Below, in pieces: positions 1 to 55,732 of a stretch of DNA of 55,732 bases. A program made the position numbers and the translations under genes. Location of the stretch: positions 1-55,732 of the IMG/VR virus record IMGVR_UViG_3300025769_000012, one strand, 5' to 3'. Numbering within the stretch: the first letter of the stretch is position 1; every line of letters starts with the position of its first letter. The stretch is from a virus. Lineage: Duplodnaviria; Caudoviricetes. The notes below the pieces were generated by a model. The model was not told where the DNA came from. It was given only the letters and a program-made list of their open reading frames with translations, and ran no database searches.

Positions 1-127
1 TCAGAATGCTCATTCTCGTAACGGTTGTATTCGAGCCCGAACAAGGCATTAAGGCCGGGTTCCAGCTCTTTCGCTAGTTGTGCGCGAGAGATAGCCATTG
101 ATTAAGCCCTCCTTAAATGCCGGTGGA
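1..127. repeat. Terminal direct repeat, copy 1 (circular-assembly overlap)
   Basis: 1-127 is identical to 55606-55732 and cuts through the major capsid gene; 127 is a common assembler k-mer size. Confidence 0.97.
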
Positions 128-763
128 ATCCGCAGTCGTTTGAGAATCAAACGAGCGAGTTCCAGCGTTAAAGTGTGCGTTAAGACGAACGATCAGCGGA
201 ATACCGGCTGCGGTATAGTCGCTGTTTGCTTCGTCGTCCATGATACCTACGATGCGCAACGGCAAAGTCGCCGTAGTTGCAACGGAGGAAACACTCAAAG
301 CAGAGTTAGACGAGCCTGTATCGGTCGAACCGGTACGAGCCGACGTACCCAACGATGCGTTTGCAAACACAGTTGCAAGAGCAGTCGCACGGTTAGTCAG
401 AGACGCGTCAGAAGCTACTTTGAACAGTTGGTTCGGGTTGTCTGCAACGAACGCCTTTACAGGGTAGTTCGTGTCAACGCTGACAGAACCGGAACCGGGC
501 CAGTAGTTGAGCCATACAGGTTTTTTCTGTACGGAGTCTTGATACTCCACACCCATCAGGACACCAAGCGCCTGCGTAGTACCACCGTTAGTGGCACCAG
601 CAAAGTCGATAACGCCGTCCGCAGTTGGGACAACGATACCGTACTGGTAGATCGCGTTGGTATTGTCAGAAGCGATTTCATACTGGGTTACACCAGTTGA
701 GTTTGCACCGCTGCCGACGAGCCCGATAGGACGTAGACCATAGGCAGTTGATTGATTTGCCAT
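113..763 (-). CDS. Putative capsid decoration/minor head protein
   Basis: 216-aa Gly/Thr/Ala-rich protein directly upstream of the major capsid gene across the circular junction; AGGAG RBS. Confidence 0.65.
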   Translation of the reverse strand: MANQSTAYGLRPIGLVGSGANSTGVTQYEIASDNTNAIYQYGIVVPTADGVIDFAGATNGGTTQALGVLMGVEYQDSVQKKPVWLNYWPGSGSVSVDTNYPVKAFVADNPNQLFKVASDASLTNRATALATVFANASLGTSARTGSTDTGSSNSALSVSSVATTATLPLRIVGIMDDEANSDYTAAGIPLIVRLNAHFNAGTRSFDSQTTADSTGI

Positions 764-789
764 TTTAGGTTTCTCCTATTGGGGCAGCC

Positions 790-1275
790 CTATGTTTTGG
801 GGCCACCGAAGGTTACACGAGATTGACGGTCAGGTTTGCTGATCGTCATGGTGGAATGTGCATTCTCGCGCATCATGTCCTGATCGACAGCTTGCATCTG
901 GTCACGATTACGTTGATTAAAGTAATCGCTACGTTCTGCAATTGTCTCCTCTGGAATACGAGCAAGAAGCAGTCCGCCTACTCCAAACACACCTTGGTAT
1001 TTACCTGTTTCCACAACGGGAGCTTCGAAGTCTGGATATTCGTCCGCACGGACCAATTCCCAACCTTCTCGCATTTTTGCACTGACGTTCTTTGTATCGT
1101 CAAAACCACGCGTTTCGGCGCGAATCCAACGATGCTTAAAGCCATCAGGCGCAGGCGGTGCATCTAACATTGACGGGGGAGCCCAAGGCTTACGAACGGC
1201 CTGTTTCTCCCGAGTTTGGTTAGCGCGAGAAGCACGATTGATGGATGTTCCACCTTCTTTTACTTGGTCATTCAT
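790..1275 (-). CDS. Conserved head-module hypothetical protein
   Basis: 161 aa between scaffold and decoration genes; motifs WAPPSMLDAP, RWIR, GWE, GGLLLARIP. Confidence 0.75.
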   Translation of the reverse strand: MNDQVKEGGTSINRASRANQTREKQAVRKPWAPPSMLDAPPAPDGFKHRWIRAETRGFDDTKNVSAKMREGWELVRADEYPDFEAPVVETGKYQGVFGVGGLLLARIPEETIAERSDYFNQRNRDQMQAVDQDMMRENAHSTMTISKPDRQSRVTFGGPKT

Positions 1276-1279
1276 CTTT

Positions 1280-2140
1280 CTACTCCTTCACGTATTTCGC
1301 ATATTCTTCAAGCGGCACACCCAATTTCTTCGCTATTGCGACTTGGCTCGGGGTGAGTCGAACCTTTTTCCCACTGCGCCCAGTATTTGAACTTCTCGAA
1401 GCGCCAACAACCGTCTGAGCGGCACGTTTGTTAGCCGATTTTCCGCCGTTTCCAAACTTGTCAGATATACGACGGTCGAGTTCAGTATAGTAGTCATCGC
1501 TCTGCGGGTCAAATCCTTCGTCTTCGACAAGTTTTTTGTGTATTCCGAAGGCAGCATACGTCATGGCTTCGTCTTGGCCAAACCATGAGTTTTTAAGGGC
1601 CCACTGTTCCGCTTTCGGATCAGGGCGACGAGGCTGTTGTGCAGGCATCGGCTGGCGAGACTGGTGTTGTGCGGCAGCTTGTTGCTCCTTCAAATACCGC
1701 TCTTGCTGGGCTTTTGCTTGCTGCGCACGATCTGCTTGGATAGCTAGATTGGTTAGCTTCCGCTGTGCTTCAACAGTTTTAGCCGAGTCGCCAACCTCAA
1801 TCGCACGAGCCAGTTCATGTTCGGCTTGCTGGATTTGCGTATTAACGCGGTTGGTGTACTCGGTGACATAGTTGTTATCCATCGAGTTCATACGCTGCTT
1901 GAGCGTCTGGGTCTCGGATTGGACAGCCTGCGCGTAACGAATAGCTTCTTGCTCGCGGCGTTCAGCTTCACGCATTTTCTTTGTCAGGCGGTCAATACGC
2001 TTCTGCGTAGCAGTCTCCGCCTTACGGAAATTCTCATCGGAATCACCGTCGTCATGGTCAGAGGCTTGAGCCTCTACTTCAACTTCAGTGTCCTGCTCTT
2101 CAAAGTCTAGTTCGACTTGATCTTCTTCTCGTTCAGCCAT
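1280..2140 (-). CDS. Putative capsid scaffolding protein
   Basis: Acidic N-terminus, long coiled coil, C-terminal LTPSQVAIAKKLGVPLEEYAK helix; position in head module. Confidence 0.7.
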   Translation of the reverse strand: MAEREEDQVELDFEEQDTEVEVEAQASDHDDGDSDENFRKAETATQKRIDRLTKKMREAERREQEAIRYAQAVQSETQTLKQRMNSMDNNYVTEYTNRVNTQIQQAEHELARAIEVGDSAKTVEAQRKLTNLAIQADRAQQAKAQQERYLKEQQAAAQHQSRQPMPAQQPRRPDPKAEQWALKNSWFGQDEAMTYAAFGIHKKLVEDEGFDPQSDDYYTELDRRISDKFGNGGKSANKRAAQTVVGASRSSNTGRSGKKVRLTPSQVAIAKKLGVPLEEYAKYVKE

Positions 2141-2149
2141 GTTTCACCT

Positions 2150-2644
2150 TTACATATGATGGATGTCTTCAGGGTCCAGAATAGTCGCGAGTATCTCATC
2201 ATCGTTGAGAATACGGACTTCTCCGCCATCGATCTGGAAGCGTGAGCCAGCATAACGAGCGAACATCACCCACTGCTTTTCCTCACACCACGGACCGGAC
2301 GGAAACTTTTCGGTATCCTTGTACGCCAAGGGACCGACTTTAAGGACGTAACCTACCTGAGTAGAAACATTGTTCTTCTCTTGGACTTCGCTAGGCAGAA
2401 AAATACCACCCGCGGTCTTGGCTTTGCCTTGGTAAGGTAGGATTAGAATGCGCCACCCAGTAGGGGCTGGCATTCTTTCAAGAAGACCCACACCAATTGC
2501 TTCAGGATTAAGGCGGGGTTTTTCGACGTAAGCGTCGGCGAGGTTTGGCTTTTCGCTCTTAGCCTCGGTACTTTCTTTAGTTTTTGCTAAAGCGGCTACG
2601 CCTTCTACGGCGGCAGCCAAATCAATTTTAGCTGATTCAGTCAT
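2150..2644 (-). CDS. groES: Co-chaperonin GroES (Cpn10)
   Basis: PTGWRILI...KTAGGIFLP mobile loop, VLKVGP, V(M)FARYAG, ILNDDEILA. Confidence 0.9.
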   Translation of the reverse strand: MTESAKIDLAAAVEGVAALAKTKESTEAKSEKPNLADAYVEKPRLNPEAIGVGLLERMPAPTGWRILILPYQGKAKTAGGIFLPSEVQEKNNVSTQVGYVLKVGPLAYKDTEKFPSGPWCEEKQWVMFARYAGSRFQIDGGEVRILNDDEILATILDPEDIHHM

Positions 2645-2834
2645 TTGATCGCTCCTGTTTATCTAGCAGGCCCTTGAGTTCCTGTTCCACGTGGTTAAGG
2701 CATTCCATGTTGCCCATAAGCTCACGATAATGCTCCATCGACTTAACGTTTCCGTTTAGCATGAAGTCCACGCAGCCTTGGCGACGTTCTCGGAGAACCC
2801 GAAAAACCGCTTCGGCAAAATATATTTCGTCCAT
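2637..2834 (-). CDS. Hypothetical protein
   Basis: 65 aa with GAGG RBS; overlaps the groES start. Confidence 0.7.
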   Translation of the reverse strand: MDEIYFAEAVFRVLRERRQGCVDFMLNGNVKSMEHYRELMGNMECLNHVEQELKGLLDKQERSND

Positions 2835-2915
2835 CCAGTCCTCGCATAGTATCGTACAACACGTGGGTTGATCCTAGCACAACTTGTATAAGATATGCTA
2901 GGAGAAACTAGATAA

Positions 2916-3368
2916 TTATGCGAGTTCGAAGTGCGGCCCATCCAAAAACGGGCGCTTGCCCTGCGACCGACGTAAATCAATGTACGCGTTCATCGCGTCT
3001 TCCATCGTACCATTCCATTCCCGAATGTCTGGGATATGCCACGCGCAACCCCAACGGATGCCGACGTCACACGCTTCTGCACCCTTTTTCATGGCATCTG
3101 CCACTTCGTCGTACAAATTCAATTCCCACGATCCCCGCGAACCCAAATAGACCATAAGGTCGACGGCCTCGCCGTCGATGTGCTTGGACTTCATCGTCTT
3201 ACTGGCACCCTTGGCCACCAGCTCACGCTGTTCTTCAATAGTCCGCAGCCCACAAATCACTCCAAAGTCAACTTTGGTCTCGGTGATCGCGTATTTGACA
3301 ACCGCAATCATGCGCTCGTCTACGCCTTCCATTCTATCCAGACTACGCTGGGATAATTTAAACGCCAT
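2916..3368 (-). CDS. Endolysin, peptidase M15 (L-Ala-D-Glu peptidase-like)
   Basis: GLRT..EQ, SKH..G.AVD, WG..W, DGPHFEL Zn-peptidase motifs. Confidence 0.9.
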   Translation of the reverse strand: MAFKLSQRSLDRMEGVDERMIAVVKYAITETKVDFGVICGLRTIEEQRELVAKGASKTMKSKHIDGEAVDLMVYLGSRGSWELNLYDEVADAMKKGAEACDVGIRWGCAWHIPDIREWNGTMEDAMNAYIDLRRSQGKRPFLDGPHFELA

Positions 3369-3843
3369 TTGTCGCCCTTTCTATGTTGAAGCGAACATTC
3401 TCGTGGTCCGGATAATGCACTACCACAGGCCCCTCGGGGCATTCATAGTTGATAGTGGCCAGCAACGTAGCTTCACCCAAAGCCACACGGTCGTAGTGGC
3501 CCTCGCGAATAAAAACGTTGAAACCAAATTTATCGACCTTGTCGTTGGCGGGCCCTGAAAATTTGGTAACGCTAGGGGTTGCCGGATGAACAACATATTC
3601 GCTGTCTCTGATTTCCAGAGTAAATCCCGTGACGTCACAATCATCACGTATCTTTTCTCTGGCTACGATAACGCGGAACGGGCCATCAACAGGCCCGTCC
3701 GTAATTTCAAAGTGTTCTGGTGCCCAGATCAAGATAGGTTTATCAAACAGACCAAGTTTATCGGACAACGTATAACCGCCGCCAATCAAAGCAAAGGTCG
3801 CTGTTACAACCCCGATACCCTTAGTAACTGCTTCTACATCCAT
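3358..3843 (-). CDS. Membrane-anchored protein in lysis module
   Basis: N-terminal hydrophobic helix, two Cys; between holin and endolysin. Confidence 0.65.
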   Translation of the reverse strand: MDVEAVTKGIGVVTATFALIGGGYTLSDKLGLFDKPILIWAPEHFEITDGPVDGPFRVIVAREKIRDDCDVTGFTLEIRDSEYVVHPATPSVTKFSGPANDKVDKFGFNVFIREGHYDRVALGEATLLATINYECPEGPVVVHYPDHENVRFNIERATNGV

Positions 3844-3844
3844 C

Positions 3845-4249
3845 TCACTTAGCTACGCCTTTCGCTTTCTCATAAGTACGCAAGCCACCAAGGCCCAGCA
3901 TACCCAACAAAACCGTCATCAGGCTGTCCATATCAAACGACGGCAAATCGCTTGGGTGCAAACCCGTGACGTTAAACGCAACCAAAACAAATACGATAAG
4001 TGGGTATAAGATAAAGTGGTACGCTAACGCGGCTGCACATACCCAACCCACCATCGGTCTCCACCCCGCCACAAAAATACTGCGGTGTGCAGCTTCTGTT
4101 TTGTTTACTTCGAGCTGACCCATTGTCTGCTCGTGCATTTGTTTTTCAGCCATTGTCGCAATCTCATGCGCCAACTTGGCTTTTTCGTCAGCGTCCGGAA
4201 TAAACTTGTCCAAAAGACTACTTACCGGACCAATCAGTGCTTGTAACAT
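3845..4249 (-). CDS. Holin, 3-TM (GTA holin-like)
   Basis: LLDKFIPD, FVAGWRPMVGWVC, LLGMLGLGGLRTYEK motifs; GGAGG RBS. Confidence 0.88.
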   Translation of the reverse strand: MLQALIGPVSSLLDKFIPDADEKAKLAHEIATMAEKQMHEQTMGQLEVNKTEAAHRSIFVAGWRPMVGWVCAAALAYHFILYPLIVFVLVAFNVTGLHPSDLPSFDMDSLMTVLLGMLGLGGLRTYEKAKGVAK

Positions 4250-4316
4250 GGGTCTCCTCCTAAGATTTCCCGCATTTTATCCTATACCGATTTGTTAAAT
4301 TTTTAAAGAATAAAGG

Positions 4317-4637
4317 TTACTTGCGGGACATCCACGCGGACGCCCCCATGTATGCGCCAACCACACCCGCCATGGAGATGTAGAACAAACCGAACAGATC
4401 AGACAACGCGGTTACTCGCTCCACAGATACCGCAGGAGTGACAAGAAGAAGGGTAAAAGCAAGACAAGCACCGAGAGCCACAGTAGCCATGTGCTTCTGC
4501 GCTCTAAGTTTTCTAATCTGCGCTTCTGCTTCTCCAATCTCTTTAGCAGCCGCAAGCTCTTCGTCTGTAATGATTCCATCTTTGTCTATGTCGTACTTCG
4601 AATAAGCCGTCCCTTTTTCAAACGTTTTACTTGTCAT
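4317..4637 (-). CDS. 2-TM membrane protein with EF-hand-like loop
   Basis: DIDKDGIITDEE loop, then two hydrophobic helices; start moved to the ATG at 4637. Confidence 0.65.
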   Translation of the reverse strand: MTSKTFEKGTAYSKYDIDKDGIITDEELAAAKEIGEAEAQIRKLRAQKHMATVALGACLAFTLLLVTPAVSVERVTALSDLFGLFYISMAGVVGAYMGASAWMSRK

Positions 4638-4668
4638 AGCGCACCATCCCTCAAAGTACTTTCCCTGT

Positions 4669-4833
4669 TTATTCCGGTATAACCTCAAAGCAATATACCG
4701 TAGTTTGACTGGTGGTTATCAAGACTTTTGCATCTTCAAGAGCTTCCCTACACTCGTTCTCAGTGGTAAACTGATTAAGTTGATAATGCTCAATGTTGTT
4801 ATTCATAACTTGGAACCATACCAAAAACCACAT
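4669..4833 (-). CDS. Small hypothetical protein (54 aa, not in ORF track)
   Basis: MWFLVWFQVMNNNIEHYQLNQF...YCFEVIPE; TGATG coupling with the upstream gene. Confidence 0.65.
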   Translation of the reverse strand: MWFLVWFQVMNNNIEHYQLNQFTTENECREALEDAKVLITTSQTTVYCFEVIPE

Positions 4834-5306
4834 CACCACTTCCCCTGACTTCTACCCATGAAATACAGTACAATAGCCAAACCAATGATGCCTGAAAGCA
4901 CGAGCAAGATACCTACGGTCCACTCTATTAAGGCGCGTTTAAACTCTTCTTTCCTGTAAATTTCTTCTTTGCGCTGCTTTCGCATCTGCGCCTCAATGTG
5001 CAGAACTTCCTCCCAAGCAGAAGGACCGTACTGGAAACTGATGAAGCTCTTGATTTCATTGCGCATTTCGGACATCTTTTTTCTTTGCGCAAATATTTCT
5101 ATGGCGCTATGCGTATCTGATCCTTTAAATTTATACCAAGGAGGGTTCTTGATTTGCTCTTCAGCAAAGGCAAAATCGCTGCAAGCCTTGCCCCACTTGC
5201 CAAGCTGACCCGTAATATCTTGCAGCTCACGGCCTACGGAAATGCCATGCTTGATAGCGTTGTAGGCGGATGTGGCAAGGCCAACGGCTGTGATAGGATC
5301 AATCAT
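4833..5306 (-). CDS. Hypothetical protein with C-terminal TM helix
   Basis: 157 aa, MIDPITA start, coiled coil, hydrophobic C-terminus; ATGA coupling. Confidence 0.75.
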   Translation of the reverse strand: MIDPITAVGLATSAYNAIKHGISVGRELQDITGQLGKWGKACSDFAFAEEQIKNPPWYKFKGSDTHSAIEIFAQRKKMSEMRNEIKSFISFQYGPSAWEEVLHIEAQMRKQRKEEIYRKEEFKRALIEWTVGILLVLSGIIGLAIVLYFMGRSQGKW

Positions 5307-5485
5307 GTGTCCATGTACCTCGCAGGGCAGTAAGCATCTGGGTGGACAACGTGCCGTTTATCGTACCATTGACCGTTCTTTCCGCCCGGTGCGCCACAGT
5401 CGTAGTAGCAGGCTTTATAGAACGACGTGCCGTAGTTGTTTACGAAAGTGTGTCCGTACCCGACAAATACAAGAACACACCACAC
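5303..5485 (-). CDS. Small Cys-containing hypothetical protein
   Basis: 60 aa, GTG start after GGAG RBS, coupled to the next gene. Confidence 0.6.
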   Translation of the reverse strand: MWCVLVFVGYGHTFVNNYGTSFYKACYYDCGAPGGKNGQWYDKRHVVHPDAYCPARYMDT

Positions 5486-5527
5486 TAAAACTCTCCGACA
5501 AACCTCTTGCCCTTCTTTAAAGGCATA

Positions 5528-5728
5528 TCAGCACCCCATAAAATCTGTGCCCTTAATGGCTGCACCGGCACCACGCATTTTCATCTTGCGAGGCGTATCA
5601 CTAGCCATAGGCGCTGGCGCAGACTTACCGTAAGGGATACGACCCTGACCTTTGATGTCCGCATACTCAACCGCCTTCGGCGGGTCTTTAGGCGCAGAGC
5701 CGTTTACTTTTACTGTACGATTTTTCAT
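5528..5728 (-). CDS. Small basic protein
   Basis: 66 aa, C-terminal RGAGAAIKGT motif; GGAG RBS. Confidence 0.75.
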   Translation of the reverse strand: MKNRTVKVNGSAPKDPPKAVEYADIKGQGRIPYGKSAPAPMASDTPRKMKMRGAGAAIKGTDFMGC

Positions 5729-6486
5729 GTTGGTCTCCTAAATGGACTGTTTAGAGATGCTTGCTGCACCACTTGCTGCGTATTAATGGGCGAGCCGTAA
5801 GCCGTAGGAACAGAAGCCTGTCCACTAGGCGGGCGGTAAAACGGCGACAAGTCGCCTACCATTCCAGCCGAATAAGACGTCGGGCTAGTGCCGTAAGTCC
5901 CAGACGAGGCTTGCTGCTGTTGCGTGTTGCCCGTGTCTTGGTTCTCCTGAACCAACGAGCCAATACCGCTGTCCATAGCAGTCGTGCCCGCGTTAATGTT
6001 GTCCATCGACGTTAAACTATCGGGGTTATAGTTTATACCCGTCCCGCCAGAATACTGAGAAACAAGTTGTTGCGCCGCATCCAGAGCTGCTTGATTGTTC
6101 GGAGCGTGTTGTTGCACAAACGCAAGGCGGTTTTGAGCGATTTCCGGATTGGATTCCATCAAAGAATTGTTATAGGCAATCTGGCTTGTGTTAAACTGAC
6201 GGTGTGCCGCCTTATATTGCGGATCACTAGCCACACCGCTCGCCCACGTATTTAGGTGCCAATCAGCAAAGTCATCACCCGAAGACATATTGTCAAAAGC
6301 GCCCAGACTATCCGCAGCCTCATACAAAGCCTTCTGCGTCATACGCTTAGAACCGTCGGCAAACGTCAACAAAACCATGTCGTTGCCTAACGCCTCGTTT
6401 CTGCCACTGCTCACATCCGTCATTTTGACAGCGCCGCCGTCCTCAAACCGCTGCGGATACGCATAGTTCAAGCTCTTTCCCATCAT
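5725..6486 (-). CDS. Hypothetical (probable virion) protein
   Basis: 253 aa coupled to the portal gene; N-terminal FEDGGAV motif; low-complexity C-terminus. Confidence 0.7.
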   Translation of the reverse strand: MMGKSLNYAYPQRFEDGGAVKMTDVSSGRNEALGNDMVLLTFADGSKRMTQKALYEAADSLGAFDNMSSGDDFADWHLNTWASGVASDPQYKAAHRQFNTSQIAYNNSLMESNPEIAQNRLAFVQQHAPNNQAALDAAQQLVSQYSGGTGINYNPDSLTSMDNINAGTTAMDSGIGSLVQENQDTGNTQQQQASSGTYGTSPTSYSAGMVGDLSPFYRPPSGQASVPTAYGSPINTQQVVQQASLNSPFRRPT

Positions 6487-8945
6487 TGCTGCGGCCCCCC
6501 TTGGTTACGTTGTTTCAACAGCTCACGCTGCATTGCAGCGTCGATGCGAGCCTGAGTTTGACGCTCTTGCGCCGCCAACCGCTCTCCAAACTGCTGAGAA
6601 CGAATTTGCTGGCCCTGCGCGTCCAACTGTACCTTGGCTTGGTCGATCTGTTGATCGGCCTGATCCGAAGCAGCCTTTTGCTGCAACTCGGCTTCCTTGA
6701 GCTGTACAAGTGGGTCCGGGGCCCCCGCGCCAGATAGTTGCTGCGACAAATCGCGAACCTGTTGCAAACCTTCCGCAACAAACTGAGCCGTCATCTGCTC
6801 CATTTGCAGCATCTGTTCGTCGTCCGCAGGCTGACCGCCTTGTTGCTGAACCATTTGCAAATATTGCTGTGCCGCCTGCTCGCGAGCCGCGATCTGGACA
6901 TGCTCCATAACGTGCTTTTGCAAGTTGATAGCGACCGGAGGCATCTGACCAACCATCGGTGTCGCCCCAAAAGTAAGGTGCGCCATGATGTGCGCCTGAT
7001 GGTTCTGACCTTCAAACGCCGTCATCGGCAACTGATCCAACGCGTTGATGTTCTCTTGTGCTGGATCAAGCGGCTCTGGAATTTCCGCAGGCGTCGCCTT
7101 CATCAAACGGTCCACATCGCTCACACCCAAAGCCTCATACATGTCACGGAAAACCTCGTGCATGTTGTGTATCTCTGGTGCTTGGGCCGCGAGCTGTAAT
7201 TTGGTCTGCGCGAGCATAATCCGCTGCGCTTGGCTGAATACATTCGGGTTGCTGACCGGAATAACGTCCACGCGGTCGTCAAAGTCCTTTGCCATGATCG
7301 TCTGATCGTTGCCCGGAACAGAGTACGGATACTCCTGCGGCAAGCTTTCAGACATCACGCGAGCTAGAATTTTAAACTCCTGACGCATCGCATAGTGCAA
7401 ACGCTTATGCACTGCGCTCATGACCCGCGAGCCTTGCTCCATCATGGCAATAGTCGTGCCAACAGGGGCTTGCTGGTTGCCGTCACCAACCTTCAAGTCA
7501 GTGATAGTCGCGAACCGCTGGCCAGCCTGCACAACAAAACCAAGAAGGTTAAACAGCGTCTGGTCAGGGCCCTTAAACGGCAAGGGCATGAGGCTATCGC
7601 GGATAGCCCCACCGGGAGCGTCCACGTCTCGGAACTCACCGGGCTGCAAAGGATCGTCGTCATCTCTGATACGCAGCCCACGGGCCTTGAAACCCGCTGG
7701 GAGGTTGGACAACGTACCAGCATCGATCAACTGTCGCAGTGCCGCCGTGGCGGTCCGTGACAGACCACCAATCGTATGTATCAGACCCAAGCCATAAAAC
7801 CCGAAGCCGGGTAGGAACTTGTAGTGGGTGAAGTATTGGATTTTCTTTTTAAGCTCGTCTTCTTCACTGTAGTTACGGCGGATAGACAGGACTTGACCGT
7901 TGTCCAAGGACATTGTCACAACGTAGGGAACGCGAATACCGGTTGGTTCGCCGTTTTCGTCTACGTCTTCATAGCCCTCAAGGTCCAAATCAACGTGGCA
8001 CTCAAGGATTGTGCAGTCATAATCAATCTGCGAAGGCTCAATCCCGTCAATACGATCAATCGTATCTTCGACTTGGTTAAGCTCTTTCTGGGCAGGAATG
8101 ACCTCAACGTCCAAATACGTCCCCGCCAACTGGCGCTTGCGCAAATCATTGAGCGACATCCGAACAACCTGCGTGATGTTCGGACATGTTTCGAGGTCCG
8201 CGGTCTCATACGGAACAACCAAGTTTTCCGCAGGGACAAACTTGGATACCGCTCGACCCAGCGTTTCGTCATAGTAAGTTTTCTTGAACGTAGAACCCGC
8301 CAGCGGCAAATAGAACAACATCTGGTCCATGTCGGGCGTATATTCTTCCATCACATTCGTGATGTAGTAGTTCATAAACGTCTTAACGCGCTGCGCTTGA
8401 GCTACCTTTTCGTTCGATTCAGCGCCCATAACCACAGTGCGGACGGGCCCCGAAGGAGGTAGAAGCTCGTTAAATGCCTGCGCTTGGAACTGCGTCGCAG
8501 CTTCCGCCAATAGCGGGTGCGTTACGCCAGTCGCGCCACGGAAAGGCTGCGTCCGATCTTCGTAAGTAAAGCCCAGAAGCTCCAGACCATCCTTGTAAGC
8601 ATCTTCCCATTCCTGACGGCTCGCCTTGTTGGCGTCATACTCGTCCAAAAGCTCACCCGCAATACGGGCCAGCTCGCGATCCGGCATCTCTTCCGCCAAG
8701 TTCGAATAAAAATCTTCGCTTTCACCACGCATGTCCTGCGGATCAAAGTCTATCTCGACACCACCGTCGTCCGTCTGAGTAATCCCAATCTCGCCAACAC
8801 CCGAAGCGTCGATCATTGCAGTAACGTCGTTTTGACCGCTCGGAAGCTCAATCTCCAGCTCCGCGTTCAATTCGTCTTCGTTGAGCTGAGACGGAACCAT
8901 CGTGTCCATCAAGCTGCTTTTGTATCCGTTGCGTGGTTCTGCCAT
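6483..8945 (-). CDS. Portal protein
   Basis: 820 aa near TerL; HPLLAEA, LPLAGSTFKK, GFYGLG motifs and a Gln-rich C-terminal barrel as in P22-like portals. Confidence 0.88.
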   Translation of the reverse strand: MAEPRNGYKSSLMDTMVPSQLNEDELNAELEIELPSGQNDVTAMIDASGVGEIGITQTDDGGVEIDFDPQDMRGESEDFYSNLAEEMPDRELARIAGELLDEYDANKASRQEWEDAYKDGLELLGFTYEDRTQPFRGATGVTHPLLAEAATQFQAQAFNELLPPSGPVRTVVMGAESNEKVAQAQRVKTFMNYYITNVMEEYTPDMDQMLFYLPLAGSTFKKTYYDETLGRAVSKFVPAENLVVPYETADLETCPNITQVVRMSLNDLRKRQLAGTYLDVEVIPAQKELNQVEDTIDRIDGIEPSQIDYDCTILECHVDLDLEGYEDVDENGEPTGIRVPYVVTMSLDNGQVLSIRRNYSEEDELKKKIQYFTHYKFLPGFGFYGLGLIHTIGGLSRTATAALRQLIDAGTLSNLPAGFKARGLRIRDDDDPLQPGEFRDVDAPGGAIRDSLMPLPFKGPDQTLFNLLGFVVQAGQRFATITDLKVGDGNQQAPVGTTIAMMEQGSRVMSAVHKRLHYAMRQEFKILARVMSESLPQEYPYSVPGNDQTIMAKDFDDRVDVIPVSNPNVFSQAQRIMLAQTKLQLAAQAPEIHNMHEVFRDMYEALGVSDVDRLMKATPAEIPEPLDPAQENINALDQLPMTAFEGQNHQAHIMAHLTFGATPMVGQMPPVAINLQKHVMEHVQIAAREQAAQQYLQMVQQQGGQPADDEQMLQMEQMTAQFVAEGLQQVRDLSQQLSGAGAPDPLVQLKEAELQQKAASDQADQQIDQAKVQLDAQGQQIRSQQFGERLAAQERQTQARIDAAMQRELLKQRNQGGPQQ

Positions 8946-8964
8946 CTAACTCTCCCTGATACGA

Positions 8965-9852
8965 CTACTGATAATTTCGGTACTTCCTTGGCGAAAAGCC
9001 AAGTACCTGACGCGTCGTATCGAAATACCCCTGCTCATTGCGAGGGAAGTAAACATCCGGCCCCGTCTCCGGAGACACAAAGTTCCGTGGGGCGCGGGGC
9101 TGTTCCGGGGCAGGCGTCATCTGCGCCTCCGAAGAACGACCCATAATTACATCAAGTTGCCTGAATATCTCCGCGTCGACCATTTGTGTCAACTGTTGAG
9201 GCGTCGCGTTAATACCAGCCTTCATGAATAGCTGACGACCAACAGCGTTGTTCCGCTGATCCATCGCAACGTCTCTTGCGTTCTGACCACCCAACGGAAA
9301 CGGCGCAAAACGATCCAAAAACTCGTTGAACGTACCAGCCGTCTCCGCAGTCTCAGGACCATACTCCTTTGCCATTACCGCAGAACCGAGCATATGCGCA
9401 CGAGCATCCTCTAACTCAGGATACGTCGGCATGTCACGACGACCCTCGGGACGCGCCATCCGGATACTCTCAGGCTCAGAACCCGTAGGAATAACCATCT
9501 GACCCGTTTCCTGATCGATAACAGCCGGGTAGTTGTACTCATCAATGAGCTGCGCCATAAAGCTCGGGTCCGAACCATAAAGAGCCGCGGTCCGCGAACC
9601 GCCGACACGGGCACTCTCCCGGAGTCCCTCAGTCGGATCACCATCACCAAGAAGTTTGTCATACAATACAGTGCCAAAACCCGACTCTTCCGGGGCCCCT
9701 TGCGAAACTTCTTCAGGCATGTATTCTAAATAAGCTGGATCAGAACCGGGGGCCGTGGTCTGCAAATCAATAAGCGTAGGGTCTCCGCCGTCCTGCATAT
9801 AACGTACAGGATCGTGACCGGCTGCACCTAAATTAACCGCAGACTTGTACAT
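8965..9852 (-). CDS. Protein with DUF6973/minimal-Wnt-like (Lipocone) domain
   Basis: DARAHMLGSA...NEF...MDQRNNAVGR motif series; N-terminal MQDGG motif. Confidence 0.6.
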   Translation of the reverse strand: MYKSAVNLGAAGHDPVRYMQDGGDPTLIDLQTTAPGSDPAYLEYMPEEVSQGAPEESGFGTVLYDKLLGDGDPTEGLRESARVGGSRTAALYGSDPSFMAQLIDEYNYPAVIDQETGQMVIPTGSEPESIRMARPEGRRDMPTYPELEDARAHMLGSAVMAKEYGPETAETAGTFNEFLDRFAPFPLGGQNARDVAMDQRNNAVGRQLFMKAGINATPQQLTQMVDAEIFRQLDVIMGRSSEAQMTPAPEQPRAPRNFVSPETGPDVYFPRNEQGYFDTTRQVLGFSPRKYRNYQ

Positions 9853-9869
9853 ATGGCCGCCTTTCTGGT

Positions 9870-11333
9870 TTAATAATACATTCGCACTCTAACAGAGTTT
9901 TGTTCATCTTCCCAGTCATCAGTTGGGAGTTGGACAAAATTTCCTTGCCTATATCGCATAAGAGCCTGCGTCATACTATCAACCAAGTCATCATGCTCCC
10001 CATTCGGAAACGCCGCAACTTCCTCTACTAGCTCATCTGCCCACACCTCATCGGGGGCCCAAACCATACCTGCCTCAAACAAGGGTGAAACACTATGAAC
10101 TCTTGATACCTTATCGTTGCCTCGGCTCGGTGTAAAGTTAACAACAGGTATCCCCATGTTCCGCAATTCGTGCGTCAAAGGCATACCACTCGCCTTCGCC
10201 TCAACAATTACCGTGTCAGGCTCCCAAAATTTGTAATTTTCCAAAGCAACCTGCTTCAACTCCGGGAAATCCCACCTCCCCTTCTTACTGTCCAACAAAA
10301 TCAAATTTGGACCCGAACCACCCTCGTTCGGATAAAACACACCCCACGTCGTAATCGCCGAATAATCCGCCGTCTCACGCTTCGAAAACGCCGTATCATA
10401 ACTCTGGATCACATATTCTAACTGCGGAACCTTCGGCTTGTCCCAAACACGCCACCACTCCCGCTTGATAATCGCGTTCTCTTCACCCGTAGGATTTTGC
10501 TGATACTGCGCGTTCCACTTGCTCGGTGGAATAGACGCCTTAACCGCAGTCAAATCCTCCAAACTCCAAAACTCAGGCCAACACGGAGTCCCATCCTCAA
10601 AAATTGCAGGTAATTCAACAACTTCCCATTGATCCGCTAACGGGTCTTTAGCCATCGCCTTCAATAACTGACCCGTCATGTCCTTCTCAGACCACCGCGT
10701 CTGAACCAAAACAATCGAACCACCCGGCTGAAGACGCTGTCGGGGGCCCCCAGTGTACCAATCCCAAGCATCGTCAAAACCACTATTGCTCATAGCAGTC
10801 TGCTCAGAATGAGGGTCATCGATAATCACCAAGTCACCACCACGACCCGCCAAGTTTGAACCAACACCAACCGCGTAGTACATACCACCCTTGTTCGTGT
10901 CCCAACGTCCACTCGCCTTACTATCCGCAGCTAACTTAACCTCCGGGAAAATCTCCCGAAACTCATCACTCTCAATCAAATTCTTCGTCTTACGGCCAAA
11001 GTTAACCGCCAACTCAGTCGTGTGCGTCGCCTGAATGATCTTCTTCTTAGGATCACGGCCCATGAACCACGCCGGAAACAAAAAAGACGCAAACTCACTC
11101 TTCGTGTGCCGCGGGGCCATGTTGATAATCAGACGCTTCAACTCGCCACGAGCCACCCGCTCAAGCTTCTCTGCAATGATCCGGTGATGACGGCCCGCGA
11201 TGAAGTCAGGCCAAACTGTTTTCACGAAAGTTAAAAAATCATCTTGGCACTTCTCGTTCTTTTCGAGCTGCGCGAGCCGCAGTTCAAGCTTCAATTTTTT
11301 CTCTTCTAAGGCTGGATTTGCTGCTGCACTCAT
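9870..11333 (-). CDS. terL: Terminase large subunit
   Basis: MAPRHTKS Walker A, IIDDP Walker B, QTRW coupling motif, SYDTA and HDDLVD nuclease motifs. Confidence 0.95.
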   Translation of the reverse strand: MSAAANPALEEKKLKLELRLAQLEKNEKCQDDFLTFVKTVWPDFIAGRHHRIIAEKLERVARGELKRLIINMAPRHTKSEFASFLFPAWFMGRDPKKKIIQATHTTELAVNFGRKTKNLIESDEFREIFPEVKLAADSKASGRWDTNKGGMYYAVGVGSNLAGRGGDLVIIDDPHSEQTAMSNSGFDDAWDWYTGGPRQRLQPGGSIVLVQTRWSEKDMTGQLLKAMAKDPLADQWEVVELPAIFEDGTPCWPEFWSLEDLTAVKASIPPSKWNAQYQQNPTGEENAIIKREWWRVWDKPKVPQLEYVIQSYDTAFSKRETADYSAITTWGVFYPNEGGSGPNLILLDSKKGRWDFPELKQVALENYKFWEPDTVIVEAKASGMPLTHELRNMGIPVVNFTPSRGNDKVSRVHSVSPLFEAGMVWAPDEVWADELVEEVAAFPNGEHDDLVDSMTQALMRYRQGNFVQLPTDDWEDEQNSVRVRMYY

Positions 11334-11370
11334 AGGGGCCCCTAGCTAACTTTTCATACGCAGTTTTTAA

Positions 11371-11386
11371 TGTTTCACGTGAAACA
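11371..11386. promoter_or_regulatory. parS: parS-like site 1 (TGTTTCACGTGAAACA)
   Basis: Perfect 16-bp palindrome identical to the bacterial chromosomal parS consensus; intergenic. Confidence 0.85.
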
Positions 11387-11394
11387 TTCACGCG

Positions 11395-11410
11395 TGTTCC
11401 ACGTGGAACA
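11395..11410. promoter_or_regulatory. parS: parS-like site 2 (TGTTCCACGTGGAACA)
   Basis: Second perfect 16-bp palindrome, a known parS variant, 8 bp from site 1. Confidence 0.85.
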
Positions 11411-11869
11411 TAGCACGAAATATATGCGATTTTAACCGCAAATATAAGACAGTTAAAGCCCGTTCAAAAAATCACGTAATTATTTGCGAGAAACATGGCC
11501 CTAGCCACCGTGACGTCGGCCCGGGGGCGGGGGTCGCGGCGCGGCGATTTCGGCCTTCGATCTGTGCCTTTTGACCCGATAGCTAGGGGCCCCTGCCCGT
11601 TTTTCTCGGCCTTCGGATGTCGGCCCGCGGTCCATCCGGTGCGGCGATTGCCGGTCGATCCGGTGCCCGCGATCCGGTGCCCGGTGCCCTCGGCCCTTGG
11701 CTAATTTGCACCGGCTGGGCTGCTCGATCCATGCAGCGCGGCGGGCGGATAACTGACACCGGCCAGCGATAACCGGCACCGGCTGGGGGTGCGCGGGGCG
11801 CGGCCCGTAGGTTTTGCCCTGGGGGCGCGGCCCTTGGCCCGGCTTGTTTAACTGTTAATCACCAGACAT

Positions 11870-11893
11870 AAAAAAGGCCGCCCGAAGGCGGCC
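11870..11893 (-). terminator. Intrinsic terminator (repeated family)
   Basis: GGCCGCC-TTCG-GGCGGCC-TTTTTT on the minus strand. Confidence 0.9.
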
Positions 11894-11915
11894 AGTGTTG
11901 CGCGGTGGCGGTGGT

Positions 11916-12320
11916 TTAGCTGATGTCGATATTCACGATAATATCGCCGTCGCGGATCATGTCTCGGACAGTGTCTCGGATTTCATCGTCGCCGGTATGG
12001 TCACCCTCTAACCGCTCGACGCGGTCGCGTAGGTCTTCCAGCGGGCGGCATTGCTCGACGGCATCGTCAATCATCCTTTCCAGCTCGGGCCGGATAATGG
12101 CCAGCAACGCGGCGGCGGCCTCGTCGCGCTGGGTGCGTATGCTTTGAATTTCGCCGCTCATCTGGTTAACGCTGCGCTCGATCCGCTCGGCATAGTCGCG
12201 CAGGTTTTTGAGATCATGCGCGGCTGCGTCGAGATCGTGGGCAAGGTCGGTCTGGTCAGTCAGTCGGACATTGCTTGCGATTGCGTGTAGGTGGTCGGGG
12301 TTTGTTTTTAGTTCGATCAT
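11916..12320 (-). CDS. Early hypothetical coiled-coil protein
   Basis: 134 aa with its own promoter, CTACGGAGG RBS and terminator. Confidence 0.8.
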   Translation of the reverse strand: MIELKTNPDHLHAIASNVRLTDQTDLAHDLDAAAHDLKNLRDYAERIERSVNQMSGEIQSIRTQRDEAAAALLAIIRPELERMIDDAVEQCRPLEDLRDRVERLEGDHTGDDEIRDTVRDMIRDGDIIVNIDIS

Positions 12321-12367
12321 GGCTTGCGCCCTCCGTAGGTTAAAGTTGCGACGGGTTGCCCCCCGTC

Positions 12368-12404
12368 GTCTGCGATTATATGCGATAACTTTTTAAAAAG
12401 TAAA
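12368..12404 (-). promoter_or_regulatory. Sigma70-type early promoter
   Basis: TTTACT-18 bp-TATAAT; 37 bp identical to 12932-12968. Confidence 0.8.
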
Positions 12405-12413
12405 TCCCCCAAT

Positions 12414-12436
12414 AAAAAGGCCGCCCGAAGGCGGCC
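12414..12436 (-). terminator. Intrinsic terminator (repeated family)
   Basis: Same hairpin as 11876-11893 plus T-tract. Confidence 0.9.
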
Positions 12437-12460
12437 CAGTGTCCAGCGGTTGCGCTAGGT

Positions 12461-12886
12461 TTAATCAAAGCGGGCGATTTTATAAGGCCCGTCCAAACCG
12501 ATGCGCACTGCGGTTATTCCGTAGTCATAAACAAAACAGAAAACGCGGCCTTCAAAACCAAAACGGGCCAGCGGGTGCAAGTCTGCGTCGTCTTCGTGTT
12601 CGCTGCGGTAGGTGCCCGCATGGTCCAGCGATCCGCCGAAGGGATAGCAAAAGCCGCCCATTCCGTAAACCTCGTCCATTGCCTCGCAGATACCGTCGAG
12701 CGATACGCCCAGCTCGCCGTTAGATACTGACACGCAAGCCTCGCAGAAAAAGTCGGGGATGATCCCGCAAGCCTCGACGATGTCGGCGGGGCGGGCTGCT
12801 CCGATGTTCTGATCCCGTGCGGGATTTAAAACGCGGTCGAGAATGATTTCAGACGGGCGAAAGTTTAAGTTAAATATTTGTGCCAT
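12461..12886 (-). CDS. Early hypothetical protein
   Basis: 141-aa stand-alone cassette with CTACGGAGG RBS. Confidence 0.8.
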   Translation of the reverse strand: MAQIFNLNFRPSEIILDRVLNPARDQNIGAARPADIVEACGIIPDFFCEACVSVSNGELGVSLDGICEAMDEVYGMGGFCYPFGGSLDHAGTYRSEHEDDADLHPLARFGFEGRVFCFVYDYGITAVRIGLDGPYKIARFD

Positions 12887-12931
12887 GTTGGCCTCCGTAG
12901 GTTTTAAGGTTGCCGAGGTTGCCCCCTCGGT

Positions 12932-12968
12932 GTCTGCGATTATATGCGATAACTTTTTAAAAAGTAAA
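12932..12968 (-). promoter_or_regulatory. Sigma70-type early promoter
   Basis: Identical copy of 12368-12404. Confidence 0.8.
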
Positions 12969-12975
12969 GCCCCAT

Positions 12976-13000
12976 AAAAAAGGACCGCCCGAAGGCGGCC
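12976..13000 (-). terminator. Intrinsic terminator (repeated family)
   Basis: CCGCC-TTCG-GGCGG hairpin plus T-tract. Confidence 0.85.
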
Positions 13001-13025
13001 CAGTTACTACGGCGGCGCGGTGGTT

Positions 13026-14216
13026 TTATGCTGCGACTTTGTCCAGCAATGCCCCGGCCTTGCGCTCGATCTCAATGCGGGCGTCTTGGTGGGGGATGTC
13101 GCGGGCGATTGCGGTTATCGCCTGCGCTGCATCCCAAACGGTCTCAACGGGGCGGCCCTCTTCCTCGATGTGGCGGGCTGCCGCTGCTTTGGCCATGCGT
13201 CCAGACAATCCGGCGCGCTTAGTCAAAAAGGCCAAGCGGTCGTCGTCATCGCTGGCCACCTTCGCGGCCTTCGCTGCTTGCACACCCTCGACAAACGTCG
13301 CGGTCGATCCGGTCGCAAAAGATTGCAAAGCCGGGCGGGCTTCCATTGCAAACCGATCCGGCGCGAATTTAGTGTGCCGGATTTTGATTTCGTGGAAATT
13401 CTCCACGCCCCAAAGATTGCGGTTCATGCAAACCCCGCGCAGATACATCGCCGCAATGCCTGCGGTTTTGCTGCCGGTCTCACTGTTCCAAGCGTAAAAC
13501 CCGCGGAACATCAAATCGGGCTCGCCGTTCGCAAGCTTGCCGACCTCGATGGGGTTGCGGTCGTCGACAAGGAAAACGAAAACGTCGCGGTCGGATGCGA
13601 AAAGGGTCGTCGTGTCCATGCTTACGGGGATTTCCGGATCATAAACGGCCAAACCGTTTTGGCTGCCGACCATCATGCCGGGCACCTTCCAGCGCCCGCC
13701 CGATGCGTCGACCAATTGTTTAATTGGTTCCAAGATTTCCCAGTCATAAATCCGACCATAGTCGGGGCCAGTTGCCGCCCGCAGTTCGCCGCCGTCTTGC
13801 TGGTGTCCGTAAACTTTGACCAGCTCGCGGCCTCGGTTATAGCGCAAACCCCATTGGATACAGTCCGCCGCAAGCGGGGCGGGCAGGTCTTTCAAATATC
13901 CAGACGGTGCGCCCGCCAGTTGGGCAAGCTGTCCAAAGCTCCAATTGGTGGGGGTGTTGATATGCTCGCGCCCGTTGTCGTCGTCATATTCGACAAAGAT
14001 ATTCCCCGCGCTGGGGCTGCCCTCGTCGATGTCTCCCACAATTTTCATGCGGTGCGTGTCGACGGTGCGCGACGTCATGCGCTGGGCGTCGATCTTTTTA
14101 AAGGCCAGCATATCGTCCAGCGACAAAAACTTTTGATCGTCTGGGCGGCTGAACCATTGCGAAGAAACGGCGCTGTTTCCGATACCATGGGCGAAAGCGT
14201 TAGTTGTGTAAGTCAT
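13026..14216 (-). CDS. DUF932-family protein
   Basis: 396 aa; WFSRPDD, PTNWSFGQL, YGRIYD, ASDRDVFVFL, WNSETG, VCMNRNLWG, IRH motifs. Confidence 0.75.
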   Translation of the reverse strand: MTYTTNAFAHGIGNSAVSSQWFSRPDDQKFLSLDDMLAFKKIDAQRMTSRTVDTHRMKIVGDIDEGSPSAGNIFVEYDDDNGREHINTPTNWSFGQLAQLAGAPSGYLKDLPAPLAADCIQWGLRYNRGRELVKVYGHQQDGGELRAATGPDYGRIYDWEILEPIKQLVDASGGRWKVPGMMVGSQNGLAVYDPEIPVSMDTTTLFASDRDVFVFLVDDRNPIEVGKLANGEPDLMFRGFYAWNSETGSKTAGIAAMYLRGVCMNRNLWGVENFHEIKIRHTKFAPDRFAMEARPALQSFATGSTATFVEGVQAAKAAKVASDDDDRLAFLTKRAGLSGRMAKAAAARHIEEEGRPVETVWDAAQAITAIARDIPHQDARIEIERKAGALLDKVAA

Positions 14217-14318
14217 GATTTTCTACTCCGTAAAAGTTAAAAGGGCAGACCATTGCCCGGCCTGCCCCTATAATGTCGCATAAACTTGCATACGGTGCAA
14301 GCTTAATTTTTCCAAAAG

Positions 14319-15032
14319 TTATTCCGCCCCGATGTCGCCCGCAACGTGGTGGCGGATGATCGACCGCGGCGGCAGTGATTTAGCAAAGCGCCGCACCTTT
14401 TCCGCGTCGGTCTCGTCGGGCTGGTCGCCGTTCGCAGTGTCTTCCCACCAAATACGGCAGTTGCCCGCATCGGCATAGCATCCCCCGCGGGTCGTCGGGT
14501 CGGCTGCTTTTTTCTTGCTGGGTCCATGCGCTGTAAATCCGATGATGTAATCACGATCCAGACGGGCGCAAAGCGGCACACCGTTGCCACAATCGCGGCA
14601 GGAAAACCCCTCGCGATATTCCGCCGGACACCGCACGATTTTCACACCGAAGGGGGCCGACTGCGTTTTGCTGCCCTGCCAATAGTCTTCGCGCAATACG
14701 ACGACCGACGGCACCCCGTTATAAATTGACGCGGCTGCGGCTGCCGGGCTTTCGGTCGAAAAGTTTATGACGGTCTTGCCCTCTTTCAACTTTTTGCCCC
14801 AGCCATAAACCAGCGGGTCAAAATGTGAATAGGTAAAAGACACACCTTTGCGCGGCACCGCGTCCAGCAATGCGTCCAAATATTCCGCGTCTAATTTCTG
14901 CGCACCTTTGCCGCTGCAATTCATTTTGCAATCGGCTGGGCAGGTTGCGTATTTCTCGCCGCTGCCCGCTCGATAAGTTACCGCGACGCCCTTGGTTTTG
15001 GTTGCCCGGCTCATTTCAACAGTCTTTAACAT
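14319..15032 (-). CDS. Cys-rich Gp88/DUF7227-like protein (possible Fe-S)
   Basis: TCPADCKMNC, FTYSH, INFS, CPAE..CRDC..C, GFTAHG, GCYA, RHHVAGD. Confidence 0.6.
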   Translation of the reverse strand: MLKTVEMSRATKTKGVAVTYRAGSGEKYATCPADCKMNCSGKGAQKLDAEYLDALLDAVPRKGVSFTYSHFDPLVYGWGKKLKEGKTVINFSTESPAAAAASIYNGVPSVVVLREDYWQGSKTQSAPFGVKIVRCPAEYREGFSCRDCGNGVPLCARLDRDYIIGFTAHGPSKKKAADPTTRGGCYADAGNCRIWWEDTANGDQPDETDAEKVRRFAKSLPPRSIIRHHVAGDIGAE

Positions 15033-15080
15033 GGTTTGCCCTCCGTAGTGGTATAAGACTTATCGCATATCATAAGGCAT

Positions 15081-15104
15081 AAAAAAGCCCGCAGTCAAGC
15101 GGGC
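15081..15104 (-). terminator. Intrinsic terminator overlapping the next promoter
   Basis: GCCCGC-TTGACT-GCGGGC-TTTTTT; the loop TTGACT lies 18 bp upstream of TATGAT. Confidence 0.8.
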
Positions 15105-15118
15105 AATTTTCTGGAAAG

Positions 15119-15250
15119 TTATCTTCGCCTTTTTCGGACGCGTTGCTGCGGTCGTTTCATCGGTCGCCCGCGCTTTTGTTTCTCTTCCCATTCGCGGACC
15201 TTGTCGGGGCCATGCTTCAAATATGCCCAGAGTTTTGCGAATATCATCAT
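15119..15250 (-). CDS. Small Arg-rich peptide (43 aa, not in ORF track)
   Basis: MMIFAKLWAYLKHGPDKVREWEEKQKRGRPMKRPQQRVRKRRR; ATGA coupling; ends just before a terminator. Confidence 0.65.
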   Translation of the reverse strand: MMIFAKLWAYLKHGPDKVREWEEKQKRGRPMKRPQQRVRKRRR

Positions 15251-15465
15251 GACGCATCCCCCCAGTCTTTTTGATTCCCGCGCTCTTCCGCATCACGATA
15301 TCCCGCAGAATAGGCGGTGATTTCATCGGGCGTCATATCGGCCAGCTCGACCTTATCGCTGGTGTATGTCGCGCCCACAAAATAATGCGGCTCAAACGGT
15401 CGGCCATAAAAATAGTCTGCGCCGCCTCGGTCATATGGTCCGCCGTGTCTAGTATCATAAGTCAT
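15247..15465 (-). CDS. Small hypothetical protein
   Basis: MTYDTRHGGPYDRGGADYFYGR...; GGAGG RBS upstream of the ATG at 15465. Confidence 0.75.
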   Translation of the reverse strand: MTYDTRHGGPYDRGGADYFYGRPFEPHYFVGATYTSDKVELADMTPDEITAYSAGYRDAEERGNQKDWGDAS

Positions 15466-15580
15466 TAGCTCGACCCTCCCGATCACGCACAATCCGCTCG
15501 GCCACAGCTTTAAAAGCTTCGTCCAAGATTTTTTCCAGCTCTTCGGTCGTCAAGGTTGCCCACTTGTTTACAAATTTCAT
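15455..15580 (-). CDS. Small hypothetical protein (41 aa, not in ORF track)
   Basis: MKFVNKWATLTTEELEKILDEAF...; preceded by CTACGGAGG and TTGATT-17-TAATAT. Confidence 0.65.
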   Translation of the reverse strand: MKFVNKWATLTTEELEKILDEAFKAVAERIVRDREGRANDL

Positions 15581-15623
15581 CTCATATCCTCCGTAGTTAA
15601 AGAGACTATAAGATATTATGCGA

Positions 15624-16085
15624 TTATCTGGGACTAATCAAGCCCAAAATTGTTTCCCAGTCTGGATCGCCCTCGCACTCGAACAGCGGTTCCACCGCCA
15701 TGCCCTCTAGCTTCAGGTCCATTGCGGCGCTGCCGGGGTACAAAAGCACACGCTGCGGCAGGGTCTTAGTTTTCTTTTTCAGCACCAAAACCCAGACGCT
15801 TGCATGTGCATGATTGGAAAGCCACGCGACTTGGTGGGGGCGCAGCTCGACAGCTTTTCCGCCTGTCGCCTTCAGCTCCACAAAGTGAAAGTCTCCGTCT
15901 TCATCACAAAGCAGGACGTCCGGCACACCGGGCATCGCCCACGTTTCAAGCCTCGTCGCTGTAATCTTCCGCGAACTCTTCGTCAGCGCCGTCTTCATCA
16001 TTTGCCAAAAGTCGGACTCTCGCTTTGTCGCGGTTCTGGGAATTGCTTTGTCCTTCGGGAGTAACGTCGATAGTGATCGGGGCAT
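15624..16085 (-). CDS. PD-(D/E)xK nuclease (VRR-NUC/Holliday-junction-resolvase-like)
   Basis: RLE..PGVPD...FVELK...LRPHQVAW; start uncertain because it overlaps the terS 3' end. Confidence 0.8.
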   Translation of the reverse strand: MPRSLSTLLPKDKAIPRTATKRESDFWQMMKTALTKSSRKITATRLETWAMPGVPDVLLCDEDGDFHFVELKATGGKAVELRPHQVAWLSNHAHASVWVLVLKKKTKTLPQRVLLYPGSAAMDLKLEGMAVEPLFECEGDPDWETILGLISPR

Positions 16086-16590
16086 ATTGGTTCTTTATCT
16101 CTTCTAGGGCCTTTAGCACATCGTCCTTGCTCATACTGTCGATGCTGCCGTGGCGGATTTCTGATTTGCTTACATAAATGTCGCCCTGCGCTTGCCCCCG
16201 TCGATACTCAGCTTGGACTGCTGCTGAATATGCGCCGTTCTGCAAAGCCATATCACGGATGCTTTGCAAATCTCTCAGGTGTCGTTGGTACGTCACGCCA
16301 AACTTTTCGTCCAGCTCGGCTCGATAAGCTTGGATGGCTGCAACAACATGCGGGCTTATGTGTGGATTGGTCAGCTCATATGCCCGAGTGTGGGCAGAAC
16401 TTGCAGGATAACCAGCATTGATGGCGGCTTCCCTCATTGTGATCTGGCCGTCCTTCGAGACCAGCTCTTTTACAAAAAGCTCTTGCTTGCGGGTCAAAGG
16501 CTGGGCCTTTGATGCTCGTGGCCGTCCCGGTTTTTTCTTTACCGCGACAGGCACGGATTTAGCGGTGGTCATGTCTTTTCTACGGGCCAT
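15946..16590 (-). CDS. terS: Terminase small subunit
   Basis: LTRKQELFV...AAINAGY...AYELT.P.V N-terminal HTH typical of Terminase_2. Confidence 0.8.
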   Translation of the reverse strand: MARRKDMTTAKSVPVAVKKKPGRPRASKAQPLTRKQELFVKELVSKDGQITMREAAINAGYPASSAHTRAYELTNPHISPHVVAAIQAYRAELDEKFGVTYQRHLRDLQSIRDMALQNGAYSAAVQAEYRRGQAQGDIYVSKSEIRHGSIDSMSKDDVLKALEEIKNQYAPITIDVTPEGQSNSQNRDKARVRLLANDEDGADEEFAEDYSDEA

Positions 16591-16641
16591 GGCATACTCC
16601 AGTTAATAAGCGGTAGTTTGCCACAAACTAGCCCTTTTGTT

Positions 16642-16867
16642 TATATAGAGCCAGAAAAATATTTTTTAAAAAATTTCTCCGCGACCCCCTTAACGCACTT
16701 CTGCCCCTTACTGGTTACACAAACTCTGGTTACGTTACGTTTTTGATTTCTAGTTTATGAAACTTGTAAGTCTATATAACATAAAGGCTTTTTGCCCAAA
16801 GTTACACGGTTACACCGGTTACGGCCATTTTCGCCTAAAAATATTTTTTTATTTCTGGCTCTATATA
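16642..16867. other. Candidate replication origin
   Basis: AT-rich non-coding region with a 16-bp inverted repeat (16642-16657 / 16852-16867) enclosing six GTTAC direct repeats. Confidence 0.6.
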
Positions 16868-16923
16868 TAAGGAACAGGCGTTTTCGGTGTTGCCCCGTGG
16901 GCCGCGATCCGCGATCCGTCCCC

Positions 16924-17085
16924 TTAGAAAGTCGGCTCTTGTCCTGCGTATTCGGGTTTCCACGGTGTTGGCTCGTGATCCGCGGGCTTTGAGGAGGAGA
17001 AGGGGTTCTTAGGTTTTGGCTTGCGGACCCCGAGTTGATCGAGGTCCACTTCGATCCAGAGGGGGAGATCAGTCGTCGGTGTCAT
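16924..17085 (-). CDS. Small hypothetical protein
   Basis: Last ORF of a tightly overlapping operon; start approximate. Confidence 0.5.
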   Translation of the reverse strand: MTPTTDLPLWIEVDLDQLGVRKPKPKNPFSSSKPADHEPTPWKPEYAGQEPTF

Positions 17086-17302
17086 CATCGTCGACGTCCC
17101 ATAGTTCGGCTTGTTCTGGTTCGAGTTCATCTTTCCAGACTACGCCAATGACGTATGTTGAATTGAGGCAGATGGTTGTGTCGTCATCTTCTAGGACGAC
17201 GTGGACGTATTTATCGTCCCAAGCCCATGTTTTGACGTCTCGATAGATCAGGGGTTGGGTTTGTCCTGACGCTGAGTGCATGTTTACTGTGAGTGCTTTC
17301 AT
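17069..17302 (-). CDS. Hypothetical protein
   Basis: 77 aa, GGAGG RBS, ATGA coupling. Confidence 0.7.
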   Translation of the reverse strand: MKALTVNMHSASGQTQPLIYRDVKTWAWDDKYVHVVLEDDDTTICLNSTYVIGVVWKDELEPEQAELWDVDDDDTDD

Positions 17303-17601
17303 TGTTCTTCCTCCGCGATGTACACGCGTTTCATCGGCTTCGTTCTGAAGAAGCCTTTGTACTGTGGATGTTGGTGCATGAACAAACGTGCGTAGAGCGC
17401 GATGTAGTCATTGCTGATTTTGTAGTCGTCTCCGGTGGTGACGATCATGGTCTCCCACCGGATTCGATTAACGATTAGCCAAGCGGACAAGCGAGAGTGT
17501 CCTCGCTCGATAGCTTGGAAGGTGAAGCGTTCGAAGAGTTTGTAGAACTCTGGGTTTTGTTTGTGCCACGCCCACCATTTTTCTTTGAGGTCTTCCTTCA
17601 T
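17299..17601 (-). CDS. Conserved phage hypothetical protein
   Basis: 100 aa; H..NP..Y..F, IRWE, KISND...YAR, FF motifs; ATGA coupling. Confidence 0.8.
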   Translation of the reverse strand: MKEDLKEKWWAWHKQNPEFYKLFERFTFQAIERGHSRLSAWLIVNRIRWETMIVTTGDDYKISNDYIALYARLFMHQHPQYKGFFRTKPMKRVYIAEEEQ

Positions 17602-18074
17602 GTAAACAACATGACGGCGATGCCAGCCAACAAGGCTCCTACTACGGCTTGAGCTATATAGCGTTTTGTCTTGGATGGTTCCTCAACAGGCTCGAAGTCG
17701 TATAGATCGTTCACGCCTTCGCCTAACCGGGCGGCATCATCTGGCTGCAAGGCTTCTTTACCGAACAGGGCATTGAGCCCCGGTTCGAGTTCCTTGGCCA
17801 GTTCGGCGGAGGTAATGGGCGCTTTATCTACTTTAGCGCAAGCGGCTTTAATGTCTTTGACCGGCTGTTTCATCCAGTTGGGGTCGTTGCCTTTTAGCAG
17901 CCATCCCATGACTTCGCTTCGATCCCAGCGGTTGACTTTTTTCGGCCCGCGGGCGTTGTTGCTTGCGATTTTCTTTGGTTTTGGGAACGTGCCCAGTTTG
18001 ACGCGACGATAGACAGTGGGCTTTGAGACTTTTGCCATCAAGCACACTTCGTCGATATTGATAAGGTCTTTCAT
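17598..18074 (-). CDS. AlpA/Xis-type HTH regulator with capsid-like peptide and C-terminal TM helix
   Basis: INIDEVC...VSKPTVYRRVKLGTFPKP...RW..SEV..W; internal LAKELEPGLNALFG; hydrophobic C-terminus. Confidence 0.85.
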   Translation of the reverse strand: MKDLINIDEVCLMAKVSKPTVYRRVKLGTFPKPKKIASNNARGPKKVNRWDRSEVMGWLLKGNDPNWMKQPVKDIKAACAKVDKAPITSAELAKELEPGLNALFGKEALQPDDAARLGEGVNDLYDFEPVEEPSKTKRYIAQAVVGALLAGIAVMLFT

Positions 18075-18105
18075 AGGTGCATCTCCATAGTTTTGACACT
18101 CATCG

Positions 18106-18135
18106 ATAATATGCGAAGTTATGCGATGTTGTCAA
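18106..18135 (-). promoter_or_regulatory. Sigma70-type promoter
   Basis: TTGACA-18 bp-TATTAT with two TCGCATA boxes 10 bp apart. Confidence 0.7.
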
Positions 18136-18140
18136 CAAGC

Positions 18141-18428
18141 TTAGTGGATTTCGTCGCTGGACGGATGCGTGATGATTGTTGTTTCGGTGTGGAATGCTGC
18201 GTTGGATATGCAAGACGACAGCATACCCATTGCTGTTTGGGTATCGGGTGAAACGGCGATGAGGTGTGTCAGGATTTGCGTGAGTGCCCCGCCGAGAGCT
18301 GGGCCTTTGCCCAGCCCCATGGCATCAAATTCCTCCAGCAACTCCTGCGTACAGTCTGCTGCTGTTAGAAAATCATCTTTAGCTTGTTCAGCCAGTGAGG
18401 ATGCGTTGCCATGCTTTTTCGAGTTCAT
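18141..18428 (-). CDS. Hypothetical protein
   Basis: 95-aa ORF in operon context. Confidence 0.65.
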   Translation of the reverse strand: MNSKKHGNASSLAEQAKDDFLTAADCTQELLEEFDAMGLGKGPALGGALTQILTHLIAVSPDTQTAMGMLSSCISNAAFHTETTIITHPSSDEIH

Positions 18429-18564
18429 TCACTTTTAACTTTTTAGCCTCTGGTTTCAACTTATCATCATTCTCAATTGCCGTCATTTGGTTATTGATTG
18501 CCGTGTTGACCTGCGCCACGGCCCATGACCAATCGATTTCGTTTACTCGCTTTTTGGCTTCCAT
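18388..18564 (-). CDS. Small hypothetical protein
   Basis: MEAKKRVNEIDWSWAV...; GGAGG upstream of the ATG at 18564. Confidence 0.55.
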   Translation of the reverse strand: MEAKKRVNEIDWSWAVAQVNTAINNQMTAIENDDKLKPEAKKLKVNELEKAWQRILTG

Positions 18565-18758
18565 GTATCGACCTCCGCATACCATTTGCCGTTTCGGCTT
18601 TCGCACACTTGAACGTTGATCCACTCGTCTGTCTGTCCCGTGAGCCACGCAGCGAGTTCTTCGCGTTTGATGCTGATATTACATTTGATCCAATCGGGAG
18701 CCGTGTCCCGTGGTTTTTTGGCGATGAGGCCATCGACGAATTGCTTTTGATTTTCCAT
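18543..18758 (-). CDS. Small beta-rich hypothetical protein (possible nucleic-acid-binding fold)
   Basis: MENQKQFVDGL...WIN...S..GKWYAEVDTWKP; AAGGAG RBS; downstream of the candidate RNA. Confidence 0.8.
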   Translation of the reverse strand: MENQKQFVDGLIAKKPRDTAPDWIKCNISIKREELAAWLTGQTDEWINVQVCESRNGKWYAEVDTWKPKSE

Positions 18759-18774
18759 TTTTCTCTCCTTAAAC

Positions 18775-18843
18775 GAGGTGCCCCCAGCCGGGGGCAACCG
18801 AACTGGGGGCTAGTCTCTTCTACGGAGTGCAGCCGAAGCCACG
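18775..18843 (-). ncRNA. Candidate antisense regulatory RNA (two hairpins, anti-RBS linker)
   Basis: GUGGC-UUCG-GCUGC hairpin, single-stranded ACUCCGUAG, long GC hairpin with UUGCCC loop; G-U pairs and the cUUCGg tetraloop point to the minus strand. Confidence 0.65.
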
Positions 18844-18849
18844 AAAAGA

Positions 18850-18878
18850 ACTATACTCCCAGAGTATGCGATTTGCAA
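18850..18878 (-). promoter_or_regulatory. Sigma70-type promoter for the candidate RNA/operon
   Basis: TTGCAA-17 bp-TATAGT with an ATCGCATA box in the spacer. Confidence 0.75.
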
Positions 18879-18881
18879 CAC

Positions 18882-19073
18882 TTAATCGCATAGATCACTT
18901 GGATACTCGGCGTCGGGCATTCTGTCATGTATGTCGAGTTTGCACTGCGGGCATCGACGGTGAAGCTTTTCCTCAGTTTTTTCAATAACTTGCAAAGACG
19001 TCTCGCACTTTGGGCAAAGGTTTTGGATTAAACGCTTGTGGATTTCACCCGCGGCGCTCGTCAGGTCGCTCAT
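18882..19073 (-). CDS. Zn-ribbon protein
   Basis: CPKC...CPQC; GAGG RBS. Confidence 0.7.
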   Translation of the reverse strand: MSDLTSAAGEIHKRLIQNLCPKCETSLQVIEKTEEKLHRRCPQCKLDIHDRMPDAEYPSDLCD

Positions 19074-19227
19074 CGATCACCTCAACTTCACCATGCTTTT
19101 CTTTGTACCAATCAAAAACAACGCGCAGTTGACCACCGATGGTTCGACCTTCGTGTTTCGACATTTCTTTGATTTCCTCGTAAACCTCTCGCGGCACAAG
19201 GATGCTCTTCCAGCGTGTTGTATCCAT
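19045..19227 (-). CDS. Putative ribbon-helix-helix transcription regulator
   Basis: WKSILVP beta-strand, REVYEEIKEMSKHEG helix, RTIGGQLRVVF helix. Confidence 0.7.
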   Translation of the reverse strand: MDTTRWKSILVPREVYEEIKEMSKHEGRTIGGQLRVVFDWYKEKHGEVEVIDERPDERRG

Positions 19228-19290
19228 TAAATTTCTCCAGCATACCCGGGCATGTGTAGGATATTATAGGAGATTATAAGAGAACGCAAG

Positions 19291-19312
19291 AAAAACCCCG
19301 CCGAAGCGGGGT
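19291..19312 (-). terminator. Intrinsic terminator
   Basis: ACCCCGC-TTCG-GCGGGGT-TTTT. Confidence 0.85.
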
Positions 19313-19339
19313 TAGTTAGTCGAAGCGGGGTTAGTTAGT
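19302..19339. repeat. 19-bp tandem duplication
   Basis: CGAAGCGGGGTTAGTTAGT twice (19302-19320, 19321-19339). Confidence 0.9.
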
Positions 19340-19550
19340 CGAAGTAAAAACAAAAGCTGTCGCCTTCTCCGAAGGGGTGGTGATCCACCGTTGTTGGCTG
19401 CCCGGACTTATCGTAATGGGTTTTTACGATTCGTACTTGTGAGCAGAGGTCGCCTTCAAAATCTTCAATAGTTAACTCTGATTTGAAGCGATCATTCACG
19501 TGTTTTTGCAAAGCCTCAATTAGCTCGTGGTAATAAATTTCTATTTTCAT
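19335..19550 (-). CDS. Hypothetical protein in a stand-alone cassette
   Basis: MKIEIYYHEL...; CTACGGAGG RBS; own TTGACA-17-GATAAC promoter and terminator. Confidence 0.75.
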   Translation of the reverse strand: MKIEIYYHELIEALQKHVNDRFKSELTIEDFEGDLCSQVRIVKTHYDKSGQPTTVDHHPFGEGDSFCFYFD

Positions 19551-19607
19551 GTTGCGTTCCTCCGTAGTTAGGAGGGCGTTATCGCATAACATCGCATACA
19601 TGTCAAC

Positions 19608-21503
19608 CTATTTAGCTTCGCCCCACGAAGGTCCGATTTCGACGTCGCACTTGCTTGGGACTTCCAGCGGAACAGCCTGTGTCATGATATTAGCAATCTC
19701 ATGAGCTTCTTCAACGCTTTTGACCGACATAGCGATTTCATCATGGATTTGGATCATTGGAAGACGGCCTGTCTTGTAGATGTCCACCATAGCTTTCTTT
19801 GTCATGTCCGCAGCCGATGCTTGGATCAAGCGGTTCAAAGCTTTGTAGGTGTATGCCCGCTTCAGCCTTGCGGTTGGCCCGTAGGTATCGACCGCTTCGC
19901 GATAGGGCAAGGCTTTGTTCATAGCGAACGTGTCGGGCTCCCACAAATCGAAGCGGCATTTACGGCCAAGCAACGAGCGCAGCGTACCTTTGGACGATTT
20001 CTCGTTCAGACGGTTCGTGACGCCATTCATCAGGCCCTTAACGAACGGAACGCGGTCGTGGTATTGCTTGATGATTGCTTTGGCTTCTTCCACGGTGATG
20101 TCGAGCTGTTCGGACAGTTTATTCACGCCCATGCCGTACATCATGCCGAGGTTGATGGTTTTTGCCTGCTTACGCGGGATGTTAGCCATCTCGGCCACCA
20201 TGTCGTGGAAGTCGGTCGCCGGGTTGTTGTTATATGCCTCGACGAACTCCGCAGCGCCCTCAAGGGGCAATCCTCGCGTTTTTCCATATACATGCGCATA
20301 ATGGGTCAAGATGCGTGGTTCCTGTTGCGAGAAGTCAATGGCAGCCCACTGGTCGCCTTCCTCTGGGAGGAACAGACTACGGATCATTGGACCCAGCTCG
20401 GGATCGCGGGCCGGGATTTGTTGCAGGTTGGGGTTGGACATAGAGAACCGCCCGCTGACCGTGCCCCCATCATCAGAACGGATTTGGTTGATATGAGCAT
20501 GTATTCTGCCGTCACTGTGGCAGTGTTTCATGATGGAGTTGATGAAGGTTCCGGATGTCTTGTTCAGGTTCCTTGCTTGGACGATGAGCTGCGCGAGGGG
20601 ATGTTCATGCTCTTGGAGGAACAGCTTCGTGAACGACGGTGCGCCTTTTTCGGTCTTTGGATATGCGACGCCGACTTTGTCGAACGCTTTCGAGAGCGAC
20701 TGAGCAGCCCAGATTTCGACATCGCTGCCAACGACGTGCTTGATTTGCTTCAGGACCTCCCTCTCTCGTTTGAGCAGGTTATCCCGCGTTCTCTCTACCC
20801 GGTCGGTGTCGACACGGACACCGCGCATGGTCATGTCAACGAGACATGGGAGCAGATCAAGTTCGAGGTTTGCGATAGGCCAAAGGTCTTCTTTTCCAAG
20901 CTGTACGGAGAAGTAATTCCAGAGTTCGAGGGTCAATACGGCGTCAGCTTCAGCGTAAGGTCCAACGTACATGGCTGGCATCTTCCACATTTCAGCTTTC
21001 GGGTCGATGCCGAACTCCCTTGCAGCTTCGACAAGGGCCTTCTCTGATTTGGTTTTGTTGAGGTGGTCGTAGCACAGCGCGTTTAGACTGTAGCTGAACC
21101 GGTTTTCATCCAACAGGGATGCCACCACCATAGTATCGATGATGCGGCCTTTGACCTCGAAGCCTGACGCAGTAATCCAGCCCAAGTCATACTGGGCGTT
21201 GTGCATGATTTTATCTGCGGGGCATTCGAAAACCTTTTTGAGCCACCGGTTGACGATCTTTTCGTCGAGATTGCCGCCGCCGAGGTGTTTGACTGGCAGG
21301 TAACCTGACCAGCCGTCCACCGCAACCGCGTAGCCGACAATATATCCGTCCTTGGTTGGCCAACCCGGACCATTCTGTTTTAGGTTCGAGTCTTTTGTTT
21401 CCACGTCGATTGCAATTTTCTTTGCCGACGTGATGTCTGGTAATTCGAGCGGGGGAACCCACTCACTTTTCGGTGCGAACATCGCCATTTGTAAACCCGC
21501 CAC
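19608..21503 (-). CDS. polA: DNA polymerase family A (3'-5' exonuclease + polymerase), Leu762 type
   Basis: ExoI DVET, HNAQYD, YAEAD; motif A DFSQQEPR, motif B RKQAKTINLGMMYG, motif C QIHDE; GTG start at 21503 chosen from GGAG spacing. Confidence 0.95.
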   Translation of the reverse strand: MAGLQMAMFAPKSEWVPPLELPDITSAKKIAIDVETKDSNLKQNGPGWPTKDGYIVGYAVAVDGWSGYLPVKHLGGGNLDEKIVNRWLKKVFECPADKIMHNAQYDLGWITASGFEVKGRIIDTMVVASLLDENRFSYSLNALCYDHLNKTKSEKALVEAAREFGIDPKAEMWKMPAMYVGPYAEADAVLTLELWNYFSVQLGKEDLWPIANLELDLLPCLVDMTMRGVRVDTDRVERTRDNLLKREREVLKQIKHVVGSDVEIWAAQSLSKAFDKVGVAYPKTEKGAPSFTKLFLQEHEHPLAQLIVQARNLNKTSGTFINSIMKHCHSDGRIHAHINQIRSDDGGTVSGRFSMSNPNLQQIPARDPELGPMIRSLFLPEEGDQWAAIDFSQQEPRILTHYAHVYGKTRGLPLEGAAEFVEAYNNNPATDFHDMVAEMANIPRKQAKTINLGMMYGMGVNKLSEQLDITVEEAKAIIKQYHDRVPFVKGLMNGVTNRLNEKSSKGTLRSLLGRKCRFDLWEPDTFAMNKALPYREAVDTYGPTARLKRAYTYKALNRLIQASAADMTKKAMVDIYKTGRLPMIQIHDEIAMSVKSVEEAHEIANIMTQAVPLEVPSKCDVEIGPSWGEAK

Positions 21504-21819
21504 GTGCATACTCCATTGTTTGTTCCACGGACCGTGCATCGAGGGCGACGAACTCTGCCCCAAGTGCCGAGTATCCGACTTTATCGACCCATGAGTCGTA
21601 TTTATCCATATTGGTAAGTAGTCTGCTGGTTTTTAGCCAGTCCATCATGAGAGCCACGTGAGACGGGGTAAGATACCCATGCGTCTTGAGCGCCTCTCTG
21701 ACGATGATGTTCCAGCCTTCGCAGATACGACCATGGTTATCGTAAGCGTCACCATAATCTGCCGCTCTATCGCCGTTTATCAGGTCTTTTGCGGCATCTA
21801 TAACCTCGTTGCGCCGCAT
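21463..21819 (-). CDS. DUF6378-like protein
   Basis: A..LINGDR..DYG, W, VALMM..LK..R, DSWVD..GY motifs. Confidence 0.75.
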   Translation of the reverse strand: MRRNEVIDAAKDLINGDRAADYGDAYDNHGRICEGWNIIVREALKTHGYLTPSHVALMMDWLKTSRLLTNMDKYDSWVDKVGYSALGAEFVALDARSVEQTMEYARGGFTNGDVRTEK

Positions 21820-22037
21820 CAGTGTTCCACCTGATTAACGTAGCCTGTGTGAACAAACTCGCCGAGTTCTTTGTCGTACTCGAACTTCACGGCAGGAATG
21901 TCTTCGTCTTTGACGGTGGGGTCGTCCCACATCTTTTGTGCGCGGTATGCCTCAAAGTCGGTGACGCCCATCTCTTTGTACTGCTCGCGCTTTTTGCGCT
22001 CATGTTCTTTCCATTCATCCCACGTCATCTTAGTCAT
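21819..22037 (-). CDS. Hypothetical protein
   Basis: 72 aa, AGGAG RBS, coupled to neighbours. Confidence 0.7.
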   Translation of the reverse strand: MTKMTWDEWKEHERKKREQYKEMGVTDFEAYRAQKMWDDPTVKDEDIPAVKFEYDKELGEFVHTGYVNQVEH

Positions 22038-22236
22038 TTTCGTTCTCCTTTGGGCGATAAACTAAAACCATCGAACCGCATCCGGGACAGGACAGGTTAG
22101 TGACCATGTTGTATTCGTTGTGAATTGACTCTACGTCTTCACCTTCGTCCGCGGCGATAGCCGTTGAGTAGCTCTCGACGTCACAATCGTGATCGCCGTT
22201 CCAAATAAGGTCTGTTTTGCAGTGCCAACAATTCAT
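22030..22236 (-). CDS. Zn-finger protein
   Basis: CWHC...CPGC; ATGA coupling. Confidence 0.75.
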   Translation of the reverse strand: MNCWHCKTDLIWNGDHDCDVESYSTAIAADEGEDVESIHNEYNMVTNLSCPGCGSMVLVYRPKENEND

Positions 22237-23747
22237 AGGTCATAGCTCCTTGATATGTCTTCCGCGTCGACGATGTAGAGGTTTTGCTTGGTCCGTGTGA
22301 CGCCAACGTAGAACACACGGTGCATGTCATCAGGATTGATGCGCATTTGTTCGTCTGCCGCTGGACTAAGGTCCGTGAACAGCACGACGTTATCTGCTTC
22401 CCCGCCTTTTGATCCGTGGATCGTGGAAGCTGTGATGCGGGGGATGCCATTGAACTTCTCACCACGGCGTAACAGGGCCGTGATGTATGCCCGATCTGTT
22501 TCGGGCAGCTTATCCATGGCTTCTGACCAGATCATGTTGGGGTCTGCCAATAAACCATGGTTAACGGTCAAGGCTTGCATGTTAACCAAGTCTTGATCCT
22601 CTAGCCCCGGCAGCTTTTTAAAGCCGCGCTTCACGCGTTCCCCGAGGGACATAAAGCCGTAAATCTTGCGAGCGGTCTCACCGGAAACTTCTTTTCCTTT
22701 ACGCAACTGCTCCCAGCCATTTACTGCATCAGAAATCTTTTCACTGATGGACCGATGGCCGCGATAAGTGAAGAGATAACCGTTTGACTTCAGGTCGTTA
22801 GCCACAGGTTGGAGCTGATAACCGGCCTGCGATAAAATTAGCCACGAGCCTTGCGCCATGTCCACTGCGTTGATAGTTGTTATCCGCGCCACATTGCCCA
22901 GATCGTCACGAGGCTCGTATTGCTTTGGAAAACGTCTCGCGATGCGGCGCACGACACTTTCCGCGACATTGTGAACAGACTTCGGAACCCGATAAGACTT
23001 CGACAGGGTTTCGCTTCCGCCCGGCAGGTTGATGAAGTGGTCGACGTCTGCGCCCGCCCAACGATAGATGGCTTGGTCATCGTCTCCTGCGGCGTACATG
23101 CGCTTGGAATTACCATCCAGAATATGAGCGATGTCCCACTGTAGCGGACTTAAATCCTGCGCTTCGTCGAGAAAGCACAGGTCGAACTCGGGGCAATACT
23201 TATCGGACTGCCGAACAAACTCTGACAGCATGTCGGTGAAGTCATAAAGGCCCATCTTATCTTTGTATTCCCGCAGGCACTTGTCGACGTAGCTGACAGT
23301 ATTCCAATCTTGGTCGATGTTGCTCTCGTTGTACTGGTCGCGCAGCGGCACCTTGCGCAGACGCGCCAAGTTAATCAGACCAAGCACAGGATCGTTGGCC
23401 GCGGTCATTGAGGGGACGTCCTCAAACTGGTCGTGTTTTGCGCCAACTAGACTTACGCCGATGGCGTTCCCCAGTTCTTTGTAATGTAGCGGCTGCATAA
23501 CTTGCTCGGGCCTAATATCGGTAGCAGTTAGCGCCAGCGAGTGCAGTGTTCGGAAGTAGATTAGGTCTTTTTTCGGGTCCAAGCCGAAGCGAGCGGCTGC
23601 CCGCTCTTTTGCTTCGTTTGCGGCCTTACGGGTGAACGCAAGAAACGCAATACGATGTGGATGCACCCCACTTTCGAGGGCGTCGTCAACCATGTTAAGC
23701 AGGGTTGTTGTCTTACCTGTGCCCGGAGGACCAAATATCCTAAACAT
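22233..23747 (-). CDS. SF1 (UvrD/Rep-like) helicase
   Basis: GPPGTGKT, AFTRKAA, DEAQD, GDDDQAIY, SYR, TIHGSKGGE, YVGVTR. Confidence 0.93.
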   Translation of the reverse strand: MFRIFGPPGTGKTTTLLNMVDDALESGVHPHRIAFLAFTRKAANEAKERAAARFGLDPKKDLIYFRTLHSLALTATDIRPEQVMQPLHYKELGNAIGVSLVGAKHDQFEDVPSMTAANDPVLGLINLARLRKVPLRDQYNESNIDQDWNTVSYVDKCLREYKDKMGLYDFTDMLSEFVRQSDKYCPEFDLCFLDEAQDLSPLQWDIAHILDGNSKRMYAAGDDDQAIYRWAGADVDHFINLPGGSETLSKSYRVPKSVHNVAESVVRRIARRFPKQYEPRDDLGNVARITTINAVDMAQGSWLILSQAGYQLQPVANDLKSNGYLFTYRGHRSISEKISDAVNGWEQLRKGKEVSGETARKIYGFMSLGERVKRGFKKLPGLEDQDLVNMQALTVNHGLLADPNMIWSEAMDKLPETDRAYITALLRRGEKFNGIPRITASTIHGSKGGEADNVVLFTDLSPAADEQMRINPDDMHRVFYVGVTRTKQNLYIVDAEDISRSYDL

Positions 23748-23892
23748 TTTCCGCCTCCACCTGTCTTACTATCTGACGGATACGCTCCCTACTTAGGTTG
23801 TATCGCTGCCCAATGGCAGTGAACGTCATACGTTTATCAAACCAAAGCTTAAAAATCTCTTGGTTACGCTTGGCAAACTTATCCTTTGTCAA
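23740..23892 (-). CDS. Small HTH protein, sigma70 region-4-like (50 aa, not in ORF track)
   Basis: TTG start after GGAGG; ...MTFTAIGQRYNLSRERIRQIV...; fills the primase-helicase gap. Confidence 0.75.
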   Translation of the reverse strand: MTKDKFAKRNQEIFKLWFDKRMTFTAIGQRYNLSRERIRQIVRQVEAENV

Positions 23893-25424
23893 AACGGAGC
23901 CTCCTCTGCGCCAAACTTCGGAGGTTTGATTTCGATGTCGGCGTTATCAAAAGCCGGTATCTTCCAAACACGCACCGCTCTTCCTTTAATCTTCAGCACG
24001 ACGCTCTCGCCACTGATGTCCCGCAGACGCTGGGCAATCCGATGTGACTTGTATTCAAAGAACTTGTTCTTACGCAGGAACGCTTCAAAATCTTTGAGGC
24101 GAAAATATGTCCAACCCTCATCTTCATCGGTCCAAGGGCGGCGCAGCAAGATTTCTTCTTTGTCTTGTGCTTGCTGTAGGTGGCGGCAAAACTCTTCGAG
24201 GTAATCGTAGAACTGACCGCTGATACTGGCATCCTGCGCCACTTCGATGATGGCGCTTTCGTTGTCACGCATTTCAGTCATCAAGGTGCTGATGCGGCTT
24301 TCCCATTGCTGCTTGGCTACGGAGCGCGGCATAAAGTTGAGCTGCTCCATGCAAGCCCGCTGGAACGTCATCTGGTTCATCAGGGCGTCTGTATCAAGCT
24401 CCAGAGGCTCGCCGTTAACGTCCATAAACCAAACCGGGGGTGTTGAGTTATATTTGCGCAGATTGGCAATGGTAGCCCCGGAGACAGCCGCTCCGACGCC
24501 GTGTTTACGGGTGCGGCAAAGTTCTTTATTGCAGTGCGCGTTGATTGGTGCGTCGTTACATTTGAAAGCGTAGTCTTTTCGCTGGACCTGCTTTGCAACT
24601 ATGTTGACCTCCGGGAGTGGAAGCGGCGGAGAAAGGTACTCCATGTTGTATTTAAGAATTTCGGATTCCCAACTATCTGGATACGCTTTTCGTAAATAAA
24701 CGCCGATGTTGAATAACCCATTATTGCGGCCCCCTTCGCTGATGCCCATCTTACAAAGTATCTGTAAGCACGGCGGGCCATCCTTGAGCAGGTCGGTTTC
24801 GCCGCTGCCTATTACTTGAAGCTTAACAACTTCTTCTGGGGTCTGGGCATATTTATCGTACAGGGTGAAAAATTCTTCTATTGACGCCGAAGTACCGTCG
24901 TCAAGGAAAGCGTAACGCAGACCATTTTCGTGGTCATAATATGGCAAATTGAGAAAGTTACCCACATCGCCACGATCTAAGTGCAATTTGACTTGCTTTG
25001 GAAATATCTCGCTCTCTCCATATCCGAGAGCCGCGGACATATTTTGCAGGCTCTTCTGCATGTCCTTCGCTTCGACCCACTCCTTCGAAAACAGGAAGCA
25101 ATGCGCCCCGCCGGACTTAGAACGGCAGACGACCAGCGGCAATTTCATGCGCCGGATTTTTTCGATAAGTAGTTTGTGATCGAGTGGATACTGATCGATG
25201 TCGATACAGCCCCACTTGCACATGTTGTCTTCGTTGATTGGAATGATGCCAAGACCATTCCCTTTGCCCGATAAATGGTTTTCCCACAGTTTCGTGGTGC
25301 GCGGTTCGCGTAACACGCCCGCTTTACCTTTAGCCTTACCGTTGGCTCCAGTGTTCTCTATCTTGAAGTAACCATAGGCTTCCTTCAAACCATCAAAGAT
25401 TGATGCAAATTTTTCTAACGACAT
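23889..25424 (-). CDS. Archaeo-eukaryotic-type primase(-polymerase) with PriCT-like domain
   Basis: WGCIDID, RSKSGGAH, EIFPKQ, GNFLNLPY, PPC...EGGRNN, C-x7-C-x4-C. Confidence 0.85.
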   Translation of the reverse strand: MSLEKFASIFDGLKEAYGYFKIENTGANGKAKGKAGVLREPRTTKLWENHLSGKGNGLGIIPINEDNMCKWGCIDIDQYPLDHKLLIEKIRRMKLPLVVCRSKSGGAHCFLFSKEWVEAKDMQKSLQNMSAALGYGESEIFPKQVKLHLDRGDVGNFLNLPYYDHENGLRYAFLDDGTSASIEEFFTLYDKYAQTPEEVVKLQVIGSGETDLLKDGPPCLQILCKMGISEGGRNNGLFNIGVYLRKAYPDSWESEILKYNMEYLSPPLPLPEVNIVAKQVQRKDYAFKCNDAPINAHCNKELCRTRKHGVGAAVSGATIANLRKYNSTPPVWFMDVNGEPLELDTDALMNQMTFQRACMEQLNFMPRSVAKQQWESRISTLMTEMRDNESAIIEVAQDASISGQFYDYLEEFCRHLQQAQDKEEILLRRPWTDEDEGWTYFRLKDFEAFLRKNKFFEYKSHRIAQRLRDISGESVVLKIKGRAVRVWKIPAFDNADIEIKPPKFGAEEAPF

Positions 25425-25439
25425 TGTTGCCCCCTACGG

Positions 25440-25474
25440 AAAAAAAACGCCGGAGCTGATGCACAGCCCCGGCG
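25440..25474 (-). terminator. Intrinsic terminator/attenuator upstream of primase
   Basis: CGCCGGGGCTG-loop-CAGCTCCGGCG followed by 8 T. Confidence 0.75.
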
Positions 25475-25483
25475 CACTGACGA

Positions 25484-26260
25484 TTAAAACGGTGTGTCGC
25501 CGCCTACGGTATCGTCGTCCGTATGTTTAACAACAACATCTCCAGCCGTGATGCTGTCAGCAAACCCCTTTGCACGGGTGTACAAAGATGCTTCTGTGAT
25601 GGGGCCGTCCAGCGACATCTCCCAGCCATGCCAAGAGCCTTTGGAGTTTTCTTCACCAATGGTCTTGAGGTGGTAGATATGCGAGAAGCGAGGCGGGGTG
25701 AACGGGCCGTTCTTACCCTGCATCTGGCGGGAAGCCATCATGCTATTCCATTTACGCGACTTTTTGAGCTGCGTAGACTTCATAGCAATCAGCGCGGTTT
25801 CCGCCGACCCATCTTCTTTGATGATAATCACAAAGTGCTGGTGCGTTTCCTCGATGTAGTCGCCATCTCCTCCAACAACATATTCTTTGTTGTCTTCGGG
25901 TGAACGCTCCGTCTTGGGACGCTGATCTTGTGGCTCGTAAATTGCCACGGGCGCACCGCTTCCGCTGCCACGCGGAGCCCACTGAATAAACCGACGCTGG
26001 TAGGCACATGGGACAACCCGAATGCCTGTTTTACCTTTGACGATTTCACCAGTCACGGTGTTATAAATGTCGCCCTTACGAGCCTCTTCGTTTTCGTCCA
26101 ACACCGGGTCATTACCTGACAGAACTTTCAGGAACGGAAGAGCCATGTCCTCCTGTCCCATGTTCTCCATGCCACGGCCTGCGTCGGCTTCAAACATAGA
26201 TGGATCGAATTCCGTGATTGCGGTGTTTTGCTTAGTAGCTACTGCTTTAGTATCGGCCAT
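25484..26260 (-). CDS. Putative single-stranded DNA-binding protein
   Basis: Replication-module position; acidic tail ending ...GDTPF. Confidence 0.6.
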   Translation of the reverse strand: MADTKAVATKQNTAITEFDPSMFEADAGRGMENMGQEDMALPFLKVLSGNDPVLDENEEARKGDIYNTVTGEIVKGKTGIRVVPCAYQRRFIQWAPRGSGSGAPVAIYEPQDQRPKTERSPEDNKEYVVGGDGDYIEETHQHFVIIIKEDGSAETALIAMKSTQLKKSRKWNSMMASRQMQGKNGPFTPPRFSHIYHLKTIGEENSKGSWHGWEMSLDGPITEASLYTRAKGFADSITAGDVVVKHTDDDTVGGDTPF

Positions 26261-26262
26261 GA

Positions 26263-26844
26263 TTATTTACCTTTCTTGATGACTGCACGTTGACCAACCC
26301 ACGCTCCGAAAAGCTCCATAGGAAAGTCTTCCCCTTCTTCGACGCGTTCCTTGACGAAAGCGCGTAGCGTCTGCGGATGAATTTCTGTCTTTTGCTCGGG
26401 AACGTACCCTTGTTGCTGCGCGAACGCCGCAAACGAGCTTGCGAGATCGTCCTCTCCTCGTCCAAACTGGCACAAGACTGTATTCTTGATAATGTCATCG
26501 TACCCATGGTCTCGAAGCCACTCGTAGGCTTGAGGACGGTTATTTACGAGGATTGAAGCCCCGTAAGTTTGTTTAACTTCGACTTGTGAACCGTCGTCGA
26601 GGCTAAACGAAGAAATGCCAATCTCTGCAAGCATGGCTGGCATATCTTCATCCGTGAGCTTCAGAAGAGACTTCTTCTCATCTTTGAGAGTTTCCTCTAA
26701 AGATTTAATACGGTCTTCTTTGTCTCGGATTTGGCGGGCCAACGCAGCCACCGAAGTGAGCCCTTGTTGGTCTAGTTTTTCGACCGATGTTGCAAGCGTG
26801 TTTTCGAAATCCTGCTCCATCATTTTTGCGAGTTCATCACTCAT
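26263..26844 (-). CDS. Conserved replication-module hypothetical protein
   Basis: 193 aa; coiled coil, WLRDHG..DIIK, HPQTLRAFVKE; AAGGAG RBS. Confidence 0.8.
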   Translation of the reverse strand: MSDELAKMMEQDFENTLATSVEKLDQQGLTSVAALARQIRDKEDRIKSLEETLKDEKKSLLKLTDEDMPAMLAEIGISSFSLDDGSQVEVKQTYGASILVNNRPQAYEWLRDHGYDDIIKNTVLCQFGRGEDDLASSFAAFAQQQGYVPEQKTEIHPQTLRAFVKERVEEGEDFPMELFGAWVGQRAVIKKGK

Positions 26845-26883
26845 CGTCTGTCTCCTTTCGTGGTTAAAGGCACCTTTCGGGCC

Positions 26884-26924
26884 TTGACAAATGTAGATAA
26901 TATCTTATACTCGTGTCTTGTCAA
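26884..26924. promoter_or_regulatory. Overlapping divergent sigma70-type promoters
   Basis: + strand TTGACA-16-TATACT; - strand TTGACA-16-TATTAT, between divergent genes. Confidence 0.65.
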
Positions 26925-26948
26925 GCAGTATTTTCAACGGGGATAAAA

Positions 26949-28397
26949 ATGCACGGATTTGAGTTTAAGACCACGCCGTATGACCATCAGCGCAGAGCGT
27001 TGTCTGACTCGTGGGCCGCGGAATATTACGCGCTGTTCATGGAGATGGGGACGGGCAAGTCGAAGGTCGCCGTAGACAACATGGCCATCTTATATGAGAT
27101 GGGGAAGATCAACTCCGCGCTTATTGTTGCGCCCAAGGGGGTCTACGACAACTGGGTCAAGGGCGAGATACCGGTGCATTTGCCAGATCGCATTGACCGT
27201 CGCGTGTTGCGCTGGACCCCTGTCCGTACTAAGCGGTTTGAAGAAGAATTGATCGACATGATTACGTCGAAGGAAAAGTACCTGAAGATTTTTGTGATGA
27301 ACGTCGAGGCGTTCTCCACGCCGCGTGGGACAGAGGCCGCAGAAGCGTTTTTGTTCCAAAACCCAGACAACATGATTATCGTCGACGAAAGCACGACCAT
27401 CAAAAACCGCAAGGCGCAGCGTACTAAAAACATCGTGAAGTTGCGCGACCGAGCGAAGTATCGTCGCATTCTGACTGGATCGCCTATCACCAAGTCACCG
27501 ATGGACCTGTTTAGCCAGTGCGACTTACTTAACGAAAAGTGTCTCGGGTTTAACAGCTACTTTGCTTTCCAAGCCCGCTACGCCAACGTGCAGAAACGCA
27601 CTATGGGGCACCGTAGCTTTCAACAGATTGTGGGATACCGCCGTCTGGACGAGCTGTCGGAGAAGCTGGACAGCTTCAGCAACCGCGTCTTGAAGGAAGA
27701 CTGTCTGGACTTGCCGCCCAAGGTGTATATACGCCGCGAGGTTCCGCTCACCAAGGAACAAGAACGTCTGTATATACAGATGAAAAAGTTAGCTTTGGCC
27801 AAGATGGAAAGCGGCGAGTTGGCAACGACCGCCAGCGTCCTGACGCAGATCATGCGTTTGCAGCAAATTTGCTGTGGCCACCTCGCACCGGATGACGAAG
27901 AAATCCTGACAATCAAGAACAACCGTCTGGACGAGCTGCTGGGTCTAATTGAAGAGGTCAACGGCAAAGCCATTATCTGGGCCACCTACTCCCACGACAT
28001 CAAGATGATCGAACGCGAGATTGCCAAGCTATATGGTGAAAACAGCGTGGCGACCTATTACGGGGCAACCCCGCAAGACGAGCGTCAGGAAATCGTTAAC
28101 CGGTTCCAAAACACCCGTGATCCGCTGCGCTTTTTTATAGGACAGCCCAAAACAGGCGGTTACGGCATCACGCTAACGGCGGCCAACACCGTCATTTACT
28201 TTTCCAACAGTTACGACTTGGAAATCCGCTTGCAGTCAGAAGACCGTGCGCACCGAATCGGTCAGGGCCATAAAGTGACCTACATCGACTTGGTGTCTCC
28301 GGACACGATTGATGAGCGCATCTTAGAGGCGCTGCGGAACAAGATTGATATTGCCGGTCAGGTGCTTGGCGAAGACGCCAAAGACTGGTTGCGCTGA
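26949..28397 (+). CDS. SNF2-family (SF2) helicase
   Basis: MEMGTGKS, DEST, LTGSP, GGYGITLT, QSEDRAHRIGQ; ATG at 26949; the only major plus-strand gene. Confidence 0.93.
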   Translation: MHGFEFKTTPYDHQRRALSDSWAAEYYALFMEMGTGKSKVAVDNMAILYEMGKINSALIVAPKGVYDNWVKGEIPVHLPDRIDRRVLRWTPVRTKRFEEELIDMITSKEKYLKIFVMNVEAFSTPRGTEAAEAFLFQNPDNMIIVDESTTIKNRKAQRTKNIVKLRDRAKYRRILTGSPITKSPMDLFSQCDLLNEKCLGFNSYFAFQARYANVQKRTMGHRSFQQIVGYRRLDELSEKLDSFSNRVLKEDCLDLPPKVYIRREVPLTKEQERLYIQMKKLALAKMESGELATTASVLTQIMRLQQICCGHLAPDDEEILTIKNNRLDELLGLIEEVNGKAIIWATYSHDIKMIEREIAKLYGENSVATYYGATPQDERQEIVNRFQNTRDPLRFFIGQPKTGGYGITLTAANTVIYFSNSYDLEIRLQSEDRAHRIGQGHKVTYIDLVSPDTIDERILEALRNKIDIAGQVLGEDAKDWLR

Positions 28398-30010
28398 TCC
28401 TCTTGAGGCTCTCCATACGCGGCGTATTGGCGATAAAACTCGATACCACGAGCCTCTTCTTCGGTCTGTGGCGCTTGCTGCATGATGTTTGGGATCATCT
28501 GACGTGTCTGAGCGGGCTGTTCCGCGGGCCGTGTGCCGCCAAATACGCTTCCTAACCCGGACATCAGGTATTCGCTTTGAACCGGCGTAGGTGGCGTATA
28601 TCCGGGCGTACCAAGCCCCTCTGGACGCATCCTCGGTTTAGGTGAAGGGTCTTCTCCTTCGACACGGGTGTAAAACGCATTCATATCCGGCAGGATTTCT
28701 CCTGTATCCACACCGTGGATCATTGCAACATAGTTACGGGTTTCCTCGAAAGGTGGAACACCACCGTATTTCTGCACATTACCGGGGCCCGCGTTATACG
28801 CAGCGAGGGCCAAGGGCACTGTTTGGAAGGTGTTGAGTTGCTGGCGAAGGTAACGTGCGCCACCACGGGCGTTTTGGATCGGATCGTTCGGGTCCACGCC
28901 TAGTTCACGCGCCGTTCCGGGCATGAGCTGCATCAGACCGATAGCACCCTCCTCACTAACGGGGCCTTGGCGACCTTTGTTCTCGGTGTACATGACGCGT
29001 AGGTATAGCTCTGGGTCGACGCCCTCTTCCATGGCGATGTCGATAGGGTCAAACCCGTAGTCGTTAATCACCTTTTGGCGCATTGCAGTCAGGTCTTCAT
29101 CGGTTATGGCGGTGACGGCTCCGCCTTGTGCATAATTTCTGAATAGACCGGCCACGCCGCCTTCCTCATAGTTTCTAACTGCGGGTTCTTGTGTTTTTTC
29201 TTGCCATTCCAAAAAGTCTGCGAGTAACCCCGCCATTGAAGAGGACCATGGAAGCTCTCCGGTCAAACCCACTAAATAGTCCCCGGCAGAGGCACCGTAG
29301 TTTCCTCGATCCCATTCTGTTCGAGCATCGTCATAATAATTGTCGGGGTTTACTGCAAAATTTCTTACAATGTCGTGGAAGGGAAGTGTTCCACTATCCA
29401 ACAGCTCTTGTTGCGTCATTTCAGCCACGGGGTTTCCGCCATCTTCAAAACCCATGGCAGTCGATCCGAAACCCGACATGCCTGCTAAACTTACTTCTGG
29501 CGTTGATCCAAAAGTATCTCGACCAACCGTGTAAAACTGGCCCGGTGAAGTCATGACCGCTTGTGCCGTAGCAGCGGCGTTACCGCGCCGTGTTGCCCGA
29601 GCTTGTGCGGATTCGACAAATTCGTCGACGTCTTTTCCGCTAAAACCGGGGTCTGCCGGAGCAACGGGTGCCGAACCGCCCTCAAAAACGGGTGCTGTTC
29701 CGACCCATTCGCCGGGCGACGCCACGGAATTTGCCCACTCTTCATACGGTGTCGTGCGGTCAGTCTCGTTCCACGCAGCAATTGCCTCGTTGTAGGCGTT
29801 TGCGTTGTTTCTCCAGTTCTCCAAGTCGGTGTTGTACTGATTAACCTTGGCGTTATGGGCATCTACCAAGGTTTGGTAAGAGCCCGCCTCTGTTTTGTAC
29901 TTGTCGAGAGCCGTGTTGTAGAGGTTGATCCGGTTATCATAGTCTTCCATGATGTCCCGGTCATACTGGTAGTAACGGGCTTCCGGGGTGGCGTATCTAA
30001 GAATGCTCAT
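28358..30010 (-). CDS. Virion protein with lytic transglycosylase (SLT) domain
   Basis: TEN, GAIGLMQLMPGTA, GGARYL, ALAAYNAGPG, ETRNYV. Confidence 0.9.
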   Translation of the reverse strand: MSILRYATPEARYYQYDRDIMEDYDNRINLYNTALDKYKTEAGSYQTLVDAHNAKVNQYNTDLENWRNNANAYNEAIAAWNETDRTTPYEEWANSVASPGEWVGTAPVFEGGSAPVAPADPGFSGKDVDEFVESAQARATRRGNAAATAQAVMTSPGQFYTVGRDTFGSTPEVSLAGMSGFGSTAMGFEDGGNPVAEMTQQELLDSGTLPFHDIVRNFAVNPDNYYDDARTEWDRGNYGASAGDYLVGLTGELPWSSSMAGLLADFLEWQEKTQEPAVRNYEEGGVAGLFRNYAQGGAVTAITDEDLTAMRQKVINDYGFDPIDIAMEEGVDPELYLRVMYTENKGRQGPVSEEGAIGLMQLMPGTARELGVDPNDPIQNARGGARYLRQQLNTFQTVPLALAAYNAGPGNVQKYGGVPPFEETRNYVAMIHGVDTGEILPDMNAFYTRVEGEDPSPKPRMRPEGLGTPGYTPPTPVQSEYLMSGLGSVFGGTRPAEQPAQTRQMIPNIMQQAPQTEEEARGIEFYRQYAAYGEPQEDQRNQSLASSPST

Positions 30011-30011
30011 C

Positions 30012-33000
30012 TTAACCTCCCATCAAGCTGCCGATACCAAGAAGTTCACGGTCCTCTGGAAATAAAGCTGCAAACCTAGTCCGATCCACTGGTCCCGAAG
30101 ACTGGATAGGTGGCCGAGGAGGGGCCGCGGAAGCCTGTTGGACCGGACTAGATGCAGCTCCGCCGCCTTGCGTGGGAGATATGGCGGGCGGAACAAGAGA
30201 CCCTTGCTGGGTAGGCGCAGGTACAACTGGTGCAGGCGTCGGGACCGGAGCTGGAGCCGGAGCGGGCTGCTGCTCTTCTTCGATGCTTTGCAGGTAATTC
30301 TGGATTTCCAGAGCGTCTTGCTCATTCAAGTTCTGGACCGCGGGCGCTGTGCGGCGAATGCTGCTCATAATGCCGTTGTCGATCAAGCCTTGTACGAGAG
30401 CTTGGCCAATTCGCTGTTGCTCCTCTGGGCTTGAACCACGACGTAAGACCGTAGCCAAGAGCTGGGGGTCTTCCACAATCGTAGTAATGACGTCCATCCG
30501 CAGCGAAGCGGGTAGCTCTGAAAGGTATTGGTTTACAACACGCTGCGCGAACTGCGAACCGGCCTGACGAGCAATAAGGCTTTGCGTACTGCCGCTCATG
30601 GCCCGCTGACCCAAAGCACCCAACTCCGAACCGGAGATACGGGTAGCCAGCATAAAGAGCGGTCCAACCTGTTGTGCAAACTCTTCGATTTCGCCCGGTT
30701 TGGCGCGTGAAGAGAACGCTTGGATTTGTGCCATACGGCCAAGCAAGCGACGAGTGCGCGAAATGTCGCCCTCGCTCATAATGCCCCGCTCTTGCATCCA
30801 ATCTGCCAAAATTACGTCATTCGGAGAGTTCGGATGCGGTTCAAACATGGTGCGGTAAGCTGCTTCAATATCGAAGATCGGACCGTTTTCACCAGCGCGG
30901 TTGAACACGCTGTCCATAATTGATCGGCGGAAGCCGTTTACCAGCTCTTGCTTGCTGAACGTTTGACCGGCCATTGGTCCGGTCGTCACAGAAAATCCTT
31001 CGTCCCCCATTCCGTCGACATATGCCCAAAGGTCATTCAGGTCAGCAAACGGGCGCTCGTTTGTAAGCGAGATTGCACGAGAAACTTGCGTGGCAGGGTT
31101 CATTGTTTTATCAGGAAGCAGTTCATACAAGCTCAAAATGCCTCGACGGCGCTCTGCGGCAATCTCTGAAGTTTCCGTCGCAGTGTTTGTCAAAAGCTGC
31201 CGCGCCGTTCCAATGTTTTCGAGGTCTGACTTGAGCGCAGGCATCGAATCGAGCAACCGAGCGTTGTCTGGGCGACCCATCCAACGACGAAGTGCATCCA
31301 CGTTAAGCGTCCGGCTTTCTGGATCGAGGGCCGCGGCCCGTGCAGAGCGGAGCAGCATTTCAGAAGCGCCGCGAATGTCCGCATTTGCCGTAATCATTTC
31401 CGTTAGGTTCTGACGTAGGCCCGGAATAGCGTCAATATCGGCCTGATTGGCATCAAACCAAGAGTTAAATGCCTGACGGTCGATCATTCGGGTTTCTGGG
31501 TTAATAACGCCTGCGTCAGTAGCCGACTGCATCAAAGCTTGGCCCGCGGGAACGTCGCTTGCTTCCAGCAATGTGCTAAGAGACTGACCGAACTGGGTTT
31601 GACCAATCATGTCTAGTTGCTGGGCTCGCAGGTAACCCGCGTCGCCAGAGAACATGCGATTGGCTAGAACACCCACGGGGATCGAAGGAGCGCCGGTTCT
31701 GCGGGTGCCCAACACGTCACCCGCATACATGCGAGTGAAGACGTCATTGTATGCCCGGCTGTATGCACGGGCATTGTCGTATGCCGCATCCGCGCCTTCC
31801 GGGAAGGCGTCGAGGTCACGCAGCAAAGCATCTGCAAACTCGTAGGCAATACGAGCCTTGTCCGACCTACCGGCAGCGGATAGTTCACGCCCTGCATTCA
31901 ACGCGGTGTTTCGCATCGAAAACAGCTCTGATGCGCTAAGTGCGCCTTGCGGCGCAGGGGTGCCGTCCATGGCGGGTTGCTGCGTCTGTGCAATAAGAAG
32001 TTCAGCCTGACGATCCAGAGCATTGGCGTAGTCGCGAGTACGAGGAGTTGAGAAACGACCCCGCTGTGATCCAGCCTCTTGGCGAAGACGACGTACTGCG
32101 TCTTCTGTGGACATGCTGGCCAGCTCTTCAGATAACGCTTGGAACCGTTCGCTATATGTTGTGCCATCAATCTTCAGGAAAGCGGCATCAAAACGGCGTT
32201 GTTCTGGCAGAACAGGTGCGGCCCCGTCGCCATCCGAGCCAAAGCCGGGCAAGCCCAGTTCTTGGCCTTTGCGACGGACAAAATCGTCCATGTCGCGCAG
32301 TTCGGCAATACGCAGGATCGGGTTCCGCGCTTCAGGCATACTTTCGTCTGGCAAAAGGTCTTGCCAAGCACTGATGAAGTTAGGAGTGTCGGTTGGGTTA
32401 CCCGCCGCATCCCTAAATTCGGTAATTTCTATGTTTTGTGGAATTCTCCGCCACAAGCTACGTTCGAAACCGCGCATGGCACGTTGCTGTTCTCCGAGAA
32501 CACGGATCAACGCTTCCGCGCTATCCAAGTTGTCGACGTCCGCGCCCACCGCCCGCATGTTTTCTTGCAAACGGTTGGTTGCGGCCTGAATAGCACCTGT
32601 AATTTCGGCATCCCAAAGAGACGTTTGGACTTCTGCTAACTGGCCGAGCGCCTGACGGTCACCGTTGGCATACATGAACAGGATGCCGCGGCGTAAAGCA
32701 TCTACGGCTTTTTGCTGGTTTGAGCCTGTTCCTGTACCACCTTGTGCGCCGCGCTCCATTTGCAAACGCAGAAGCGTTGGGCTGCCGGTAAGTTCTGCGG
32801 CACTAAGCTGAATAGGCTGACCATCTTGGTCTACCAAGAAGCGAGAGAACTCTTCAGAGTTTAAAAGCTCTACAAGTGCCTGCGGGTCTTCTCCGTTGGC
32901 TTCAAGCTGGGTCAGCAAGTAATCCGCGGCATCCGCCATTTGTGCGTCGGACAGAGCGCCTGTCGCGTTAGCTGCGTTATCTGATTTGAAGCGACGTAAC

Positions 33001-34001
33001 AAACCTAAGACGCCGTCGTAAGCCAAGCTCAATGCTTGTGGAACACGCTTAACAACCGTGTCTCCCACCAAGCCGCCACCAATGCCGCCGACCATTTCTG
33101 CACTGAAACGAGCCCAAGCGTCGCCGGGGGCAACATTTTCAACACCATAAGCAAAAGCGCCTGTACCTACAACGGCACCAAGTTCTGTCAAACCAGTACG
33201 AATAGGAGTTTCGCGGGCCAAGGCCCCCGTGCGCTCCATGCTTGCCTCAACGCCACGAACCAGACGCGTGGACAGCGGTGCGCGAGCATCGGCTGCCAGA
33301 TTGTCCAACACGGCCCGTGCGCCAAGATTAACTTTGCCTGAAATAAGGAAAGGCATCGGCAAGAACGCGGCGGCACCCATGGTCGATTTACCCGCCTCAA
33401 ATGCAGCGGCAGTGCCGGGCACAAAGGTGGGTTCTGGACCAATCAGGGATTCTTGCGCGGTTCTGGTTGCCCAATCACCAAAAATTGCGCCACCAATACC
33501 GGTCAAAATAGGCACACCAACGCGAACTGCGGCAGTCCAAGGCGTTACCGGAGGAACGCCAGAAACAGAGAGGTTACCGGCTTGCATACCACCGTAAAAA
33601 CCACCGGCTGCGCCAGCGGCAGGGGCTGCCTCACGAGCAAAACCTTCCCAAAAACCGCCGCCTTCTTGGATCGGGCGGCCTTCTGCATCACGCGCAAACA
33701 AGGAAATAATTTGAGCGTCAGTTAATCCCCGACCTTGCTGCATACCTAAATCACGCAGAACACCGGCATCGCCGGCACGCAAAGCGTCATAACTCAGGTA
33801 ATTCGGACCGCGGTCTTGGATACGCGCATCACGAGATAACGTATTCGTGAGCATTTGGGCGAACCCGGGAACGGGATCGCCTTGTGTTCTTAGAACATCG
33901 ACGACTTCGTTGAATTCATCCTGTCCGAAGGTTGCTCGGGGAATGAACAAGCCTTCGGCAGGAGTAGTTGCTGTAGTGCCCGGAGTGTTTTCTTCAGCCA
34001 T
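30012..34001 (-). CDS. Large internal virion/ejection protein
   Basis: 1329 aa, helical, Gly/Ala-rich hydrophobic N-terminal segments; position in core-protein block. Confidence 0.7.
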   Translation of the reverse strand: MAEENTPGTTATTPAEGLFIPRATFGQDEFNEVVDVLRTQGDPVPGFAQMLTNTLSRDARIQDRGPNYLSYDALRAGDAGVLRDLGMQQGRGLTDAQIISLFARDAEGRPIQEGGGFWEGFAREAAPAAGAAGGFYGGMQAGNLSVSGVPPVTPWTAAVRVGVPILTGIGGAIFGDWATRTAQESLIGPEPTFVPGTAAAFEAGKSTMGAAAFLPMPFLISGKVNLGARAVLDNLAADARAPLSTRLVRGVEASMERTGALARETPIRTGLTELGAVVGTGAFAYGVENVAPGDAWARFSAEMVGGIGGGLVGDTVVKRVPQALSLAYDGVLGLLRRFKSDNAANATGALSDAQMADAADYLLTQLEANGEDPQALVELLNSEEFSRFLVDQDGQPIQLSAAELTGSPTLLRLQMERGAQGGTGTGSNQQKAVDALRRGILFMYANGDRQALGQLAEVQTSLWDAEITGAIQAATNRLQENMRAVGADVDNLDSAEALIRVLGEQQRAMRGFERSLWRRIPQNIEITEFRDAAGNPTDTPNFISAWQDLLPDESMPEARNPILRIAELRDMDDFVRRKGQELGLPGFGSDGDGAAPVLPEQRRFDAAFLKIDGTTYSERFQALSEELASMSTEDAVRRLRQEAGSQRGRFSTPRTRDYANALDRQAELLIAQTQQPAMDGTPAPQGALSASELFSMRNTALNAGRELSAAGRSDKARIAYEFADALLRDLDAFPEGADAAYDNARAYSRAYNDVFTRMYAGDVLGTRRTGAPSIPVGVLANRMFSGDAGYLRAQQLDMIGQTQFGQSLSTLLEASDVPAGQALMQSATDAGVINPETRMIDRQAFNSWFDANQADIDAIPGLRQNLTEMITANADIRGASEMLLRSARAAALDPESRTLNVDALRRWMGRPDNARLLDSMPALKSDLENIGTARQLLTNTATETSEIAAERRRGILSLYELLPDKTMNPATQVSRAISLTNERPFADLNDLWAYVDGMGDEGFSVTTGPMAGQTFSKQELVNGFRRSIMDSVFNRAGENGPIFDIEAAYRTMFEPHPNSPNDVILADWMQERGIMSEGDISRTRRLLGRMAQIQAFSSRAKPGEIEEFAQQVGPLFMLATRISGSELGALGQRAMSGSTQSLIARQAGSQFAQRVVNQYLSELPASLRMDVITTIVEDPQLLATVLRRGSSPEEQQRIGQALVQGLIDNGIMSSIRRTAPAVQNLNEQDALEIQNYLQSIEEEQQPAPAPAPVPTPAPVVPAPTQQGSLVPPAISPTQGGGAASSPVQQASAAPPRPPIQSSGPVDRTRFAALFPEDRELLGIGSLMGG

Positions 34002-34004
34002 TTA

Positions 34005-36728
34005 TTAATTCCCCTGTCCAGTAGCTTGGTTCATGATTTCCTGCGCTCTTTCCAAATCTGCGGCATTGGCAGTATTTGAGAGAGTTAGGATTGGGCCAAG
34101 CAGACCTTCCAAGCGTTCGATTTCAAACAGTTTCTGGCTAAGAGTGCTATTAAGCGCACTGTCGATAGGCGTACCGCTTGCACGAAGCGTAAGAATGCGG
34201 GCTTTCTCGGTGCGCAGCTCTTCCGCCAAACGAGTAAGTTTGCGAGCTTCCGAAACAGGGTTGCGGAAGAACGAGCGTTCGTCTGGGAACAACTGAGCCG
34301 TGGTTTCCAGATCGGCGACCGCAAAGCGAGGCGATGCAGACAGCGCCGAACGACCAAATACGCGAACCATTTCGATGTACTGACGTGCATCCTGCGTATC
34401 GCGGAACATTTCCCCAAAATACTCTGGAGCAATCGTACCACCAAGCAGTCCGTCGACACCGGCATAAACCTTGGACCAGAAACCAGTACCCAACCGAGCC
34501 TGACGCAGCGCGTCACGGACGTTGTTTCGTGTTTCTTGGTTCAATGGATTGCCTTCGGCATCTGTCATTCCGCCGATAAGGTCATTTTCCATGGCATCCA
34601 AGGCTTCTTGCGCACCCGCGCTGACGCGAGCGTTGCGGTTAACCTCGTAAGCAATGGTGTTAGACACTTCAAAGCCATTTGACGGAACAGTGCGTTGTAC
34701 GCCATTTGCGTCCGTAAATGTGCGGCCACCGTCGTAGCTGGTGTAAACGCCACTTTCGAAGCCTTCGCCCGCTGGGACGTAGAAGCCACGAGGCGACACG
34801 TCTTCTGTACCAAGACGGAACATCGTTGCGGAACCCGGAGTTGCAGAGTTAAGGCGGTTAACATCCGCCACAACAGCCTGACCTTCCGGAGTTTTGATGT
34901 CCACAACACGCTGTTGAGGTTGACCGTCTGTACCCGGCATCGTAACGCGGAAGTAAGACGGTGTAACCGAGACGTCGCGGTCCAGAATATCCATGCTCTC
35001 GCCGGTACGCTCGTTGATACGAACGATTGTGACGCTGCCATCTTCGCCTTGAAGCGTTTCGAAGCGGTAGTCGGGATCGATACCAAGCAGAACCTGACGA
35101 TCTTCCAACTGCAAGCCTTCGAAGGCGTTGCGGTCCATACCAAACTTGCCGAAGTAATCGCGGTCCGTGAGGACAGGAAGACCCTGCAAGTATTGCTTCT
35201 GCGTTTCATCCAGACCGTTAAACTGCTCTTGCGTCATGCCAAAGCGGTTGAAGTAATCGCGGTCGCTGACTGGAGCGGTGTATGCCGTATAAGCATCCGC
35301 ACCATACTGAGAAGCAATTCCGTTAAGTTCGTTTGAACTCAAGTTTGGTGACGATCCTGCCGGATAAGTTCTGTTACCCAGAGTAACATCCATGTTCAGT
35401 GTTACCTGAGTGCGGTCTTGCGCACGAGACAGCAAGCTTTCTGGGCTGTACGTGCCCATGCGAACCGCGCCGCTATTCACCAAAGAGCTATAAAGAGCTG
35501 TTCCGGGGATCGCGGCCAACTGACTGCCGTCCGTCATCATGAAGTTTTCAGCACTTTGTGGGGTGCCCGAGGTCTTCGGCATGGCGCGAACGGTAACGTT
35601 TTCCATACCGTACTGTGCATAAAGCCCTTCTAACTGACCACGGGTCAAGGGCCGTTCACCGAGGTTTCTGGTAACGGGCTGGCCGTTTTCGTCCGTTTCG
35701 GTAACCGCTACGGAGTAAACATCACCAATGTCTTTATCTTGAGCGGCCAACGCTGCCGAGCGTTCTGCGCCATACAGGCTTTGTGCGCCTTGCAATGCCG
35801 CTAAGTCAAGCTGACGCTGTTCAGCTTTTTGGCCTTGTTTAAATTTGCCGAACTCACCAGCCCGCGCACCGATGTTGCCAAGAACCGGCGTAAATGCCTC
35901 CGCAAAGCGCGACACAGGGCTGACATTCCGCTCGCCCGGGGTGGCAAGCATCAGGCCGCCTTGCGCGATGTCAAAAAGCATCTGCGCTTGGGTAAGATTA
36001 CGCTGCTCTTCGAGGTCCACTGCGCGTTGCGCCGGATCGAAAAGCTGGCCGTAGAGGGCCCGCTGTTCGTTGAAGAGTTCTTGCTGACGGGCGTTAGGCA
36101 TGGAGACGCCGCCATCAGCCATGTACTGGACCGCGCCTCCTTGGTTAAAATTTACAGGAGCTGGGCCTCCTTGACCCGGCATTGGCGCTTCTTCCGCCAT
36201 GCTTACCGTCGACATAATGCCGCCAGCCATATCACCTTGTATTGGAGTATCCATTGCTTCGGGAGCCATGCTTCCGATGCCCTGATCTACCAATGCAACC
36301 TGCATAATCGGCTGAACCAGCGTCAGAACCGAGTCCGGCGTCTGTGCCGCATCTGCGTCACCAACTACTCCGGCCAGCTCCATGCGCCGATCTTGGAGAG
36401 GTGCCTGATCGCCGCGGATCGTGTTGATAATTTGCTCGTAATCTTCAGTTTCGGCTGCCGCGTCCAAGTTCCCGAAAGAACCGGCGGCTTGCTGAAGCAT
36501 TGATTCGAGGACCGCGGGGTCAATGCCTTGCTGCATGGCACCCATGGCGGCCTGATCCATTGGCATGTCCTGCGGGACAGGAAGAGCTGCTGCGGAAGGT
36601 GCCGGGGGCATTCCCATTCCACCTTGTGGAGCCGGAGGTGCCATCATCGGATCGCCTCCTGCCTGCATACGACGTACCTGTCCGCCATTGGCAAACATCT
36701 GTCGATCCATTACGCCTCTATTCATCAT
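34005..36728 (-). CDS. Internal virion protein
   Basis: 907 aa; four xxxGG motifs in the N-terminal part; duplicated DRDYF..FGM...F.GL unit. Confidence 0.7.
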   Translation of the reverse strand: MMNRGVMDRQMFANGGQVRRMQAGGDPMMAPPAPQGGMGMPPAPSAAALPVPQDMPMDQAAMGAMQQGIDPAVLESMLQQAAGSFGNLDAAAETEDYEQIINTIRGDQAPLQDRRMELAGVVGDADAAQTPDSVLTLVQPIMQVALVDQGIGSMAPEAMDTPIQGDMAGGIMSTVSMAEEAPMPGQGGPAPVNFNQGGAVQYMADGGVSMPNARQQELFNEQRALYGQLFDPAQRAVDLEEQRNLTQAQMLFDIAQGGLMLATPGERNVSPVSRFAEAFTPVLGNIGARAGEFGKFKQGQKAEQRQLDLAALQGAQSLYGAERSAALAAQDKDIGDVYSVAVTETDENGQPVTRNLGERPLTRGQLEGLYAQYGMENVTVRAMPKTSGTPQSAENFMMTDGSQLAAIPGTALYSSLVNSGAVRMGTYSPESLLSRAQDRTQVTLNMDVTLGNRTYPAGSSPNLSSNELNGIASQYGADAYTAYTAPVSDRDYFNRFGMTQEQFNGLDETQKQYLQGLPVLTDRDYFGKFGMDRNAFEGLQLEDRQVLLGIDPDYRFETLQGEDGSVTIVRINERTGESMDILDRDVSVTPSYFRVTMPGTDGQPQQRVVDIKTPEGQAVVADVNRLNSATPGSATMFRLGTEDVSPRGFYVPAGEGFESGVYTSYDGGRTFTDANGVQRTVPSNGFEVSNTIAYEVNRNARVSAGAQEALDAMENDLIGGMTDAEGNPLNQETRNNVRDALRQARLGTGFWSKVYAGVDGLLGGTIAPEYFGEMFRDTQDARQYIEMVRVFGRSALSASPRFAVADLETTAQLFPDERSFFRNPVSEARKLTRLAEELRTEKARILTLRASGTPIDSALNSTLSQKLFEIERLEGLLGPILTLSNTANAADLERAQEIMNQATGQGN

Positions 36729-38941
36729 CCAAATAACCCCGCTTTAGCTGCGCCGCCTGCGGCTGACAGACCGGCTATCCCCAGACCCAAAATTTGCTGG
36801 GCGGGGGATACTGTTGGTGCAGTGGTGCCAGTAATACTTTGCTGAGACGACGGAGCGCCTTTGTAAATATCTGACAAGAACGCCACACGTTGATAAGGCT
36901 CGTACATTTGTTGCAATTGCGTCTGGCGCTGTGCTTCCAGAGTTGCTTGCTGTTGAGCCTGTTGCTGTTTGCCAAGGTCGAACAAGAAGCCCTGCTCCCG
37001 CTGACCCATTTGCTGTTGTAGTTCGCCAAGAGAAGCCTGACGTAGACCCAGAGTACCAAGAGCTTCGCCTTGTGCAAGACCGAGCTGGCCGTACTGGGTT
37101 CCAAGACCACCGAGGCCTTCGCCAAGGCGGCCCAAAAGTTCTTGGCCTTGAATTCCAAGAGCGCCAGCCGCTTGAGAGCCTTGTACACCAAGACCCGCCT
37201 GCGCCTGACCGAGTTGACCGGCTTGAAGACCAAGCTGACCTGCAAGCTGTTCTGCACTGATGCCCATCTGACCGGCTTGCGCAGCGATATTGGCTTGCGC
37301 TTGCTGACCCTGAAGGCCCAAAGCTCCGGCTTGACTGGATAGCTGACCTGCAAGCTGGGCTGCATTCATACCAGTGGTTGCTGCCAACTGTTGAATATTC
37401 ATGCCTGTTGAGGCCAAGGCTTGTGCGTTTGCCGCAGCCATCTGCTCGCCAGACAATCCAAGTTGACCGGCGACCTGTGCGGCTTGAATACCTTGCTGAC
37501 CGATTTGACCCGCACCAGCTTGCGCCAATTGTTCTGCGGACATACCCAATTGGGCTCCGGACAGGCCAAGCTGGCCCGACGCTTGCTGTGCAGACAAGCC
37601 AAGCTGCCCGCCTTGTAGCGCCTGTTGGGCGGCAAGTTGTTCTGCTGTTAGACCCAAAGAACCCGCAGCTTGCGCCGCTTGCGTTCCAGCTTGCGCACCT
37701 TGCGCACCCAGAGCCCCGGTAAGTTGTGCAGCCTGTTGGCTCCGACCTTGCTGGGCCTCATAAGCTTGTTGAGCGCGTTGCGCGGCGCTTTCAAAGCCCG
37801 CCTGACGCATCTGAGCGGCAGTCCGACCTTGTTGTTCCAGTACGTTGCGGCCTAATTCGGCTTCTGCGACGGCTTGGCGTGATCCGCCGAATGCGCCTGC
37901 ACCAACTGCTTGCGCACCAAGTTGCTGTTGCTGAATTTGACCCGCACGAGCGACGTCTGCAAGTGCTTGCTGTACCGCAGCGTCTTCGTAACCGCTCATA
38001 AACGGGCTAATTTGGCTCGGATCAAAGGCTCCAGTGGTGCCTGCCAGACCGGCAATTCCGCTAATTGCGGAACCCGTCCCTAATGCGCCAGCTTGTTGTA
38101 GAGCCGTCGCTGCGTCGGCAGTAATACCGCGAGCGCCGGTTACAGCTTGTTGGCTTCCTGCCAAAGCATCTTGATATGCACCAATTCCGCCCACCCCCGC
38201 GGTTTGAGCGGCTTGTTGACCAGCAAGCGCCTGAAGGCGCGCTTGGTCCGTAGCTTGAAGAGTGTTTTGTTGTGCAAGTTGTTGCGCAGTTAACGCGCCT
38301 TGACCCATTGCACCGTAAGTTCGAGCGCCTGCGGTGGCCGTTTCAAGCTGGCCCTCCAGAGCCTGCCCAACACCGCGTCCACCAGTAGCTGCGCCCGCCG
38401 CAACGTTTGCAGCGTCTGATGCGGCTCCTTCCATCCCCATTCGTGCCGCACCAATACCCGCGGGAATAGCGTCATAGGCCGCTAACTGGTCGGCCATCGA
38501 CTGACTTGCGATGGTCCGTGCGCCTTGGGCCGCGGTCCCCATAGCGCCAGTCGCGGTTTCTACCGCACCGGCACCATAATCTATGGCACCGCCAATACCG
38601 GTTTGAGCCGCTTGAACTTGACCCGGAATATTTGCTGCGCCAGTGCGCATAAGACCGGCAGCTTCCGTTTGAAACGGGACGGCGTCCGCCATTACACCGC
38701 CAAGAGCGGTTTGTGCGTCGCCAAGCGTGTAGCCTGCTTCTGTCAGATACGGCTGATAACCGCCAATACCCTGTGCTGCGAGTTCCGTGGCGCTAACTTG
38801 GAGGGCCGACATGTCCGCCACAAGCTGCGGCGGAATTGTGATGCCTTGGTCTGCGAGTGCTTTTGCGGATTGTAGAAGCCCAATTTTATAGGCTTCAATA
38901 TCCGGGGCTTCGCGGACTATCTGTTCTGTTACTTCAGCCAT
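36725..38941 (-). CDS. Gln/Ala/Gly-rich internal virion (pilot-like) protein
   Basis: GAFGGSR motif, long AQLAGQLG-type repeats, hydrophobic C-terminus. Confidence 0.7.
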   Translation of the reverse strand: MAEVTEQIVREAPDIEAYKIGLLQSAKALADQGITIPPQLVADMSALQVSATELAAQGIGGYQPYLTEAGYTLGDAQTALGGVMADAVPFQTEAAGLMRTGAANIPGQVQAAQTGIGGAIDYGAGAVETATGAMGTAAQGARTIASQSMADQLAAYDAIPAGIGAARMGMEGAASDAANVAAGAATGGRGVGQALEGQLETATAGARTYGAMGQGALTAQQLAQQNTLQATDQARLQALAGQQAAQTAGVGGIGAYQDALAGSQQAVTGARGITADAATALQQAGALGTGSAISGIAGLAGTTGAFDPSQISPFMSGYEDAAVQQALADVARAGQIQQQQLGAQAVGAGAFGGSRQAVAEAELGRNVLEQQGRTAAQMRQAGFESAAQRAQQAYEAQQGRSQQAAQLTGALGAQGAQAGTQAAQAAGSLGLTAEQLAAQQALQGGQLGLSAQQASGQLGLSGAQLGMSAEQLAQAGAGQIGQQGIQAAQVAGQLGLSGEQMAAANAQALASTGMNIQQLAATTGMNAAQLAGQLSSQAGALGLQGQQAQANIAAQAGQMGISAEQLAGQLGLQAGQLGQAQAGLGVQGSQAAGALGIQGQELLGRLGEGLGGLGTQYGQLGLAQGEALGTLGLRQASLGELQQQMGQREQGFLFDLGKQQQAQQQATLEAQRQTQLQQMYEPYQRVAFLSDIYKGAPSSQQSITGTTAPTVSPAQQILGLGIAGLSAAGGAAKAGLFG

Positions 38942-40869
38942 TACGCTGTCGCCCTCCCGCGGCTCTCAAGATTACGCATGACCGAATACATGTTCTTGAT
39001 GCCGTTATTTAGGTTTCCGTTCCCCATACCGCGGACCGCGTCTGTTGTCATGACAAACTCGCCGGGCATGAGCATTGCGCGGACACTGTCCTGCCCCGGA
39101 ATACCCTCGTCGGGCATGATGCCGCCGTTGCGGCGCGGGAAGATCGCTCCACCGTCAGCCGCAGTCACATAAGGACGGGCAAACGGGCCACCGGGGGTGC
39201 TACCCTGAAGGTAGTTACCACCTTGGTTGTAAGTGTACTGAGTGGGGACCGAATACGTGCTGTATTCCGGTGCCCGGATGGTCAAATCGTTAATTGCGCC
39301 AACCGAAGAACTTGCTCGTGGAACGTAAGTGCCTGTTTCGGGGTCCAAAACTTGGTCGCCCAAGTCGGCAACAAGGTATTTACCCGGATCGGCGGCAACG
39401 AGGTCTTCGCCAGTAATAATATTGCCGTCTGCATCGCGCTGGGCGATGTCTAAAGGCTCGGCAGGTATTGGGCTAAACGCGCCAGAAGCCGCTGCGACAC
39501 CTGTACCGAGGGCCGCGAGCGGCCCATAAGTACGCAAGAAGCCCGGAGCTGCGCTTGCAACTGCCGATTCCGCTGCTTTAGTCGCAGTAGAGGCTGCCAC
39601 GCTTGGCGTCATGCCGGGCAACGTCATAGCGTTGTTGTAAGCGTCCGTATATGCCGCATTGCTAAGTTGCGTCGTTTGAGCGGCATTTGGACCTCCCGGG
39701 AAGAACGCATCCTTCATGCCTTGAGTAAAGCTGATGTCGTCGCCCGGAGTAACCGCCCCTTTGATGCTTTCCATAAAGCTAGGAGGCTCGTAGGCCGCGA
39801 CTTGCGGGCCAATCACTGGATTGACCGTCGCACCGGCAGGAATTTGACCGCCTGCTGGGATAGTCATACCGTTGCCGTTCGCCAAAGTAACGTCAACCGC
39901 GGAACCGGTGTTGTTCAGGCGAGCAATCGAGGTATCCGCCGTGCGAAGAGCTTCAGTTGCGTTAGTTACGTTCGGGTCTGCCGAGGAAACCGCCTCGGTG
40001 CGTACTGCACTGGTGTCGCCTGCGGCTTCGGATGCGCCTTGCGCTGTTTGTGCCGGAGCTTGCGCTGCGCCCGTCGGGACATACTCGCTGAAGAACCCTT
40101 GTTTGCCAGCGTTGGCCGCTTGAGCCGCTTCGCCGCCAAATACATTTGAAAGCGAAGTTTGTGCGCCAGAAACGGTTTGTCCAAAACGACCAATCGGGTC
40201 AGCTAGACCCGTCTTGATGTTTTCCATAAACCCGCCGCTTCCTGTGAAGCCTTGGAAGACTGCGCCCGTTGCGCCTGCAACCAAAGCAGACTTGAGGGCG
40301 TCTTTGATCGATCCGCCTTGTATCAGCGTTCCGATACCAGAACCAAGCGCCGCACCGTAGATAGGTCCGAGAGGCGTGAACGACAAAGCAATCGGCAAGA
40401 TGACGGGAGCCACCTTCTTGACCACTTTGACGACCGACTTAACAACGTTCTTAACGGCTTTTACTATGCCTTTAAAAAGCTTTTTAAGGAAAAACTCCGG
40501 TGCGCCTGTTTCAGGGTTCAAGCTGTTAGCTTCAGAACCCACAACGTAGCGTTCTGGGTCTTCGACACCCATTTCCCGCAAACGTTGAAAAATACTTTCT
40601 TTAAGCTCTTCGTCTTGCTCGATTAAAGCAAGCGGGATGACCAATTCCCCAGTTTGAAGGTGAGCAACAACGTCGTCGCCCTCGCGGCCCATAGCCGCCA
40701 TCTTCTTGGTCAGAGCAGGAAACTGTGCGATGCCCTCATCGCCGTATTCTTCGGTGCCGTCATCGTCTTCGCCGTAAACCGCTTCAATCTCATCATCGTC
40801 CATGATAAGATCGCCAATACCACCGTCGGGAACGGTTAACTCATCAATTTTTTGCGCTTCTACTGCCAT
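38941..40869 (-). CDS. Internal virion protein
   Basis: GDDVVAHL..GELV and DSVRAML.PGEFV domains, NPETGAPEF followed by a cationic amphipathic helix. Confidence 0.7.
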   Translation of the reverse strand: MAVEAQKIDELTVPDGGIGDLIMDDDEIEAVYGEDDDGTEEYGDEGIAQFPALTKKMAAMGREGDDVVAHLQTGELVIPLALIEQDEELKESIFQRLREMGVEDPERYVVGSEANSLNPETGAPEFFLKKLFKGIVKAVKNVVKSVVKVVKKVAPVILPIALSFTPLGPIYGAALGSGIGTLIQGGSIKDALKSALVAGATGAVFQGFTGSGGFMENIKTGLADPIGRFGQTVSGAQTSLSNVFGGEAAQAANAGKQGFFSEYVPTGAAQAPAQTAQGASEAAGDTSAVRTEAVSSADPNVTNATEALRTADTSIARLNNTGSAVDVTLANGNGMTIPAGGQIPAGATVNPVIGPQVAAYEPPSFMESIKGAVTPGDDISFTQGMKDAFFPGGPNAAQTTQLSNAAYTDAYNNAMTLPGMTPSVAASTATKAAESAVASAAPGFLRTYGPLAALGTGVAAASGAFSPIPAEPLDIAQRDADGNIITGEDLVAADPGKYLVADLGDQVLDPETGTYVPRASSSVGAINDLTIRAPEYSTYSVPTQYTYNQGGNYLQGSTPGGPFARPYVTAADGGAIFPRRNGGIMPDEGIPGQDSVRAMLMPGEFVMTTDAVRGMGNGNLNNGIKNMYSVMRNLESRGRATA

Positions 40870-41102
40870 TATCCCGCTCCACCAGTGATACCTTGCGGCA
40901 TGGTTACGTTAATAATTGTACTTCTCTTTTCCCCTCCAGTCCATGAAGAACCGCACTGCGGGCAGTTCCCATCGGGATAAGATGCAATTTCTTCGGGTGT
41001 ATCCACCTCATTACTACATGTAACACAATGCACCACATCTACGCTAGTAGAAGGTAGCCATTTACTACCGTTTGGCATTGTGATGATGGTTTTATCAGTC
41101 AT
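40869..41102 (-). CDS. Small Zn-binding protein
   Basis: CVTC...CPQC; GAGG RBS; TAATG coupling. Confidence 0.75.
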   Translation of the reverse strand: MTDKTIITMPNGSKWLPSTSVDVVHCVTCSNEVDTPEEIASYPDGNCPQCGSSWTGGEKRSTIINVTMPQGITGGAG

Positions 41103-41111
41103 AGTTTTTCC

Positions 41112-42209
41112 TCACAACTGGAGCTGGGATACATTTACCAGCACCGAGGGTGCCGACGGCGCGAAGGCTGATGCCGTTAATGCGTCCAACAAAACGTTTG
41201 TATCGTTCGCCGCCCAATACAGCTCAACGTAATCGGTGGCGGCAAGAGAGATGGTGTAGTTCAACGATATGGGCAAATATCCGTTGTTGGCGTCTATTGT
41301 CACAGCACGGGTTGAGTCGGCAACATCCGTGCCGTTCTTTCGAAGCCAGAAAAATATGTTTTTCGCACTGGCGCTCGTCGAAGTTAACTGGATTGTGGCG
41401 TCCACCTGATAATAACCAGCCTCGACAACGTTTAACCGCGACCCGCTGCTCAAGGTAACCCCGTTAGTGACGAGTGTGTCCGTCAGGGTAATGGCGGTTG
41501 CCGTGTTGATAGCCCCCAGCGTCTGATCGACCGCAGCGTCAAAACTGCCGTAGTCCAAACCAATTGGAACGGTAGGTCGCACCATGATTTCGCCGTCTGT
41601 GGCGTCTACTTTAAGCACCGCAGCAATAACAATCACACCATTTGGTGCCGTTGGGCGCACATTAGTAAGCAAACCGGCTGTAGTTGGCGAGACATACAAA
41701 ATGTCGCCCACACTCCACGTCTCTGCCCCGGGGCCCGTGGTGTCTAAACCCCGCACCTTGCCGTATAACGTCACCGGGCCAATATCTTGATCTGGCATGT
41801 CGTGCGTGGCTACACCCACAAAATACAGCTCGTTTGCCGTGTTGTTGGCAATATAGGGCGCAACCTTGATTTCGCCGTTTACCCCAACAAAACCCACGAC
41901 TTCGCCATTATTGATTTGGCTTCCGGTGTCGTTTTTGACCCGCATGTAGGTCTCAAAACCAACTTGCTGGACAACGCCGTCGCCCATCGTAATGTCGACG
42001 GTCTCTTCGTTGAGGTTCCACGTCATCTGGCCTTGGTCCACGTTCCCCGTGGCTTCCGTCAACGTGATTTCAGTGGCGCGTAGCGGCCCGGGGTTGATGG
42101 ATTGCTGAAGGTAAACAGAAAACGAGCGAACAACCTCGGTCAAGTACCGCTGGTCGTATTGAGCTGGAGGAAGTGGAAAGTAAGGAACCGGTTGACCGCG
42201 GGATGCCAT
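41112..42209 (-). CDS. Tail/needle-like structural protein
   Basis: 365 aa, beta-rich, C1q/BclA-like C-terminal pattern (GYYQV...DYVELYW). Confidence 0.65.
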   Translation of the reverse strand: MASRGQPVPYFPLPPAQYDQRYLTEVVRSFSVYLQQSINPGPLRATEITLTEATGNVDQGQMTWNLNEETVDITMGDGVVQQVGFETYMRVKNDTGSQINNGEVVGFVGVNGEIKVAPYIANNTANELYFVGVATHDMPDQDIGPVTLYGKVRGLDTTGPGAETWSVGDILYVSPTTAGLLTNVRPTAPNGVIVIAAVLKVDATDGEIMVRPTVPIGLDYGSFDAAVDQTLGAINTATAITLTDTLVTNGVTLSSGSRLNVVEAGYYQVDATIQLTSTSASAKNIFFWLRKNGTDVADSTRAVTIDANNGYLPISLNYTISLAATDYVELYWAANDTNVLLDALTASAFAPSAPSVLVNVSQLQL

Positions 42210-44299
42210 CAGCGCCTCCCATCGGGTCGCATGTCGTAGCGAAGGCTACCCAAGCGCCACGCAACTCCTGTGTCGTCGGACTGCACCTGAATGCTGAACT
42301 GACGACCACGAAGTCTCAAGTTAATTTGTTCCGTGTCGTCTCCAACCTGACTGGTCACCGTTTTCAGGTAATTACCGTTGCTGTAATTGCGTACACGCGT
42401 CGTAATATCAAGCAAAGGCACCGGGGCGCTTGAGTTTCTAAACCCAACATCGGGGATCAAACGGCTCAAGAACGTAAATTGCTGACCGTCGCCCATGTCC
42501 ATCGGGCTGGAGCTGACATATGCCGTAATAGCTCCCGCCGGGGACACGCTGCCGTCGTCAAATCCAAACTCGTGGTTGTACAAGAAATTGTCTGGCGATG
42601 CCGCAATCGGATATTGCTCAATGCCGCGGTCAATCCAGCAAGTACGAGGCAAGTTACCGTAATACCAGACCTGCTCTAGCGTGTTGTAGACCACATAACG
42701 GTCGTTTTCAGAGCTGCTCGAAGACGGGTAGAACCACCAAATCTCATTGTTTTCGGAGTTTACCGCTGCGGTGACCTTGTCAAACTGACCGACGTTGATG
42801 TCGTCAAAGACGTAATCCCGTACCGAACACGGAATTTTCTGAACCGCACCGTTGTACATGTAAAACTCAGAGATACCCATCCAGAATATCTGATCCTCGA
42901 CAGGAACCGCGGTCAGCGGTCCGGCAATCGTGGTGTTTTCAGAAATAAGCTGGATACCAAAGGTAAACGGAGGGCCAAGGTACTGCATTGCGTACATCGA
43001 GCTGTCCGTAAAGACGATAACCTGTTGGCGCGTCTCTACCGCAGTGACAATCTCGGACCCCGAGCCGAGGCGCAAGTCCCCCGCCGTAGTCAGCGCGGTG
43101 CTTTCCCACTCGGTCAGGCTCTCTTGGTCAGAAAACCGGATCAAAAGCGGGTCTTGTACGCCCGGATCGTTCTGTGGATCACACCCAAAAGCAATTACGT
43201 GGCGGTCACGGTCAGAGACCAAAACCTGCTTGGCAATTGTCGGTGTGTAATTTGCTCCCGCCAGCGACGACAGCTCAACACCGCGTGTGCTAGTGCCGTT
43301 GGTTTTGTCCCAATAGTAAAGACCACCGTCGCGGACGTTAAACAGCAAGTCCTCACCAAAGTTGTCGTGGCTCCAAATACGAAGCTTAGAACCCTCCGCC
43401 AAAAGGTTGGCAGCCGATCCCCACGCGCCGCGGGACCAAGTCCCGGCACCCCAGCCAGAACCCACAACCGTGGTGTCCAGACCGGTGTTGATTTGATATG
43501 CGCCTACTACTGCCGCGCCGCCGTTGCCGCTATCACCGGTTGTAGCAAAAACAGGGGTTTCGTCTAAACCGCCAGAAACGGTAATCGACGGGATCGTCGA
43601 TACAATACGCGCCGTGATGTAATAGGTGTCGTTGTCTTCAACGTGAACCACCTGATACTCTTGATTCAGAATATCTGCGGTAATTTCGTCGCCCAGAGAA
43701 ACCGCGCCAGAAAACGTCACGAAGTCGTCGTCATTACAGCCATGACCCGTGTCATTCACAGTGATCGTTGCGCAAGTAACCGCATCACCGCTGGTGTGCG
43801 CGGTTGCCGTCGTATCAAACTGGGCACGAACGCAGTTTTGCAAGTCGTTGCCCGAAACGTTCGAATACAGAATAATTTCGGAGTTGATCTTGATGTAGCC
43901 GTTTGACGGGAAGCCTGTCGTAGAAGACAGGGTAATCGTCACGTCGTCATCAGTAACGTTGCCGTTTAACGTGTTAGCCGCCGCGGAAAACGTGACGTCT
44001 CCCGCAGCGGTCGTAACGCGAATAGGTGTGATGTCTGAATAGCCGCCGCCTTCGTTAATGTAGTATTTTAAGTGCGTTCCCACACCCAAATACCGCTCAC
44101 CCGAAAGCGCCACCCACGGATGGAGAGCGCGGCAGGTGCCTAAAAAAGTGGTGGATGACAGCTTTTGCCATCCACCAATTTTTTCAGGAAAGCCGTAGCG
44201 AAACCGGACCTTGTCACAGTCGTACCAACCACCTTCGTTGGTGTACGAGGTTACCTCTCGGTTAATCCCGGGTCTGAACTGTAACTTGGTAAGAGGCAT
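42209..44299 (-). CDS. Tail nozzle/stabilisation protein
   Basis: 696 aa beta-propeller-like; RFSDQE...W, EIWWFYP, C-terminal PDGRR. Confidence 0.7.
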   Translation of the reverse strand: MPLTKLQFRPGINREVTSYTNEGGWYDCDKVRFRYGFPEKIGGWQKLSSTTFLGTCRALHPWVALSGERYLGVGTHLKYYINEGGGYSDITPIRVTTAAGDVTFSAAANTLNGNVTDDDVTITLSSTTGFPSNGYIKINSEIILYSNVSGNDLQNCVRAQFDTTATAHTSGDAVTCATITVNDTGHGCNDDDFVTFSGAVSLGDEITADILNQEYQVVHVEDNDTYYITARIVSTIPSITVSGGLDETPVFATTGDSGNGGAAVVGAYQINTGLDTTVVGSGWGAGTWSRGAWGSAANLLAEGSKLRIWSHDNFGEDLLFNVRDGGLYYWDKTNGTSTRGVELSSLAGANYTPTIAKQVLVSDRDRHVIAFGCDPQNDPGVQDPLLIRFSDQESLTEWESTALTTAGDLRLGSGSEIVTAVETRQQVIVFTDSSMYAMQYLGPPFTFGIQLISENTTIAGPLTAVPVEDQIFWMGISEFYMYNGAVQKIPCSVRDYVFDDINVGQFDKVTAAVNSENNEIWWFYPSSSSSENDRYVVYNTLEQVWYYGNLPRTCWIDRGIEQYPIAASPDNFLYNHEFGFDDGSVSPAGAITAYVSSSPMDMGDGQQFTFLSRLIPDVGFRNSSAPVPLLDITTRVRNYSNGNYLKTVTSQVGDDTEQINLRLRGRQFSIQVQSDDTGVAWRLGSLRYDMRPDGRR

Positions 44300-44300
44300 A

Positions 44301-44531
44301 TCATCCGTTCACTACTTCGGGCTCTTCTTCAGGCGCTTCGAGCGCCGCAGCGAGCATATTAACGAAAGCTTCGCGTCCGACAGCCAACTGGTCCATATTG
44401 AAACGAGCGTTGTCCATTTTTCGGCCAAGGTCGTTAATGTGGTTCAGCAACGTGCGCTGTTCTTCGGTCATGTCTTCGACAAAGTATTCTGTGTCGTTGA
44501 CTGTGATGGGGGTCTTTTCATTTTTTCCCAT
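44301..44531 (-). CDS. Small coiled-coil protein
   Basis: 76 aa; AGGAG RBS. Confidence 0.75.
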   Translation of the reverse strand: MGKNEKTPITVNDTEYFVEDMTEEQRTLLNHINDLGRKMDNARFNMDQLAVGREAFVNMLAAALEAPEEEPEVVNG

Positions 44532-44553
44532 GCTAGTCTCCTATGTTAAAGTT

Positions 44554-44775
44554 TTACGAGTTCGCTGCGATTGCAGCGTTTACCGCAGTCATATCTTCCG
44601 TTGTCCAGAAGTCTTTTGCAACCATTAGCTGTAGATGCTCTACGTTGCGTGACACAGTGTCAGCCCAATCAGCGTCTTCCATGTCCTCTGGTTGCCCAGC
44701 GTTTAGCAAGTCAACAGAGTGACCCATTGCGACATAATGCTGGGCAATCTCTTCTACTGTCGGTGTGTCTGTCAT
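44554..44775 (-). CDS. Small tail-module hypothetical protein
   Basis: 73 aa; RNVEHL..M....W motif; AAGGAG RBS. Confidence 0.8.
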   Translation of the reverse strand: MTDTPTVEEIAQHYVAMGHSVDLLNAGQPEDMEDADWADTVSRNVEHLQLMVAKDFWTTEDMTAVNAAIAANS

Positions 44776-45275
44776 GTTCTTTCTCCTTTATAGACAAAAC
44801 TACCATAATGCTGCTGCCTAGCTTGTTCTGCTATAACAGCGGCGGTTTCAACATCGTCATAGTATCCAAAGTGTTTCTGCTTTCCATCAACACTGACCTG
44901 AACACCATACTTTGCATGATTCTTGTGCCAATAGACATTAGGCACTTTGCATTTATTGTCGGAACGCAACCGTCTGTTTAGACTATTCTGCTGCTGCGTT
45001 GCCTCACGCAAATTCTCAATACGGTTGTTAAAAGCATTACCATCAATATGGTCAATGATCTCTGGCAAATAGCCTTTGTTCATCAAGAATACGATGCGAT
45101 GCGCTTGGTATTGCTTTCCTTTGATCCGTGTCTTTGCGTACCTGCCAGACTTATAGATAGCAGACATGCCGACTTTACCACGGCGGCTCTGTACCTTGCG
45201 AACAAGATCACCATCATTGTATTCAAACATCTGATGGGCTAGTTCGTACAGTTCCGCAGTTGGTGTATCAGTCAT
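44772..45275 (-). mobile_element. Free-standing HNH homing endonuclease (HNH + AP2-like domain)
   Basis: AHRIVF, IDHIDGNAFNNRIENLR, VYW...KHFGYY; lower GC than the genome average. Confidence 0.88.
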
Positions 45276-45303
45276 GTCTTTCTCCTTTTCTGACTGGTTA
45301 CGA

Positions 45304-48300
45304 TTAAGCGTTTTCTAGGGCGGTTACTTTTGCCTCTAGGGTTTCAATGCGATCCATTGCCTCTTGCAGTGCCTTGACTGCTTTCATGTAGAGGATAGAG
45401 TATTTTACAGTTTTGGTTACTGTGCCAAAGTCTTCGCCTGTATGAGGATCAACGTCTGGGCTTGTTTCTACCAACCCAGCCATACCCGCAGCTTCAAGCT
45501 CTTGAGCAATAACACCAAGTTTATTTGGCGCGTCAAGATTGTCCGTTTTCATACTGTATTTGCGAACAGTTAGTGCCTTGATGTCATTCCACTGGGATGC
45601 AGCATCTACAATGTTTTCTTTCAGTTTAATGTCTGAGATAGCACCATAGCTGTTGTTTGCGTTTTCAACGTTACCGTCTCCTTTGACGTTGAAACAGTTA
45701 CCTGAAGAGTTTTCTGCGAAAACAAAATAAGACGCTCCATTGTTAGTGTTTGATAAGTCCCAAAACTGAACCCTTCCGGCTGAACCTGTTTGGGTGCCAA
45801 CGGCTTTTAAGCAATAATGCCCTGCGGTTGCGCCTAGGGTTATAAGGTCTAGCGTTTTGTTTGTCTCAGGTGTTACACCAACACCCATTGCCCCAGTTGA
45901 TGCGATACGAACCCTAGGATTACCATCCCCATCCGACAGCACGATGTTGTTGCTTGAGGTGCGGATGTCTAGGCCGTATTCGTTGCCGTTGTAGCGGCCT
46001 AGGATGGTGTTCTTTACACCAGAAGTGATGTTTTCACCAGCAGCTTGGCCTACAAACGTACTCAAGTTACCTGTTAAATACCGACCAGCATAGGCTCCAA
46101 GAATCGTATTAGCTGATGATCCAGCGCAGGTGTAGCCTGCAAAATACCCCAAAAATGTTCCGTTAGCACCTGTCTCGTTGTTATACCCAGCCGCATACCC
46201 AACCGCTGTGTTGTTGCTGGCGGTGGTGTTGGAGCGCAAAGCACCATAACCTGATGCTACGTTGCTAGTACCCGTAGTATTGCTTCGTAAAGATTCCCAC
46301 CCAATAGCGGTGTTGTCGTTAGCTGTTGTATTCAACAGTAATGCAGCGTGGCCAACAGCAGTGTTTTTCTGGCCGGTAGTGTTTGTATAAAGAGCCGCAC
46401 TTCCCAGTGCAGTGCTTTCACCACCTGTTGTATTTTCAAACAAAGCATAACGACCAATTCCAACATTGTTTGCACCTGTCGTGTTGTCCCGCAAGGCAAA
46501 AATGCCGACTGCCGTGTTTTGAGAGGCAGTAGTGTTTGAATAAAGAGCTTCTTTCCCAACTGCTACGTTATCTGCACCAGTAGTATTACTATACACCGCC
46601 TGATACCCAACCGCCGTGTTGTTGCTGGCGGTGGTGTTTAAGCGTAGAGCCTGATGACCTAACGCAGTGTTACTTGCGCCAGTAGTATTTGCAGCCAAAC
46701 TAGCCTGACCAAAGGCATTGTTAAGTGTACCAGTAGTGTTGGCGTATAACGCACTTGAACCGACGGCTACATTATCAATACCCGAAGTGGTGCTTCTTAA
46801 TGCTTGATAACCAACGGCAACTTGATCTGTACCAGTAGTATTACTATACGCAGCCTGATACCCAACCGCAGTGTTGTTGCTGGCGGTGGTGTTGGAGACT
46901 AGAGCCTGACGACCAATTGCCGTATTGTTACTACCTGTTGTGTTTGAGCTTAAAGCATTTGCACCAAAAACTGCGTTTTCTGCGCCAGTCGTGTTTGCAT
47001 ACATAACATCATTACCCATCGCAGTGTTTAACTGACCAGTGGTATTATATGCTGCACGATAGCCAACTGCGGTGTTGTAGCTTGCGGTGGTGTTATAAAA
47101 AAGAGCAGAGCGTCCCACCGCCGTGTTTAGTCCACCTGTTGAATTATTGACCAATGCTTGGTGTCCCACCGCAACATTGTTTGATCCTGTCGTTACATAG
47201 TACAGGCTATCCGCACCAACCGCTGTGTTAGAAACAGCGGTTGAACCTAAGTAGTGTGATCTATACCCAAGGGCCACGTTGAAATTACCCGTGGTGTTTG
47301 TATACCCAGCCTGAAACCCCATAGCCGTGTTGTTGCTGGCGGTGGTGTTGGAGAGTAGTGAGCTAGTACCCAGTGCGGTGTTGTATCCGCCAGTGGTGTT
47401 GGCATTCAAAGCATCCCAACCAATCGCCACATTGTTTACGCCTGTGCTATTATTATAAAGAGAATTTGGGCCAACGGCTACGTTGATTTGTCCCGTAGTA
47501 TTCCCATATAAAGCCCCATAACCAACAGCAACATTGTAGGAGGCGGTGGTGTTGTCTGAAAGTGCGTAAGAACCTAATGCAGTATTATAATTACCTGTAG
47601 TGTTAGCTGACATTGAGGCATTACCAATAGAAGTATTGTTGCCACCCGTTGTATTTGCATCTAATGTGTAGGTGCCTATCGCAGTATTTCGTGAGCCTGT
47701 AGTATTCTCTTTCAGAGCAACAGTACCAAATGCCGTGTTTAAAATACCTGTGGTGTTTTTGTTTAAGGCTTGGTACCCAAAAGCGTTTATATTGGCCCCC
47801 GTAGTATTCGCATACCCAGCTTGATAACCAACGGCAGTGTTGTTGGAGGCGGTGGTGTTGGAGAGGAGAGATTGATGCCCAACCGCCACGTTAGATGAAC
47901 CCGTTGTGTTTGTATTTAACGACTGAGTACCAATAGCAATATTAGAACTTGCCGTTGTATTTGAATATAATGCTCGTCTGCCCAAGCCAACATTGTTATC
48001 ACCTGTAGTATTGTCAGTTAAACTAGATGTGCCGATAGCCACATTGTAGTTGCCATCTGAAGCAACACTATCCAACGCAGTATCACCCAGAGCCACGTTG
48101 TCTGTACCAACAGGATAATTCCCGTCCAGCTTGATCGTGCCGTTGGCTTCAAGGTTCGTAAACGTCCCAAGCGCCGCAGAGGCCTGACCAATATTGGTGC
48201 CGTCAATCGCACCGCCGCCAATATCTACGGAGTTCGAGATGAACGACGTGATCGTCACGGCACCCGTGCTATTCGCAATCGAACCCGCCGCCGTGCCGTC

Positions 48301-49224
48301 CTTGGCCTTGATGTTGGTAATCTCAAGGTTCGTCGCGTTAACGCCGTCGTCTTTCAGCAAGACGCTGTCAATCGTCACACCGCTGCCCGCGGTGGTTTCG
48401 TTGATGGTGTTCGTCGTAATGGCTTGACCACTGTCCACGATGATGTTGTTGGCTCCGGTTGTATTACCGTTGGCCAAAACCTCGGCCAGTGTGTCCACCG
48501 TAGCCACTTGGTCATCAACATACGTTTTAATAGAAAGCGACGTCGCCAACGTCGTGGCAGACGCATCGGACATGTTTGTAGTCGTGTTGATGCCGGTGAC
48601 CGTTGCCCCGGTGGCAAGACTTAGGTCCGTGTTGGCAGTCAAATTCGTGAACGTGCCCGCCTTCGGTGTAGTACCGCCAATGACCGCTTCGACCGTACCA
48701 TCGTTAATGTCCGCAGTTCCTGCGGTGAGGTCGTCCGTAGTAAGCGTGGGGGTGGTGATTTCTGTCGCACGGAGCTTGGTAAAAATGTCAGTAGTGGTCG
48801 CAGTGGCTCCGCCTCCACTAAACTTGACCACCATGTCGACGCCCGCCGGAACCTCAAGGTCGCGGCCAGCATCGTATGTGCCTTGGAAGAGAATAACCGA
48901 GCGACTGCCAGACAAGCTATTGCGGATGAAAACAATCTTTTCCGCGTCGTTTGGCGTAAGTTGGACATAAGCCGTCGCGCCCAAATCGCCACCGTCAACA
49001 AACTCAATCCATTTGTTGCGGCCATCCGAGGTGGCACCGTCGCTAATTGCTAGCGTATTCGGGGAACCAGAAGTACCTGCCGAAGCAAGCGTTAGGGAAA
49101 GACATCCGTTGATCGCCTGATCCAGAATGTCAAAATTAATGTTTGTGGTATCACCCCAAGTACCCGACTGTTCACCGGTTGCCGGTTTCTCGATACCGAG
49201 GTTAACTGTATAGGTGCTTGGCAT
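45304..49224 (-). CDS. Tail fibre with 17-aa repeats and C-terminal intramolecular chaperone (peptidase S74)
   Basis: NTTG/ASxNxAxGxxALxx repeats; SDIKLKENI, GVIAQE, KALQEAMDRIETLE. Confidence 0.9.
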   Translation of the reverse strand: MPSTYTVNLGIEKPATGEQSGTWGDTTNINFDILDQAINGCLSLTLASAGTSGSPNTLAISDGATSDGRNKWIEFVDGGDLGATAYVQLTPNDAEKIVFIRNSLSGSRSVILFQGTYDAGRDLEVPAGVDMVVKFSGGGATATTTDIFTKLRATEITTPTLTTDDLTAGTADINDGTVEAVIGGTTPKAGTFTNLTANTDLSLATGATVTGINTTTNMSDASATTLATSLSIKTYVDDQVATVDTLAEVLANGNTTGANNIIVDSGQAITTNTINETTAGSGVTIDSVLLKDDGVNATNLEITNIKAKDGTAAGSIANSTGAVTITSFISNSVDIGGGAIDGTNIGQASAALGTFTNLEANGTIKLDGNYPVGTDNVALGDTALDSVASDGNYNVAIGTSSLTDNTTGDNNVGLGRRALYSNTTASSNIAIGTQSLNTNTTGSSNVAVGHQSLLSNTTASNNTAVGYQAGYANTTGANINAFGYQALNKNTTGILNTAFGTVALKENTTGSRNTAIGTYTLDANTTGGNNTSIGNASMSANTTGNYNTALGSYALSDNTTASYNVAVGYGALYGNTTGQINVAVGPNSLYNNSTGVNNVAIGWDALNANTTGGYNTALGTSSLLSNTTASNNTAMGFQAGYTNTTGNFNVALGYRSHYLGSTAVSNTAVGADSLYYVTTGSNNVAVGHQALVNNSTGGLNTAVGRSALFYNTTASYNTAVGYRAAYNTTGQLNTAMGNDVMYANTTGAENAVFGANALSSNTTGSNNTAIGRQALVSNTTASNNTAVGYQAAYSNTTGTDQVAVGYQALRSTTSGIDNVAVGSSALYANTTGTLNNAFGQASLAANTTGASNTALGHQALRLNTTASNNTAVGYQAVYSNTTGADNVAVGKEALYSNTTASQNTAVGIFALRDNTTGANNVGIGRYALFENTTGGESTALGSAALYTNTTGQKNTAVGHAALLLNTTANDNTAIGWESLRSNTTGTSNVASGYGALRSNTTASNNTAVGYAAGYNNETGANGTFLGYFAGYTCAGSSANTILGAYAGRYLTGNLSTFVGQAAGENITSGVKNTILGRYNGNEYGLDIRTSSNNIVLSDGDGNPRVRIASTGAMGVGVTPETNKTLDLITLGATAGHYCLKAVGTQTGSAGRVQFWDLSNTNNGASYFVFAENSSGNCFNVKGDGNVENANNSYGAISDIKLKENIVDAASQWNDIKALTVRKYSMKTDNLDAPNKLGVIAQELEAAGMAGLVETSPDVDPHTGEDFGTVTKTVKYSILYMKAVKALQEAMDRIETLEAKVTALENA

Positions 49225-49235
49225 CTCTCAATTCC

Positions 49236-50129
49236 TTACGCTGCTACCCGCGTCCAATTAGCGTTCTGGTTAGGTGCTTCCTCCGACCATGCTGGTTCTT
49301 GACTTGGGTCAACGTCACTATAGCTCGGATTTTGATCCGGGACAATCTTTCCGTAAACCAGTACCTGTCCAACTTGTCCGGCAGCACTTACGCCTGTTAC
49401 ATTTACGATAGCGTCTGCATTTGCAATAACACTACCAACTATTCCTATCCCCGCGACACCGCCAACATTTACGTTCTGGTCGGTGGTTACCGCAACAGAC
49501 CCTACGTTACCTATCGCCTCAATACCCACTACAGGTACATTGGCTTCCCCATCGACAGACGCCTGTCCAACTTGCCCAGTTGCCGCGATACCGGTAGGGT
49601 ACACATTCGCGACAGCAACAACAATAACAGACCCAACATTACCGGTGGCAGCTATGCCCGTAACCGGTACATTTGCCGCCGCGTCGATTTCAACCGACCC
49701 AACTGCGCCTGTTCCAGCACTTCCCGTAACGTTGACGTTTGCATCTGCGGTGACCGTAACAGAGCCGACAGCTCCTGTCCCAGCCAATCCGGTGGGGTAG
49801 ACATTGGCGTCAGCGTTTATGCTGACGGAACCGACTTGGCCAGTACCGGATACCCCAGTAACGTCTACATTGGCCTCGCCGATGATGCTGACTTCGCCTA
49901 TTTGGCCGGTGCCAGCAACACCCGTAACCTCAACATTGGCTTCCGCAACTACCGTTACGCTGCCAACATTACCCGTCGCTGCAATCCCAGTAACTGGCGC
50001 ATTTGCTTCCGCAATGACCGTTACCGAGCCTACAGAACCCGTGACAAACGGAAAACCGCTCTGGCTCCACGGGCCTTCGCCCCAACCAGAGCGGCCCCAG
50101 CCGCCGATTGGAACGATAACATCAGCCAT
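49236..50129 (-). CDS. Repeat-rich structural protein
   Basis: Tandem ~21-aa VTGxAxTGxVGSVxVxAxANV repeats. Confidence 0.75.
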   Translation of the reverse strand: MADVIVPIGGWGRSGWGEGPWSQSGFPFVTGSVGSVTVIAEANAPVTGIAATGNVGSVTVVAEANVEVTGVAGTGQIGEVSIIGEANVDVTGVSGTGQVGSVSINADANVYPTGLAGTGAVGSVTVTADANVNVTGSAGTGAVGSVEIDAAANVPVTGIAATGNVGSVIVVAVANVYPTGIAATGQVGQASVDGEANVPVVGIEAIGNVGSVAVTTDQNVNVGGVAGIGIVGSVIANADAIVNVTGVSAAGQVGQVLVYGKIVPDQNPSYSDVDPSQEPAWSEEAPNQNANWTRVAA

Positions 50130-50581
50130 TACGCTATCCGAATAATTGCGTTACTTGCGTCGGCAGTCGGAAAAACGATGGTGAAGTCACCGGCGGTGGA
50201 GGTCTTGTCCCCACCGAAATCCAAAACCACAACAGACGGGTTCGATACCGAAATAGAAGTGGTGTTCGGAGTAGTATTGTAGATCAACGCGCCACGGGCC
50301 GTAATCGTTGCAGTCGTGAAAGTCTCGTCTGCAAAGTCAGTGAAAGCCGTCGTACCAGAAGTGGTCGGGTTTACACTGGTCAAAGCTTGACCGCCCGCCG
50401 AGTAACCGGTGCCGCTGGTTTCGTTCGTTGCCGAATACGCAGTCGTCGACGCGTCTAGCGTCGCCGCGCTGGTATAAAGCGCGATGTTAAAAGTGTCGCC
50501 CGTTGAGGCATCAAAGTCGTGTACACCATAAAGAAGCTCGTTCTTAAAGGATGTACACATGTAGTTTCCTGAGAAAGCCAT
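50129..50581 (-). CDS. Structural protein
   Basis: SFK.ELL, ALYT, GY.AGG, ARGALIYN, VLDFG.DK motifs. Confidence 0.75.
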   Translation of the reverse strand: MAFSGNYMCTSFKNELLYGVHDFDASTGDTFNIALYTSAATLDASTTAYSATNETSGTGYSAGGQALTSVNPTTSGTTAFTDFADETFTTATITARGALIYNTTPNTTSISVSNPSVVVLDFGGDKTSTAGDFTIVFPTADASNAIIRIA

Positions 50582-50582
50582 G

Positions 50583-50882
50583 TCACAGTCTCCTTATCAA
50601 ATCAGCAAGCTCCTTATGGCCTGCGTCGGTTAGCGCATTGTACACAGTGGTTCTATCACTTTTTATCGCCTCACGCATGTAGTTTTCTAAAACTTTTACG
50701 AGTTGCTTGCGAAAGGCATGTGCTTGTGCCCGGATTGCAGGGTTCGCATCGTCGCTGATCGAAATAATCTTGTCGGCAGCGCGTTCCGCGATTTCCGCTG
50801 GAGTAAACCCACGTCTGTTGGTGGTGTGTACTTCCACCGAAAAACCCGGGTTTATGTTCATATCTAATGCTGGAAAACTCAT
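50583..50882 (-). CDS. Hypothetical protein
   Basis: 99 aa, coupled to neighbours. Confidence 0.75.
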   Translation of the reverse strand: MSFPALDMNINPGFSVEVHTTNRRGFTPAEIAERAADKIISISDDANPAIRAQAHAFRKQLVKVLENYMREAIKSDRTTVYNALTDAGHKELADLIRRL

Positions 50883-51529
50883 TGTTTCGGCCTAATCACC
50901 ATTCCTGTACGATATTCGTCCGTCACTTCCTTCGATTCACCGAACATCTTCAGACCGGTAATCGCTTCCGCAAAACGCTTCTCGTATTGTTGTAGTATAT
51001 CGGGCTCACCCTTCATATAGATGTATGCCTCGATCAAGCTTCCGTACAAAAGAGCCAACTGAGCGTTTTCACTCAGCCATGTCGTGCCGCTGCCGCCTGA
51101 CTGAGTCAAACTGAGCGGACGATAGAAGTAATGAAGCTCCACCGCATAGCTTGCGTCTGGTGTAGGCCCCAAAATGAAGTTATCGATGTCAAAAACCGCG
51201 TAATACCGCGGATTTCCCGTCGTAGACGCGTTTGGATTGAATGTTTGCACGAAATCGGGGTCTTTGAAGTCCAAAAACACCTGATTTGAGCTGGCGTCCG
51301 TGAAAGACAACGAAAATGGTGCCAAAAAGTCACTCGGACAGGCCAAATACTTATTCGAAGACGACAATGCGCCGCTTACGTTCTTGCGGAACAGGCTTAA
51401 CTGGACGTTTTTGAGGATACGCTCCTCTGCCTGCACGATAAACACAGGAATATTGGCAACGAACGAGCTTTCGTCGTACTGCGTGTAGTCCTGAATGGCC
51501 TGCGTTAGCTGATCGTATGTAAAGCTCAT
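50879..51529 (-). CDS. Putative head-tail adaptor/tail tubular protein
   Basis: G.P.YY, GPTPD, WLS....LLYGSL.EA motifs. Confidence 0.65.
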   Translation of the reverse strand: MSFTYDQLTQAIQDYTQYDESSFVANIPVFIVQAEERILKNVQLSLFRKNVSGALSSSNKYLACPSDFLAPFSLSFTDASSNQVFLDFKDPDFVQTFNPNASTTGNPRYYAVFDIDNFILGPTPDASYAVELHYFYRPLSLTQSGGSGTTWLSENAQLALLYGSLIEAYIYMKGEPDILQQYEKRFAEAITGLKMFGESKEVTDEYRTGMVIRPKQ

Positions 51530-51828
51530 GTCACCACCGTTACTTGGCCAACCTTACCGAACGCCTGTACAGGCCGAAGGTTCGGGCTCTCAACCAGCGG
51601 CACACCGACATAGACATCCAGTGGCTCAACTCGGTCAGGTCTTGCGTTATCAAGGGCCTCGGGGTCATCAACCTTGCGAAAAGGCCCTAGCTGCGGGTGT
51701 TTCGGCTCGTATTCGTCCGGACCCACAAGCAAACCGTTCCATTCCTTTTTCATCACCCGATATGGATAACGAAAACCGGAACGATCCGAGATTGCCCATG
51801 AGTTTTTTCCGGAAGCAAACTTACCCAT
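51526..51828 (-). CDS. Hypothetical protein
   Basis: SDRSGF.Y, EWNGL.V, EPKHPQ motifs. Confidence 0.75.
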   Translation of the reverse strand: MGKFASGKNSWAISDRSGFRYPYRVMKKEWNGLLVGPDEYEPKHPQLGPFRKVDDPEALDNARPDRVEPLDVYVGVPLVESPNLRPVQAFGKVGQVTVVT

Positions 51829-52497
51829 CTACCCCGCCCTATAATATTCGTACCTTGGAACAACATTGAAGGATGACCGATCACGGTCCTCCGTCGCTGC
51901 TCGCTCAAACTCCTCTTCATACACAGCTTTGAGCATCTGAACACGGTTCGGTGCCCGCTTCAAAGCAATGTAATAGGCCAGCCCCGCCGCGAGGCAGGGA
52001 TAGAACCGAAACGGCATGTCCATGGTATTGGTGAAATCGTCCGCGTCGTCCACTCGGGTCAACGCATCGTAGATCACAACGTCCGAAGCATCGTCAGGAA
52101 CCGGCCAAATTTTTAAGTTTGGCGTCACTTGACGGTCCAAAAAGAACTGGTTTGGACGGCCCTGAGAGGTTTTGTTCGGAATGTTAAGGTAGTCATCACG
52201 GCTGAGACGCTCCATAGAGTAATCGGTGCCGCTGCGTCGACAAATAACCGACAAAACGTCGATTACATCGCTGCCTAAGTCATAATCCCCGTCGCCTACA
52301 ACCAAGGTGACCGTGCGTTGCTTAATAGTCCACTGGTTTAATCCGCGGTTTGCCCAGTCCGCAAGCAACAAGTTGAGCGAACGCTTGGCTGATTTCAGGT
52401 CGTAACCTGTACGAACCTCAAGGCCGCACCGCTCAAATGCCTCTTCGACATATTCAGCGACGTCTAGCTCGAAGTCTTTGCTGCCTGACGTGGTCAT
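51829..52497 (-). CDS. Putative head-tail adaptor protein
   Basis: EEAFERCG, WANRGLN.W, GRP.Q, WPVP, GLAYY motifs. Confidence 0.65.
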   Translation of the reverse strand: MTTSGSKDFELDVAEYVEEAFERCGLEVRTGYDLKSAKRSLNLLLADWANRGLNQWTIKQRTVTLVVGDGDYDLGSDVIDVLSVICRRSGTDYSMERLSRDDYLNIPNKTSQGRPNQFFLDRQVTPNLKIWPVPDDASDVVIYDALTRVDDADDFTNTMDMPFRFYPCLAAGLAYYIALKRAPNRVQMLKAVYEEEFERAATEDRDRSSFNVVPRYEYYRAG

Positions 52498-52655
52498 GAC
52501 CGTTTCCTACTCTTCTTGGCGGTTTTGGCCGCTTTTTTAAACGCCTTGTCGGTAGGCGCACCTTTGCTGCCCGGCTTACGCATTTTTTCACCAGACCCGG
52601 CAGCTATCCGCTTCCGTTTGGCTTGAATGTTTGCATATAAACCGCGCTTTGCCAT
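52494..52655 (-). CDS. Small basic protein (53 aa, not in ORF track)
   Basis: MAKRGLYANIQAKRKRIAAGSGEKMRKPGSKGAPT...; TAATG and ATGA coupling. Confidence 0.8.
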   Translation of the reverse strand: MAKRGLYANIQAKRKRIAAGSGEKMRKPGSKGAPTDKAFKKAAKTAKKSRKRS

Positions 52656-52807
52656 TATGCGTTCCTTACCGCGCAGCTCTTTTTGCCGCCAGATTTACGG
52701 CTAGACGTGCGTACTGCACCGCCGCCCTCCATCTTTTTAACCATACCGCCGCCGCGCATTTTCTTAACCATGCCGCCGCCACGCATCTTTTTAGGTTTCA
52801 TCGCCAT
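52655..52807 (-). CDS. Small basic protein with KKMxGGGxV repeats
   Basis: AGGAGG RBS before the ATG at 52807; three tandem 9-aa repeats. Confidence 0.8.
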   Translation of the reverse strand: MAMKPKKMRGGGMVKKMRGGGMVKKMEGGGAVRTSSRKSGGKKSCAVRNA

Positions 52808-53381
52808 TTTTAAGCCTCCTATAAAAACGTTCCCGCTTATCATAAATCTCACGGGCGTTATACTGGCCATTATATGTATCATAATAGCCTTTTTTATCTA
52901 GCTTGTCTGCCGCTTCTTGTAGCTTTGACAACCGCTGGACAAAAATCATTGCATATTCCGCGTCTATTTGCGGTTGGAAATCCACGTCGGCGACGAAATC
53001 GCTCTCCTCGTCGTGCGGATGAAACCCCATAACCCAAACATCACGATCAATGAACATGCCGTCTGCGATGGCGTCGTTCATTTCATCCAGATACGTGTGA
53101 AACAAGTCAGGGTCTTTATCGAACTTGAAGTCGATAATGATCGCGATCTCAAAATTATCGTCAAACTGAGATACGGTGTTATACAGCGTCTGCTTGTTGG
53201 TCTCGTACTTATACAAGACTGCCACGCGGCTATCTATCCACGCTTGTCGAGCATACGGACACGGCGGAAGATTGTTGAAATGCGGGCTAGGTTTTTCTAA
53301 CACCGTAGCAGACCAGTCTACCAGCTCGTGATAAACAGCGTGTTCTACTTCAAAGGACGGTGTCAAAAAAGCTAGTCCCAT
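52791..53381 (-). CDS. DUF1415-like hypothetical protein
   Basis: PCPYA and FHP motifs; GGAG RBS. Confidence 0.6.
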   Translation of the reverse strand: MGLAFLTPSFEVEHAVYHELVDWSATVLEKPSPHFNNLPPCPYARQAWIDSRVAVLYKYETNKQTLYNTVSQFDDNFEIAIIIDFKFDKDPDLFHTYLDEMNDAIADGMFIDRDVWVMGFHPHDEESDFVADVDFQPQIDAEYAMIFVQRLSKLQEAADKLDKKGYYDTYNGQYNAREIYDKRERFYRRLKNGDET

Positions 53382-53384
53382 ACA

Positions 53385-53567
53385 CTACTCCAGAAACTTG
53401 TGTACTAGAGGTGTTACGACTATTAGAATGCCAAGCCCCCAGATTTTGTAATCAAGACCGTCCAAAGACTTTTTCTGTTCCTTCAGCTTTTCTTCAATGC
53501 GTTGATAGCGAAGATTGCACTCCGCTTCATGCTTTTCTAGCTTCGATAAAACGTCTTCTACGCGCAT
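53385..53567 (-). CDS. Small coiled-coil + TM protein
   Basis: MRVEDVLSKLEKHEAEC..RY...; GAGG RBS before the ATG at 53567. Confidence 0.7.
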   Translation of the reverse strand: MRVEDVLSKLEKHEAECNLRYQRIEEKLKEQKKSLDGLDYKIWGLGILIVVTPLVHKFLE

Positions 53568-53574
53568 TTCTTCC

Positions 53575-53859
53575 TCACCAAGCTTTGCAGGACCAGTAAC
53601 GGGCACTGAACTTGTCTTTGGCGGTGCCACACGAATGACGCGCTCTAAAGTTTTTTCTACGTCCCGGCTGATCTTTTTTAATTGCCATGTTCGGATCGCC
53701 GAAGCGAACCAATTTAACTTCCGACCCTTTTTTAGCGAGGACCGCACTTTTCTTTGATTTCCCGGGTGTACGCTTTGGTTTGTTATATCCTGCAAAAGTT
53801 TCCCCCCGGTACTTTAATCGGCCTGATGGCATACGCTCAACGTCTTTTGTAGAAGCCAT
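53575..53859 (-). CDS. Conserved basic phage protein
   Basis: RFGDPNM, FRARH.C, YWSC..W motifs. Confidence 0.8.
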   Translation of the reverse strand: MASTKDVERMPSGRLKYRGETFAGYNKPKRTPGKSKKSAVLAKKGSEVKLVRFGDPNMAIKKDQPGRRKNFRARHSCGTAKDKFSARYWSCKAW

Positions 53860-53870
53860 CAGAGCGCCCC

Positions 53871-54146
53871 TTAACTGTAGAAAATCGTCATCGCAGTGAC
53901 GTTGGTGGCGGTAGCCACGTACAAGTCATCCGTGAACAACACCCCCTCGTCGGGAATGTTCACAGAGTGCGAATCCGATGCTAAGAAGTCGATGTCGAGA
54001 ACCGTCGCGCCGCCGTTGCCATTAGTCAACGTCAAACGACCCGCGCCCGCGCCTGTCAAAACCTGTATCTGACGAAGACGGTTGCGACCAATACTGGCCG
54101 CTCCTGCCCCAGTCAGACGTTTTGTTTTTACGTCTGAATTAGCCAT
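53871..54146 (-). CDS. Small structural protein
   Basis: 91 aa, beta-rich; IP..GVLF motif. Confidence 0.75.
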   Translation of the reverse strand: MANSDVKTKRLTGAGAASIGRNRLRQIQVLTGAGAGRLTLTNGNGGATVLDIDFLASDSHSVNIPDEGVLFTDDLYVATATNVTAMTIFYS

Positions 54147-54358
54147 TATTTGCTCTCCGCTTTCTTCGTTGTTTTCTTAGCAACTTTTTTGGGAGCGGCT
54201 TTTTTGACAGGTTTTTCCACCCACGCCTCGTTGACGTCTGGCGTCGAAGGATCATCGGCCTTCAACGTGCCATCGTCGTTACGTGCGCGAACTTTTTCGA
54301 CCTTAACGCCGCGAGCTGCTAACTCTTCATCAGAAGGTGGACGAAACCGATTACTCAT
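54146..54358 (-). CDS. Small protein with Lys-rich tail
   Basis: RARN..G...ADDPSTPDVNEAW motif. Confidence 0.75.
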   Translation of the reverse strand: MSNRFRPPSDEELAARGVKVEKVRARNDDGTLKADDPSTPDVNEAWVEKPVKKAAPKKVAKKTTKKAESK

Positions 54359-54369
54359 GTTTCATCCCC

Positions 54370-54594
54370 TTATGCTGCTGCGATAGTAGCGCCAGTGTCA
54401 GACCGCTTCCAATTGGTGCCGTCAGAGAATGCAAGAATTGCAGAACCTGCCGCGCCGTTAGAAACAAACACAAGCGTACCCGCGCCTGCCGAAGAAGCAG
54501 AAGGTGCATTTGCAACTGTATAGGTGGGAACTTTGATGTCGCCGATGAAGCCGTTAGTGGAAGTCACCGGACCGGAGAAAGTAGTTGAAGCCAT
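54370..54594 (-). CDS. Small structural (head-fibre-like) protein
   Basis: MASTTFSGPV..., AFSDGTNW; AGGGG RBS before the ATG at 54594. Confidence 0.75.
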   Translation of the reverse strand: MASTTFSGPVTSTNGFIGDIKVPTYTVANAPSASSAGAGTLVFVSNGAAGSAILAFSDGTNWKRSDTGATIAAA

Positions 54595-54600
54595 TTCGTA

Positions 54601-54685
54601 CCCCTTGCACAAGGTTTTGCTTCACAGTCCGTGCAATGTCAGGTGGGCTGATTCCTGTCTGCGAAGCTAATATGTTAAGCCCTAT
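54601..54685 (-). ncRNA. Candidate structured 5' leader RNA (possible pseudoknots)
   Basis: Four complementary segment pairs in about 85 nt of intergenic DNA, ending next to the RBS. Confidence 0.4.
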
Positions 54686-54709
54686 CGTGACTATAACTTA
54701 GCTTGAAAC

Positions 54710-54739
54710 AAAAAGAAAGGGGCCTCTTACGAGGCCCCT
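54710..54739 (-). terminator. Intrinsic terminator after the major capsid gene
   Basis: AGGGGCCTC-GTAA-GAGGCCCCT then TTCTTTTT. Confidence 0.9.
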
Positions 54740-54794
54740 AGTGCAGTCATCAGGGAGGTGGGTAATGAAAAACCCAACTCTCTTATACCACAGA

Positions 54795-55703
54795 TTACGC
54801 TGCGCCGGGAGTACCGAATACACAGCGCCAGTCAGAAACGCCGAAGCTGTAACGCTCACGCGCTTTGAAGCGCATGTTGCCGGTGTCAAAGTCCCCTTCC
54901 ATTGCCGTTTTGATTGGCGAACGGTTGAAGTATTTGAAGCCGTTAGGAGCGTCAGTCTTAATGAAGAACGCATCGGTGTCCGTCAGGAAGTGGTTAACCA
55001 CTGCACCTTCAGGAAGCATACCCATGGTCTTCATTGCGTTCAGATCGTTGTCCGCAGTGCCAGAGCGCAAGTTCGAGTTGATAACTCGTTCTGCGATGAA
55101 CTGAAGCTCTTTCGGAATGATGAGCTTCATGCCGCGTACAGCAATCTTCAGACCGCGTTCGTCAGTCAGACCCGCAATGTCGATTAGCATTTGCTCAAGC
55201 GAAGTTTCGTTGAGGTCAGCCGCAGTAGACAGCAAGTTACGCTGGTTACCAGACAAAGAGGGGTGAGCCGCCGAACAAAGCGCCGCGCCATCACCAACAG
55301 GGCTACCAGTGCTGAACGCGTTGTTCAGGATAGAAGCAGCCTTGATTTGCTTGGTCTGCGCCATAGAGCGAGCCAAAGCTTTAGTGTAGCGAGATGCGAG
55401 ACGATCATAAAGGTTATCTTCGATAGCCTCTTCAGTGATCGAGAACGCAAGCGCGATGGTTTCATGAGTGTAACGAGCAGTGTATGTCTCTTGTGCGTCG
55501 TCGAAACTGATGGCACCGCCTTCAGATTTCGTTGGCGCAGTCGAAAAACCACCGAGCATAACTTCCTCTTCAAAGGCACGGTCAGATGACTCCTCCTCAA
55601 AGACTTCAGAATGCTCATTCTCGTAACGGTTGTATTCGAGCCCGAACAAGGCATTAAGGCCGGGTTCCAGCTCTTTCGCTAGTTGTGCGCGAGAGATAGC
55701 CAT
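54795..55703 (-). CDS. Major capsid protein (gpT-like, HK97 fold)
   Basis: 302 aa; MAISRAQLAKELEPGLNALFG, ITEEAIEDNLY, KARERYSFG..DWR; AGGAGG RBS and terminator. Confidence 0.92.
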   Translation of the reverse strand: MAISRAQLAKELEPGLNALFGLEYNRYENEHSEVFEEESSDRAFEEEVMLGGFSTAPTKSEGGAISFDDAQETYTARYTHETIALAFSITEEAIEDNLYDRLASRYTKALARSMAQTKQIKAASILNNAFSTGSPVGDGAALCSAAHPSLSGNQRNLLSTAADLNETSLEQMLIDIAGLTDERGLKIAVRGMKLIIPKELQFIAERVINSNLRSGTADNDLNAMKTMGMLPEGAVVNHFLTDTDAFFIKTDAPNGFKYFNRSPIKTAMEGDFDTGNMRFKARERYSFGVSDWRCVFGTPGAA

Positions 55704-55732
55704 TGATTAAGCCCTCCTTAAATGCCGGTGGA
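55606..55732. repeat. Terminal direct repeat, copy 2
   Basis: Identical to 1-127. Confidence 0.97.

What the first reader, a model, noticed from the sequence alone, without database searches (positions are those of the whole stretch)
11369..11432. Two perfect chromosomal parS sites in a phage that encodes no ParA/ParB
Seen: TGTTTCACGTGAAACA (11371-11386) and TGTTCCACGTGGAACA (11395-11410), centres 24 bp apart, about 40 bp upstream of terL. The two copies differ symmetrically (T/A vs C/G), so the palindrome is preserved. A possible extended -10 (TGcTATGTT, minus strand) overlaps site 2, and a TATGCGAT box lies at 11423-11430. I recognised no ParB, ParA or integrase. Known: this 16-mer is the bacterial chromosomal centromere bound by ParB, which spreads, recruits SMC and can silence nearby promoters. 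Inference: the phage borrows host ParABS/SMC to position or segregate its DNA (a carrier or plasmid-like state), to titrate ParB and stall host segregation, or to time terminase/portal transcription.
Basis: partly seen in the sequence, partly recalled or inferred. Interest (0 to 1): 0.85.

Follow-up and report, generated by a model that had tools for sequence, protein, structure and literature searches.

The report
Orphan host-type parS pair before terL
An aquatic phage with no partition genes carries two perfect copies of the bacterial chromosome "centromere" in the leader of its packaging and lysis operon, most likely to recruit the host's ParB protein, as Bacillus phage phi29 is reported to do.

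Summary
TGTTTCACGTGAAACA (11371-11386) and TGTTCCACGTGGAACA (11395-11410) are the only matches in this complete 55.7-kb virus record (chance expectation 0.01).

They are under selection. 64 of 80 scorable terL rows carry one or two perfect cores in the same place, while the 8-bp spacer between paired sites varies freely.

The sites lie about +13 to +52 downstream of a conserved sigma70-like promoter. That promoter drives terL, portal, holin and endolysin.

Six-frame HMM searches found no ParB_N, HTH_ParB, ParA-type ATPase, tyrosine integrase or resolvase.

Both variants are documented chromosomal parS. The same 16-mer occurs in more than 119 viral stretches, against 2 for a reversed control. 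None of 50 such records encodes ParB_N.

The idea is not new. phi29 carries host-Spo0J parS sites without a ParB of its own, and phi29-like contigs are the largest group I could classify in the two scans.

Best reading: these are host-ParB loading sites that tether the phage genome and may brake the late promoter. Binding is untested and the host is unknown. I rate it a new variant of a known kind.

The parts
11371..11386 (.). parS site 1, TGTTTCACGTGAAACA (T/A type), nearer to terL. About +37 to +52 of the predicted transcript.
   Evidence: This 16-mer makes up 56 of the 91 sites found in 80 relatives. It is listed as the Hyphomonas chromosomal parS in the review read.
11395..11410 (.). parS site 2, TGTTCCACGTGGAACA (C/G type), farther from terL. 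About +13 to +28 of the predicted transcript.
   Evidence: It makes up 27 of the 91 sites in relatives. It is listed as the Pseudomonas putida / P. aeruginosa chromosomal parS.
11429..11456 (-). Predicted sigma70-type promoter of the terL operon: -35 TTAACT (11456-11451), 16-nt spacer, -10 TAAAAT (11434-11429). Start predicted near 11422.
   Evidence: Consensus scan. The block TTAACTGTCTTATA...TAAAATCGCATA is conserved in relatives, including those without parS. The start site is inferred, not mapped.
11423..11434 (-). TAAAATCGCATA, a -10 plus start-region motif shared by a promoter class of this phage.
   Evidence: 12 matches at up to 2 mismatches against 4.4 expected. Minus-strand copies lie at 12369-80, 12933-44, 15617-28 and 18110-31, in front of other genes.
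11407..11415 (-). Candidate second, extended -10 (TGCTATGTT). Its last 4 nt are the first 4 nt of parS site 2.
   Evidence: Read from the sequence. GTGnTATGTT is kept in relatives. Whether it works as a promoter is not tested.
9870..11333 (-). terL, large terminase, first gene of the operon behind the sites.
   Evidence: Terminase_6C match, E 6e-9. 57-63% identical to the TerL of HTVC023P-type phages.
2916..8945 (-). Downstream genes on the same strand with small gaps: portal (6483-8945), holin (3845-4249), endolysin (2916-3368).
   Evidence: PHROG matches and ORF layout. Membership in one operon is inferred from strand and spacing.
11334..11348 (-). terL ribosome-binding region, which is also the proximal arm of a 15-nt perfect inverted repeat. 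The distal arm is at 11580-11594.
   Evidence: I1. A core of GGGACCC paired with GGGTCCC changes on both sides in relatives.
11477..11500 (-). Conserved box GGCCATGTTTCTCGCAAATAATTAC upstream of the promoter, with one parS-like half (TGTTTC).
   Evidence: D4. It is present even in relatives that lack parS.
11876..11893 (-). Intrinsic terminator-like hairpin ending the upstream gene, so that terL probably depends on its own promoter.
13026..14216 (-). DUF932 gene, whose presence goes with parS among close relatives.
   Evidence: Pfam DUF932. 26 of 27 loci with it have parS, against 1 of 7 without it. This rests on only about 2-3 independent clades.

Best explanation
The two palindromes are genuine, selected, chromosomal-type parS sites with no partner gene in the phage. 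They work as loading sites for the host's own ParB. They sit in the roughly 90-nt leader between a sigma70-like promoter and the terL start codon, and that promoter drives the operon for packaging, portal and lysis.

Shown here: the sites are perfect and conserved, they abut the promoter, and the phage has no recognisable ParB or ParA.

Inferred: host ParB dimers nucleate on the pair. From there they (i) link the phage genome to the host ParABS/SMC machinery, so that it is positioned or inherited with the origin region when infection stalls. This carrier-like state is reported for phi29 with Spo0J. They also (ii) occupy about +13 to +52 of the late promoter, and overlap a possible second -10. 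This would damp packaging and lysis genes while ParB is bound, until replication or transcription clears it.

My odds that host ParB is the ligand are about 0.65. The 0.5 below is for the whole statement, including tethering plus braking.
For: Identity: both 16-mers match the consensus TGTTNCACGTGAAACA. Each is listed as a native chromosomal parS (Hyphomonas; Pseudomonas putida and P. aeruginosa) in the review PMC7022226 (passages and Table 1).

Not chance: 2 perfect matches against 0.01 expected.

Selection: 64 of 80 scorable terL rows (TerL 87-100% identical; 79 relatives plus the window itself) have one or two perfect 14-nt cores within 300 bp upstream of terL. In 7 distinct 64-nt two-site segments every site position is invariant except 5 and 12, while spacer columns show up to 4 states.

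Half-sites mix freely. TGTTTCACGTGGAACA occurs 4 times and TGTTCCACGTGAAACA once, plus 3 with C at position 1. A dimer that reads two half-sites would allow this.

No ligand of the ParB type in the phage, and no ParA, integrase or resolvase.

Recurrence in unrelated phages:
- The T-type 16-mer is in more than 119 viral stretches, against 2 for the reversed control.
- 23 of the 119 hold a TerL 25-91% identical to the window's. In 9 of these 23 a site centre lies within 150 bp upstream of terL.
- A lineage with TerL only 29-30% identical has 2-5 sites upstream of terL.
- 0 of 50 and 0 of 5 parS-bearing records have ParB_N.

Precedent: phi29 has parS sites for host Spo0J and four perfect sites in its record. 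25 of the 119 stretches, and 65 of 110 stretches with site pairs, are phi29-like.

Position: the sites lie 18 nt or 6 nt after the -10 in the two main leader types. ParB at intergenic parS3 and parS4 is reported to repress the adjacent genes in P. aeruginosa.

Candidate hosts: all 5 MAGs that hold related phage contigs encode ParB_N, and three of them also have chromosomal parS off the phage contig.
Against: No binding data exist, and no tool here can test protein-DNA binding.

The host is unknown. The only hints are MAG bins: 3 Verrucomicrobiota, 1 Rhodobacteraceae, 1 Maricaulis.

16 of 80 scorable rows have no perfect core, and some copies are decaying (L008, L063, L069, L075). The cultured relatives HTVC023P, 023Pt_psg01 and DSL-LC04 lack sites upstream of terL. 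The element is therefore dispensable.

A position just after a -10 is also where an operator for a phage repressor would sit.

Within the clade, parS goes with a phage module (DUF932 and a 141-aa protein), so a phage partner cannot be excluded.

In wider relatives the site can lie 0.8-3.8 kb from terL or downstream of it. That weakens a strict promoter role.

The phi29 use is tied to sporulation, which probably does not apply to the likely hosts here.

The ParB_N searches rest on a fast first look that was validated on cellular genomes only.
Confidence: 0.5

Rival explanations
1. The sites are an operator for a phage-encoded regulator of the late promoter. An early phage protein binds the palindromes and holds back terL, portal and lysis genes. 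The likeness to parS is convergence or mimicry.
For: The sites lie at about +1 to +52 of a conserved promoter. The copy number changes at least 14 times on the terL tree. Presence goes with a phage gene module: DUF932 in 26 of 27 loci against 1 of 7. The phage has an HTH_17/AlpA-like protein at 17598-18074. More distant relatives carry a different A/T-rich palindrome in the same place.
Against: All 16 positions match host parS. The same 16-mer is found in phages whose TerL is only 29-30% identical, and in phi29-like phages. Operators of phage regulators normally drift together with their proteins. At least four other copies of the same promoter class in this genome carry no site. No ParB-type HTH was found. 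The DUF932 model shows no clear DNA-reading fold: best Z is 6.7, an OB-like match over residues 46-152, which is below the level the tool calls meaningful.
Confidence: 0.15
2. The sites are a ParB sink. They bind host ParB, but their purpose is to draw ParB (and with it SMC loading) away from the chromosome as the phage genome multiplies. This would stall host segregation or division, rather than tether or regulate the phage.
For: It rests on the same binding evidence as the best explanation. A replicating 55-kb genome with two sites would soon outnumber the few chromosomal sites: 0-3 parS off the phage contig per candidate host MAG. The phage has its own polymerase, primase and helicases.
Against: It does not explain why the sites are kept in the terL leader rather than anywhere in the genome. 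One to three sites per genome is a weak sink if ParB clamps slide off. No evidence of host shutdown through ParB is available.
Confidence: 0.1
3. The palindromes act in the mRNA, as 5'-leader hairpins that set the stability or translation of the terL transcript.
For: They lie in the predicted transcribed leader. The T/A to C/G change keeps pairing. The minimum-energy fold pairs the two sites with each other.
Against: The fold is not exceptional: z = -1.43, and 14 of 200 shuffles fold as well. No Rfam match at E<=1. Variants with C at 5 and A at 12 (L049, L068, L070, L071) break the pair but keep the parS consensus. The 'loop' CACGTG never varies in perfect copies. The same 16-mer occurs outside leaders and upstream of promoters in other lineages.
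Confidence: 0.07
4. The sites are a packaging signal: part of the pac or cos region read by the small terminase.
For: Sites lie next to terL in several lineages. A GC-rich repeat region lies just upstream, at 11495-11900. In phi29 one site directly follows the packaging ATPase gene.
Against: The TerS gene (15946-16590, Terminase_2) is 4.6 kb away. Different lineages would need different small terminases to read one identical host motif. 16 of 80 close rows package without it.
Confidence: 0.05

Closest known systems
parS sites of Bacillus phage phi29, bound by host Spo0J (ParB) (Meijer et al. 2005, known to me only as cited in PMC2731898; passages read)
   Same: A phage without integrase, ParA or ParB carries perfect host-type parS. 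The phi29 record has four copies of TGTTTCACGTGGAACA. The host's own ParB homologue is the reported ligand, and the reported use is to ride the host segregation machinery while the lytic cycle is held back.
   Different: phi29 is a 19-kb protein-primed phage of a spore former. Its sites are scattered, partly inside genes. In phi29-like contigs the pairs are homotypic and mostly 42 bp apart: 53 of 91 phi29-like pairs from 65 phi29-like stretches. Its late-gene brake is a different protein (Spo0A) at different sites. Here the phage is a 55.7-kb terminase-packaged phage of unknown, probably non-sporulating, aquatic hosts. The pair is heterotypic (C/G plus T/A) at 23-25 bp in 27 of 28 two-site loci. 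It is embedded in the late-promoter leader.
Chromosomal ParABS centromere (parS / ParB / ParA with SMC loading)
   Same: The 16-bp palindrome is identical, and position 5/12 tolerates T or C.
   Different: There is no cognate parAB on the replicon. The sites are not next to an identified replication origin. There are one to three sites per genome.
Phage- and plasmid-encoded partition systems (P1, N15, extrachromosomal mycobacteriophage prophages; this comparison is from recall plus the abstract of PMC7157519 in the listing)
   Same: A phage genome carries a centromere-like site for active partition.
   Different: Those elements encode their own ParA and ParB and use element-specific parS sequences, and they are temperate. 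This phage encodes neither protein and uses the host's sequence.
ParB-family proteins acting at promoters (P. aeruginosa ParB at parS3/parS4; KorB of RK2, from recall)
   Same: A ParB-type protein bound at a palindrome next to a promoter lowers expression of the adjacent genes.
   Different: Those are self-regulatory circuits of the replicon that encodes the protein. Here a virus would submit its late operon to a host protein. No repression has been shown for this promoter.

Membership tests
Chromosomal-type parS (ParB-binding centromere sequence) | 16-bp palindrome matching TGTTNCACGTGAAACA | tested here: met
   Both sites match at all specified positions. The consensus and both exact variants are listed in PMC7022226.
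Chromosomal-type parS (ParB-binding centromere sequence) | Specific binding by a ParB protein | not testable with these tools
   No tool tests protein-DNA binding. It needs EMSA or ChIP.
Chromosomal-type parS (ParB-binding centromere sequence) | More conserved than flanking DNA among relatives | tested here: met
   64 of 80 scorable rows keep at least one perfect core. The sites are invariant while the spacer varies.
Self-contained ParABS partition locus | Cognate parB (and parA) on the same replicon | tested here: not met
   No ParB_N, HTH_ParB, AAA_31 or CbiA at E<=1 in six frames of the complete record.
phi29-type orphan host parS in a virulent phage | Perfect host-type parS in a phage with no ParB, ParA, integrase or resolvase | tested here: met
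   phi29 control: four perfect sites.
phi29-type orphan host parS in a virulent phage | The host encodes a ParB that reads this sequence | tested here: inconclusive
   The host is unknown. All 5 MAGs that hold related phage contigs encode ParB_N, and three have parS off the phage contig. Binning is weak evidence of host.
phi29-type orphan host parS in a virulent phage | ParB-dependent segregation of the phage genome (into spores, in phi29) | not testable with these tools
   It needs a cultured host. The likely hosts are not spore formers; that is inference only.
Operator of a promoter (repressor site) | Overlaps the core promoter or the initial transcribed region | tested here: met
   The first site starts 18 nt or 6 nt after the predicted -10 in the two main leader types. 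The promoter is predicted, not mapped.
Operator of a promoter (repressor site) | Occupancy changes transcription | not testable with these tools
   It needs a reporter assay. The RNA contigs laid could not show transcript starts.

The most novel reading that the evidence does not exclude
An abundant group of aquatic phages hands the switch of its packaging-and-lysis operon to the host's chromosome-segregation protein. ParB loaded on the heterotypic parS pair both keeps the late promoter quiet and partitions the replicating genome with the host origin. This gives a plasmid-like carrier state without any lysogeny gene. Release comes when phage genome copies outnumber the ParB pool, or when ParB falls in a changing host, so the pair works as a copy-number or host-state timer. 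More broadly, parS without a phage ParB would be a widespread phage strategy well beyond phi29: more than 119 viral stretches against 2 for the control, and 0 of 50 records with ParB_N.
Probability: 0.2. Interest if true: 0.8.

Novelty: new variant of a known kind. Interest (0 to 1): 0.6.

Why it matters
If host ParB binds here, a common aquatic phage lineage has a lysogeny-free way to persist in and be inherited by slowly growing cells. It would also have a direct link between the host cell-cycle machinery and the timing of lysis. That bears on how 'lytic' phages behave in nutrient-poor waters, and on how infection and carrier states are counted there. The survey also suggests that the phi29 trick is far more widespread than the Bacillus literature implies. 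The element is small, and it can be tested with standard reporter, EMSA and plasmid-stability assays in any bacterium whose ParB reads this consensus.

Tried and rejected
- RNA route: the leader fold was unremarkable (z -1.43), and there was no Rfam match in 11200-12000 at E<=1.
- Expression and start mapping: only assembled contigs were on offer. Four RNA runs were laid. Contigs of relatives cover terL, the leader and part of the GC-rich region, and one 403-nt contig spans 11193-11595. Contigs cannot show starts or strand, so nothing was concluded about the transcript start.
- Host: no tRNA in the window. terL relatives in genome contigs gave only 5 MAG contigs of mixed taxonomy.
- DUF932 as a possible ligand or partner: no NCBIfam match, and no solved relative by sequence at E<=0.1. 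The model is confident (pLDDT 95.1). Foldseek found nothing at E<=0.001. VIA-align's best was Z 6.7, an RPA-like OB fold over residues 46-152, below the level the tool calls meaningful. The 13 papers that mention DUF932 give no function in their listings. One preprint places a DUF932 gene in an integrated plasmid with parA and parB (passages).
- The neighbouring small proteins (134 and 141 aa) are acidic, match no DNA-binding family and match no PHROG family.
- Literature: four full-text searches (HTVC023P) found no report of host-type parS in aquatic or HTVC023P-type phages. The main text of PMC9599517 has 0 occurrences of parS or ParB; its supplements were not open to me. PMC2168934 (Livny 2007) is not held. 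PMC7333895 gave only reference-list hits.
- The cultured Roseobacter phage CRP-902 and the Manatee Spring record nearest the second lineage have no site at up to 1 mismatch.

Full report
**What the window is**

The window is a complete virus record of 55,732 bp with direct terminal repeats. It is about 52% G+C and nearly all genes are on the minus strand.

- Its large terminase (9870-11333, minus; Terminase_6C) is 57-63% identical to that of the HTVC023P-type phages. These are Pelagibacter phages HTVC023P and HTVC027P, phage 023Pt_psg01 and phage DSL-LC04.
- On the same strand behind terL lie a portal, a holin and an endolysin. After the circular junction come a capsid protein and adaptors.
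- Upstream are a TerS (15946-16590), a VRR-NUC-like nuclease, DUF7227, DUF932 and two small acidic proteins. Further up lie DNA polymerase A, primase and helicases.

**The observation**

Site 1 ends 37 bp from the terL ATG.

- They are the only matches to TGTTNCACGTGNAACA in the genome, even with two mismatches allowed.
- With none allowed, shuffles give 0.01 matches on average and never two.
- Half-sites are not enriched: 29 found against 34 expected.

**Is it selected?**

A scan of viral contigs with TerL returned 80 loci at 87-100% protein identity.

I counted the perfect 14-nt core within 300 bp upstream of terL, in 81 rows (80 loci plus the window). 29 rows have two sites, 35 have one, 16 have none, and one has too little upstream DNA to score.

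The state changes at least 14 times on a FastTree terL tree. So the element is gained, duplicated and lost, but it is mostly kept.

- Of the 91 sites, 56 are the T/A form and 27 the C/G form. Eight mix half-sites or have C at position 1.
- In the 28 two-site loci, 27 combine one C/G and one T/A site, in either order, with centres 23-25 bp apart.
- In seven distinct 64-nt segments the sites vary only at positions 5 and 12. The 8-nt spacer shows up to four states per column.
- A few copies are visibly decaying: L008, L063, L069, L075.

**Where the sites sit**

Lining up the leaders shows a conserved block, TTAACTGTCTTATA...TAAAATCGCATA. It is present even in relatives without parS.

- The consensus scan reads this block as a sigma70-type promoter on the minus strand: -35 at 11456-11451, a 16-nt spacer, -10 at 11434-11429.
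- The motif TAtAATCGCAnA recurs on the minus strand before other genes, at 12369-80, 12933-44, 15617-28 and 18110-31. That is 12 matches against 4.4 expected.
- A strong terminator-like hairpin (11893-11876) closes the gene upstream.

terL therefore probably has its own promoter, with a start near 11422. That start is inferred. The two sites would then lie at about +13 to +28 and +37 to +52 of a roughly 90-nt leader.

In relatives the first site begins either 18 nt or 6 nt after the -10.

It may be a second, extended -10.

**Does the phage make the ligand?**

Six-frame HMM searches of the whole record at E<=1 found none of the following:

- ParB_N or HTH_ParB
- AAA_31 or CbiA, the ParA-type ATPases
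- tyrosine integrase
- resolvase

The only clear DNA-binding domain seen among the 47 predicted ORFs scanned against Pfam or PHROGs (of 68 or more) is an HTH_17/AlpA-like protein at 17598-18074.

**Why host ParB is the best candidate**

The review PMC7022226 (passages and Table 1 read) gives TGTTNCACGTGAAACA as the conserved chromosomal parS. It lists TGTTTCACGTGAAACA for Hyphomonas and TGTTCCACGTGGAACA for Pseudomonas.

The same 16-mer recurs in viral contigs far more often than a control of the same composition.

- Of the 119 stretches, 23 hold a TerL 25-91% identical to the window's. In 9 of these 23 a site centre lies within 150 bp upstream of the extrapolated terL start.
- A separate lineage has a TerL only 29-30% identical; its nearest isolates are Roseobacter phages CRP-901 and CRP-902 at 42%. 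It carries two to five copies of ATGTTTCACGTGAAACAT upstream of terL.
- None of 50 parS-bearing records tested has ParB_N, and 11 of those are at least 90% complete. None of 5 others does either, including a complete 61.5-kb genome.
- Near-complete close relatives have sites only at terL, with one extra site in one record.

A motif that stays letter-perfect across phages this different points to a ligand that is itself conserved across hosts. A fast-evolving phage regulator would not give that pattern.

**The precedent**

Passages of PMC2731898 state three things. phi29 contains five parS sites for host Spo0J. Spo0J is involved in segregating the phage genome into the prespore. Spo0A, at other sites, suppresses the lytic promoters.

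I did not read the primary paper (their reference 21). The phi29 record holds four perfect copies of TGTTTCACGTGGAACA.

My scans recover this class. 25 of 119 single-site stretches and 65 of 110 pair stretches are phi29-like by tblastn. Their pairs are mostly homotypic and 42 bp apart.

The window's kin are a distinct second group: 17 of the 110 pair stretches, of which 15 are heterotypic and 15 have 23-24 bp spacing.

**What argues against, or stays open**

- Binding is untested and the host is unknown.
- Related phage contigs sit in five MAGs: three Verrucomicrobiota, one Rhodobacteraceae, one Maricaulis. All five encode ParB_N. Three have parS off the phage contig, and one of these has T/A, C/G and mixed forms in total. 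Binning is weak evidence of host.
- Sixteen close rows and three cultured relatives lack the sites upstream of terL.
- HTVC027P has only a 14-nt perfect core about 4 kb away, in what looks like an unannotated reading frame.
- In wider relatives the sites can lie kilobases from terL. That fits a loading site better than a strict operator.
- Within the clade, parS goes with DUF932: 26 of 27 loci against 1 of 7. This reflects about two or three clades, and DUF932 is missing from other parS-bearing lineages within the DNA held.
- The DUF932 model is confident (pLDDT 95.1) but has no convincing solved relative. The best match is Z 6.7, OB-like.

**Verdict**

The reading "host-type parS without a phage ParB" is well supported. 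The ligand and the use are inferred.

I put about 0.65 on host ParB as the ligand. I put 0.5 on the combined tether-plus-brake mechanism. The remainder goes to a phage regulator (0.15), a ParB sink (0.10), RNA hairpins (0.07) and a packaging signal (0.05).

Because phi29 already established the principle, this is a new variant of a known kind. It differs in phage lineage, in its probable non-sporulating aquatic hosts, and in architecture: a heterotypic 24-bp pair built into the leader of the packaging and lysis operon.

Noticed in passing
window 11334-11348 and 11580-11594: A perfect 15-nt inverted repeat, AGGGGCCCCTAGCTA / TAGCTAGGGGCCCCT. One arm is the terL ribosome-binding region. The other lies upstream of the promoter. 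In relatives the core changes on both sides (GGGACCC with GGGTCCC). It could hide the terL start in read-through transcripts, while transcripts from the internal promoter stay open.
   Followed up: partly
window 11495-11900: A noncoding stretch much richer in G+C than the genome, full of short repeats, such as CGATCCGGTGCCCG twice in tandem at 11656-11683. GC-rich repeats also lie upstream of terL in distant relatives (L084, L085). The role is unknown; pac/cos site, origin or an RNA are all possible.
   Followed up: no
window 11477-11500 (minus strand): The box GGCCATGTTTCTCGCAAATAATTAC is conserved upstream of the terL promoter in nearly all relatives, including those without parS. It contains one parS-like half (TGTTTC).
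   Followed up: no
window 11916-12320 and 12461-12886 (minus strand): Two small, very acidic proteins (134 and 141 aa). Each has its own TAtAATCGCAnA promoter and its own strong terminator (11893-11876, 12437-12418). No PHROG family and no Pfam match above its cut-off. They vary much more among relatives (31-96% identity) than their neighbours do.
   Followed up: partly
window 13026-14216 (minus strand): The DUF932 protein is kept at 85-92% identity among the 120 best of over 7,500 database hits. It gives a very confident model (pLDDT 95.1) with no clear solved relative; residues 46-152 look OB-like (Z 6.7). Its presence goes with parS among close relatives.
   Followed up: partly
L159 10535-11462; also L120, L171, L203: A separate phage lineage (TerL 29-30% identical to the window's; nearest isolates Roseobacter phages CRP-901/902 at 42%). 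It carries two to five copies of ATGTTTCACGTGAAACAT upstream of terL — spanning about 1 kb in L159, L120 and L171, which hold three to five — amid odd short repeats. No ParB_N was found in the records that hold L159, L120 and L171 (all fragments); L203 was not tested.
   Followed up: partly
loci such as L227, L229, L244, L255: Many roughly 11-12 kb phi29-like contigs carry a parS pair about 42 bp apart near both ends of the contig. This suggests parS pairs inside terminal inverted repeats of small protein-primed phages.
   Followed up: partly
L224 1212-1227 (HTVC027P record 16411-16426 by the L224 offset; one search lists 16412-16427): The cultured Pelagibacter phage HTVC027P has CGTTTCACGTGAAACA (a perfect 14-nt core). 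It lies in a stretch with no annotated gene that reads like a VRR-NUC-type frame. HTVC023P has only a centre-mismatched look-alike.
   Followed up: partly
L221 17243-17258 (phi29): One of the four perfect phi29 sites starts at the base right after the stop codon of the packaging ATPase gene 16, just before the bidirectional terminator.
   Followed up: no
L083, L084, L085, upstream of terL: Relatives without parS carry A/T-rich palindromes of the GCAAAAAATTTTTTGC kind in the last 40 bp or so before terL. So this position seems to hold some symmetric element in each clade.
   Followed up: no

Follow-up and report, generated by a model that had tools for sequence, protein, structure and literature searches.

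The window, that is, the whole 55,732-nt stretch of viral DNA that was analyzed, carries on its minus strand, between positions 18878 and 18775, a sigma-70-like promoter followed by an RNA of about 65–70 nt. Judging from the sequences of the window and its relatives, this is probably (at odds that we put at roughly 0.65) a trans-acting antisense RNA that contacts its targets at two sites and occludes the ribosome-binding sites (RBS) of about seven of the phage's own genes. The computational case for this reading is made by the anatomy of the element, its conservation, the structure of its second hairpin, its complementarity to the leaders of the putative target genes and the co-variation of both partners across lineages. 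We infer from these features that the RNA is made, that it pairs with the leaders in the cell and that repression is the outcome, as well as the time at which it would act.

Architecture of the RNA element

Each part of the locus, described in the initial annotation as a minus-strand promoter followed by an RNA with two hairpins, is found exactly where it had been placed and is listed here together with its neighbouring features:

18878–18873, minus strand: -35 hexamer TTGCAA of the RNA's promoter, its position being kept upstream of the RNA in relatives
18865–18892: inverted pair ATCGCATA/TATGCGAT around the -35 hexamer, a promoter-associated motif, the pair being conserved in relatives
18855–18850, minus strand: -10 hexamer TATAGT, separated from the -35 hexamer by a 17-nt spacer and reading TATAAT in most relatives
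18842–18829, minus strand: hairpin 1, GUGGC-UUCG-GCUGC, the 5' stem-loop of the RNA
18828–18811, minus strand: single-stranded segment ACUCCGUAG-AAGAGACUA of 18 nt, with ACUCCGUAG at 18828–18820
18810–18780, minus strand: hairpin 2, G+C-rich and terminator-like, with a 9-bp outer stem, a 3-bp inner stem and a hexaloop
18797–18792, minus strand: hexaloop UUGCCC of hairpin 2, complement of the leader loops GGGCAA
18758–18543, minus strand: P0001, a 71-aa gene directly downstream of the RNA, with RBS AAGGAG at 18770–18765 and ATG at 18758

In a promoter scan, the TTGCAA-17-TATAGT site reaches 9 of 12 matches, and from the position of the -10 hexamer the RNA would start at about 18843. The ATCGCATA motif is present in 12 copies (1.3 expected) at the promoters of the cluster, and its inverted pairing with TATGCGAT at the -35 hexamer represents a candidate operator. 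The single-stranded segment ACUCCGUAG-AAGAGACUA contains an anti-Shine-Dalgarno core, CUCCGUAG, plus an extension pairing with the leader at 15608–15589. The U-tract after hairpin 2 is poor in the window (ACCUCGUUUAAGG), whereas a clear U-run follows in most relatives. Folded as a single sequence, the window RNA does no better than its shuffles (z = -1.55), and in the minimum-energy fold an alternative 5' structure competes with hairpin 1. As had been stated earlier for the plus-strand reading, the element is not followed by any plus-strand ORF that has a usable start.

Since the RBS and start codon of P0001 come directly after the RNA, the latter is also the 5' leader of this gene if hairpin 2 is read through, and in the window the element may mainly be the 5' UTR of the P0001 mRNA. 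Metatranscriptome contigs (runs X1–X4), unstranded, without ends and at 2–5x depth, cover 18756–18920, 18809–19075 and 18859–19093, with one of them crossing the promoter; the contigs at the RNA could be DNA carry-over and speak neither for nor against a transcript. For P0001, no family match was obtained, the Foldseek comparison of its AlphaFold2 model (pLDDT 85) with the PDB gave no hit at E ≤ 0.001 (the best being Escherichia coli SSB at E = 1.4), and neither tblastn of the protein nor blastn of region 17500–20000 against cultured phages produced a match. Some P0001 homologues end in DD[ILV]PF, which resembles the C-terminal tip of bacterial single-stranded-DNA-binding proteins. The latter form a class able to autoregulate on their own mRNA.

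Putative target leaders in the window

The GGGCAA loops and RBS elements earlier reported for three leaders, the RBS element standing alone at 15041, 15589 and 19560, and the variant at 18083 were all recovered:

12368–12331, minus strand: target leader 1, hairpin CGACGGG-GGGCAA-CCCGUCG with loop at 12361–12356, a 10-nt linker and CUACGGAG at 12338–12331; gene 12320–11916 (134 aa)
12930–12893, minus strand: target leader 2, hairpin CCGAGG-GGGCAA-CCUCGG with loop at 12924–12919 and CUACGGAG at 12900–12893; gene 12886–12461 (141 aa)
14269–14226, minus strand: target leader 3, 11-bp hairpin with loop GGGCAAU (GGGCAA at 14258–14253) and UUACGGAG at 14233–14226, the first pair being G-U; gene 14216–13026 (DUF932, 396 aa)
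15048–15041, minus strand: target RBS element CUACGGAG; gene 15032–14319 (DUF7227)
15596–15589, minus strand: target RBS element CUACGGAG within leader 15608–15589, the longest complementarity; gene 15580–15455 (41 aa)
18090–18083, minus strand: target RBS variant CUAUGGAG, G-U compatible; gene 18074–17598 (AlpA/HTH_17-like)
19567–19560, minus strand: target RBS element CUACGGAG; gene 19550–19335 (71 aa)

In all seven leaders, (C/U)UA(C/U)GGAG occupies the Shine-Dalgarno position 6–10 nt ahead of the ATG, and three of the seven also possess a 5' hairpin with loop GGGCAA. In these three, the RNA finds a two-site match in antiparallel order, UUGCCC facing GGGCAA and CUCCGUAG facing CUACGGAG, with the motif halves spaced 17–19 nt apart in the sense copies versus 22 nt in the inverted copy. 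At 15608–15589, UAGUCUCUU-uaa-CUACGGAG and the CUCCGUAG-AAGAGACUA of the RNA can form 17 bp with a 3-nt bulge. The targets are separate promoter-terminator units at distances of 0.7–6.5 kb from the RNA. The three stems had been described as differing while the loop is kept; the hairpin leaders at 12.3 and 12.9 kb are near-duplicate terminator-promoter-leader cassettes and hence not independent copies, although the stems of these two do differ (CGACGGG versus CCGAGG). Folding predictions leave the RBS of the three hairpin leaders accessible when the RNA is absent; for the genes starting at 19550 and 15580, they place the GGAGG of the leader in a helix with a CCUCC or UCUCU located upstream. The GGAG itself is covered by the RNA in all targets.

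Several controls address the role of chance. YTACGGAG occurs 10 times in the window versus 2.32 times expected, a number reached by 0 of 100 shuffles; six copies lie on the gene strand ahead of start codons, one on the plus strand within the element, and three on the plus strand within genes (24317, 35708, and 48225), the latter looking like chance occurrences. GGGCAA alone is not enriched in the window (50 versus 38 expected; 2 of 100 shuffles reach 50). The composite GGGCAA-N15–30-YTACGGAG has three gene-strand occurrences and a single one on the opposite strand (18792–18827), and read backwards it is absent from the window. Sites with at most one mismatch to CUACGGAG ahead of a start codon number seven in sense and one in antisense orientation. 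The core duplex is short, with 8 bp plus a 6-bp loop contact; in a genome-wide duplex scan of 5570 sense-strand windows, the top four ranks all go to leaders, the first being that at 15.6 kb with -24.9 kcal/mol. When the window and its relatives are taken together, 19 pre-start-codon sites are perfect, and among 20 single mismatches there are 15 G-U compatible ones, 1 broken transition and 4 transversions, the 15-to-1 wobble count corresponding to roughly 6–8 independent events because sites in related genomes are partly orthologous.

According to the proposed mechanism, the small RNA would be produced from its own sigma-70-type minus-strand promoter, part of it probably being read through as the 5' leader of P0001, and would be protected by its 5' hairpin. 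In a first, presumably fast contact, its loop UUGCCC would meet the GGGCAA loop of the 5'-terminal hairpin in three leaders. Then, CUCCGUAG, together with the extension in the case of some targets, would pair with the (C/U)UA(C/U)GGAG element holding the Shine-Dalgarno sequence of about seven genes. This pairing would exclude the ribosome and might also destabilize the mRNA, the direction of control, i.e., repression, being read only from the overlap with the RBS.

Conservation and structure in related phages

Of 80 related viral contigs, 72 have the element upstream of the P0001 homologue, in 35 distinct sequence variants, and 8 of 32 additional loci that are more distant carry it as well. 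Searching with a covariance model yields a single strong copy in each complete genome; weak matches of this model in L187, L189, L200, L172, and L196 are ordinary terminators, except for L196:8682–8739, which is the RNA copy of this genome and has another gene between itself and the P0001 homologue. The phages bearing the RNA form a widespread group of uncultured aquatic phages.

Hairpin 2 is terminator-like in 33 of 33 folded variants, and a 5' hairpin exists in nearly all of them, with differing stem sequence. Because hairpin 1, as well as the clade whose hairpin 2 is longer, comes out misaligned in MAFFT, covariation was counted on a hand-written structure and for hairpin 2 only, where 89.2% of cells are paired versus 81.6% in shuffles and 35–55% in slid controls. 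Changes on both sides are seen in 5 of 12 pairs, with a covariation score reached by 0 of 500 shuffles; for example, the inner stem changes from CGG/CCG to UCGA/UCGA with the loop kept, and the UGCC of the loop is invariant in 31 aligned variants. RNAalifold run on the raw MAFFT alignment of the 31 variants returned only a 5-bp helix between a C-run and a G-run, showing no co-variation. The preference for the minus strand expressed in the initial annotation is borne out by 27 G-U cells in hairpin 2 that would read as A-C mismatches on the other strand, and by the order of upstream promoter and downstream U-run in the relatives, which fits only the minus strand.

Co-variation of the RNA and its leaders

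Co-variation of the RNA segments with target loop and RBS in relatives, a check named beforehand, is indeed found, with four classes of RNA matched to their own leaders. In class A, CUCCGUAG and loop UUGCCC face leaders with CUACGGAG and GGGCAA. In class B (L125 and G004), CCUUUAGUUGGUUAG/CCUUUAGUUGGUUAGUGAGU and loop UUGCCU face a leader with loop AGGCAA followed by CUAACUAACUAAAAGG, the two loops thus representing a compensated change, and three further leaders show ACUCACUAAC or AACUAAA...GG. Class C (L147) combines UUCCUCGUUGUGU with ACACAACGAGGAA (13 nt, perfect), CUUACACAACG and CUUACgCAAuGAGG, the sites of all three leaders lying behind GGGCAA or GGGCGAA hairpins. In clade E (L187 and L189), CUCCGUGU faces ACACGGAG or AUACGGAG, and the RNA loop UUUCCCC of L187 is matched by the leader loop GGGGAAA. 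The extension co-varies as well, with AAGAGAC versus GUCUCUU in the window and UUAAGAC versus GUCUUAA in L166. Both in the window and in the relatives, the leader loops are borne on stems of free sequence.

The match is not without exceptions. From the loop-loop kissing claimed earlier, the complementary bases in loops on both partners stand, but the six-base match is not strictly conserved: in the metagenome contigs L224 and L229, loop AUGCCC faces GGGCAAA(A), an uncompensated change leaving 5 bp. For some leaders of the L172/L224 clade, pairing is limited to 5+4 bp on the two sides of an internal loop. Moreover, orthologous leaders do not always keep the site, as the DUF7227 leader is devoid of it in L131, L159, L174, and L147. 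A test based on orthologues covered only a few leaders of classes B and C and none of clade E, since the regional gene content turns over.

Specificity was evaluated by an all-against-all count considering every ATG window, with a Watson-Crick run of 8 nt as threshold. Class A RNAs find 3–6 matching windows in genomes of class A; within their own genomes, the L125, L147, and L187 RNAs match 3, 2, and 4 windows, respectively. Conversely, class A RNAs of the window's type match 0–1 windows in L125, L147, L187, and L189, and class B, C, and E RNAs match none in the window's genome. Off-diagonal matches were obtained for the RNAs of L159 (6 in L187), L174 (4 in L125), L147 (3 in L125) as well as L187 and L189 (4 each in L159), with mirror controls at 0–3; by this count the classes are not fully orthogonal, the cross-matching RNAs having a portion of the segment in common (L159 with L187; L174 and L147 with L125). 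This stricter procedure replaced an 8-mer count over a 40-nt stretch, which had a background of 3–6 matches per strand. A first RNAduplex cross-matrix at -11 kcal/mol did not discriminate between the classes, and the RNA-leader energy matrix is biased towards the diagonal because leaders were picked for complementarity.

Alternative explanations

It is unlikely that the element functions in cis as a 5' leader or attenuator of the P0001 operon, with hairpin 2 as a regulated terminator, the exposed bases bound by a protein, perhaps the gene's own product, and the leader match reflecting a shared protein-binding or RBS context. Its position would fit, as the element, where present, lies directly ahead of the RBS of the P0001 homologue, and so would the occurrence of hairpin 2 plus U-run in most relatives and the SSB-like DD[ILV]PF ends of some homologues, given that such proteins can autoregulate. 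However, a protein reading UUGCCC and CUCCGUAG would not read their complements, and these change in step in four classes. Likewise, the skew of mismatches towards G-U compatible ones (15 versus 1 broken transition), the gene intervening between RNA and P0001 homologue in L196, and the failure to find a family or significant structural match for P0001 speak against such an autoregulatory leader.

Equally improbable is that pairing takes place as described with an outcome other than repression, either activation or processing, by opening a self-sequestered Shine-Dalgarno sequence or creating an RNase III site, or titration of the RNA by the leaders so as to control read-through into P0001. In line with activation, sequestration of GGAGG by an upstream CCUCC or UCUCU is predicted in the 19550 and 15580 gene leaders, and the extension of the RNA pairs with this upstream arm in the 15.6-kb leader. 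In every target, however, the RNA also covers GGAG, and the three hairpin leaders are predicted to have an open RBS even when the RNA is absent.

Very low probability is assigned to orientation-independent sites in double-stranded DNA, i.e., a bipartite operator whose copies, including the inverted one, drift with the specificity of a phage DNA-binding protein. Concerted change of all copies within a genome would be expected here too, a co-evolving DNA- or RNA-binding protein equally yielding a change common to all motif copies including the inverted one, and with ATCGCATA (12 versus 1.3 expected) the cluster does have another DNA motif at its promoters. On the other hand, the loop motif is always placed between inverted repeats of freely varying sequence, which makes sense only for a single strand; 7 of 7 gene-strand copies are at the Shine-Dalgarno position, 6–10 nt ahead of the start codon; and exactly one inverted copy per genome exists, equipped with its own promoter and terminator. 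Furthermore, the mismatch spectrum is asymmetric, as predicted by G-U pairing, and the two halves lie 22 nt apart in the inverted copy but 17–19 nt apart in the sense copies. With conserved loop and variable stem, the leader hairpins also fit a boxB-like anatomy and may have a protein partner, but a boxB-like protein model does not explain the complementary RNA loop and the co-variation.

Finally, that the plus-strand copy is a decayed, now functionless inverted remnant of a leader cassette for a lost plus-strand gene is hardly credible: leader cassettes have been duplicated within the genome (12.3 and 12.9 kb) and the copy is not followed by a usable plus-strand ORF, but the element is kept where P0001 proteins are only about 60–70% identical and flanking intergenic sequence diverges, compensatory changes occur in its stems as read on the minus strand, and the bases that it exposes follow the leaders of the own genome.

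Relation to known antisense RNAs

The RNA had initially been likened to C4 and CI. This kinship is not supported, as cmscan of the whole window against Rfam at gathering thresholds, which covers the C4 antisense RNA family (RF01695), gave no match, and cmscan of 18650–18950 at E values up to 10 gave only a chance snoU54 match on the other strand; moreover, the RNA has its own promoter and targets outside its own operon. From the proposal of one RNA acting on dispersed transcription units, the two exposed segments that are complementary to leader loop and RBS and co-vary with them can be retained, the relationship to C4 or CI cannot.

The c4 RNA is excised from the very operon transcript that holds its target, and its control is confined to a single operon (icd-ant) of a temperate phage. 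In contrast, the RNA described here has its own conserved -35/-10 directly upstream and roughly seven targets in other transcription units, and it resides in a phage in which lysogeny genes were not found among 29 ORFs scanned. As described previously, c4 of P1/P7 (immI region) is a short structured phage RNA whose short complementary segments, likely in loops, bind the mRNA around the RBS and block translation, and its sequence specificity separates related phages, as in P1/P7 heteroimmunity (PMC12197685). The likeness to our RNA, i.e., two short exposed segments facing two mRNA sites, one of them at the RBS, is one of mode of action and does not establish kinship. The suggested immunity switch is not supported, as a scan of 29 ORFs detected no integrase, repressor or other lysogeny gene and, judged by polymerase, the closest cultured relatives are phages of pelagiphage-like type, the phage being distant kin of HTVC023P-type pelagiphages.

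In satellite phage P4, the CI RNA recognizes a pair of short sites in leader transcripts and determines immunity specificity; its effect is to terminate transcription prematurely in the operon to which it belongs. In the present case, the RBS of separate mRNAs serves as the main site instead, and neither sequence nor structure matches CI. Loop-loop recognition with a second contact over the RBS, allowing fast two-step pairing, is known from OxyS-fhlA, CopA/CopT and RNA I/RNA II, and resembles the complementary bases found in hairpin loops of our RNA and its leaders. CopA/CopT and RNA I/RNA II are cis-encoded plasmid systems with full complementarity and OxyS-fhlA is a bacterial single target pair, whereas here one phage RNA faces a family of leaders sharing the loop and an extended Shine-Dalgarno sequence. 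The staphylococcal RsaE and RNAIII possess their own promoter, a terminator hairpin with U-run and a short C-rich seed directed against the GGAG RBS of several mRNAs. In common with such trans-encoded small RNAs, the present RNA shows seed complementarity to several mRNAs, co-varying in relatives, but its targets are the phage's own genes. These genes seem to have acquired, over evolution, a shared extended Shine-Dalgarno sequence along with a 5' hairpin loop dedicated to the RNA. The promoter consensus of the RNA is conserved, and hairpin 2 with its U-run, clear in most relatives and weak in the window, may serve as terminator.

Significance

The known phage RNAs that regulate genes of their own phage in trans, such as c4, CI, and sar, come from very few temperate model phages. 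In the present case, one small RNA seems to be matched by an entire group of leaders of the same phage, with a dedicated loop and an extended Shine-Dalgarno sequence. A description of this RNA was not found in those parts of the literature that our search returned, and the viral structured-RNA catalogue (PMC10690425) may contain it. The four-class co-variation represents unusually direct computational evidence for RNA-RNA pairing, and makes the idea testable without culturing the phage, by comparing cognate with non-cognate pairs.

As a tentative extension, on balance doubtful, the RNA-leader pairs might form discrete, largely non-cross-reacting classes A, B, C, and E, each established by a concerted switch of the RNA and up to seven leaders, and constitute an RNA-only code of exclusion or competition among co-infecting relatives in abundant marine lytic phages. 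If so, a resident RNA would shut off the same-class genes of a superinfecting relative and escape from it would drive class switching, a lytic-phage counterpart of P1/P7 heteroimmunity that would also provide a natural set of orthogonal riboregulators. The trans-acting RNA itself, if confirmed, would mean that gene timing in marine phages is also controlled at the post-transcriptional level, and would supply naturally orthogonal regulator-target pairs.

Anatomy and conservation of the RNA locus

The virus record (55,732 bp) is complete, with terminal repeats, and every gene lies on the minus strand. The RNA locus is bordered by a 63-aa zinc-ribbon gene (19073-18882) and by the 71-aa gene P0001 (18758-18543); the minus-strand promoter, first hairpin, single strand and UUGCCC hairpin proposed in the initial annotation could all be located there.

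Features of the RNA locus
18878-18873, minus: -35 element TTGCAA of the RNA promoter
18855-18850, minus: -10 element TATAGT of the RNA promoter
18842-18829, minus: hairpin 1, GUGGC-UUCG-GCUGC
18828-18811, minus: single-stranded segment ACUCCGUAG-AAGAGACUA
18810-18780, minus: hairpin 2, outer stem of 9 bp, inner stem of 3 bp (CGG/CCG), hexaloop
18797-18792, minus: hexaloop UUGCCC of hairpin 2
3' of hairpin 2, minus: ACCUCGUUU, then RBS AAGGAG and ATG of P0001

The RNA promoter scored 9 of 12 matches in a scan of 9 kb which by itself is weak evidence, as it returned 10 sites versus 5.8 expected. In the window itself, the U-tract after hairpin 2 is poor, the minimum-energy structure shows an alternative 5' fold instead of hairpin 1, and folding as a single sequence was not significant (z = -1.55).

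From 147 relatives of P0001 in viral contigs, the best 80 were kept, and the same architecture is found directly upstream of the P0001 homologue in 72 of these (35 distinct variants), the remainder having another upstream gene (seven) or being cut off (one). A second search, seeded with a 71%-identical homologue, gave 32 more loci, with the RNA present in eight (L179, L180, L186, L187, L189, L191, L196 and L200) and absent in 24. When 33 variants were folded individually, hairpin 2, which resembles a terminator, formed in every one, and a 5' hairpin of differing stem sequence in nearly all; the U-run after hairpin 2 is clear in most relatives. In two relatives (L019, ~380-470; L026/L027), UUCGUUUCAGGAGAAACAAAUGGG, comprising RBS and start, forms two to three tandem repeats downstream of hairpin 2 and ahead of the P0001 homologue.

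RNAalifold was unsuccessful on the raw alignment of variants. With the structure of hairpin 2 written by hand, 89.2% of its cells are paired, compared to 81.6% in shuffles and 35-55% with the 3' partners slid. Both sides have changed in five of 12 pairs, none of 500 shuffles reached the observed score, and one pair is C-G in 12, U-A in 10 and G-C in seven sequences. The 27 G-U cells in hairpin 2 assign the RNA to the minus strand, the orientation already favored on the basis of G-U pairs. A covariance model built from the single-stranded segment and hairpin 2 detects one strong copy per complete genome, while a weak plus-strand match at 12329-12381, across the 12.3-kb target leader, is expected from complementarity to the RNA.

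Genomic background

Proteins encoded in the genome include a family A DNA polymerase, an AEP primase and a UvrD-like helicase, besides terminase, capsid and SU10-type adaptor proteins. Judged by its polymerase, the phage is closest among cultured phages to DSL-LC04 (58%) and 023Pt_psg01 (54%), followed by Pelagibacter phages HTVC023P (51%) and HTVC027P (48%). P0001 was not found in any cultured phage of the searched set, belongs to no Pfam or PHROG family and gave no significant structural match in a fold search. Some homologues (P0025, P0034, P0075, P0079 and P0080) are extended at the C terminus and end in DD[ILV]PF, a sequence similar to the tip of single-stranded-DNA-binding proteins from bacteria; P0001 of the window lacks this extension. 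Besides, a non-coding minus-strand stretch with repeated GUAAC words (…guaacguaaccagaguuuguguaacc…aagugcguuaaggggguc…, ~16600-16800), upstream of a small-terminase-like gene (16590-15946) and conserved in the window and the related genomes G002 and G004, may act as a site for packaging or regulation.

Metatranscriptome contigs from three coded studies cover the RNA region at 2-5x, carrying neither strand nor end information, and one runs across the RNA promoter. Low-depth contigs of runs X1-X3 span 18756-19238, taking in the RNA as well as the zinc-ribbon gene upstream of it, and the X4 contig corresponds to 18522-18685, within P0001; hence, RNA libraries from estuary and marine samples contain this phage or one closely related to it.

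Complementary sites in the leaders

The motif YTACGGAG occurs 10 times in the window versus 2.3 expected, a number reached in none of 100 shuffles. All six copies on the gene strand are located 6-10 nt 5' of an ATG; of the plus-strand copies, one is the RNA locus itself and three lie inside genes. Including the variant CUAUGGAG 5' of the AlpA-like gene, seven sense sites precede start codons versus one in the antisense control. The three leaders proposed to carry a GGGCAA hairpin followed by the RBS element were confirmed: those at 12.3, 12.9 and 14.2 kb begin with a hairpin of unrelated stem and loop GGGCAA(U). Sense matches of the composite pattern number three and antisense matches one, with none for the backward-read control. 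GGGCAA on its own is not enriched in the window. The leaders at 12.3 and 12.9 kb are parts of near-duplicate terminator-promoter-leader cassettes.

Cassette elements
11876-11893, 12418-12437 and 12982-13001, minus: near-identical intrinsic terminators (GGGCCGCCUUCGGGCGGCC and U-run)
12404-12375 and 12968-12939, minus: near-identical promoters TTTACT-18-TATAAT, 3' of two of the terminators

Between terminator 11893-11876 and the large-terminase region, a G+C-rich non-coding minus-strand stretch (aacaagccgggcc…gggccgcgcc…, ~11780-11870) recurs in G002 and G004.

When the whole genome was scanned for duplexes with the 21-nt single strand of the RNA, four leaders took the first four ranks among 5570 sense-strand windows. 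In the top match (15622-15587), UAGUCUCUU-uaa-CUACGGAG and CUCCGUAG-AAGAGACUA of the RNA form a 17-bp duplex.

Co-variation of RNA and leaders

When related phages were compared, as the initial annotation had suggested as a check, the RNA segments were found to change together with the leaders of their own genomes, giving four sequence classes.

RNA and leader classes
Class A (window and most relatives): single strand CUCCGUAG, loop UUGCCC; leaders CUACGGAG, loops GGGCAA(A) on many differing stems
Class B (L125, G004): single strand CCUUUAGUUGGUUAGUGAGU, loop UUGCCU; one hairpin leader, loop AGGCAA, then CUAACUAACUAAAAGG (one G-U, one bulge); further leaders ACUCACUAACgAAAGG, CUCACUAACaaAAAGG, AACUAAAAAGGUAAAGG
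Class C (L147): single strand UUCCUCGUUGUGUAAGAC, loop UUGCCC; three hairpin leaders, loops GGGCAA, GGGCAAA and GGGCGAA, then ACACAACGAGGAA (13 nt, perfect), CUUACACAACG and CUUACgCAAuGAGG, both mismatches of the third leader being G-U compatible
Class E (L187, L189): single strand CUCCGUGU, loop UGUUUCCCCCG (L187) or AUCCCC (L189); leaders ACACGGAG or AUACGGAG, one leader hairpin of L187 with GGGGAAA within the loop

In addition, co-variation with one orthologous leader extends to the spacer (AAGAGAC/GUCUCUU in the window, UUAAGAC/GUCUUAA in L166). In an all-against-all count, each RNA was compared with every ATG window, rather than just with selected leaders, at a threshold of eight consecutive Watson-Crick pairs. 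Genomes of class A contained 3-6 windows matched by class A RNAs, and the RNAs of L125, L147 and L187 matched three, two and four windows, respectively, in their own genomes. Class A RNAs of the window's type matched 0-1 windows in L125, L147, L187 and L189, and class B, C and E RNAs none in the window's genome; mirror controls gave 0-3. Some matches fall off the diagonal of the matrix (L159 RNA, six in L187; L174 RNA, four, and L147 RNA, three in L125; L187 and L189 RNAs, four each in L159). One-mismatch sites 5' of start codons comprise 15 G-U compatible cases versus one broken transition and four transversions, corresponding to about 6-8 independent events, as many of the sites are orthologous. 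In RNA-bearing loci, the complementary extended Shine-Dalgarno sequence is the commonest 8-mer (five copies in the window, three in L187), whereas in 11 loci without detected RNA, represented by partial contigs, no such 8-mer exceeds two copies.

Several results run against the antisense reading; the poor U-tract of the window and the metatranscriptome contigs described above also count here. The loop variant AUGCCC (L224, L229) lies opposite GGGCAAA(A) leader loops, so this change is uncompensated; some leaders of this clade pair merely as two short blocks, and the RBS site is sometimes lost in orthologous leaders. A separate RNA-leader energy matrix is biased by the way its leaders were selected.

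Proposed mode of action

We interpret the RNA as a trans-acting antisense regulator. The 5' hairpin and the terminator hairpin are typical stabilizing ends. The RNA loop would make first contact with the leader loop, after which the anti-Shine-Dalgarno stretch would cover the RBS. As the three hairpin leaders (12.3, 12.9 and 14.2 kb) are predicted to leave the RBS open, occlusion, and thus repression, would be the simplest outcome. For the genes at 19550 and 15580, activation or processing is a conceivable alternative, since their leaders (19530-19582 and 15560-15612, minus) are predicted to fold away their own Shine-Dalgarno sequence, GGAGG pairing with upstream CCUCC or UCUCU. Moreover, read-through into P0001 would turn the RNA sequence into the 5' UTR of its mRNA, and antisense pairing could then also be mRNA to mRNA.

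No Rfam family matches the RNA; the suggested check against C4 thus does not place it in that family. Antisense RNA c4 is described as acting through short exposed segments, of which one binds at an RBS, and its pairing is specific to the lineage (PMC12197685); the RNA works in a similar way. In contrast to c4, the RNA has its own promoter and multiple, dispersed targets, and its phage is apparently lytic, with no integrase or repressor among 29 ORFs scanned. No description of the RNA was found in the accessible parts of the literature searched.

The genes clustered at 19.6-11.4 kb possess sigma-70-like promoters and terminators of their own, as well as a shared motif, ATCGCATA. This 8-mer and its counterpart TATGCGAT occur 12 times within 11423-19598, versus 1.3 expected, 10 copies being in or next to promoters of the cluster (examples of copies: 12379-12386, 12943-12950, 15617-15624, 18120-18127, 18865-18872, 18885-18892 and 19581-19598). 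An inverted pair surrounds the -35 element of the RNA promoter and is kept in relatives. The motif, probably an operator bound by a phage transcription factor, suggests a second, transcriptional layer of control.
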